37,831 bases of DNA from a virus (taxonomy: Duplodnaviria > Caudoviricetes). Shown here piece by piece: positions 1 to 37,831 of the stretch. Both the position numbers and the translations under genes were made by a program. The stretch spans positions 1-37,831 of IMG/VR virus record IMGVR_UViG_3300023116_000119; one strand, 5' to 3'. Every line of letters begins with the position of its first letter. The stretch's first letter is position 1. The notes under the pieces were generated by a model. It did no database searches. It was not told the origin of the DNA and saw nothing but the letters and a program-made list of their open reading frames with translations.

Positions 1-2
1 AA

Positions 3-44
3 GCAGAATTAGCAGACTATATAGCAATAAGAGATGCTGAATAA
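3..44 (+). CDS. 3' end of a gene truncated by the window edge (...AELADYIAIRDAE*)
   Basis: Open frame ending in TAA that overlaps the next ATG (TAATG), the coupling pattern used throughout this operon. Confidence 0.5.
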   Translation, partial: AELADYIAIRDAE

Positions 45-337
45 TGGCTACACCAGCAGTACCAACAACGAATGTAGGAATTTATGATGATTTAAGAGTA
101 GCAACTGCTTGTACTCAAACTACTAATTTAAGTTTAGCAAGTTTATGTAATGGTGGAACTTATAATGGAATCACTAATACTTTTGGTCCAGCAGGTGGTA
201 GGGCTATGTTTTTTGATGTAATTGGTGGAACAAATAATCCGATAACAACGACTCCTAATTCTGTCAATTTGTATGATGACATTATAGGAATTGCACCATT
301 TAATCTTGCTAATACCATTGGTGGAAGATATACATAG
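44..337 (+). CDS. Hypothetical protein, T/N/G-rich, possibly virion-associated
   Basis: 97-aa ORF, TAATG coupling, composition typical of beta-rich structural proteins. Confidence 0.7.
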   Translation: MATPAVPTTNVGIYDDLRVATACTQTTNLSLASLCNGGTYNGITNTFGPAGGRAMFFDVIGGTNNPITTTPNSVNLYDDIIGIAPFNLANTIGGRYT

Positions 338-367
338 ATTTTTATATGATTTATAGAGAGAAAACAC

Positions 368-397
368 TTGACATAGAAGAGAAAAAATTACTATTTT
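368..397 (+). promoter_or_regulatory. Sigma70-like promoter TTGACA-N18-TATTTT
   Basis: Perfect -35 at 368-373, -10-like hexamer at 392-397; same spacing as several other promoters in the window. Confidence 0.65.
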
Positions 398-403
398 ATA
401 GCG

Positions 404-949
404 GTGAGGTACATAAAAGCTATACTCATAGTATTATTACTTGCTTTAACAGGAGAAACAATGGGCGTAAATAACAAACAAATCAAGAGTTTAATTAAAG
501 ACGTTTGTGTCCAGATGGGAGAGAAGTATGCAAAACAAGAAGCATTGGATATCGTATATGCTACAGGGCTTGTGGAGAGCAAGTACGAATATATCGAACA
601 AACTGGTAAAGGTCCTGCAAGAAGCTTTTGGCAAGTGGAGCCCAGCACAGCCGTCGACAATTGTAAAAACTTTATCTCATCTCGTCCAGACTTGCTTCAG
701 GCATCTGCTGATATTCTTGGGCTTGACCCTTATTATTTTATTGATGCTAACATTGATGATTGGGATTGGATTCTTCGTACTAATATTAGCGCTGGTATAT
801 TACATTGTAGAATTAAGTACTGGCGTATACCAGAACCGATTAAAGAAGGTAAAGAAGAATTAGCAAAGTATTGGAAAAAACACTACAACACAGAAGAAGG
901 TGCTGGTAGTGTAGAACATTTTTTAGAATTAACGGAAGGTAAATTATAA
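404..949 (+). CDS. Lysozyme-like / lytic transglycosylase-fold peptidoglycan hydrolase (alternative start ATG 461)
   Basis: Catalytic-Glu-like VES motif, GPARSFWQVEP.T and YWKKHYNT..GAG motifs typical of phage lysozyme-superfamily proteins; hydrophobic N-terminus. Confidence 0.65.
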   Translation: MRYIKAILIVLLLALTGETMGVNNKQIKSLIKDVCVQMGEKYAKQEALDIVYATGLVESKYEYIEQTGKGPARSFWQVEPSTAVDNCKNFISSRPDLLQASADILGLDPYYFIDANIDDWDWILRTNISAGILHCRIKYWRIPEPIKEGKEELAKYWKKHYNTEEGAGSVEHFLELTEGKL

Positions 950-2157
950 TGGCAACACAAACAGGCGCATATAAAAGATTATTAGGCTTGTTACAAGCAC
1001 AAAGGCAAGATGCTGTATCTCAAGCTGGATTTGCCTTAGGTAAGCAAGCAACTGAAGAAGAACAAGATTTAATAGAAATACAGTCTAATATTGATAAAGA
1101 AGTTAGAAGACTTGAAAAAGCACAAAGAAAAAGAGCCAGAAAAAAAGGAATGGGTGGATTATTAGGTAGTGCACTAGGGTTTGCATTAGCTGGTCCTTTA
1201 GGTTTATCAGCTTCATTAGCTACAGGTTTAGGTTCTTTCGCCGGTTCAAGATTGGCTGGACAAAAAAAGATTAGAGGACTTGACCCTAACTTAACTTTGA
1301 GAGAGAATGCAGAATTTTATAAACAAGCTGGAGAAGACCTAGGAACATTAGTTGATGATATATCTAGCCAACTAGAAGAGTCTTATAAAGATGAATTAAC
1401 TTCAGATATTTTTACTGCAATAGGTAGTGGAGCAACTGGAGGTCAACTTGAGAAAACTAAGTTTGGTAAAAACTTGTCAAGCTTTTTTGGAGATGATGTT
1501 TTTAGAGGTAAAAGTTTAAACTTAGGTGAAAAAATTAGTGGTATTGGTCAAAGAGTAGGACAAAGATTTGGAAACTTGTTTGGTGGAGAAGGCTTTGTTA
1601 CAGATAACTATGCTGGACCTTTAAATTCAGAGACAGCTTTAAGTAATATTATGCCAGACATAACTGGCTCATTACAAGAAGGAACACTAGGAATGTCTTT
1701 TAATCCTACAGCCGACCAGGCTTTAGCTAACAGGTTTGCTGTACAGGGCCCTTCAACTGATGCTTTTATGTCTCAAGGAGTTCCAACAAGTAATTATATA
1801 GATGCAATTAAAAATACAAATCGTGCTGATGCTGCTGGTTTAGCGTCTAGAGACAAACTTATGTCATTAATGATAGATGCTTCAGGAGGATTACCAAATG
1901 TTGATGCTCTTATATCTGGACAGACTACAGCATTGCCAAGACCAGGATTTCCTATTTCTTCTATGAACGCACCTATGGCTGATTTAAAAAATTATTTTTT
2001 ACAAAGTTTTCCAGCAGGAGCTTCTGATTTTCCATTTGTTGGAAGGCCAGAAGATGATATGGCATCAGACCTTCTTGTTGAACAAATACCAAATGAATTT
2101 AACATGATACGACCTGATTTATCTAGGTTGTTACAACTTTATGGATATGGAAGATAA
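949..2157 (+). CDS. Putative internal virion / DNA ejection (pilot-like) protein
   Basis: 402 aa; Gly/Ala-rich hydrophobic hairpin GGLLGSALGFALAGPLGLSASLATGLGSFAGS after a basic coiled coil; first of a series of size-increasing coupled genes. Confidence 0.6.
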   Translation: MATQTGAYKRLLGLLQAQRQDAVSQAGFALGKQATEEEQDLIEIQSNIDKEVRRLEKAQRKRARKKGMGGLLGSALGFALAGPLGLSASLATGLGSFAGSRLAGQKKIRGLDPNLTLRENAEFYKQAGEDLGTLVDDISSQLEESYKDELTSDIFTAIGSGATGGQLEKTKFGKNLSSFFGDDVFRGKSLNLGEKISGIGQRVGQRFGNLFGGEGFVTDNYAGPLNSETALSNIMPDITGSLQEGTLGMSFNPTADQALANRFAVQGPSTDAFMSQGVPTSNYIDAIKNTNRADAAGLASRDKLMSLMIDASGGLPNVDALISGQTTALPRPGFPISSMNAPMADLKNYFLQSFPAGASDFPFVGRPEDDMASDLLVEQIPNEFNMIRPDLSRLLQLYGYGR

Positions 2158-2858
2158 TGAGTATTAATGATATATTAGCACAGATAGGAATACAAGGAGG
2201 ACTGCAAGGATTGCAGAGCTATGGGCAACAATTTTCTAGAGATATAAATATGCCTAAATATGGTAAGTATTTACCTCAGTTTCCAGGACAGCTACTGTCA
2301 CAAGCTTTTTCAGCTGGTATGCAAGAAATTGGCGGACAAAGACAAACAGCAGCTGAGGATTATCAGACTGGTTTGTCAGGAACTTTATACCAAGGGCAGA
2401 CTGCATTAATGAATCAACAACCAGTTGCTGCTGGTTTTTCTGGTTTTGGTGCACAACAAAGACAAATGGAATCTATGAGAAGAGGAGCTTCAGAGGCTTT
2501 TGAAGCAGATGCTTATGCTGCTGGACGCTCATATGAAGATATATTAAATCAATTATCTGGACAAGAACAAGCATTGATTGGAGATATTCAAAGACAAGCA
2601 TTGGGATATCAGTCAGATTTAAGGTCATCTATTTTAAATATCTTAAGACTAGACCCTACATACGACCCTAATGCTGAAACTTTAACAGCTCCTTCTGCTC
2701 CTATGCCAGGTATGCAAGGACTAGCAAACTATAGTCAAGATTTACAACAAAGTATGAACGGTTACTTAAATAGTGGCGCTTATCCAGATTTTACTAATTT
2801 TGATTATGAAAGCTACTATAATAATCTGTTTAATAATATGAATGAAGGAATGGTATAA
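2157..2858 (+). CDS. Putative internal virion protein (Gln/Gly/Ala-rich)
   Basis: 233 aa, Q/G/A-rich helical composition, no Cys, TAATG-coupled. Confidence 0.55.
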   Translation: MSINDILAQIGIQGGLQGLQSYGQQFSRDINMPKYGKYLPQFPGQLLSQAFSAGMQEIGGQRQTAAEDYQTGLSGTLYQGQTALMNQQPVAAGFSGFGAQQRQMESMRRGASEAFEADAYAAGRSYEDILNQLSGQEQALIGDIQRQALGYQSDLRSSILNILRLDPTYDPNAETLTAPSAPMPGMQGLANYSQDLQQSMNGYLNSGAYPDFTNFDYESYYNNLFNNMNEGMV

Positions 2859-4147
2859 TGGCTATAAAATTTAGAAATTTAAATGCAGGAGGAGCTGCAA
2901 ACACCTCAACTTTAATGTTGCAATTGATAAGTCAAATTATTAGTGCAAATGCAAAAGAAAAACAAGATGAAAGAAGATTTCAAGTTTCTCAAGAGAATAC
3001 CAGACTACAGAATCTAGATGGAGAACAAACAGAATTAGATGGATTTTATTCAAGTTATAAAGCTGCTATGAATACAGGAGATTATGACCTTGCTGAAGCT
3101 ATGCTATATACTATGGAAAAATATAGAAATATTCCAGATATTGTTATGCCAGAAAACTTAGATGACCTTAGTGCAAAGTTTATTGATAGAAGAACTGCAG
3201 GTAAAAACCAAGATATGTATTACGAGATGTATATAAGTGGTCAGTCTAATCAAGTTTCTGCAGCTAATAACTTTTTTAAGAATGCTAAAAATTTAGAACC
3301 TCACATTTTAAAGAAGGTTCAAAGCTTTAAAAATACAGATGCTTATAGAAGCAATTCTGTATATTCAGATGTTGAAAATGCTTTTAGTTCAGATGTGGTA
3401 GCATATAATCAGTTTATAAAACCTTTTGTAAGTGTTAACAATTTAAAAACCTATGCTCCAAGAGAGTACAAAGAATATGTAGAATCAGCACAAGTTTCAT
3501 TAGGAACAGAGCTTTTAACTTTACCTCCTGTAGAGCAAAATAAAAAAGTAGAGGAGTATATTGAATTAAATATCTTACCTCAATTAAGAAGAGATGGTGG
3601 ATTAGCGTTCAATAGAGGTGGCAATAATATAGAAGCAGCATATACCGCTTCTGACTATCAAGGTAAAATGGACCTTACAAACTATTTAAGACTTGAAAAA
3701 GAAAATGAACTAAGACTTCAATATAATGTAGATAAATCTACTTCATATGACCAAATACCAGAGTCAACAAAAATAGTTATGGATAAAGAGATTGCTGGAT
3801 ACATTAATGAAACTCTTCCAAGTTCACAAGAAGACAGACAAAAAACTTTTGAAAAACTTCAAGTCCCTATGACTTTGCAAGAAATCACTACAAGAAAAAA
3901 ACAAATTGAACTAGAATTAGACAAAGCTAGGAAAAAGCAAAAAAGAACTGGGACATTTGGATTAGAGCCTGTAAAACCTGAAAGAACATATGTTGTTGGA
4001 CGAGAAAAAGTAGAAGGTAAGTATGGAACAAGATATGTTAAAAAAACAGGTCAAGAGATTATTGACGAACAACAAGCAATTATAAATCCATTACAAGAAG
4101 AACTAGACGAACTAAATTTAAGATTTGACCAAATAAAAGGACAATAA
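2858..4147 (+). CDS. Putative internal virion / ejection protein
   Basis: 429 aa, helical/coiled-coil, no Cys, directly before the largest gene. Confidence 0.55.
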   Translation: MAIKFRNLNAGGAANTSTLMLQLISQIISANAKEKQDERRFQVSQENTRLQNLDGEQTELDGFYSSYKAAMNTGDYDLAEAMLYTMEKYRNIPDIVMPENLDDLSAKFIDRRTAGKNQDMYYEMYISGQSNQVSAANNFFKNAKNLEPHILKKVQSFKNTDAYRSNSVYSDVENAFSSDVVAYNQFIKPFVSVNNLKTYAPREYKEYVESAQVSLGTELLTLPPVEQNKKVEEYIELNILPQLRRDGGLAFNRGGNNIEAAYTASDYQGKMDLTNYLRLEKENELRLQYNVDKSTSYDQIPESTKIVMDKEIAGYINETLPSSQEDRQKTFEKLQVPMTLQEITTRKKQIELELDKARKKQKRTGTFGLEPVKPERTYVVGREKVEGKYGTRYVKKTGQEIIDEQQAIINPLQEELDELNLRFDQIKGQ

Positions 4148-7100
4148 TGTCAGACCCTATTTTGGATTCACTCATATCTGGACAATCCACATTTGGTTTA
4201 AAGTCCTACGAAGATGACAGACAAGACTTCTGGGATAACATCCTACCTCCAGTAATCAAAAGAGCATATAATCAATCTATCACAGGTATGGTAGATTCTA
4301 TGATTTATGGTAAAGAAAGATTTGATATGCCTAACTTTAATCCAAGCATTGCTCAAGACTTTACAGCAGCAGCTTTAGGATTTCTTATGCCTTTAGACCT
4401 AGCTACAACCTTTATTCCTGGTGGACTAGCAGCAAAAGCAGCTAGAAGTAGGCTTTTACTAGAAGGTGGTAAGGCAGCACCTAAAACAAGAGCAACAAAC
4501 TTTTTAATGAAAAAAGGAAACTTTGATAAAGAAACTGCTGGTAAAATAGTAAATGATGTATTTGAATATGGTGCATTTAATACTGCGGCTATTGGTGCAT
4601 ATGATGGATTCTATGCAGCAGCTAAAGCAGGTAGCGAAGAAATATTAAAACAAGGTATTGATTTATCTCCTTTAGAAGACAAGTCGGAAGAAGAAATACT
4701 TTCTATTATTGCAAAAGAAGGAATGAAAGGTTTGTTCAAAGGTGCAAGCCTTGGTGCTATTTCATCTGTTGCAAGAGCAATGAGATGGACTGGTGGATAT
4801 GGAGGAATACCTGGATTAGGAAAATTTAAAGGGACAGAAGCTGGTGGTTTCTTAAATGAATCTATAGCTTTTGGAGCAGCCGCACCATTGTTTGAAGGTA
4901 GAATACCAAGAGGACAAGATTTTATTTTAGCAGGTGCTACATTTGGTGTTCTTAATGCAGCTCCAACAGTAAAGAAAGCTTTAGGTTCTTTTGGTAAAGC
5001 AGTTAGAAAACCTATAGGAGATAGAACACTATCTGAAGGTCCTATTGATTATAATTATACTGATTCTAATGGAGTAAATAAAACAATTACTCTTGACACT
5101 ACTGATGGTATTGCTACCTATGGAGCTAAAGCTTTAACAGAAGATGTAGAACAATCATTAAGAAGTACTGTATTTCAACCTGTTTTAGGTAGAGAGTTTT
5201 CAAGTCTTAAAAAAGAAATAAATGAAAAGTTGCAAAAACAACCAATATTTTTTACCGATGATGCTGGAACAAGTGCCTTTTTAGATGAGCTTGGTCCAGA
5301 TATAATAGAGAAAATACAGAAAGCTACATCTCTTGAAGCAACCCAACAGTCATTAGTCAACGTTGTTAAAAAAGAAAAAGGACTAGGAACCGTCAGACAG
5401 TTTACAGACCAAAAGAGTGGAAAGATTGCTCTTGGCGGTATGAACGAAGTTAGAATACAAGATTTTATAAAAGATAGCAGAGGAGCATATACTGGAGAAA
5501 TAAGAATTAGGATAGGAGATAATGTTTTTTATAAGCTAGATGCTAGAAATACAGAGAAGTTTTTCAAACACTATACATCCAATGAAAACATTATAAGAGA
5601 ATTTAACAAGATAAACAATAAAAAAACAGTAGATGAACTACACACAGTTGCGCTTAAAAGAAGAATAAAAGAAATTTCATCTGAAGATTTAGCTTTAGCT
5701 GTAAATGCTATGGACGCACAGCTTTATGGACCAGAAGCCAATAGATTAGTTAGAACTACTGTTGATGTTGATAAACTAACTGCTGCTGAGAAAGTATTTT
5801 TAAATAGACAAATTACTGGACAGAAAAGATATAACGAAGTTTATGAAAAGTTATCTGATATTGACAAAAAGAACTTAACTTTACAACTTGAAAATCAAGG
5901 ATTCTGGGGATTGAAAAACTCTAAGGATGAGAATATAAGTCCTATTGGAGCTGTAATGAATGGACTAAAGTCTGGTAAATATCAATTGCAAACACCTGCA
6001 GCTAAAAAATTATTAAGATACTTTGATGTTGTAGATGGAGATATTACAACACTTCAAGGAGAAAGACTTACTGCTTTTGGACAAATATTAGACTTTGATG
6101 AGATGAAAAATGCAAGACTTGGATTGCAAACAACTACATTAAAGAACAATCAAAGTTGGAATGATTATATTAGAGGTGTTCAGAAAAAAGAAAGTGGAGA
6201 AGTAGGTAAGCCAAAATATACAATAAAAGACGACTTAGAGGATACAAGATTTCAAAGTAAGATAAAGAAACTAATTGAGGAATCAAAAGGGAAAGAAAAG
6301 GCATTCCATGAAAAGAGAAAAGAAACAATAGATGGATTGACAAGAGGTTCTGAATTTGTTCCTGGCAGAAATATTAAAGCAGTAGAAAAAATTGTAGAAA
6401 AAGCATTTGGTAAGGGTGCACAGGTAGGACTACTACCAAGAGTGTATTTAGAAGCTAAAGCTGCTGGTATTCCTGTAGCTCCTTTTGTTTCAAACTTCTT
6501 TCCTAAAAAAATGAAACGAGATTTTATTGATGTTATCTTAGACCAAGATGCTAATGTAAGAAAAGAAATTGAAAAGAGATTAGGAAAGAGTAAAGCTAAC
6601 TTTACTGAGTCTGGAACTTTAAGTGAAGGAGATATGAAAGCTGTAGATGAAGTTATTGAAGCATACTTTGATAGAGTTAGAGATGCTATAGCTAGCAAAA
6701 GTAGAGGAAATTTAACTAAAAAAGATTTATTAGATGAGGCATATTTAAAACTTATGACAACTACTCAGGCTAGAATGCCAGGAGCTAGTGCAGTTGATGT
6801 ATATAATGCGGTAAGAGTTTCTGCTTATAACAATACTCTAAAACCTTACGCTTCTCTTGAAAGAAGAAGAAAGACAGCTGTAGAGAAAGTTAGTGACATA
6901 GACTTTGTTCAGTTTGCTGATGACCTAACTACTACAGAAAACTTTCCAGATTTAGCAGCTAAAGAATTAGGACAGTTAACTGATGCGTTGATTGAATCAG
7001 ATGGACTGGTTGCTTTGTCAGACTATATTGTTGGTGCTAGTAAAAGACAGGTATTGGGTGGAATATTTGGAGCAAGAGGAGAAGTGTTAGATAAATTTAT

Positions 7101-8790
7101 TGATTTGATACCAGAAGATGCATTGTTGTCTGGTAGATTAAGATTCCTTGATACTCCAGTATTTACTGCTCCTCAGACAGAAAGACAAGCTCTAGAGTTA
7201 ATTAAAGACGTTATTACTGGAGAGGTTAACTTTACACAACAACATACAGCTGCTGATGTGTTTAGAACTGCTTCTAATCTTGAGATGATTACAAAAATTA
7301 ATTTAGGATTTGCTACTATACCTAATTTAACTCAGACAATGATATCTACAGCTGCAGACGCTGGATATTGGAGAACAATAAAAGGTATACATAAACTGGT
7401 AACAGATAAAGAGTTTAGAAAAAGAGTAACATCTTTTACTACACTACAAACATTAGTAGATGACATGGTAGGTGTAGACCCTGGAACTCAGACTATTCAA
7501 TCTTTAGAGGCTAGAAGTTTATCTACAAGACAATTGTTCTTTAATCTTTTATCTCCTAAGTCAAGTCAGGTAGCAGGACAATCTAGAGTAGATACTTTAT
7601 TAAGACTTACAGATAATGTATCTATGTTTAGTAAAATAAATAGAATGAATCAGATGATTGCTGGTGCTACAGCTGAAGTTATGGTTACAGATTTAAGAGC
7701 ATTGGCTAAGGGTAAAAGAGATGCTGGAGGTTTTGCTTTCTTAAGTGCAATTGCACCAGAAAAAAGAAAAAGATATGCTAAGAATAGATTACAGGCTTTA
7801 GGATTTAACATGGATGAAGTATTAACTGATGGTTACTTTAATACAGACAAAGGTAGAAAAGAACTTGCAAGAGTTATGAATAAATACTCTAGAGATACTC
7901 AGCTTCAAAGAAGTTTTGAAAAAGATAATATATTATTTAACCACCCTGACTTCAAACCTTTCTTGCTATTTAAAAGATTTGGATATAGACAAGCACAGTT
8001 TTCATACAATCTTGTAAAAAGAGAATGGTTGAATGGTAATGTTGTTCCTATATTTGCTTTAGGTGCTAGTGGTATGGCAGGTATGACATTTGTTCAACCA
8101 GCTAAAGAATTTTTATCTGCTTTCTTGACAGGAGATGTTAAGGTTAATGATTTTGCAAATGGAACTGTAGATGAAGCTATAGCTAAAAGATTTACAACAA
8201 GAGCTCAAAGAGTTAGATTTTTAAGAGATGGTTTTGGTGGAGTTACTTTTGAAAAATATTTAGAATCTTTGGGAGCAGTTGGAGGTTTTGGTATGATAGG
8301 AGACTTTGCAGCTTCTGATAGTCCATGGAATACTTTGAAGTTTATTGCTACTCCTGTATTCTTTTCAGATTTTAACAGAGTATTAAAAGCTACTGAAACA
8401 TTTTTTGATAAAGCAGAAACATTCTATCCTAGCTTATACGAGCCTGCTGTGGCTACAGCAATAGAGCTAGGACCAATACTTGGTGGAGTTCCTGCTAGAG
8501 CATTAAGAAGATTAGAAACTCCAAAGATGGAGATAGATAGATACAAACAGAGAAAAAGAGAGACTGTTAGATTAGCAAGAGATTTAATAGGACAAGGTAA
8601 AGGAGAAAGAGCAGCAGCTTTAGTAGACGACTACAATAGAAGTATAGGAACTTTAGACCCTTCACTTGTAATAGGATTTGATGATTTTAGCATATGGACA
8701 GTATATGAAGATATTGCAAAAAGACAAAAAAGATTAGAAGATGAATACAAAACATTAGAAGATAGAATGTTTGATAAATTATTAGCTTAG
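4147..8790 (+). CDS. Large internal virion (ejection) protein
   Basis: 1547 aa, Cys-free, G/A-rich hydrophobic N-terminal third, helical C-terminal part; size and position match podovirus core/ejection proteins. Confidence 0.65.
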   Translation: MSDPILDSLISGQSTFGLKSYEDDRQDFWDNILPPVIKRAYNQSITGMVDSMIYGKERFDMPNFNPSIAQDFTAAALGFLMPLDLATTFIPGGLAAKAARSRLLLEGGKAAPKTRATNFLMKKGNFDKETAGKIVNDVFEYGAFNTAAIGAYDGFYAAAKAGSEEILKQGIDLSPLEDKSEEEILSIIAKEGMKGLFKGASLGAISSVARAMRWTGGYGGIPGLGKFKGTEAGGFLNESIAFGAAAPLFEGRIPRGQDFILAGATFGVLNAAPTVKKALGSFGKAVRKPIGDRTLSEGPIDYNYTDSNGVNKTITLDTTDGIATYGAKALTEDVEQSLRSTVFQPVLGREFSSLKKEINEKLQKQPIFFTDDAGTSAFLDELGPDIIEKIQKATSLEATQQSLVNVVKKEKGLGTVRQFTDQKSGKIALGGMNEVRIQDFIKDSRGAYTGEIRIRIGDNVFYKLDARNTEKFFKHYTSNENIIREFNKINNKKTVDELHTVALKRRIKEISSEDLALAVNAMDAQLYGPEANRLVRTTVDVDKLTAAEKVFLNRQITGQKRYNEVYEKLSDIDKKNLTLQLENQGFWGLKNSKDENISPIGAVMNGLKSGKYQLQTPAAKKLLRYFDVVDGDITTLQGERLTAFGQILDFDEMKNARLGLQTTTLKNNQSWNDYIRGVQKKESGEVGKPKYTIKDDLEDTRFQSKIKKLIEESKGKEKAFHEKRKETIDGLTRGSEFVPGRNIKAVEKIVEKAFGKGAQVGLLPRVYLEAKAAGIPVAPFVSNFFPKKMKRDFIDVILDQDANVRKEIEKRLGKSKANFTESGTLSEGDMKAVDEVIEAYFDRVRDAIASKSRGNLTKKDLLDEAYLKLMTTTQARMPGASAVDVYNAVRVSAYNNTLKPYASLERRRKTAVEKVSDIDFVQFADDLTTTENFPDLAAKELGQLTDALIESDGLVALSDYIVGASKRQVLGGIFGARGEVLDKFIDLIPEDALLSGRLRFLDTPVFTAPQTERQALELIKDVITGEVNFTQQHTAADVFRTASNLEMITKINLGFATIPNLTQTMISTAADAGYWRTIKGIHKLVTDKEFRKRVTSFTTLQTLVDDMVGVDPGTQTIQSLEARSLSTRQLFFNLLSPKSSQVAGQSRVDTLLRLTDNVSMFSKINRMNQMIAGATAEVMVTDLRALAKGKRDAGGFAFLSAIAPEKRKRYAKNRLQALGFNMDEVLTDGYFNTDKGRKELARVMNKYSRDTQLQRSFEKDNILFNHPDFKPFLLFKRFGYRQAQFSYNLVKREWLNGNVVPIFALGASGMAGMTFVQPAKEFLSAFLTGDVKVNDFANGTVDEAIAKRFTTRAQRVRFLRDGFGGVTFEKYLESLGAVGGFGMIGDFAASDSPWNTLKFIATPVFFSDFNRVLKATETFFDKAETFYPSLYEPAVATAIELGPILGGVPARALRRLETPKMEIDRYKQRKRETVRLARDLIGQGKGERAAALVDDYNRSIGTLDPSLVIGFDDFSIWTVYEDIAKRQKRLEDEYKTLEDRMFDKLLA

Positions 8791-8799
8791 GAGATAGAA

Positions 8800-9483
8800 A
8801 TGAACGATAAAGATAACATGACTTTAAACCAAGTGTTTGGAGAAAAAAGCGCAGCTTTTGGAGAAGGAGTCAGAAGATTAACAGAAGATGAGATTCTTGA
8901 GATTGCTAGCATTTTACTTCCAGTAGGAAGAACAAAAGTTTTAAAACAAGCAGGAAGAAGAGGAGTCAAGATTATAAAAGATATATTTGATGAATTTATA
9001 GGTAAAGGTAAAAAAATGTCAGGAGAAGTTCCTGTAGCCAAAGACCCTTTTAGACTTTTACCTAAAAGACAAGACCCAGGTTTAACTATGAGAGATATTT
9101 TAGAAGGAAACCAGAGAGCTATGAATATTCCAGCTTATGAAAGAGAAGCTCTAGGTCTTACTAAAAGGGTTAGAATACCAGGAAGAAAACAGAATGTAGA
9201 GACTGGACAACAATCTATTAATGAGATTTTAAGACTAGAGGCACCAACTCCATCTCAAGTAAGAGCAAGACAATTTGCTGATGACTTAGCTGATAGAATT
9301 TACAGAGGAAAGAGAACTGCTAAACAATTTCCAAAGGGTATGACAAAAGAAGATATGATTCCAGATATTAATCCAAATGAATATGGATTTGGGACAGATG
9401 GACTATATCAAGCTCCTGCAAGAAGAACAAGCGAGAGATTATCTGCTCAACTTGAAAGATTATTAAGAGAATTGGAGATGTAA
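8800..9483 (+). CDS. Hypothetical protein, possible virion-delivered cargo
   Basis: 227-aa ORF with AGGAG RBS; follows the ejection genes. Confidence 0.75.
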   Translation: MNDKDNMTLNQVFGEKSAAFGEGVRRLTEDEILEIASILLPVGRTKVLKQAGRRGVKIIKDIFDEFIGKGKKMSGEVPVAKDPFRLLPKRQDPGLTMRDILEGNQRAMNIPAYEREALGLTKRVRIPGRKQNVETGQQSINEILRLEAPTPSQVRARQFADDLADRIYRGKRTAKQFPKGMTKEDMIPDINPNEYGFGTDGLYQAPARRTSERLSAQLERLLRELEM

Positions 9484-9905
9484 TGGATAAGTTAGATTTT
9501 TTAAAAAACCAAGTAAAACAAAAAGAAGAAGATATAACTCTAAGAGGTATGTTTAAATCTATAATGAGTCAACTAAATCAATATGCTATTGATGAAGAGT
9601 CTGGTAAACTTAGTTCTTCTTTATTAGGTGACTTGACTATGACAGCTATGCCTGTAGGATTAGCAGGAACTATAGGTAGAAAGTCTTTTAGAAAATTACT
9701 TCCTTCTCTAACTAATAAAATAGGAGGAACTCAAAAAGCTTGGAAAGAAACATTTGGTAGAGAAGTATTAGACGAGTTTGAAAAAAATCAAGCATTCTTT
9801 TTTGATAATGTTAGACTATTAGAAAGAGGATTACCAGAAACAGATGTTAGATATCCTTTAGCTAAAAAGGCATATGACTTCTATTATAATGTTATAAAGA
9901 AATAA
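9483..9905 (+). CDS. Hypothetical protein, possible virion-delivered cargo
   Basis: 140-aa ORF, TAATG-coupled. Confidence 0.75.
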   Translation: MDKLDFLKNQVKQKEEDITLRGMFKSIMSQLNQYAIDEESGKLSSSLLGDLTMTAMPVGLAGTIGRKSFRKLLPSLTNKIGGTQKAWKETFGREVLDEFEKNQAFFFDNVRLLERGLPETDVRYPLAKKAYDFYYNVIKK

Positions 9906-9906
9906 A

Positions 9907-11052
9907 ATGGCAGATAAAACATTATCAGATTATTTATTGAAAGAAATACCAGAGCTTGCTATATCTGGACTGTACCATGGCTTAGCTTTTGGTGTTGATG
10001 GATTATACAAAGGCTTAGCTTTTGGTGTTGATGCACTATCAGATTATGTAACAAACCCTGTAGAGAATGTAGCTTTTGATGTTGCAACAGCAGGAACTGG
10101 TAAATATCTTAAAGCAATGTCTCCTTTGGTTATGGGACTAATGAAACCTTCTAAACAAAAAGGAATAACATCATTCTTTAGAGGTGTTAAGCTAGACGAC
10201 CCTAAATATGATATGAATAAAGGTATTACAGATATGTCTAGAAAAGAGCAATTAGGTAAAATGGTAAGAGGTAGAAATTTTGTAGGAGGAGCAGCAGAAT
10301 TAGAGTATGACAAAATTGGAACTCCAATAAATCCAAATCCTTATGATAACGTACCAGAGAGATTTGCAAAAGAGAATAAGAATATAACATACGCTAGTCT
10401 TTTTCCTAACACAGCTGAATCATACGCCACTGTATTAAGAGATGGTCCAGGTCAAAGAGCTTTAGCAAAAGGCAATAAATCTACAATTACAGAGGAAGAC
10501 CTTTTGGAAGCAGTAACATTAGACAATATAAATAACATAGGTGCAGTTTTAAAATTTAATGTACCAAACAAATATTTAAGAGATATAAATAAATCAGCAG
10601 AGGACACAATAAAAACTTTTAAAATGTTTAGCAAGGAAAGACCACAGAGTGCGGTTAGATATCAAAAAATAATAGATAACATTCCTGAAAAAAAGGCAGG
10701 TTTTTTAGAAGTCCAATTCAACCCTAATCCACCATTTAAAGGTATAGATGAATTTGGTGATATGATTTTTGGTCCTTCTGAATCTATTAGTATGCCAAAT
10801 CAGTATACTTTAAACTCTTTGTTAAGAAGGGTTAGAAAAAATCCTAAAGCATTGAATATTCCTGAAACAAAAGAACTTGACAAGCTTGATAAAAATATAA
10901 TAGAGTATGCTTTTACTCAAGGAATACCTTCAAGGTTTTTACAAAATATAGAATTTGTTGAGAATGTAAAGATGCCAGGAAGGTATGAACGATTAAATCA
11001 AAGAGAAAGAATACAAAACATACTTAGATATCTAAGGTCTATCGACAATTAG
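9907..11052 (+). CDS. Putative ADP-ribosyltransferase-fold protein (R-S-E type)
   Basis: Ordered motifs FFRGV ... YASLFPNTAESYA ... GAVLKFNVP ... IEYAFTQGIP. Confidence 0.55.
   Translation: MADKTLSDYLLKEIPELAISGLYHGLAFGVDGLYKGLAFGVDALSDYVTNPVENVAFDVATAGTGKYLKAMSPLVMGLMKPSKQKGITSFFRGVKLDDPKYDMNKGITDMSRKEQLGKMVRGRNFVGGAAELEYDKIGTPINPNPYDNVPERFAKENKNITYASLFPNTAESYATVLRDGPGQRALAKGNKSTITEEDLLEAVTLDNINNIGAVLKFNVPNKYLRDINKSAEDTIKTFKMFSKERPQSAVRYQKIIDNIPEKKAGFLEVQFNPNPPFKGIDEFGDMIFGPSESISMPNQYTLNSLLRRVRKNPKALNIPETKELDKLDKNIIEYAFTQGIPSRFLQNIEFVENVKMPGRYERLNQRERIQNILRYLRSIDN
9967..10032 (+). repeat. In-frame tandem repeat, 2 x 33 bp (GLYHGLAFGVD / GLYKGLAFGVD)
   Basis: 22-bp exact core ggcttagcttttggtgttgatg at 9979-10000 and 10012-10033. 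Confidence 0.9.
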
Positions 11053-12383
11053 AATGGTACATCGTTTAAGCTACCAGGTACTCCTTTTGCCACACTCAAC
11101 TCAGCTTCTTCAACAGTATCATATATGGTGCAACAATCTGGTGAGAATCCAACCGTTGCTTTCCCAGTTGAGCCATACCTATTTTTAGCAACTACTATAT
11201 CTAAACCAAACCTACCGTGCTTTGCACTCTCAAAGTCTACAGTCCAAGGATAGTGTGTAAACGCTACAATCTCTGCATCTTGTTCTAGATTACCAGATTC
11301 AGCTAGGTCACTAAGTTTAGGTATTCTTTCTGTTCTGTATTCTATATTACGATTTAATTGTGAAACCAAAATAACTGAAAGTTGTTCTGATTTACATAAC
11401 CATTTATATCTTCTAGATGTATCACCTATCTTCAATCTTAAATCCCTACTATCATTTTTTGGATATTCTATCAAACCAATATGGTCGTCAATAACCACAT
11501 CAGGTTTAATCTTACGTATTTCTCTAAATGTACTATCAATAGTACTTATGTTGTCATACATAAATAGTTTGTCAGTATACTTTTCTTTAATAATTTTTAA
11601 ACTATTTTCAATTACTTCTTTATTAGTGACTGCATTATGTCTGAGTGCGTGATATGTAATGCCCTCTGATTCCATAGCAATAAACTTTTTCATCATCTCA
11701 GTATTAGGCATCTCTCTGTTAAACATAACAACCTTCTTGCCAGACAACACTAAGTTTCTAGCTATATTGGCAACTGTCGTGGTTTTAGCATTCCCAGGTC
11801 GCCCAGCAAAGATGGTTATTTCTCCTTTCGTCATACCAGATATAATATTATCTAGTGCACCGAATCCAGTCTTGGTTAGTTGTCTACCATTAAATATAGA
11901 ATCTTTGGTAGCATCTAATAATGAATCTAAATCAAATGATTGTGTAGGGTCTAGGTTTAGTAGATTGCCAGTAGTTTCATATAATTGTTCTAACAAACTA
12001 TGAACTCCAGAAGAAGAATCTTTTGCATCTGTAGCAACTTTGTAAGATTGTTTCACTATCTCTCTCTTTAACCAATCCTCGTATACTTGCTTTGAGTATA
12101 CTTCTACATTAGCAGCTGTAGCTACACTTTCTGATAGACCAGTAATATAGTAAGCTTCGTTCTTTACTTTAGCACAGACACTAACAGTATCCACTGGTAT
12201 TCCTTCTGAGTCTAAATCGCACATAGCTTTCCATATGGTTTTATTTTTTGTATTGTAAAAGAAATCATCATCTTGTATCCAAGACTTTGCTTTCATCAAA
12301 GCTTTGCTATCTATTAAGATAGAACCTAATACTGCTTTCTCTGACTCTATATTATGAATTGCTACTGAATCTTGTGGTACCAT
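11049..12383 (-). CDS. dnaB: DnaB-like replicative helicase
   Basis: N-domain ESEKAVLGSIL; Walker A AGRPGNAKT; VVIDDHI; SQLNR; P.LSDLAESGNLEQDA; VAKNRYG. Confidence 0.95.
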   Translation of the reverse strand: MVPQDSVAIHNIESEKAVLGSILIDSKALMKAKSWIQDDDFFYNTKNKTIWKAMCDLDSEGIPVDTVSVCAKVKNEAYYITGLSESVATAANVEVYSKQVYEDWLKREIVKQSYKVATDAKDSSSGVHSLLEQLYETTGNLLNLDPTQSFDLDSLLDATKDSIFNGRQLTKTGFGALDNIISGMTKGEITIFAGRPGNAKTTTVANIARNLVLSGKKVVMFNREMPNTEMMKKFIAMESEGITYHALRHNAVTNKEVIENSLKIIKEKYTDKLFMYDNISTIDSTFREIRKIKPDVVIDDHIGLIEYPKNDSRDLRLKIGDTSRRYKWLCKSEQLSVILVSQLNRNIEYRTERIPKLSDLAESGNLEQDAEIVAFTHYPWTVDFESAKHGRFGLDIVVAKNRYGSTGKATVGFSPDCCTIYDTVEEAELSVAKGVPGSLNDVPF

Positions 12384-12784
12384 TATTTATACTCCTTACA
12401 ATCTGGGGCGTCGATACAATCTCCTTCTACACAAGGTATATTTTTATACAATCCTTGGTCTAGAAAATTCTTTTCAAACTTAGTTCCTTTTCCATCTTGT
12501 ATCTCTATTGCCCACACTCTCTTACAATGAACACATCTTGTTGGAACTCTTGTTGTTGATATGAAATCAATACCAGCTTGCTCTACATTAAATCTAACAT
12601 TCTGTTTATTTGTTTCATACTTATCTATTACTTGTTTGTCAAACCATTCGTCTGCATTTTCTGGGTCTATTTGTTTTATATAATATCTTGCAGATTCAAA
12701 TCTTGCTCTGTTCATATCAAGATATTCTTTTTTCATATAATCTAATCCAGACTCTAGTTTGTCTGTTTTGATGCTATCTGACAT
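12383..12784 (-). CDS. Hypothetical protein with Cys motifs (CVHC...C...C), possible helicase loader/accessory
   Basis: 133-aa ORF coupled to dnaB; function inferred only from position. Confidence 0.65.
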   Translation of the reverse strand: MSDSIKTDKLESGLDYMKKEYLDMNRARFESARYYIKQIDPENADEWFDKQVIDKYETNKQNVRFNVEQAGIDFISTTRVPTRCVHCKRVWAIEIQDGKGTKFEKNFLDQGLYKNIPCVEGDCIDAPDCKEYK

Positions 12785-12785
12785 A

Positions 12786-13127
12786 TCACTCCTCTATCTT
12801 AAATGTTCTCTGAATCAACTCTAATAAATCTTTATATCTAATAGTCGCATATATCTCGCCTCTATCTTGTTTGATAAGAGTAATATCACAACTATCAGGT
12901 GGTAAAAGATATTGAGCTATATTCTTTCTGACCTTGCATTGTACTTTCATCTCTTGAGATAACTCTGGAGATAATAAATACTCTATAACAACGTCTACTT
13001 CAGGGTCTTGTCCTAAACTTCTTCCATCACTACCCCAAGCTCTTTTAGCCGAAAACCCATGGTCTTCTGCTATTTTAACACATTCTTTCTCGAATCTGTT
13101 GCCTTTTGCCTTTTCTTTGTTTGCCAT
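12786..13127 (-). CDS. Holliday junction resolvase, Hjc-like PD-(D/E)xK nuclease
   Basis: KGNRFE...GFSAKRAWGS...EVDVVI...VQCK motif series. Confidence 0.8.
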   Translation of the reverse strand: MANKEKAKGNRFEKECVKIAEDHGFSAKRAWGSDGRSLGQDPEVDVVIEYLLSPELSQEMKVQCKVRKNIAQYLLPPDSCDITLIKQDRGEIYATIRYKDLLELIQRTFKIEE

Positions 13128-13177
13128 ATCATTTCCTTACATTTTTTTAAACTTTTTGAAAAAAAACCTTACGAGAA

Positions 13178-13251
13178 TGCCCCTATATGCGTGTATAATT
13201 ACTTTTTCGATATAACTATCGCCTAATGTGTGTTTCGTCCATACAGGGGCA
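13178..13251 (-). promoter_or_regulatory. Structured leader: 12-bp closing stem with internal hairpin
   Basis: Minus-strand tgcccctgtatg pairs with catataggggca (one G-U); inner hairpin cgata-gtta-tatcg. Confidence 0.5.
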
Positions 13252-13261
13252 ATTATGAGCC

Positions 13262-13477
13262 TTATTTAGAAATATACCTATTTTTGAGCTCTGAATACAG
13301 TTTTCTCAGTGAATAAAGTAATATTTTTTCCTCTCGCTTGTCAAGATTATATATTTCTTTATCTCCAACTATCCTTCTCTTGCAACCAACCATTTCATTG
13401 GTTCCATATTTGTATCCAAACTCTTGTTGGAACTTAGACATTACTGAGTTCCACTTAGATATATCCATTAATCGCAA
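13262..13477 (-). CDS. Hypothetical protein
   Basis: 71-aa ORF in the leftward operon (likely start at the second Met, 13468). Confidence 0.65.
   Translation of the reverse strand: MRLMDISKWNSVMSKFQQEFGYKYGTNEMVGCKRRIVGDKEIYNLDKREEKILLYSLRKLYSELKNRYISK
13315..13344 (-). promoter_or_regulatory. Internal promoter TTGACA-N18-TACTTT upstream of resolvase-helicase genes
   Basis: -35 at 13344-13339, -10 at 13320-13315; matches the recurring N18 pattern. Confidence 0.5.
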
Positions 13478-13704
13478 GTCTCACAAAATGAAGGGCCCAT
13501 TACTGTTGCTGCGTTCTTCAATACATCTTCTGCAGTTACATGCTCTGAGTTTTCTATTTTATCAAACTGAGCTCGGAACTGAGATTTTATCTTGTTTCTT
13601 AATTCAACAGTAGATTCGTCTTCATCTTCTTTTCTGCATAGTTCTAATATTTCTATTAGCCCCATACATTCTTCTTTCTTTAACTTTAGTGTGTAGTCTG
13701 TCAT
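13468..13704 (-). CDS. Hypothetical protein with C-terminal CxxC
   Basis: 78-aa ORF, TAATG-coupled, ends FCETCD. Confidence 0.7.
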   Translation of the reverse strand: MTDYTLKLKKEECMGLIEILELCRKEDEDESTVELRNKIKSQFRAQFDKIENSEHVTAEDVLKNAATVMGPSFCETCD

Positions 13705-14255
13705 TAGAATGGCAATTCGTCTTCTTTAACATTAACTACTCTATCAGATTTGAAAACATTGAATGCAACAGGAGATGTTCTTTTTTCTCCATCTCTATTT
13801 GTCCATTCTTCTTGCTCTACCTTGATTACTACTGGGTTTCCATGTATATCGCCCTCTGTAATCATAGGCAAAGAGTATCTACCGTTTTCATCTTTTTCCA
13901 TCTCAAATCCACAAGCCTCACAGAAAATCATATAACCTTTATTTTGTCCAGGATTGTCTTTTAAGTTTGGATACTTCTTAGGGTCAGGTTGTTTGAATCT
14001 AAAGTAACCTTTTGATTTTACCTGACTACCTTTATACTCAGGGTGCTTTTCACCATCTATAGTATATACTGCCTCAAAGATATCTGCGAGAAACTCGCCC
14101 TTAATAGTAACATCTTTTTTGATAGTTAACTTACTTACTGTTGCCTCATAAGAGCCATCAGCAACTTGTTTCTTAGCACCAGACTCAGAAGCACTAGGGT
14201 CATAGTATGCCTTATTGCTATCCAAGTCATTGATTAGTGAACTTACATCGCTCAT
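13704..14255 (-). CDS. Single-stranded DNA-binding protein (phage OB-fold type)
   Basis: Follows the annealase; GSYEATV strand, EEWTNRDGEKRT hairpin, acidic tail EDELPF. Confidence 0.75.
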   Translation of the reverse strand: MSDVSSLINDLDSNKAYYDPSASESGAKKQVADGSYEATVSKLTIKKDVTIKGEFLADIFEAVYTIDGEKHPEYKGSQVKSKGYFRFKQPDPKKYPNLKDNPGQNKGYMIFCEACGFEMEKDENGRYSLPMITEGDIHGNPVVIKVEQEEWTNRDGEKRTSPVAFNVFKSDRVVNVKEDELPF

Positions 14256-14875
14256 TTTTTACTCCCAATTAATTTAGACATTACTTTATCGTAATTGTCT
14301 TGATTTATCTTACCAGACTGAAGTGCTTTATACACTTGGTCTGCTTCTTTTTTGTCCATCTCTGCAATAACGTCCATAAGATTATTTGCTTGAATTTCAT
14401 CAAGACTCTTATCTACATATTGCTTACGATAAACATCATCTGCTACATTACATAGTCTATTTACTGCGACCTTGAACGCATCTGAGTTAGCAGCTTTTAG
14501 GTCATTGCCTAAGTCTACATACCCTGAGCCATTTCTAGACACTGCTATTCTATGTGCTGCAACTGAGTCAAAACTACGAGGTACACCTTCGTCCATAACT
14601 TTAAGACGTCCGTGAACTACAATAGCCTTGTCTCCAAGAGTTTCATACTTGATTACTTCCCAAGACCAGATAGGATAATGTTGGTTTAGTCGCCAACGCA
14701 TATATCCCTCATCTACATAGTCAAAACCATTTCTACTTTTAACTACGTCGCTTGGAGTAGGTGTTTCTGAAACCTGTTGGTGTTTTTGAATTAATACGTC
14801 ATCTTGAATTGCTTGGTCGTGCAATACTTCCATAGCATCTCTTCCGTACATATCTAATTCAGCCATTTTACCCAT
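14252..14875 (-). CDS. Rad52/Rad22-family single-strand annealing protein (Sak-like)
   Basis: FDYVD...RLN...WSWEV and KAANSDAFKVAVNRL..ADDVY motifs. Confidence 0.85.
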   Translation of the reverse strand: MGKMAELDMYGRDAMEVLHDQAIQDDVLIQKHQQVSETPTPSDVVKSRNGFDYVDEGYMRWRLNQHYPIWSWEVIKYETLGDKAIVVHGRLKVMDEGVPRSFDSVAAHRIAVSRNGSGYVDLGNDLKAANSDAFKVAVNRLCNVADDVYRKQYVDKSLDEIQANNLMDVIAEMDKKEADQVYKALQSGKINQDNYDKVMSKLIGSKK

Positions 14876-15755
14876 TTATACTCCCATTGTTGTAAGGACA
14901 TAGATGTCTAACCTCGCAATAAGATTGACACTTTCTACCGTCCCAAGTTTGTTCTATTGTACATTTACTTGGCAAATTACCAGTTTCTAATGCATATGTC
15001 AAGTCTTTTTTTGCAGAAATGAATTTATTTTCAAGCACTTCATCATCATACTTAGGAACTTCGATAAGATATATATTCTTATCTAGCCCAGTATTTCTAG
15101 CCGCTTGCAATCCACCATCTCTTAATGTAACTTGTATATACATTTTATCTACTTCGTGTCCTTGCTTTTCTAACAAGTATCTGTACCAATTTACTTGCCA
15201 ACCCCAATCTCCGAAGTCGGCTTTTGATTCGTCTCTATACCATTCCTTGACTTTTTTTAGAGAACCTTTCTTTCCCCATTTACCAGACGTTTTATATCTC
15301 TCTCTATTAGGGTCATCTACATATTTAAATGACATACCTAATAGTTTAGCGCATTTAAAAGAGCCAGTATTCTTGTAGTCTATAAGAAGTTTTGTTTCTT
15401 TATCATACAAGTCTGCTATACCAGTTATGTCAAACTCTTCTAATGCCTCTTCTTTTAAGTGTCTGTTATCTTGCCCTTTCTCGAGTTTCAAGTGGTGTAG
15501 AGTACCTGCTAAAGAGAACGCTCTGTCTTGTGGGTCTATATAATAGTCCTTTGTCCTTTTAAGATAGGCCTCACAAGAGCCTACTAACAGTTCAGTAGTA
15601 GATGGTTTCCTATTAGGGTCTCTTTCTCTAGACATTTCTATCAGAGTAGGAAGAGACATACCCATTAGTTCTATATCTACTTTACCTTTTTTTACATCTT
15701 CAAACGAGACTTTATCTCCATTTGGGTAAACGAAACCAACTGCCGGCATCTGCAT
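14868..15755 (-). CDS. Cas4-like PD-(D/E)xK exonuclease (probable Fe-S cluster)
   Basis: GTLHH, GIAD...LIDYK, QVNWY; N-terminal Cys plus C-terminal CQSYC..RHLCP. Confidence 0.85.
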   Translation of the reverse strand: MQMPAVGFVYPNGDKVSFEDVKKGKVDIELMGMSLPTLIEMSRERDPNRKPSTTELLVGSCEAYLKRTKDYYIDPQDRAFSLAGTLHHLKLEKGQDNRHLKEEALEEFDITGIADLYDKETKLLIDYKNTGSFKCAKLLGMSFKYVDDPNRERYKTSGKWGKKGSLKKVKEWYRDESKADFGDWGWQVNWYRYLLEKQGHEVDKMYIQVTLRDGGLQAARNTGLDKNIYLIEVPKYDDEVLENKFISAKKDLTYALETGNLPSKCTIEQTWDGRKCQSYCEVRHLCPYNNGSING

Positions 15756-15888
15756 TTCCTTTCACATATTCTTCAATTAATTTATGAAGGACATCTTTCA
15801 TTGATAATCCTTCCTTTATTGCCTTCGACTTAAACTTTATCCAAAGTTCTTTGTCAATGACAAATGATGTTTGGTATCTATTTTTCAT
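15712..15888 (-). CDS. Ribbon-helix-helix (Arc/CopG-like) DNA-binding protein
   Basis: QTSFVIDKELWIKFKSKAIKEGLSMKDVLHKLIEEYV; start placed at ATG 15888, just downstream of a promoter. Confidence 0.8.
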   Translation of the reverse strand: MKNRYQTSFVIDKELWIKFKSKAIKEGLSMKDVLHKLIEEYVKGNADAGSWFRLPKWR

Positions 15889-15893
15889 ATTGA

Positions 15894-15923
15894 AATATAG
15901 CACAATAATTTAATGTTAGTCAA
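15894..15923 (-). promoter_or_regulatory. Promoter TTGACT-N18-TATATT with extended -10 (TG), probably giving a leaderless RHH mRNA
   Basis: -10 ends 5 nt before ATG 15888; no RBS. Confidence 0.65.
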
Positions 15924-15939
15924 GATTAACTTTAAAACT

Positions 15940-16173
15940 TTATAAGTCAAGTTCCATAAGTTGATTATCTACGTGTTCTTTTTCATTGTCAGGTACATAA
16001 TCAAAGTACTCACATAATATATTGTATGCTTTTTGATATCTTTTAAACTCCTTGAAGTTTTTATCGACATCTGATATTGCTTTTGAATAGTCTTCTTCTA
16101 ATTTTTGTAGATATAGAAGTAGTGCGTCTAATTCTTTATCTACTCTTTTAAACTGCTCGTAACCTTTGCTCAT
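15940..16173 (-). CDS. Hypothetical coiled-coil protein
   Basis: 77-aa ORF with GGAGA RBS. Confidence 0.7.
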   Translation of the reverse strand: MSKGYEQFKRVDKELDALLLYLQKLEEDYSKAISDVDKNFKEFKRYQKAYNILCEYFDYVPDNEKEHVDNQLMELDL

Positions 16174-16303
16174 GATTCTCTCCAGTGTTGTTGTTAACTA
16201 TTTCACTTACCCAACCTGCTCCTGCGACGTATTTAGTTTCTACTCTGAAACCTAGCTCGTCTAGTTCTGCAGTCAGTTCAAGTATTTTTTTATTAATATT
16301 TAT
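16148..16303 (-). CDS. Possible 51-aa ORF with ATA start (INKKILELTAELDELGFRVETKYVAGAGWVSEIV...)
   Basis: Open frame fills the gap between neighbours; ATA overlaps the upstream stop as ATAA. Confidence 0.35.
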   Translation of the reverse strand: MNINKKILELTAELDELGFRVETKYVAGAGWVSEIVNNNTGENHEQRLRAV

Positions 16304-16494
16304 TGCTCTTTTATCTCTATCTTATCTATCTTTACCCATTTGTCCTCCTGGTTAAGTACATAGTATCCTAGACTTTGATTAACTCTATCTAGGTCTTTTA
16401 TGAATCTTCTCATCTTTTCAGTAAATATAATATTATTCTTATTAAGATGACCTTCGTCTTTTATAGACCACGTCTTGTTTGTTGCTTTACTCAT
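16300..16494 (-). CDS. Hypothetical protein
   Basis: 64-aa ORF with GAGGT RBS. Confidence 0.65.
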   Translation of the reverse strand: MSKATNKTWSIKDEGHLNKNNIIFTEKMRRFIKDLDRVNQSLGYYVLNQEDKWVKIDKIEIKEQ

Positions 16495-16660
16495 CTATAC
16501 CTCGCATTACAGACGTCAAAAGTTTTATAGCTTTCTTTACTTCTGCATAACTTTCGTCGTCATTGTTTTCTTCTAGTCTATCTAGCAAGTCGTATAATAT
16601 AAAATATATATCTTTAACTTGTAAATACTTTGTATCGTCTAATATATTTATAGTATTCAT
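16487..16660 (-). CDS. Hypothetical 57-aa protein (MNTINILDDTKYLQ...RGIDE), absent from ORF track
   Basis: TAATG-coupled ATG at 16660 with GGAGGT RBS; stop at 16487. Confidence 0.65.
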   Translation of the reverse strand: MNTINILDDTKYLQVKDIYFILYDLLDRLEENNDDESYAEVKKAIKLLTSVMRGIDE

Positions 16661-17016
16661 TAACATCTACCTCCGTCTAATATTCTATCGTATTCATCTC
16701 TATTGCCCATAGTTTCTTCTGCCACAATCTCTTTAAATTCAGAGTAAGTAACAACTTCTTCAGAGCAGTCGCAATCTTTCATATAGTATTCTTCAATACC
16801 ACAATATCCACAGACCATCATATCGTCTGTATCTATCATTTCTATAACACCTTCTTTGTGGTCAATCATATTTCCCTCACATTGTTCACATTGTTCAACA
16901 AAAACTTTAGGCTCGTCGCCCTTTACTGAGTTACCACACTGACATATAACAGCGGGTGTCCATAAACCCTTGGACGACTTGCCCTTTTCTTCCGATATAA
17001 AACTAAGATAACTCAT
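16660..17016 (-). CDS. Acidic Cys-rich (zinc-ribbon) hypothetical protein
   Basis: CQC, CEQC, CGYC, CDC motifs. Confidence 0.7.
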   Translation of the reverse strand: MSYLSFISEEKGKSSKGLWTPAVICQCGNSVKGDEPKVFVEQCEQCEGNMIDHKEGVIEMIDTDDMMVCGYCGIEEYYMKDCDCSEEVVTYSEFKEIVAEETMGNRDEYDRILDGGRC

Positions 17017-17204
17017 TATCTTTGGTCATCTGCATAGTCTTTTTGTTTCTCGTTCCATGCATCATATATATTTTGATTGTGTGATTCACACTCTGCTATC
17101 TCGTTGATAAATGTATCGTGAGCAAAGTCTGTATCGTATATATCTAGACCAGTCTCTTCATCGTGAGTCCACGGCACTAGTATAGTTATTACTTTATCTT
17201 CCAT
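17016..17204 (-). CDS. Acidic hypothetical protein
   Basis: 62-aa ORF, first gene after a structured leader. Confidence 0.65.
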   Translation of the reverse strand: MEDKVITILVPWTHDEETGLDIYDTDFAHDTFINEIAECESHNQNIYDAWNEKQKDYADDQR

Positions 17205-17222
17205 TATCTTACCTATTGTTAG

Positions 17223-17351
17223 TGAGACAGATAGAGGTGCCCAACCAATGTACTTGCAAACATTAACAGACCAAGAGCGGTCGGGTTGTATACCGACACT
17301 AGCCTTTTGTCTAGTATTAATTGTTTGTATATGTACTTTCTATCTGTCTCA
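17223..17351. ncRNA. Candidate structured RNA/ssDNA element (~130-nt rod-like hairpin)
   Basis: Perfect 13-bp closing stem tgagacagataga/tctatctgtctca; nested stems caaaca/tgtttg, ttaa/ttaa, agac/gtct, gtcgg/ccgac. Confidence 0.55.
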
Positions 17352-17370
17352 ATTATTAAAATCATACCCA

Positions 17371-17399
17371 AATTTGCCTATAAAAAATATTAATGTCAA
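17371..17399 (-). promoter_or_regulatory. Promoter TTGACA-N17-CAAATT(TGGG)
   Basis: Perfect -35; AAATTTGGG motif shared with the promoter at 21806-21834. Confidence 0.55.
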
Positions 17400-17434
17400 G
17401 TAAAAAAGTAAACATTTTTAAAAAATATTTGGCG

Positions 17435-17467
17435 GTTATCTTGCCCTTTTTGACTGTTATCTTGCCC
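17435..17467. repeat. 12-bp direct repeat GTTATCTTGCCC x2, 21-bp period
   Basis: Exact copies at 17435-17446 and 17456-17467. Confidence 0.85.
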
Positions 17468-17485
17468 ATATATATATATTAAATC

Positions 17486-17520
17486 AAAAAATTTTCCCGA
17501 GGGGCGTTAGCCCCTCAGGA
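17486..17520 (-). terminator. Intrinsic terminator after the amidoligase gene
   Basis: Stem tcctgaggggc-taac-gcccctcggga followed by aaattttttg on the minus strand. Confidence 0.75.
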
Positions 17521-17529
17521 TTGTCTAGA

Positions 17530-19545
17530 CTAGAATGGTAAGTCTAGCTCTTCGTCTACTGAGCGATGAATCTCTCCATCTCTGGTGTTTTCTAGATACT
17601 TCACTATATTGTCGTAGTGTCCCTCGAAATTAATTCTTCGGAAGACAACCTCTGACTCTGTATCTGAGTTGTAATCACCAATATAAGTATTGAAGAAGCT
17701 CGTATGATACCAGTCTGAACTTAGTCTATCGTTAAAGTAGAAGTAGGGCGTTCCTGTGTCGTAAAGCCTAACCTCTATTCTGTCTATCATAAGACTATGA
17801 GCAGTTAACTTCTTGGTATCTCTGTCTATGTACACCGAGCCATGATTGTGCTTATGACAAAACTCGAGATGTCTCTCAGGAGTATGTCTATTTTCAAGTC
17901 TATCAAGACTTCTCTCTCTGTAGTGTTCCACTACCCAGTCGGGTAAGTCCATAGAACTCATCAGAGAAGGCATATTCATGACTGGATTCCATCTTCTTCT
18001 CAGTATCTCTACAAGGCCTTTCATAGCCTCGTTCAGACAATAGTCTGCTGATTTATCAGAGATACTCATTAGTTGCTCGGCATATGGTTTGCACAGAGCA
18101 ATCATCTGTCTATACTCTTTGATATTTACTTTCTCTTTTAATTTCTTACAAGTATTCTCGAAAGTATCAAAGTCGTATTCTCCATCAATGAGAACATGCT
18201 TATCACGATAAACAACTTTCTCTAGACTGCTAAATATATTCTCGTCTCCTGTTAGGACTCCAGGTGTTGACAAGAATTCTCTACTTAGAGCACTTCCATG
18301 CTCCTCGTATAACTCGTTTGCAATCTCTTTTGCGTAGTCTATTAAAGTTGTCCAGAAGATAGCCCATGCTCTCATCTTTGTCTCGTTAAGAGTTCCATTG
18401 TGGTATCTTATCTCTATGCTACCTATCCCATCTTCTCGTAGTCCAGGGTGCATATTCAAGCCATAGTACCTCTTGTCGTTCCAACGACTATCGCTGTATC
18501 TATTCGTATCATACCAGTAGTCGATGAAGTCATCTCTATCTCTAACATTGTTCAACTCGTAAAACGCTTGAGACATTGGTTGACAATATCGATTGTTTCT
18601 TCTCGATGGTGGTAGCATACTATACAAGTGAGGCTCTATGGTTTTGACTATACCTGCTATTACGACTCTGTGATACCAGTCAAGGTCTCTGGCGTCGAAG
18701 TGCATGTGTTGTCCACAAGATACATCGACATAGCCATCTGCCTCTCTTTTGATAGTATCAGTTATGATAGCAATTTCTCTCCATAGATAATCTCCTCTGC
18801 GAGGTTTCATATCTACTTCAGAGCCGACAAAACCCTCTTGAGCACGATTTAGCGAGCCATCTTGTCCAGAAGTATCTCTGGAATGCTCGTAATGTACTCT
18901 GTATTCTCGATTTATCTTACTCATTAGAGTATTATTTATCATATGTCCGATTTCATAGCTATCGTCAAGAGAGTTATAGTGCTCTATCTCTATACCGACA
19001 TGTCTTTTGCTCGGTATTTTGTTATATGTATTAGGCACTATCCATCTGTGTTCGTCTTCTGTGCGATAAGCTATACCCTCTCCAGTATGGGGTATTTCTA
19101 CTCTATGAGCAAGATACTCTGGTATTGCAACATCAGGACTGCTTAACTCGTCGTTTACATACCACTCTGGATATGTATTAGGAGGATTACAACTATCGCA
19201 ATAATACTCTCCAGTATCATCACAATAGTTATAGTCTCCGTACTCGGTGTCTATCTCTGCGTCGCAGTCTTCACAATTACGAAACCTATCGTTGTAGGCG
19301 TCTTGAGAGAAGTATTCTCCGACATTTTCAGAGTAGCACGCATCATCGATATGTACAACATCTCCAGTCTCGTAGCACTCTACATAGTCGTCTGCACAGC
19401 TTTCGCAGATTTCCTGTCCCATGTCGTTTGTATAGCCATATTCTACATCATCTGTAGTTAGCTCATTATCACAATCTGAACAACATAGAGACACTAGATT
19501 CGTCTCTTCTGCTGGCTCTTTATATCCTTCAGGAGGCATAGTCAA
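17530..19545 (-). CDS. Putative amidoligase (COOH-NH2 ligase, glutamine synthetase/gamma-glutamylcysteine ligase fold) with N-terminal CxxC repeats
   Basis: HVGIEIE, RDTS...GSEV, CGQHMHFD, RRNNRYC, RYYGLN, SIEIRYHNGT motifs; adjacent to a GATase. Confidence 0.85.
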   Translation of the reverse strand: MTMPPEGYKEPAEETNLVSLCCSDCDNELTTDDVEYGYTNDMGQEICESCADDYVECYETGDVVHIDDACYSENVGEYFSQDAYNDRFRNCEDCDAEIDTEYGDYNYCDDTGEYYCDSCNPPNTYPEWYVNDELSSPDVAIPEYLAHRVEIPHTGEGIAYRTEDEHRWIVPNTYNKIPSKRHVGIEIEHYNSLDDSYEIGHMINNTLMSKINREYRVHYEHSRDTSGQDGSLNRAQEGFVGSEVDMKPRRGDYLWREIAIITDTIKREADGYVDVSCGQHMHFDARDLDWYHRVVIAGIVKTIEPHLYSMLPPSRRNNRYCQPMSQAFYELNNVRDRDDFIDYWYDTNRYSDSRWNDKRYYGLNMHPGLREDGIGSIEIRYHNGTLNETKMRAWAIFWTTLIDYAKEIANELYEEHGSALSREFLSTPGVLTGDENIFSSLEKVVYRDKHVLIDGEYDFDTFENTCKKLKEKVNIKEYRQMIALCKPYAEQLMSISDKSADYCLNEAMKGLVEILRRRWNPVMNMPSLMSSMDLPDWVVEHYRERSLDRLENRHTPERHLEFCHKHNHGSVYIDRDTKKLTAHSLMIDRIEVRLYDTGTPYFYFNDRLSSDWYHTSFFNTYIGDYNSDTESEVVFRRINFEGHYDNIVKYLENTRDGEIHRSVDEELDLPF

Positions 19546-20680
19546 ACTCCATTTCTTCTTGCAGAGTATCTTTGCTAGCTATGTAGCCACCCTGCTCGAA
19601 ATATTCATAATCGTATAACCTCTCGACCAGACACCATCTATTTGGAGTTAGGTTGCTCTCTGCATACCATTGTCCATTACGAGGGTCGAGGAAATACCAC
19701 TCTTCCTCATCTGCATTGTATTCCCAGTATTCACTCGAATCTCTTTCTTCTACTGGGTATAGATTCTCTAGAGTATCCAAGCCATAGTCCATCATCTCCA
19801 TAACTTCTGATACAGAGACATAACCATCGTCGGGTACATCTTGATTTAAGAATCCAAACTCTATATCAATGTCTATGAAGTCGGAATAATCTGTGTCGTC
19901 TTTATAGTCGTTGATATCGTAGTAGTTCGAGTATACTTGATACTCTCTGCTTTTGTATTCGAAGTCTGTCTTGTCTACATTAGTTGCTAGACCATCAAAC
20001 TTGCGAGTGTCAAAAGCATACAGAGTATTTGTATTAATCTGGTAATGCGTACACTCTACACCAGCAGAGGCAAACGCTTTCTCTAAGAAGCCTGCTTCAG
20101 AAGCATAGTATAGTACTCGTGCTTTCTCCCAGTAGGCTAAATAGCAAGGACGATTTTTTTCTCTCGCTAGGTATAGTGTATGAGTATTATTCTTAACAAA
20201 AGAGATTGCAAAGTCTCCATCTAAATGACTCGCAACGGCGTTCATATCAGTCTCTCTGTCGACTAATTCGAACAGATACTGAGTGTCTACTGAGCACGCT
20301 TTACCGACTTCTTTTTCAAGTTCGGTGGTGTTGTATAGACAGCCATTGTGGGCTCCGATAGTATTCCCGATATGAAATGGGTGAGCATTCTCTAGCGAGA
20401 TTTCGCCCATTGTAGCAAATCGAGTATGTCCTATATAAATACTAATGTCGTTCATTCTACGCAGAGCATTACTGAACTGAGTAGTCTTTACGAACTCGGA
20501 AGATGGAGACAACGACTTATGTACGAGGCTATTACCCTTGCCAATCTCTGCAAGACCTGAAGAATGCCTACCTCTTGACTCGCTACTGATAGCGAGAGAT
20601 GTCAAGATAGTCTTGGCTTTCTTTAGTTGCGTCTTACTGAGTGGACGAGGGCTCTTAGCCATTCCATATATTCCACACAT
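19529..20680 (-). CDS. Class II glutamine amidotransferase (Ntn hydrolase) with acidic C-terminal extension
   Basis: N-terminal MCGIYG, RGRHSSG, GHTRFAT, NAHPF, HNG. Confidence 0.92.
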   Translation of the reverse strand: MCGIYGMAKSPRPLSKTQLKKAKTILTSLAISSESRGRHSSGLAEIGKGNSLVHKSLSPSSEFVKTTQFSNALRRMNDISIYIGHTRFATMGEISLENAHPFHIGNTIGAHNGCLYNTTELEKEVGKACSVDTQYLFELVDRETDMNAVASHLDGDFAISFVKNNTHTLYLAREKNRPCYLAYWEKARVLYYASEAGFLEKAFASAGVECTHYQINTNTLYAFDTRKFDGLATNVDKTDFEYKSREYQVYSNYYDINDYKDDTDYSDFIDIDIEFGFLNQDVPDDGYVSVSEVMEMMDYGLDTLENLYPVEERDSSEYWEYNADEEEWYFLDPRNGQWYAESNLTPNRWCLVERLYDYEYFEQGGYIASKDTLQEEMEFDYAS

Positions 20681-20777
20681 AAGGCATCATTCTCCTATAT
20701 TAGTTAAAGTAATAGACGCCCAGAGAAAAGAGTGGGTATCTCTAGGCGTTTCGTCGTATAACGACTCGTCAGTATTA

Positions 20778-21020
20778 CTATTGTATCTCGTCCATAATAG
20801 ACTTAAATACATTGTAGTCTGTCTGCAGATTATATGTCGTATAATCAATTCCTGTCTTCGCTTTCGTTTTGAGAGTCTTCTGTATAGTAGCCTCTCTCAT
20901 GAGAGCGTACTGCTCTGTCTTGATACTTTGCATAAGTTGTAGTACCTTGTTGTACTTCTCTTCTATGCGTCGCATTTGCAGTAGAAGTTCTCTTCTCTCT
21001 GCTGTTTGTTTGTCTGGCAT
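20778..21020 (-). CDS. Hypothetical coiled-coil protein
   Basis: 80 aa; strong AAAGGAGG RBS. Confidence 0.7.
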   Translation of the reverse strand: MPDKQTAERRELLLQMRRIEEKYNKVLQLMQSIKTEQYALMREATIQKTLKTKAKTGIDYTTYNLQTDYNVFKSIMDEIQ

Positions 21021-21339
21021 ATAAGCCTCCTTTACTTTGTTTAAGTTCTACTTCTCCGAGACTATCCATCTCGAGAAAGTCTAGTAATATTCTATTCGCC
21101 TTTTCAATCTCGGCGTTATGAATGCTTATCTTTTTTGTATAATGTCTTAACATCTCGTGTCCTAGACGATTATATTTTGCTGTCTGGAAATATATCTTAC
21201 GAGCCTTGACTTGCTTAGGGTGTAAGCCCTGCTCTGATAATATCTCTCTATGCATATCTACTACTTGTAGGCACTCTTTTATCTTGCCTTTACTAAGGTT
21301 TAGGCTCGTCAGTAGTTTAGGTGTCTTGCGTTTAGACAT
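20845..21339 (-). CDS. Hypothetical basic protein; 3' part overlaps the next gene
   Basis: AGGAG RBS and ATG; last ~58 codons overlap ORF 20778-21020 in another frame. Confidence 0.6.
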   Translation of the reverse strand: MSKRKTPKLLTSLNLSKGKIKECLQVVDMHREILSEQGLHPKQVKARKIYFQTAKYNRLGHEMLRHYTKKISIHNAEIEKANRILLDFLEMDSLGEVELKQSKGGLYARQTNSREKRTSTANATHRREVQQGTTTYAKYQDRAVRSHERGYYTEDSQNESEDRN

Positions 21340-21344
21340 TCTCG

Positions 21345-21740
21345 TTAGCTCCTGTTGTACAACGCCTTGCGTACATATTCTGCGAACATGTCGAAGCGTG
21401 CTCCTGTCGTGTTGCTGTTGACGGCGCTGTGTATTCTCATACTACTATAATCTGAGTATATCTCTATGCAACCTTGTTGTCCTGCGAGATGTTTATGCCT
21501 GAGTATAGACTTGATTGCGTCGTTTAGGCTATTCGTATAGTCCATCGTCATGTCGGTACGCACCCAGAAAGGGTGGTCGTTGTCTTGTGATGGCTCGTAG
21601 TAGAGTTTGTAAGAACTCGTACCACTTTTCTGTATGGTAACGCTAAGAGTCGGTTTCATCTCTTCGAGAGATACTTCCTTAGTCTGAGTGCATTTGCATG
21701 TCGGACAAGTCTCGCGTCTAGTAATCGTCGTTACGTTCAT
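21345..21740 (-). CDS. Hypothetical protein with N-terminal CPTC motif; first gene of the leftward early unit
   Basis: Start moved to ATG 21740 (GGAGA RBS); ORF track starts at TTG 21806, inside the promoter. Confidence 0.65.
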   Translation of the reverse strand: MNVTTITRRETCPTCKCTQTKEVSLEEMKPTLSVTIQKSGTSSYKLYYEPSQDNDHPFWVRTDMTMDYTNSLNDAIKSILRHKHLAGQQGCIEIYSDYSSMRIHSAVNSNTTGARFDMFAEYVRKALYNRS

Positions 21741-21805
21741 TGTGTTCTCCACAAGTTGTTCTCGGTGCCCTGCCGAGATGGTTATAATATTCTGGGCTTT
21801 GCCCA

Positions 21806-21834
21806 AATTTAAATATAAAACTTTGCTCTCGCAA
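21806..21834 (-). promoter_or_regulatory. Promoter TTGCGA-N17-TAAATT(TGGG)
   Basis: Sigma70-like hexamers; shares AAATTTGGG with the promoter at 17371-17399. Confidence 0.5.
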
Positions 21835-21864
21835 GAACTTTGTTGGACGCGTCCCTTATCCTCT

Positions 21865-22032
21865 ATTATCTTGCCTGGCGAGGCGAAGCGAGGCGATTAA
21901 ATTTGCGTAAGCAAATCGCCGAGCGAATATCTTGCCAAGCGAAAATCTTAGACAATTATCTAGCCTGAGTTGGTGGGGTTTAAAAAAAAACGAGCCAATT
22001 ATCGTGCCATACACTCTAATATCTAGCCAAGC
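21865..22032. repeat. Array of five TATC(T/G)(T/A)GCC direct repeats (iteron-like)
   Basis: Copies at 21867, 21928, 21957, 22000, 22020. Confidence 0.75.
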
Positions 22033-22134
22033 CTGATGGGTTTGAGTTGTACTGTTGGAGCTGATTTTTGGTCTCGAAAATATTTTAAAATAATTCTTGT
22101 AATTCTCGTTTTTTAGCCCCAATTTCTCTTATAT

Positions 22135-22153
22135 GCGAAGCGATAAAGACAAC
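22135..22153. repeat. Left arm of a 19-bp imperfect inverted repeat (partner 22544-22562)
   Basis: gcgaagcgataaagacaac versus reverse complement gcgaagcgacaaagtcaac, 17/19 identical. Confidence 0.85.
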
Positions 22154-22201
22154 AAGACAAATAAGGAAACCGAAGTTCTCGGGAAAGGAGGTAAAGCGAC
22201 T

Positions 22202-22540
22202 ATGGCAAAAAGAACAACAATTGAAACTTCTGAAGAGTTCAACGAGTTGTATTCTCAATTAGTTCCGGCGATTAATACCGATGCCGAGTTTCATTCTAGA
22301 TTCAGATTGAAAGGCTCGGCCGGTGGAACTAAAAGCGAGGTTATGTCTGCATATTCTAAAGAGTGGAAAAAATTAGAATCTCAAGTAGATTCTCTTAATG
22401 CTCTACTTATTAGCGATGATGTGCGAGACACTGCCGGCGATTCTGTTTTAGTTCGTGTTATGGTATCCAAATATGATAATGCGACAAGTTCAGAACAAAT
22501 GGCATATAACCGAGTGTTAGAGAATCACTCGAAGAAATAA
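22202..22540 (+). CDS. Orphan 112-aa protein (MAKRTTIETSEEF...)
   Basis: Ideal RBS AAAGGAGGT before ATG 22202; double stop TAATAG. Confidence 0.8.
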   Translation: MAKRTTIETSEEFNELYSQLVPAINTDAEFHSRFRLKGSAGGTKSEVMSAYSKEWKKLESQVDSLNALLISDDVRDTAGDSVLVRVMVSKYDNATSSEQMAYNRVLENHSKK

Positions 22541-22553
22541 TAGGTTGACTTTG

Positions 22554-22729
22554 TCGCTTCGCTTACTTAGTTCTCGTGGGGCTCAGAACTCGGGGGTTTG
22601 TCTCTGCGTTTCCCTTGACTCGGCAAAGTTTTGCGGTAGCAAATACTTTGAAGTGTCAATGGGTTTAAACGCTTGTAGAGAGGAACTCGTGAGTTCTGAG
22701 TCCCTAAGAGAACAGAGTAAGCGAAGCGA
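22554..22729 (+). ncRNA. Candidate structured RNA/ssDNA element: ~175-nt rod-like hairpin
   Basis: Nested stems from tcgcttcgcttact/agtaagcgaagcga inward to tttgc-ggta-gcaaa; G-U pairs favour the plus strand. Confidence 0.65.
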
Positions 22730-22788
22730 AGTGCAACGGAGCGGAGCGATTACCAAATTTTCAACCTAATTTGTAATTTTCAATTTGG

Positions 22789-22808
22789 AAAAAGACCGGC
22801 ACGGTCTT
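22789..22808 (-). terminator. Probable intrinsic terminator (minus strand)
   Basis: Stem aagaccg-tgc-cggtctt running into a T tract on the minus strand. Confidence 0.55.
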
Positions 22809-22978
22809 GTGAAAACAAAAGAGACACACAAAATTGTGCAATTTTTGAGTTTTTGAACCTTTTTATGGTTTTTCCCTTAGAGTTCATAGAGTTTCTCTAG
22901 AGATGCTGTAGAAAAATTTTTTTTAGAAAAATTTACAAAGGGAAAGCTTATAGCTCTCTTAGTTTCCGTCCTTCGGAC
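22789..22978 (-). ncRNA. Candidate ~190-nt small RNA
   Basis: Lies between a minus-strand promoter and a terminator, no convincing ORF, several stems. Confidence 0.4.
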
Positions 22979-22983
22979 TCCAA

Positions 22984-23013
22984 AAAATACAAAGTTGTCT
23001 TTATGTGCGTCAA
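22984..23013 (-). promoter_or_regulatory. Promoter TTGACG-N18-TATTTT pointing into non-coding DNA
   Basis: -35 at 23013-23008, -10 at 22989-22984. Confidence 0.55.
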
Positions 23014-23071
23014 GACTCTTTTTGTTTATTTTGTAAAAAATTTTTTTTCTGGGGTATTTGTAATAAAAGTG

Positions 23072-23101
23072 TTGACATAAATAAAAATTTTGTTCTAATT
23101 T
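23072..23101 (+). promoter_or_regulatory. Promoter TTGACA-N18-TAATTT for the rightward operon
   Basis: Perfect -35, AT-rich upstream tract, 31 nt before ATG 23133. Confidence 0.65.
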
Positions 23102-23132
23102 GCTGTGTATTCAAATTAATAGGGAGAAAAAA

Positions 23133-23435
23133 ATGCAAAATAATGTTGGAAAAATAAAAATTGGTGGACATTCTTATCAAGTAATAGAATTAGAATTAGT
23201 TCACGAAGAAAGTAGTAAGGAATTGTATGGTAGACACGAAGTTAAAACTAATACTATACTACTTAATAACACTATACACCCAGATAGAAAGAAAGAAACC
23301 TTCATTCATGAAGTATTACACGCAATATTACTCAATGGTGGTCACGAACATCCAGAACATATCATTGATTGCATCTCAAATGGCTTATTTCAATTAGGAG
23401 TAGGAGAACATCTATGGAAAAGCTTAAAAAAATAA
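23133..23435 (+). CDS. Small HExxH zinc metallopeptidase-like protein
   Basis: ETFIHEVLHA motif preceded by LYG...TILLN strands; GGGAG RBS before ATG 23133. Confidence 0.7.
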   Translation: MQNNVGKIKIGGHSYQVIELELVHEESSKELYGRHEVKTNTILLNNTIHPDRKKETFIHEVLHAILLNGGHEHPEHIIDCISNGLFQLGVGEHLWKSLKK

Positions 23436-23617
23436 TTCGTATAGCTAAAGAAGAAGGCGACAAAGAAACTGTGCAAAAGCTACAGCAAGAATTTGACGCA
23501 GAATTAGAGAAAATACGCAAAAACCTTGATTGGAAGCGCTATGAAGAGGTCTTAAGAGGCCTAGAAGATAAACCTGATATGGAGGATTTTCCTAAATATG
23601 ACAAAAAAAACAAATAA
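23414..23617 (+). CDS. Hypothetical protein
   Basis: AGGAG RBS before ATG 23414. Confidence 0.65.
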   Translation: MEKLKKIIRIAKEEGDKETVQKLQQEFDAELEKIRKNLDWKRYEEVLRGLEDKPDMEDFPKYDKKNK

Positions 23618-23951
23618 CGATGTAATAGAGTACATCAAAAAAGAATATCCAAACACAGAACAAGAGTTCCAAGTACTGTTAAATGAAATGTATAAGACAT
23701 TTTGTAGAAAACAATTTGACTATGGGCCTGGAAACATAGCAATGGGAACAATGTTGAAGGATAGTAAAGAAATCAATACATCACTACTAGGTATTATAGT
23801 AAGGATGAATGATAAGATAAACCGACTAGTTAATTTAGCCACTAAACACGACTTCGAAGCACAGAATGAGCCTTTAGAGGATGCATTCTTAGATGTTGCG
23901 ATATATTCGGTAATGGCATTAATAGTCAAAAACAACAAATGGGGCAAATAA
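23598..23951 (+). CDS. DUF1599 / nucleotide-modification-associated all-alpha (MazG-like) protein
   Basis: KQFDYG, GIIVRMNDKINRL, EPLEDAFLDVAIYSVM pattern. Confidence 0.75.
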   Translation: MTKKTNNDVIEYIKKEYPNTEQEFQVLLNEMYKTFCRKQFDYGPGNIAMGTMLKDSKEINTSLLGIIVRMNDKINRLVNLATKHDFEAQNEPLEDAFLDVAIYSVMALIVKNNKWGK

Positions 23952-23952
23952 T

Positions 23953-24150
23953 ATGAATGACTACGAATACAAGTTGAGAGAATATTCTCTAACATTGTCT
24001 CCAAAGCAAATAGAATATATTAGCCTTGCTTTAGAGAATCTTGGTATTGGTGGAGTTGAGGATAATTATTTTCTAAATGACTGTGGAGAGTTTGTTTTAG
24101 AAGATATGTGGAATCAAATTCATGAACTAGAAAAGAAGGCGGGTAAATAA
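23953..24150 (+). CDS. Hypothetical acidic protein
   Basis: 65-aa ORF filling the operon gap. Confidence 0.65.
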   Translation: MNDYEYKLREYSLTLSPKQIEYISLALENLGIGGVEDNYFLNDCGEFVLEDMWNQIHELEKKAGK

Positions 24151-24878
24151 TGGCTGTAAATAAATGGACAGAAGATGAAATTAGAATCTTAGACCAATAC
24201 GAACGTACTGCTAAATCTGCATTTGTATTATATCAGGAAATTAGAAAGGCTGGATATAATAGAACGTATAAAGCAGTAACTAAAAAGATAGAAGCCTTAG
24301 GACTTCGTAAGCCTACAAGATATACTTCAGGTCATGATATCACTATTGGATACTTAGATATTGAAACTACTGGGTTTAGTGCTAATATTGATTTAATGTT
24401 ATCCTGGTGTCTTAAAGGTAGAGGAGTTAAGAAGGTTGAAGGTGCTTGGATTACTAAAGAAGAGCTAATGTCTGAAAAACAAGATGCACGTATCGTAGAG
24501 CTTCTAGTAGAAGAAATGAACAAGTATGATGTAATATTCACATATTATGGTACTAGGTTTGATATTCCTTTTATTAGAACAAGAGCTTTGTATCATGGAA
24601 CACACTTTCCAATGCATAAAACAAAATCACATAAAGACTTGTATTATGCTGTAAAGAGTAAACTAAAGTTACATCGCTCATCTTTGATGGCGGCAACAGA
24701 GTTCTTTGGTATTGCTGGTAAAACAAGAGTAAAACCAGAGCACTGGCAAAAAGCACGTTGGGGTGATGAAAAATCAATGAAGTATATTTATGAACACAAT
24801 GTTGCAGATGTAGAGATTTTAGAAAAACTACACAGAAAGATAGAAGACCATACACCACCACAGGTGAATGTACTATAG
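24150..24878 (+). CDS. DEDD/RNase H-like 3'-5' exonuclease with N-terminal helical DNA-binding-like domain
   Basis: YLDIETTG (Exo I), YYGTRFDIPFI (Exo II), HKDLY, HNVADV (Exo III); N-terminal KWTEDEIRIL. Confidence 0.85.
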   Translation: MAVNKWTEDEIRILDQYERTAKSAFVLYQEIRKAGYNRTYKAVTKKIEALGLRKPTRYTSGHDITIGYLDIETTGFSANIDLMLSWCLKGRGVKKVEGAWITKEELMSEKQDARIVELLVEEMNKYDVIFTYYGTRFDIPFIRTRALYHGTHFPMHKTKSHKDLYYAVKSKLKLHRSSLMAATEFFGIAGKTRVKPEHWQKARWGDEKSMKYIYEHNVADVEILEKLHRKIEDHTPPQVNVL

Positions 24879-24886
24879 GAGGAAAT

Positions 24887-25123
24887 ATGTCAAAAAAAGA
24901 ACAAAAGTTAAAAATAATGGATAATGGTAAGGAAATTGACTTTTACTTGTCTGAACTATCAGATGAAGCAAAAGCTCAATACAATCGTGCTAACGAACTT
25001 GCTGGTCAAATGATGAGATTAGACCAACAAGCAAACGAATTACGATTTCTTGCTAACAATTACATTCGTTTTGTTATTGACGAGCTAGACAACAAAGATG
25101 TTGACGACAAAGAGAAAAAATAA
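24887..25123 (+). CDS. Hypothetical coiled-coil protein
   Basis: 78 aa, AGGAGG RBS. Confidence 0.75.
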   Translation: MSKKEQKLKIMDNGKEIDFYLSELSDEAKAQYNRANELAGQMMRLDQQANELRFLANNYIRFVIDELDNKDVDDKEKK

Positions 25124-25130
25124 ATAAATT

Positions 25131-25889
25131 ATGAAAACTCGAGTCGTCAATAACATAACACATCGTTTATATGATAATATAGATGAATTTAGAGAATATC
25201 AACCAAATGTAAGTTTGGTAGAAGATTGGAGACACTCTAACAAAGGTGATTGGGTGTTATGTGATGATGGTCAGGTTTGTCAAGTATTGCATTTAGGTGT
25301 TCTTAAAAGAAAAGGAGCCAATACAAATACTTTTATTAGGACTGTTATTGGTTCCTTTGTCTGTAGTGAGTCTGTGAAAATGGATGGTGATATGAGGACA
25401 AACATGCATACGTTTGCAAAAGACGGAGAATCTCCTAGTGTAAGACGTAAAAAAAGAAAGAAAGCAAATGAAAAAGAGTTTTTGTTTGCATCTTACGTTG
25501 CAAAAGGAGATGATGTGGTAAAGGCATATATGAATGCTTTTCCAAGTAATAATGAAAAATACTCAGAACAACAAGCAAAAATGTTGTTAAAAACTGAAAG
25601 GGTACAGAACTTGATAAGAGAAGAAATAGATAAACACTTGCAAGAAGCTGAAATTACTCCAAAGTATCTTTTGGAAGAAATGAGAAATATTATAGACAAA
25701 CCTGATAGCAGTGATAGAGATAGACTATCTGCATTAAATACATTAATTAAAATAACAGGAATGTTAGATACAAGCAAAACTACAGAGACTGTAGCTTTAT
25801 TCCAAGGATTTTCAAAGGAGCAATTAGATGCAATTCAAGAATCGAAATACAAAAAGATATCAGAAAGCAGCAAAATTACTGAGAAGTAG
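25131..25889 (+). CDS. terS: Terminase small subunit with N-terminal extension
   Basis: C-terminal half KEFLFASYV...KAYMNAF...AKMLLK..RVQNLI...DRLSALNTLIKITGM fits TerS HTH/oligomerisation pattern; upstream of terL. Confidence 0.7.
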   Translation: MKTRVVNNITHRLYDNIDEFREYQPNVSLVEDWRHSNKGDWVLCDDGQVCQVLHLGVLKRKGANTNTFIRTVIGSFVCSESVKMDGDMRTNMHTFAKDGESPSVRRKKRKKANEKEFLFASYVAKGDDVVKAYMNAFPSNNEKYSEQQAKMLLKTERVQNLIREEIDKHLQEAEITPKYLLEEMRNIIDKPDSSDRDRLSALNTLIKITGMLDTSKTTETVALFQGFSKEQLDAIQESKYKKISESSKITEK

Positions 25890-26061
25890 AAAAACTAGAT
25901 GTATAATCTGCGATAGTAGAATTAGACTTACTGGTGTTTTAATGATGGATATAGCAAAGAATGATGTCAAAGGAATTAAGTGCATTGAGTGCATATCTGA
26001 ATATGATACTAACTTTAATATAAAGGAAATTGGTGTATGTCCACACAAAGGAATAGCATAA
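25828..26061 (+). CDS. Small zinc-finger protein
   Basis: CIIC...CIEC; start uncertain. Confidence 0.55.
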   Translation: MQFKNRNTKRYQKAAKLLRSRKTRCIICDSRIRLTGVLMMDIAKNDVKGIKCIECISEYDTNFNIKEIGVCPHKGIA

Positions 26062-26459
26062 TGAGATTAGCTGCATACGGAACATTAAGAAGAGGCGGCA
26101 TAGATATTGGTGTCATAGAAGGATTTAGTTTAGTATTTCCTGGAACACAATCTTTTCCAGCTATGATAAAGAATGAAAATGGAAAAGGAGTAGTTGTAGA
26201 ATTATTAGATGTTGATAAGGAAGACCTAAATGCTATGGATAGATATGAAAACGTAGAAGGCGGTCTTTATGTAAGAACAACTGCAAATGTGGAACTTTTA
26301 GATGGAACTAAAGAAAAAGCTTGGGTATATGTAGCTGGTCCTGTTTTATGGGAAAAGTCTAAAATATTTACAGAAGTTCCTGATGGAGATTGGTTTTCAG
26401 AAAAAACTGCAAAACTGCTAGGCAGAGTATATGAGCAAAAATTCAAAGAAGTCATTTAA
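26061..26459 (+). CDS. Gamma-glutamylcyclotransferase (AIG2-like/GGCT family)
   Basis: AAYGTLRRG, MDRYE...LYVR, AWVYV, GDW motifs; TAATG-coupled start 26061. Confidence 0.9.
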   Translation: MRLAAYGTLRRGGIDIGVIEGFSLVFPGTQSFPAMIKNENGKGVVVELLDVDKEDLNAMDRYENVEGGLYVRTTANVELLDGTKEKAWVYVAGPVLWEKSKIFTEVPDGDWFSEKTAKLLGRVYEQKFKEVI

Positions 26460-28011
26460 TATTATACCACCAGACCTTTCTCAAAAAGAAAAAGCTTTAG
26501 AGCTTGCTAAGAAAGATATAGTTACTTTTGGTCAAATGTTTTTACCAGAAGACTTTATGAAATCTACTCCTGCTCCATACCAGTACGAGTTAAGTGACTT
26601 ACTTCTTGGAGAAGATAAACGTATTTGTATAATATTACCTCGTGGTCATGCTAAGTCAACATTGGCTAAAACAGCTTTGTTATATCAGTTGTACTTTGCT
26701 CCACCAGAAAGAAAACAATTTATAGCTTGGGTATCAGAAGAACAATCTCAGGCTATTGACCATATTAAATATATACAAAATCACATCGATATGAACCCTG
26801 CATTACAATATTACTTTGGTGATTTAAAAGGTAGTAAGTGGACAGAAAAAGAATTTACTACTGCAAGAGGAGATAGAATCATTGCAAAAGGTACATCTCA
26901 ACGTTTACGTGGTCGTTCTCAATTAGGGTTAAGATATACAAATATTATTCTTGATGACTTTGAATCAGAATTAAATACGAAAACACCAGAAAGAAGAAGA
27001 GAGATTAAAGAATGGGTAATGTCAACAGTAGAACCCGCTTTGGAAAACTCAAAAGAAAATGAAGGTTCTATATGGCTTATTGGAACAATAGTTCATTATG
27101 ATTCATTTCTACAAGGAGTTTATGATGGGTCTATAAAAGCTGAAAAAGAGAATAGAAAGTCTGCTTGGAATGTATTATATAAAAAAGCAATTGTAGATGG
27201 TATACCATTATGGCCTAACTATTTTACCAAAGAAAAGCTTGATGATATTAAAAGAAGATTTAGTGAGATGGGACTTTTGCATAAGTTCGCTCAAGAATAC
27301 CAAAACGAAGCCCGAGACGCTGACAGTGCAAAATTCCACATTGACAGATTGAACTATTATGAGGGTGAATTAGTTTCAAAAAATAATTTTAATTATATGA
27401 TGATTGATGAAGCTGCTATACCAGTAAATGTATATATGGGAGTTGACTTGGCTTATGAAGCAAATGCTAGAAGTGACTATCAAGTTATTGTTACTATTGC
27501 TATGGATAAGAATAGAAATGTATATTTAGTTGACTATTATAGAGAACATTCTCCTTTATATGATATGCCAAATAGAATTATTAAATATGCTAAAATGTAT
27601 CACCCAGTAAGAAGAGTTAATGTTGAAAAGGTTGGTGCACAAGGATTAATTAAAGATTATGTAAATCAACTTTCTGGAACAGACAGAAAGCTTGCACCTG
27701 GATTAGCACAAGGTGTTAGACCTCCTAATGGTATTAAAAAAGAAGACAGATTAGAAGCTTTATTATGTCCTATAGTAAATAGTAGAAAATTATATATTAA
27801 AAAAGAACATGCAGAATTAGTAGATGAGATGTTCGAGTTTCCAAAAGGTAAAAATGATGACCTTCTAGATGGTTTGTGGTATAGTGTTACTACTGCAAAG
27901 CCTCCAAAAAGCTCTGCAATGGATATAGATAAGTTCAACGAAAACTCGGAAAAAGGCCCAGATATAGGCGTAAAACGAGCGATTTCTTGGATTACTGGGC
28001 AAAAAACATAA
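26431..28011 (+). CDS. terL: Terminase large subunit
   Basis: Walker A PRGHAKST, Walker B IILDDFE, IGT motif, FAQEYQN, nuclease GVDLA...SDY...NDDLLD. Confidence 0.95.
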   Translation: MSKNSKKSFNIIPPDLSQKEKALELAKKDIVTFGQMFLPEDFMKSTPAPYQYELSDLLLGEDKRICIILPRGHAKSTLAKTALLYQLYFAPPERKQFIAWVSEEQSQAIDHIKYIQNHIDMNPALQYYFGDLKGSKWTEKEFTTARGDRIIAKGTSQRLRGRSQLGLRYTNIILDDFESELNTKTPERRREIKEWVMSTVEPALENSKENEGSIWLIGTIVHYDSFLQGVYDGSIKAEKENRKSAWNVLYKKAIVDGIPLWPNYFTKEKLDDIKRRFSEMGLLHKFAQEYQNEARDADSAKFHIDRLNYYEGELVSKNNFNYMMIDEAAIPVNVYMGVDLAYEANARSDYQVIVTIAMDKNRNVYLVDYYREHSPLYDMPNRIIKYAKMYHPVRRVNVEKVGAQGLIKDYVNQLSGTDRKLAPGLAQGVRPPNGIKKEDRLEALLCPIVNSRKLYIKKEHAELVDEMFEFPKGKNDDLLDGLWYSVTTAKPPKSSAMDIDKFNENSEKGPDIGVKRAISWITGQKT

Positions 28012-28018
28012 TAATATC

Positions 28019-28048
28019 TTGACACAAGTAAAAAAATAATAGTATTTT
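28019..28048 (+). promoter_or_regulatory. Promoter TTGACA-N18-TATTTT for head genes
   Basis: Same hexamers and spacing as the promoter at 368. Confidence 0.65.
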
Positions 28049-28077
28049 TCTTATAAAATTTAAATTGGGAGAATACT

Positions 28078-30045
28078 ATCAATTACGACGACAACAAATC
28101 AAAACCTCAAATTACAAAAGATTTGTTTAGAAGATGGCGAGATGCTAGAGAAACATGGGATGTTGAAGCTAGAAACGCTGTTGATTTTGTATTAGGAAAT
28201 CATTACACTTCAGACGAATCAGATGCATTACAATCTGTTGGACAAGCAGATTTTGTTATTGACAGAGTATATGCAGCTGTAGATAAATTAAAATCACTTC
28301 TTACTTCTAAACCAGCTAGATTTATGGCTATTGGCAGAGAAGATTCAGATAATAGGCTTGCTAATGTTTGGAGTGGTATATTAGAATATGTATGGGATAT
28401 ATCAAAAGGTGATACTGTATTTAAACAAGTAGTTCATGACTATGCAGTAACAGGTCTTGGATATATGTATGTTTATGTTGACCCAGAAGACGATTTCGGA
28501 CGAGGCGAAGTAAAGTATACTCACATAGACCCTTTTAGAGTTTATGTAGACCCAGCTTCTAGAGATAGATATTTTAGAGATGCTTCTGGTATTATTATGT
28601 CAACATATCTTACCAGAGAACAATTAATTAATTTATATCCACAAATAAAAGATATTGTTGATGATATTGAAGTTGGAGCAAATAGTTTATATGGAGAAGA
28701 CTATCCAAGTTCTAATTTAAAAAATAGTAATCAAGTATTTACTCCAGATGAAGCAAAAGATTTAGACTATCTTGTAAATCAAAAATATCAAATATTAGAT
28801 AGATTTTATAAATTAAAAGTTCCATACTACAGATTATTTAGTGTAGTTGATGGACAAGAAAAAGTAGTTGATATTGAAAAATACAATTTACTTCTAGAAG
28901 ATGAAGAAGTAGCAAATGCTATAGAAACAGGACAGTTAGAAGTAACTGAAATACAACAAACAAGAATTGCTCACTGCTCAAGTGTTGGTGATACATTATT
29001 ATTTGAGCGTATTCTAAACACTGACATATATCCGATTATTCCATTTTCTAACATATGGACAAATACTCCCTATCCAAAATCGGACGTGAACAAGGTTAAA
29101 GACTCTCAAAGGCTTTTAAATAAGTTATTCTCTTTGACCTTGTCACACGCTCAATCAGCAGCTGGGCTTAAGTTATTGGTTCCTGAAGGCAGTGTGGACA
29201 ATATTAGCCAATTAGAAAAAGACTGGGCTAATCCAAATGCGGTTATAGAATATAACCCAGAATTTGGTAATCCATACTTTCCTCAACCAGCTCCGCTCAC
29301 CAGTGAATTTTATTATCTTATAGATAGAGTGGAGAAATATATAGATTTAAATTTTGGTATACCTGAATTATTACAAGGGTTCCAGGATAAAGCACCAGAC
29401 TCTGTAAGAGGAACTATGCTTATATCACAAATGGGTGAATCTAGAGGTAAATCAAAATTAAGAGATATTGAAGGAAGTTTATCAATGGTAGGAAAGGTTG
29501 TTTATAATCTTTGTAAAGACCATTATGACTTTGAAAAGAAAATTAAGATTGTACAATCTAATAACAACTTAACAGAGTTTACTATTAATAATAGATTGTA
29601 TGATGATAAAAGATTGGAAATCTTGTCCATTGAAAATGATATTTCATTAGGACAACATGATATCCGAGTAGTATCAGGCTCAACGTTACCTAGCAACAAG
29701 CAAGTAGAATATAACACTTACCTTGAAGCTTATAAACTTGGTCTGGTAGATGATGTCGAGGTTTTAAAGAAAACTGAAATCTTTGACAAAGAAGGTGTTC
29801 TTCAAAGAAAAGGACGTATGGCTCAAATGCAATCCTACATAGCACAACTTGAAAATCAAGTAAAGAAACTTTCAGGAGACTTGCAGACAGCAGATAGAGA
29901 AATGGTTAATGCTCGTAAGAGAGTAGAAACTGAGAAGTTCAAATCTAGGCTGAATGAAGTTATCCAAGATACGAAAGTTAAAGAAAGAGGAAAGCTACAA
30001 GACTTAGGAAGAGCAATTGACAATATGTCCGATGATGAAGGATAA
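28078..30045 (+). CDS. Portal protein (podovirus/P22-like); start ATC 28078 or TTG 28123
   Basis: ~650 aa after terL; DPFRVYVDP, YPIIPF, VKDSQRLLNK motifs, C-terminal coiled-coil barrel. Confidence 0.9.
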   Translation: MNYDDNKSKPQITKDLFRRWRDARETWDVEARNAVDFVLGNHYTSDESDALQSVGQADFVIDRVYAAVDKLKSLLTSKPARFMAIGREDSDNRLANVWSGILEYVWDISKGDTVFKQVVHDYAVTGLGYMYVYVDPEDDFGRGEVKYTHIDPFRVYVDPASRDRYFRDASGIIMSTYLTREQLINLYPQIKDIVDDIEVGANSLYGEDYPSSNLKNSNQVFTPDEAKDLDYLVNQKYQILDRFYKLKVPYYRLFSVVDGQEKVVDIEKYNLLLEDEEVANAIETGQLEVTEIQQTRIAHCSSVGDTLLFERILNTDIYPIIPFSNIWTNTPYPKSDVNKVKDSQRLLNKLFSLTLSHAQSAAGLKLLVPEGSVDNISQLEKDWANPNAVIEYNPEFGNPYFPQPAPLTSEFYYLIDRVEKYIDLNFGIPELLQGFQDKAPDSVRGTMLISQMGESRGKSKLRDIEGSLSMVGKVVYNLCKDHYDFEKKIKIVQSNNNLTEFTINNRLYDDKRLEILSIENDISLGQHDIRVVSGSTLPSNKQVEYNTYLEAYKLGLVDDVEVLKKTEIFDKEGVLQRKGRMAQMQSYIAQLENQVKKLSGDLQTADREMVNARKRVETEKFKSRLNEVIQDTKVKERGKLQDLGRAIDNMSDDEG

Positions 30046-30104
30046 TAAGTAAAACGAGACGGTTCTGCATTATTAAATGAAATCGTCGGAAGGAAAAGTA
30101 AAAA

Positions 30105-30872
30105 ATGGCAAATGAACAAGAAAACCAACAGGTTGAACAGGTAGACCCAATTGTTGCAGGAGCTGCTGGAACTGAGTCAACTATTTCAGTAGAAGAGCAA
30201 CCAGCTGAAGGTGAAGAAACATCTGAAGCGGTTGATTGGGAAGCAGAAGCAAAAAAGTTTCAATCAATGTATGATAAAAAAACAGCTGAATATGAAAACT
30301 TTAACAAAGAAGCTCAAGAGCTTTATCAGTTAAAAAATCTATTAGCTGAAAGACCAGACGTTGTGCAAGCTATGGAATCTGTTCTTAGTGGACAATCTGC
30401 TGAGGCACAAAAGAGCAACGACGAAATCGTAAGTCAAGAATCTTTTGACCCTTGGGATGCTTATTACAAGCCAGACTCTCCATCCTACAAAATGAGGGTG
30501 CAAAGAGAAACTGAGCTTGTACACAAAACAGTTGACCAAGAACTTGGTAAACTGCAGCAGGCTATGGCAGTAAATAATTTAAAAAGTGAGTTAAAGTCTA
30601 GACATAAAATGTCTGACTATGAAGCTGAAGACTTTATTCAGTTTGCTACTACACCAAGAGGTGACTTACCAATCGATACTCTTATCAAAGTATATAGAGA
30701 AAGAGATGGTAGAAAAGTAAACGAAAACAAGAAAGCAGTTGAAAAAGCTCAAAGTATTCCTCAATCGGCCGGAGTACTCCAAGGTGCAGAGCCACCACAA
30801 AAAGGAGAAAAAGACCAAGTGTGGGATAGAATTATGAATGCTGGTAGCATAGGAAGAATAGCAAAAAAGTAA
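30105..30872 (+). CDS. Capsid scaffolding protein
   Basis: Acidic N-terminus, FQSMYDK coiled coil, between portal and capsid. Confidence 0.75.
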   Translation: MANEQENQQVEQVDPIVAGAAGTESTISVEEQPAEGEETSEAVDWEAEAKKFQSMYDKKTAEYENFNKEAQELYQLKNLLAERPDVVQAMESVLSGQSAEAQKSNDEIVSQESFDPWDAYYKPDSPSYKMRVQRETELVHKTVDQELGKLQQAMAVNNLKSELKSRHKMSDYEAEDFIQFATTPRGDLPIDTLIKVYRERDGRKVNENKKAVEKAQSIPQSAGVLQGAEPPQKGEKDQVWDRIMNAGSIGRIAKK

Positions 30873-30887
30873 ATTTAGGAGAAAAAA

Positions 30888-32258
30888 ATGGCTTTTAATC
30901 AAGGACAACTAAAGTCATCACAGATTACTGCTGCTGCAGCTAACGCTGGTGTGGGTCAGGCCCCAGACCAAAGAAGGCTGTACGACTTTTCTGATAGAGT
31001 TTCAGAACTTATGCCAGAAGAGTCACCATTTTTCGTCTACCTAAGTCAAGTTTCTAAAGTTGCTACAGATGATTCTGTATTTCGTTTCTTAGAAAACAGA
31101 ACAGGTATTAACTACACATCTCGTAACTTTAGTTTGGCTGCGGACGTAAATGGCGGTAGTGCTGTATCTGCGGGCTCTGTCTACGATTTTACAATCGATG
31201 ATGGAGCAGGAGCTGGAATTGGCTTCGTTACCAAAGGTATGGTAGTAGCAGTGAAAACTGTTGACGACACAAACGGTTATGGACAAGCGTTAGTTAGAGT
31301 TGAGTCAGCACCTAATGTACAAACAGCATCAACTACCTTCTCAGGTAGAGTTATTGATGTGTCAAATTCAAGCGTATCAGGATACAATGTTTTATCAGAT
31401 AATGATGAAGCACAAATCGTTGGTACATCATTTGAAGAAGGAACAGGTTCACCTGATACTTTCTCAGATACAATTGAAGATGACTATGGGTATACTCAAA
31501 TCTTTAAAACAGCTTGTGAATTAACTAACACAGCAATAGCTACAAGATATCGTGGCTATGAGAATGAATTCGATAGAATTTGGGCTCAAAAATTACGTGA
31601 ACACAAAGTAGACATCGAAAGAGCTATGCTTTTCGGTCAAAAAGCTCGTGTTAACGGAGTACAATACACTGAAGGTCTTGTTGGACACATTGTAAAAAAT
31701 GTTGCTCCAGTAACTGACAATTCAGCATTTTCATATTCATCAGGTGCGCCTTATTACAGAAGTGTAACTCAGGCTGAATTAACTTATGATAGATTACTTG
31801 CTGACTTAGAGGTTATATTTGACCCTGCAAGAGGCGGTTCAGGTGAAAGACTTGTATTAGCTTCATTGCCAGTAATTACATTCTTTAACAAAATGGGCGA
31901 CGGTGCTTTCATTGATGCTTCTATAGGTCAATCATCTACTCCATTTAGAGTAAACATGAACAATGTACAAGGTAACTTCGGTCACCAGTTAATGGAAATT
32001 AACACTGTACACGGTTCTATGTACTTAGTGAAAGAACCTCTATTTAGAGGTATTGCAAGTGGCTTCATGCTTATGGCTGATATGTCTAAATTAGCATACA
32101 GACCATTAGTTGGAAACGGAATTAATCGTGATACTCAAATCATGACAAACGTACAAAATGCGGATGAGGATTTAAGAAAAGACATGATTATGACCGAAGC
32201 TGGTCTTGAAATCACACTTCCAGAATGTCATGCTCTATACAACGTGGAGGGATTATAA
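30888..32258 (+). CDS. Major capsid protein
   Basis: 456 aa; PEESPF, GYTQIFKT, EHKVDIERAMLFG, TEAGLE motifs; biased codon usage of a highly expressed gene. Confidence 0.9.
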   Translation: MAFNQGQLKSSQITAAAANAGVGQAPDQRRLYDFSDRVSELMPEESPFFVYLSQVSKVATDDSVFRFLENRTGINYTSRNFSLAADVNGGSAVSAGSVYDFTIDDGAGAGIGFVTKGMVVAVKTVDDTNGYGQALVRVESAPNVQTASTTFSGRVIDVSNSSVSGYNVLSDNDEAQIVGTSFEEGTGSPDTFSDTIEDDYGYTQIFKTACELTNTAIATRYRGYENEFDRIWAQKLREHKVDIERAMLFGQKARVNGVQYTEGLVGHIVKNVAPVTDNSAFSYSSGAPYYRSVTQAELTYDRLLADLEVIFDPARGGSGERLVLASLPVITFFNKMGDGAFIDASIGQSSTPFRVNMNNVQGNFGHQLMEINTVHGSMYLVKEPLFRGIASGFMLMADMSKLAYRPLVGNGINRDTQIMTNVQNADEDLRKDMIMTEAGLEITLPECHALYNVEGL

Positions 32259-32259
32259 G

Positions 32260-32700
32260 ATGGCAAGAGGTAGTATATTAGAAAAAAATAGCGGTAATGG
32301 TGGATATTTATTACCAGTTGAAAAAGTAACTGCAGCTAAAACTTTAGATGCAGTTAAAGATAGTGGCAAGGTTTTAGTTGTCGCTAACGCTGGTAGTGCA
32401 TATGAAATCACTTTACCTACAACTTTAGAAGTTGGAACTCAGTATAAACTAATCTTTGAAGATTCACCAAATGCAGCAGTCACTATTGCAGCTGGCTCAG
32501 CAATTCTGTTTGGTAAAATCGCAGAAGGTGAAGTTGATACTAGCGATGATGCACCAGGTTCAGCAGGTGCTACAGGTGTTTCAAATGTAATTTTTGGAAC
32601 AACTACCGATGAAGGTGACCACATTGACATCGTTTGCGATGGTACAAAATGGTACTTCAATGGTATGACAGCCGTAGACGGAGCTGTAACAACATCATAA
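32260..32700 (+). CDS. Putative capsid decoration / minor head protein
   Basis: KTLDAVKDSGK...ITLP...GD.IDIVCDGTKWY; directly after the MCP; GGAGG RBS. Confidence 0.6.
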   Translation: MARGSILEKNSGNGGYLLPVEKVTAAKTLDAVKDSGKVLVVANAGSAYEITLPTTLEVGTQYKLIFEDSPNAAVTIAAGSAILFGKIAEGEVDTSDDAPGSAGATGVSNVIFGTTTDEGDHIDIVCDGTKWYFNGMTAVDGAVTTS

Positions 32701-32707
32701 TAGTTAT

Positions 32708-32746
32708 TAGGTACTATGGAGTGGGCTAGTCCCACTCCGAAACCTA
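32708..32746 (+). terminator. Strong hairpin after capsid genes (terminator or mRNA stabiliser)
   Basis: ggagtggg-ctagt-cccactcc with outer taggt/accta; no immediate U tract. Confidence 0.55.
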
Positions 32747-32774
32747 TAAAGAATTTTAATTAATAGGAGATAAA

Positions 32775-32972
32775 ATGGCAAATTACAATGTAGTAACTAA
32801 GATTATTATTGGAAATCTAAGCCCAGACGCTGATTCTGTATCTGGTTCTTTAGCTAAAGAAATTACAGATTATATTGAAACACTAGATGATTCTACTGGA
32901 GCAATTATAGACATACAAGCTACAGAGCTTGACAGAGGTAGAATTGCATATATTATAGTTCATAAAGGATAA
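32775..32972 (+). CDS. Hypothetical protein
   Basis: 65 aa, AGGAGA RBS. Confidence 0.75.
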   Translation: MANYNVVTKIIIGNLSPDADSVSGSLAKEITDYIETLDDSTGAIIDIQATELDRGRIAYIIVHKG

Positions 32973-33226
32973 TGGCTAACTGTCAACATTGTAGTGAGCC
33001 TAACCCAGAAGGATACTTTAATTGTCCTTCATGTGGGTTAAGAGCAGCTCCTAATAAATGGAATACGAATTTTGTTATTAGAGAAAACAACTCAATGGCA
33101 AGAGCTATTCGTACAGACCAAATAGATTTTAATACTTTGTCTATGGAAGACAGTATGAAAAAAATGAAAGAAAGCGCAAGTAAACAAAAACCTGCACCAA
33201 GCGGGAAAGGTATAAGGGTAATGTAA
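32972..33226 (+). CDS. Zinc-ribbon protein
   Basis: CQHC...CPSCG. Confidence 0.75.
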   Translation: MANCQHCSEPNPEGYFNCPSCGLRAAPNKWNTNFVIRENNSMARAIRTDQIDFNTLSMEDSMKKMKESASKQKPAPSGKGIRVM

Positions 33227-33348
33227 TGCCAATGGTAGGAAAGAAAAAATTTTCATATACGAAAGCTGGAAAAAAGAAAGCAAAAGCTTATGCTAAAAAA
33301 ACTGGAAAGAAGATGAGCAATGCCAAGAAAAAAAGCTACAAAAAGTAA
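33226..33348 (+). CDS. 40-aa Lys-rich peptide (MPMVGKKKFSYTKAGKKKAKAYAKK...), absent from ORF track
   Basis: TAATG-coupled start, open frame to TAA 33348. Confidence 0.65.
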   Translation: MPMVGKKKFSYTKAGKKKAKAYAKKTGKKMSNAKKKSYKK

Positions 33349-33508
33349 GACTACTAGAAAAAAAGGTAGTCCAACACCAACAAATAAAGCTTTATATTCT
33401 AGGGTAAAAGCAGCAGCAAAACGCAAATTTGATGTATATCCTTCTGCTTATGCCAATGCTTGGTTAGTTAAAGAATATAAAAAACGTGGTGGAAAGTACA
33501 GAGCATAA
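33320..33508 (+). CDS. Basic protein resembling the N-terminal half of DUF5872-like proteins
   Basis: PTNKALYSRVK...PSAYANAWLVKEYKKRGGKY. Confidence 0.7.
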   Translation: MPRKKATKSKTTRKKGSPTPTNKALYSRVKAAAKRKFDVYPSAYANAWLVKEYKKRGGKYRA

Positions 33509-33789
33509 TGGCATATCAAGGTGGACTTAGAAAGTGGTTTAAAGAAGACTGGGTTGATATTGGTTCTAAAAAAAAGAAAGGTAAATATCAAAAATGTGGT
33601 CGTAAGTCTGCCAAGGGTAGTAAAAGAAAATACCCTAAATGTGTTCCAGCTGCTAAAGCTAGAACAATGAGCGAAGCAGAAAAAAGAAGTGCAGTAAAAA
33701 GAAAAAGAGCAAGAGCTCAAGGAGTTGGTGGAAAACCAACAAATGTTGCTACTTTTGCTAAAAGAAGTAGAAAGGCAAGAAGAGGGTAA
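33508..33789 (+). CDS. Basic protein resembling the C-terminal half of DUF5872-like proteins
   Basis: GLRKWFKEDWVD...CGR...YPKCVP. Confidence 0.7.
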   Translation: MAYQGGLRKWFKEDWVDIGSKKKKGKYQKCGRKSAKGSKRKYPKCVPAAKARTMSEAEKRSAVKRKRARAQGVGGKPTNVATFAKRSRKARRG

Positions 33790-33932
33790 TGAAAAAACAA
33801 ACCTTTGGAACGCAAATTAGACATACTAACGGAAAGAAAAAAACAAGACAAGGTCTTAGTAAAAATACTAAGTATGGAAATAAATTGAGCAATAAAAATT
33901 ATACAAAAAAGTATAGAGGACAAGGAAGATAA
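33789..33932 (+). CDS. 47-aa basic peptide ending KKYRGQGR, absent from ORF track
   Basis: TAATG-coupled at both ends; KKTRQG...YRGQG pattern seen in small marine phage proteins. Confidence 0.7.
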   Translation: MKKQTFGTQIRHTNGKKKTRQGLSKNTKYGNKLSNKNYTKKYRGQGR

Positions 33933-35830
33933 TGGCTGATTTTAAAACAAGAATAGATGATTTGACAGGTTTTGGTAGCACTGATGATGTTGCTATAGTA
34001 GACTGGCTTACTGCTGGTGCTAGAGAAATCATTGATGTTTTACCAATGTCTAAACTAGATAGAATGTCTGAGGAAGAATTATTTCACAGTGGAAATATAA
34101 AAACAGACAACCCAGTAGATGGTGTAAATGTAGAGGACTCTAAGATACTTCACGTGTTAAGAGCAGAAGATATTACTGCAAGTCCTGTAGTATATCAACC
34201 ATGTAGAGAAGTTCATGCTAACCAAATAGGTAGAGTGATAGACCCTAATTATATGGAGTATGCTACAGCTACAGACCCAGCATATTATGTTTCTAATAAA
34301 AAATTGTTTGTATTACCTGACCATCCTACTGCACCAACAAATACTGGTGATGAAGATTGTAAATTAGTAAAAATTAATGAAGATTTTACCATAGCTGCTA
34401 CAGATACAACAATAGAAAACTTTCCAAAAGAAGCAAATAATGCAGTAGTGTTATATGCAGCTAGAAATGCACTTATTAGACTTATGAATGCTAAACATAG
34501 TAATTCAAATATAACCACTGCTTTAACAGCTATAAAGACTGAAATGGATGAAACTCAAGCAATAGCTGATTTGATTAACACTCAAGTAGATGCAGCTGTT
34601 ACAGAGATTGCAGAAATGGCTATTAATGTAGATGTAAATGTAGATACAGCTTTAACTGCCATGAAAACAGCAGCAGACAAGATTAATGCGGCAATAGAGC
34701 TAGCAAATGACGAATATGATGAGGTAGCAGTAGAGGTAACAGGAACTGCAACTTCTCCAATATCAGCAGCTAGAAGTGCAGCAGTAAGTGCTTTATCTAT
34801 AGCTGATTTAAGTATAAGCTTTTCTGCGCCAAGCGCTCCAGAATTAGGTACAGTAAGTTATGCTGATGCAACAAACGAAGACGCTAGTGCTAGTGCAGTA
34901 TCAGCTATTACAGTTGCTACAGTTGATAAAGCAGATATATCTGGAGATGTTCCTACCTACACCAAGCCTGGACCTAGTATTGATACAGGTCAGTTTGAAA
35001 CATTTTTAGAAACAAACGAAGATGTAGAGTTAGCTCAAATTCAATTAGGTAGACTGCAAAATGAGATGAATCAATATCAAGCAGATATACAAAATGAACT
35101 TAACGAATTTAATAAAGAGAATGCTAGATACAGAGCTAACGTTGAAGCAGAACTAGCTAAACATAATTCAGATTTACAGAAGGCTATTACTCAGGCTCAG
35201 CTTGATGCGGCAGATGCTCAACAAGAAGCACAACAAGCAACTCAAGTTAGCTTAGCTAACAAAGCGGCTGACCAAGCTTTAGCTTTGCAAAACGCAGCAC
35301 AAAATATGGCAGCAACTATTGCGAACAATGATGACTTGGTAGCAAAGTTTTTACAAGAAATAAATTTATATCAAAACAATATAAATAAAGAAATACAAGA
35401 ATACTCTCAAAACTTACAACAAAAAATAGCCGAGTATCAATCTGCTATTGCAATACAACAAAGTTATTACCAAGAAGCTCAAGCAAGAATTAACGCTGGT
35501 AATTCATTCTTAGCAGAAGCACAAGCTAGAGCAAACGAAGTAAATACATACGGAGCAGAAGTTGCTTCAAGACTCGGTCAAGTAAGCGCTCAAGGAACAG
35601 TTGCTGGTTCTTATATAGCAGCTGCTCAAGGTTATGCAACTGAAATACAATCTAAAATCAATATTGTTCAAGGATATGGAACTGAAGTTAATCTTAGACT
35701 TGCAGTTGACAGTAAAGAGTATGATTGGTATACAACACAATATCAAATGGTTAATGCTCAGTTTCAAGAAGCATTACAATTAATAGGTATAGATAAATTA
35801 AAAATTGAAGAAATGAATGAGAGTAGATAA
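33932..35830 (+). CDS. Virion structural protein: head-tail adaptor-like N-terminus plus long Ala/Gln coiled coil
   Basis: WLTAGAREII...PAYYV...LFVLP...FP...AVVLYAA, then ~430 aa of heptad-like sequence. Confidence 0.6.
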   Translation: MADFKTRIDDLTGFGSTDDVAIVDWLTAGAREIIDVLPMSKLDRMSEEELFHSGNIKTDNPVDGVNVEDSKILHVLRAEDITASPVVYQPCREVHANQIGRVIDPNYMEYATATDPAYYVSNKKLFVLPDHPTAPTNTGDEDCKLVKINEDFTIAATDTTIENFPKEANNAVVLYAARNALIRLMNAKHSNSNITTALTAIKTEMDETQAIADLINTQVDAAVTEIAEMAINVDVNVDTALTAMKTAADKINAAIELANDEYDEVAVEVTGTATSPISAARSAAVSALSIADLSISFSAPSAPELGTVSYADATNEDASASAVSAITVATVDKADISGDVPTYTKPGPSIDTGQFETFLETNEDVELAQIQLGRLQNEMNQYQADIQNELNEFNKENARYRANVEAELAKHNSDLQKAITQAQLDAADAQQEAQQATQVSLANKAADQALALQNAAQNMAATIANNDDLVAKFLQEINLYQNNINKEIQEYSQNLQQKIAEYQSAIAIQQSYYQEAQARINAGNSFLAEAQARANEVNTYGAEVASRLGQVSAQGTVAGSYIAAAQGYATEIQSKINIVQGYGTEVNLRLAVDSKEYDWYTTQYQMVNAQFQEALQLIGIDKLKIEEMNESR

Positions 35831-36171
35831 TGGCAGCGATAGAATTTACAGCAAAAGAGATTTATAGTAGAGTACTGCAAGCAGTTCCTGATGTATCAGA
35901 GAACTATGTACTAAACTTAATTAACGAAGCATTGATTGATATGGGTAGATATACTAATCAAATAGAGAATGCTAAAACAGATTTAAAGCATAATCAATTA
36001 TGGTATGCAATTGATGATGATGAATCAGTAACTATAAACAAAGTATTTAGATGTACTATAAAAAATTCAAGCGGAGAGTATATTAAGATTCCTAGATTGT
36101 CTAATGGAGAAATAAAACAATTCTACAACGAATCAAGTACACAATCAAATACAAGTTGGACGGAGGTATAA
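35830..36171 (+). CDS. Putative head-completion/adaptor protein (N-terminal-type module)
   Basis: TAKEIYSRV...VLNLINEALIDM helix pair; position. Confidence 0.55.
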   Translation: MAAIEFTAKEIYSRVLQAVPDVSENYVLNLINEALIDMGRYTNQIENAKTDLKHNQLWYAIDDDESVTINKVFRCTIKNSSGEYIKIPRLSNGEIKQFYNESSTQSNTSWTEV

Positions 36172-36620
36172 TGGCAGCGGTAAGTAGTACTTATACAGAC
36201 CCAAGTGATACATTTGTATGGTGGATAGAAGGCGATAGGCTAGCTATTGCTACTATAGAAGGAGATGGAAATACATCAGAAACTGGAAGAGGAAATCTAA
36301 AGCCAGTTCAATTAGGCTCTGGTAATACTATTACTGATGGATTGTTAATTTCTTACTATGCTGAACCTGATAAACTAACAAGCATTAGTGGAACAATAGA
36401 TATTGACAATGTATTGCAGCCAGCATTAATTGATTTTGTAAAAGGAAAAGCTTTAATGGACGCAGCAGCTAGAACAGATAATCCAGCGATAGCTCAGATT
36501 AGAATGGTTTCTGCACAACAATGTATGGCTAATTATAAAGAAGCTGTACGCAGATATGGTATGAAGAAAAACGATAAAGTGGGCGGAACTAGAGCAGTAG
36601 TTCCAGCAGATATGAGATAA
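36171..36620 (+). CDS. Putative head-completion/adaptor protein (C-terminal-type module)
   Basis: LLISYYAEP...ID..LQPALIDFVKGKAL; GGAGGT RBS before ATG 36171. Confidence 0.55.
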   Translation: MAAVSSTYTDPSDTFVWWIEGDRLAIATIEGDGNTSETGRGNLKPVQLGSGNTITDGLLISYYAEPDKLTSISGTIDIDNVLQPALIDFVKGKALMDAAARTDNPAIAQIRMVSAQQCMANYKEAVRRYGMKKNDKVGGTRAVVPADMR

Positions 36621-36630
36621 AGGGGCAACG

Positions 36631-36927
36631 ATGGAACTAAATAAAGATAGTAAATTTACATTCAGTATTGAAACACTTATCAGTATTAGTGTTACAATAT
36701 TTATGGTTGTTGGTTTATGGTTTAATTTACAAGCTGAAATTGAAGAAGCTAAACAATTACCAGAGCCTCCAATCAGTAGAACAGAGTACGATTTAAAAGA
36801 CCAAATGATTCGTAATTCTATTTTAAATACTGAAGAAAAAGTAGAGAAATTAGAAGATAAAGTAGATGACATTAAAGAAGATACACGAAGTATCAATGAT
36901 ACTCTACTGAAAATGAATAATAATTAA
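36631..36927 (+). CDS. Single-TM coiled-coil membrane protein (possible lysis accessory)
   Basis: TM LISISVTIFMVVGLWF followed by heptad repeats. Confidence 0.65.
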   Translation: MELNKDSKFTFSIETLISISVTIFMVVGLWFNLQAEIEEAKQLPEPPISRTEYDLKDQMIRNSILNTEEKVEKLEDKVDDIKEDTRSINDTLLKMNNN

Positions 36928-36939
36928 TGAGGTTTACAG

Positions 36940-37323
36940 ATGAACAACAGATTTATATCATATTTGGTATTAATTTTATTCTCGTCGCTATCTTGGTTGC
37001 ACTCACAATCAGTCAACTTAGATAGTTTTGAAGATATTCAATTAACGAAGAATGAGTTTTGTGCAGTTATAGAAGTGAATGCTTCTTGGAATTGGGCAAA
37101 CAAAATACCATTAGAAAAATTAGAAAACTGCTATACTGCTTATGTGGATTTATCTAACAAGCAAGTCGGTGCAGTAATACAAAAAGAGTGGGACATTAAA
37201 GTAGTACCTACTATTATTATTTTTGAGTATGGAAAAGAAGTAAAAAGATTTGAAGCAGATTTATCTATGAAATTTAGAGAAGATGAAATATTGAATGCAA
37301 TTAGAACAGAGATTAAAAAATGA
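36940..37323 (+). CDS. Exported thioredoxin-fold protein lacking CxxC
   Basis: Signal peptide; VIEVNASWNWAN at the active-site position; WDIKVVPTIIIFEYGKEVKRF cis-Pro motif. Confidence 0.7.
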   Translation: MNNRFISYLVLILFSSLSWLHSQSVNLDSFEDIQLTKNEFCAVIEVNASWNWANKIPLEKLENCYTAYVDLSNKQVGAVIQKEWDIKVVPTIIIFEYGKEVKRFEADLSMKFREDEILNAIRTEIKK

Positions 37324-37670
37324 TTAAGAAGTTTTTTAAAGATTGGGCAAAAGCGTTTTCAGTATGTTACCCTATGATGGTGCAAGGTAACTTAGCAGCA
37401 TTAACATTAGGACATTTTTGGAAAGCAAACATTACAGGATTATCAGCAGCTTTTGTAGCATTGACTATATCTATCCTTTATTACGATAGAGATTGGGAAA
37501 AATTTAAATGGTATAATCCATTGGTATTAGGGTTTTCTACTTTTATGGTAGATTGGATGGTACACCCTACACACTTTGGAGGATACTTTGGAGAAGCAGC
37601 CTTAACAGGTCTAGGAACATTTGCATTAGCTATGTTCTTTGCATATAAAAAAGATATATTAGGAGAATAA
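37320..37670 (+). CDS. Multi-pass membrane protein
   Basis: Three to four hydrophobic segments in 116 aa. Confidence 0.7.
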   Translation: MIKKFFKDWAKAFSVCYPMMVQGNLAALTLGHFWKANITGLSAAFVALTISILYYDRDWEKFKWYNPLVLGFSTFMVDWMVHPTHFGGYFGEAALTGLGTFALAMFFAYKKDILGE

Positions 37671-37671
37671 T

Positions 37672-37831
37672 ATGCCAGCAAAAAAGAAAAGCACAAAAAG
37701 TAAAAAAGACCCTAGATTAGCTAGAGCTGGTGTATCTGGTTACAATAAACCAAAACGAACACCTAGCCACCCTAAGAAGTCACATATCGTTGTAGCTAAA
37801 GAAGGAAGTAAAATTAAAACTATACGCTTTG
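37672..37831 (+). CDS. Basic protein, truncated at window end (MPAKKK...GYNKPKRTPSHPKKSHIVVAKEGSKIKTIRF)
   Basis: AGGAGA RBS, open frame to the edge. Confidence 0.7.
   Translation, partial: MPAKKKSTKSKKDPRLARAGVSGYNKPKRTPSHPKKSHIVVAKEGSKIKTIRF

Follow-up and report, generated by a model that had tools for sequence, protein, structure and literature searches.

The window, a 37.8-kb virus record that is 79% complete, belongs to a marine tailed phage and contains genes for portal, terminase, capsid, DnaB, amidoligase and glutamine amidotransferase. Gene X (22202-22540, plus strand) lies at the junction from which the early arm runs leftward and the late arm rightward. The nearest annotated phage terminases are less than 29% identical to that of the window (among the matches listed, 25 of 271 records), and a host search for this phage gave no match in the genome collection. 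Genes for an amidoligase, a class II glutamine amidotransferase and a gamma-glutamyl cyclotransferase are located at 17530-20680 and 26037-26459, a set that also occurs in phiEco32-like phages. A 49.8-kb relative, G001 (loci L062-L064), contains a 98-aa gene twice (at about 6289 and 49602) as well as two very long tail-fibre-like ORFs of 1650 and 1671 aa; this record may span more than one genome length or include a variant segment. A tRNA search of G001 and the window found none.

Several elements surround gene X. Four short direct repeats (WTATCTWGCC-like; 21865-22032, plus strand) precede its promoter and are possible protein-binding sites, with at least two copies kept in all five aligned loci. 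In several clades, short repeats with a TCTAGC or TCTTGC core are grouped around the lone rightward gene (upstream in L093, L074, L130 and L138), and in sister phages they appear as GC-rich hairpins on both sides of that gene. A near-invariant hairpin with a GTA or GTAA tip is found at about 21890-21920; together, the repeats and hairpin of 21865-22032 are possibly operators or a replication origin. Downstream, and outside the switch described below, a conserved terminus-like element (22758-22833, no strand assigned) is shared with sister phages and represents a candidate packaging or genome-end signal. Its pattern occurred in 23 of the 29 loci examined, and at window 22758-23060, 265-270 of 280 nt are identical between lineages with very divergent genes X. 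Phased A/T tracts and then a constant cUUCGg-type hairpin come after the element in the same stretch, and a hairpin at 22792-22808 with a T-run was read by eye as a minus-strand terminator. Farther to the left, between a small ORF (20778-21020) and the glutamine amidotransferase gene, the minus strand carries a hammerhead ribozyme (20710-20803) with a canonical core and three predicted stems; it falls below the Rfam gathering score (29.9 bits) and is also present at L045 173-257 and in L071, kept with different stems in two lineages. The hammerhead core pattern was found at this site in 3 of 43 loci, all of the subclade that has the rod described below, and five other matches, located elsewhere, look like chance.

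Relatives were collected by scanning viral and metagenome contigs for protein and pattern matches, and 11 loci were analysed. This set omits L055, the window's own record; L046 is identical to the window. Five of 12 metagenome matches were due to chance, and 21 of 26 short-pattern matches were unrelated. The 11 loci comprise five main variants from three lineages, whose proteins share 73%, 39% and about 28-30% identity with X, and recombination between the lineages is visible, the rod tip being identical in L048 and L049. Via the neighbouring exonuclease gene, loci of the wider family were obtained (the best 80 of 92); 58 of them had sufficient upstream DNA and were screened.

Gene X encodes 112 aa from an internal start at 22202. 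Its Shine-Dalgarno (SD) sequence AAGGAGGT (22185-22192, plus strand) is located 9 nt before the ATG, in agreement with the initial annotation, which had judged the ribosome-binding site ideal. The gene start had been placed at 22202, which is to be corrected in that the reading frame already opens at an in-frame ATG at 22133, within the left arm, and would from there yield 135 aa. In all 11 loci this upstream ATG shares the frame of X, with no stop codon in between, and lies 21 or 23 codons ahead of the SD-led start. By shuffling, a stop-free leader had a chance of 0.18-0.37 per variant, and the leaders fall into few independent length classes (63 and 69 nt at the DNA level). The upstream ATG, or a site further upstream, is the called start in 23 of 26 database homologues, a count to be read with the preference of gene callers for long starts, and homologue P0002 has Thr in place of the internal Met.

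The promoter (22097-22125, plus strand), predicted to be of the sigma70 type, has a -35 element TTGTAA, a 17-nt spacer, a -10 element CAATTT and an A/T-rich upstream tract. It was read from the sequence, aligns in five loci and scored below the threshold of the consensus scan, so that it is unlisted there; its layout recurs in all variants as TTG, 17 nt and xAxxxT, 5-7 nt before the ATG that opens arm A. Transcription is predicted to start on or beside the A of ATG 22133. A lone rightward gene of a sister clade occupies the same junction behind the same promoter layout, with an ATG 5-6 nt after the -10 element and no SD in 18 of 18 cases (for five of the 18 the pattern search picked an ATG at 0 nt, with a further in-frame ATG behind it at 6 nt). 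Because these genes are SD-less behind the same layout, this phage group likely makes use of leaderless starts; leaderless translation requires a 5' AUG (PMC4611024). The SD-less sister genes (L072, L074, L093, L114 and 14 more; alignment A7) form a separate unnamed family of 120-150 aa, the ATG of each gene being at the predicted start of transcription. Compared with X they gave an hhalign probability of 9% (E 0.004), and compared with the close family no match, and are at best remote relatives of X. A GCGAAGC mini-hairpin or N4-type promoter was considered and rejected, the motif being absent from L011 and L017.

Just before the SD, a small leader hairpin (22170-22182, plus strand; 4 bp, loop AGUUC) is a candidate translational operator. 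It is predicted in the closed state of four of five variants, L048 placing these bases in a longer stem, and its loop letters are present in all five. The same bases on the minus strand (22182-22170) resemble a terminator, whose stem needs plus-strand G-U pairs in two variants. Gene X is found on RNA-library contigs in seven of seven runs; many other genes are also covered, DNA may be present, and the contigs, which come without raw reads, carry no level, strand or transcript end. Among the matches listed, the contig pieces stop by 22651 within the rod, which proves nothing.

The protein is not the orphan of the initial annotation and belongs to an unnamed phage family with database homologues. 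An iterated profile search of 491 sister-locus ORFs yielded 22 family members, and their profile retrieved 40 database proteins. X had no match in Pfam or PHROG and no usable match in the Atlas; 20 family members searched against protein families gave scattered weak matches, with at most three members per family. Members point in either direction and lie within about 200-1600 nt of the terminus-like element (23 of 29 loci examined). The leftward homologues (L108, L111, L113, L117, L119, L120, L137 and L144) share a leader of ~130 nt that starts with a conserved TTGACAATT motif and has a variable hairpin, possibly a second RNA motif.

As had been stated, X is soluble and unlike type I toxins: its length is 112-116 aa and its top 19-residue hydropathy 0.45-1.01 in five of five variants. 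Structure and fold searches returned nothing at E <= 0.001 in PDB or BFVD for X (best Z 2.9), and the best Z for a sister protein was 5.8 over a 39-residue helical hairpin; these searches show neither a new nor a known fold. Modelling supports a homodimer of X, with a prediction score of 0.55 against 0.02 for the best control, contacts agreeing to at least 75% between runs and pLDDT of at least 66; the score mark was reached by 20 of 30 solved homodimers and one of 23 single chains. The predicted interface is formed by strand 82-90 and helix 50-72. A ribbon-helix-helix fold was suggested by a weak profile match to permuted Arc (E 0.0056), with no passing stretch, and the predicted dimer does not form via the N-terminal strand. 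The conserved basic residues, the predicted intermolecular beta-ribbon and the genomic position hint weakly that X is a dimeric nucleic-acid-binding regulator acting near the genome end.

Gene X is bracketed by three arms on the plus strand. Arm A (22133-22153) comprises the predicted first transcript bases and opens with the in-frame ATG, a candidate leaderless start that would add 23 codons. Arm B (22544-22568) is complementary to A over 22544-22562 and to C over 22554-22568, and arm C (22715-22729), a near-direct repeat of A, pairs with B and closes a rod-shaped RNA. The 19-bp inverted repeat of the initial annotation (22135-22153 / 22544-22562) was recovered with 17 Watson-Crick pairs, one G-U pair and one mismatch on the plus strand, as was its perfect 14-bp pairing (22554-22567 / 22716-22729; 14/14 Watson-Crick). 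The two helices exclude each other, as proposed, because both use the same bases of B, 15 of them in the window and 13-19 across five of five variants. In the window the A:B duplex reaches -28.6 kcal/mol; the 49 other genes of 50 tested gave a mean of -11.3 (sd 3.2) and a best value of -18.7. The three-arm complementarity is far beyond chance. Two further partners of B were examined and set aside: a pairing with the SD and start region (17 pairs, 2 G-U, 5 mismatches) is found in the window and is not evident in other variants, and a third partner at about 22737-22749 is present in the window and the L048 lineage only.

The rod (22554-22729, plus strand), defined by folding and consensus, measures about 190 nt with its base. 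The region 22540-22760 folds at -116 kcal/mol, compared with -63.8 +/- 4.4 for shuffled sequences (z -11.8; 0/200 shuffles as good). Two cores are constant in seven of seven sequences, one at 22591-22596 / 22686-22691 with two G-U pairs and a G-G mismatch, the other at 22611-22619 / 22655-22668 with a 3' bulge; the apical loop GGYA (22635-22638) is constant as well. Uninterrupted helix runs at the rod base extend over 13-15 bp in all five variants, long enough for RNase III. An Rfam search gave no match for the locus, and for the C4 model none in the window at E <= 1 or in four loci at E <= 10. A model of the rod found no match outside the subclade in 84 sources, and most relatives of protein X lack the rod, which bears on the protein-plus-cognate-RNA module that the initial annotation had offered as a candidate alternative. 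6S RNA was rejected, since the rod consensus has no large central bubble and there was no Rfam match. No retron reverse transcriptase was found among the 54 ORFs of the window (record 79% complete) scanned against PHROGs. The element is described nowhere that was found in the full-text literature; supplements of large phage RNA-motif screens may hold it.

B is complementary to both A and C in five of five variants despite different letters. Cognate A:B duplexes range from -25.9 to -28.6 kcal/mol in all five, while 16 cross-lineage pairs reach -7.8 to -17.2 and the within-lineage cross pairs (n=4) -17.1 to -29.0 kcal/mol. The comparison of L045 with L047 separates the arms from the rest of the rod: A is identical at 13 of 18 positions (5 differ) and B at 16 of 22 (6 differ), the same rate as at third codon positions (83 of 114), and both pairings are kept. 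The inner rod is identical at 140 of 142 positions, compared with about 73% for A, B and synonymous sites. The constraint on the arms is thus on pairing only, because their letters diverge at the third-codon rate with pairing kept. Read by eye, one change is compensated in A:B only, and in the rod consensus of seven sequences 24 of 51 pairs are changed on both sides; with only three lineages, and these recombined, the covariation counts do not amount to a formal significance test. The initial annotation had named, as counter-evidence to its switch, homologous loci that keep the gene and lose the repeats without compensation; what was found is both helices kept with changed letters. It had also left open whether the structure acts as RNA or as single-stranded DNA. 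Plus-strand RNA is favoured over DNA by the plus-strand G-U pairs and by the folding bias of the strands: in five of five variants the plus strand has a 21-32 kcal/mol folding advantage over the minus strand as RNA, the gap for DNA being 8-14. Among the 29 loci examined, an A:B helix of -26 to -29 and a rod below -100 kcal/mol occurred jointly in the five subclade loci only; in the other 24 sister loci A:B reached at most -25 and the rod at most -81 kcal/mol, the two strongest values involving bases upstream of the promoter. The three-arm RNA switch and its uncatalogued rod are real, conserved and confined to one subclade, and the trigger and output proposed below are candidates.

That the switch depends on transcript length, as the initial annotation had suggested, agrees with folding at several 3' ends, which predicts A:B without C and mostly B:C in full-length RNA. 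For transcripts from A that end 35, 100 or 165 nt past the stop codon, the probability of A:B was 0.72-1.00 in five of five variants; at 200 nt past the stop it was 0.00-0.52, and at 235 nt 0.00-0.03 with B:C at 0.70-0.94 (five variants each). Forcing A:B in the full-length RNA costs 0.0-9.3 kcal/mol of about 200-245. A second energy estimate gave -6 to +9, and disagrees for L048, where at +200 it favours A:B by 6 kcal/mol and the pairing probability from folding is 0.16. The SD region is unpaired with a probability of 0.56-0.83 in the closed state and 0.44-0.76 at full length, with a clear shift in the window variant only (0.72 versus 0.44). Since the SD is predicted to stay about equally open in both states, the hok-like control put forward for the 112-aa start is not supported, the polarity moreover being opposite to that of hok. 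In the closed state the 5' AUG is unpaired with a probability of 0.00-0.19 in three variants. It is barely buried by A:B in the window (0.58 closed versus 0.66 full-length) and in L048 is unpaired at 0.40-0.52 closed versus 0.53 full-length; in both of these the A:B helix begins at or just after the G of the AUG.

The reading we put forward, tentatively and as possible rather than probable, is that the gene X mRNA acts as a 3'-end-dependent timer, in which 3' trimming would close the 5' end and shut the likely leaderless start while the SD start stays usable. A:B is predicted to form first during transcription and then to be displaced as the rod zips up; displacement would be expected because C alone contributes 7-11 pairs adjoining the rod. 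The full-length RNA would then hold B in the rod, with its 5' end free, and since the two states are nearly equal in energy, A is predicted to be able to re-invade. 3' exonucleases may take off the exposed C strand and thereby lock A:B, leaving a closed loop with a shortened rod as its 3' stem. Closed RNA would combine a paired 5' end resisting RppH-type attack with a blocked leaderless start and an open SD; BsRppH needs two or more unpaired 5' nucleotides (PMC3997798). The closed form could accordingly persist as a long-lived mRNA yielding the 112-aa form only, and fresh RNA would yield both the 135-aa and the 112-aa form.

A timer leaves the invariant rod cores unexplained, because a 3' protective stem needs neither 190 nt nor internal motifs. 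Their constancy in seven of seven sequences is accounted for if A:B is instead a processing stem, as around bacterial rRNA, at which an RNase III-type cut frees the rod as a non-coding RNA that possibly binds X or a host factor via these motifs. The length of A:B (13-22 bp) suits such a role, given that E. coli RNase III can make a single-strand cut in a stem of only 12 bp (PMC8708148), and so does the near-identity of the inner rod beside arms that diverge like synonymous sites, although that identity may stem from recombination. The competition by C for the same bases is left unexplained, no Rfam family matches, and most relatives of X are without a rod. We regard this explanation as somewhat unlikely on its own; timer and processing stem may also be combined.

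The variant-specific pairing of A with B recalls self-recognition of the P4 type, in which B, freed from the rod, would act in trans on A of nascent transcripts of the same variant, in immunity or copy control. The logic is that of the P4 CI RNA, whose partners are seqA on the upstream side and seqC on the downstream side (PMC4825925). B, however, is buried in a helix of 13-15 bp and not displayed in loops, and no diversifying selection is needed for the arms, because A and B change at the synonymous rate. With neither a C4 match in Rfam nor an integrase among the 54 window ORFs scanned (record 79% complete), a function of this kind is improbable. The same grade applies to an attenuator or insulator, in which the choice between A:B and B:C would set polymerase read-through into the terminus-like element and the late genes. 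That element begins 30 nt past C and lies 210-218 nt past the stop codon in five of five subclade loci, and the need of A:B for a ribosome-free 5' end could couple translation to read-through; yet the rod is not followed by a U-tract, the lineages have no terminator downstream of C in common, and no downstream hairpin shared by all of them is created or disrupted in either state.

The position of the rod next to the conserved terminus-like element, its ability to fold as DNA too (-55 to -65 kcal/mol) and the varying orientation of gene X in sister phages would suit arms that act in DNA, as a single-stranded hairpin or cruciform near the genome end serving replication, terminal-repeat duplication or inversion. 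Against this, A lies exactly at the predicted transcription start, changes pass through plus-strand G-U pairs, sister phages have the same terminus element without the rod, and the orientation is the same in 11 of 11 loci, which makes a role in DNA quite improbable. A toxin-antitoxin or addiction module of the hok type but with a soluble toxin, which the 5'-3' fold-back and 3'-end dependence known from hok (PMC9841398) bring to mind, is highly improbable, as the SD is sequestered in neither state, X has no hydrophobic segment, the X family occurs without the RNA structure, and no minus-strand promoter is listed for 22030-22980, in a scan that also missed the gene's own promoter.

Among known systems, hok and P4 CI invite comparison (PMC9841398; PMC4825925). 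In the hok mRNA of plasmid R1, which has tac and fbi elements, slow 3' maturation brings about the switch; it resembles the gene X mRNA in that the two ends pair, one arm has alternative partners and the outcome is set by the 3' end. In contrast to hok, the shortened gene X RNA is the closed form, of opposite polarity, and the arm for which two partners compete is located 3' of the gene; the SD of X is not hidden, the protein is a soluble 112-aa predicted dimer, a 190-nt rod is the competitor, and no antisense RNA was found for gene X. The P4 CI RNA (seqA, seqC; Rfam C4) has, like B, a middle sequence complementary to an upstream and a downstream one, whereas in our case a whole gene lies between A and B, B forms part of a continuous helix, and there is neither a terminator nor an Rfam match. 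The gene X switch belongs to neither the hok nor the P4 CI class.

The nearest phage precedent is probably the early T7 gene 1.1/1.2 mRNA, in which the arm of a 3' hairpin at an RNase III site reportedly folds back on the 5' region depending on the cut, so that, as with gene X, a downstream-hairpin arm can pair with the 5' region in a processing-dependent manner. The T7 arm is said to hide the ribosome-binding site, while that of X spans the initial bases of the transcript, an in-frame AUG among them, and does not block the SD; the X rod is several times longer and has invariant cores. In B. subtilis hbs and S. aureus icaR, too, distal mRNA ends pair with each other over the coding sequence, with functional effects (PMC12697547).

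Extended to all the features of the locus, the timer reading would make the 190-nt rod a decoy for the 3' arm: strand exchange across the gene would gate a 5'-terminal leaderless AUG, two protein forms would give way to one as the RNA ages, and the invariant cores would bind the encoded dimer or a host factor. Such a protein-RNA timer beside a genome end, for which there is no described counterpart, is an unlikely proposal in this full form.

Natural long-range switches within bacterial or phage mRNAs are few (PMC12697547), and those considered here act on the ribosome-binding site, whereas the switch of gene X targets the 5' end and a likely leaderless start. Its support is the complete turnover of letters in three arms at once, and its polarity is the reverse of that of hok. 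The five natural variants, with their weak cross-lineage pairing, form a ready set for arm swaps. If it works as predicted, the switch would show how the lifetime of an mRNA, or the form of its protein, can be timed from the 3' end, would add an uncatalogued 190-nt RNA with invariant motifs, and would point to an unnamed protein family kept beside a genome-end signal across a large group of marine phages.
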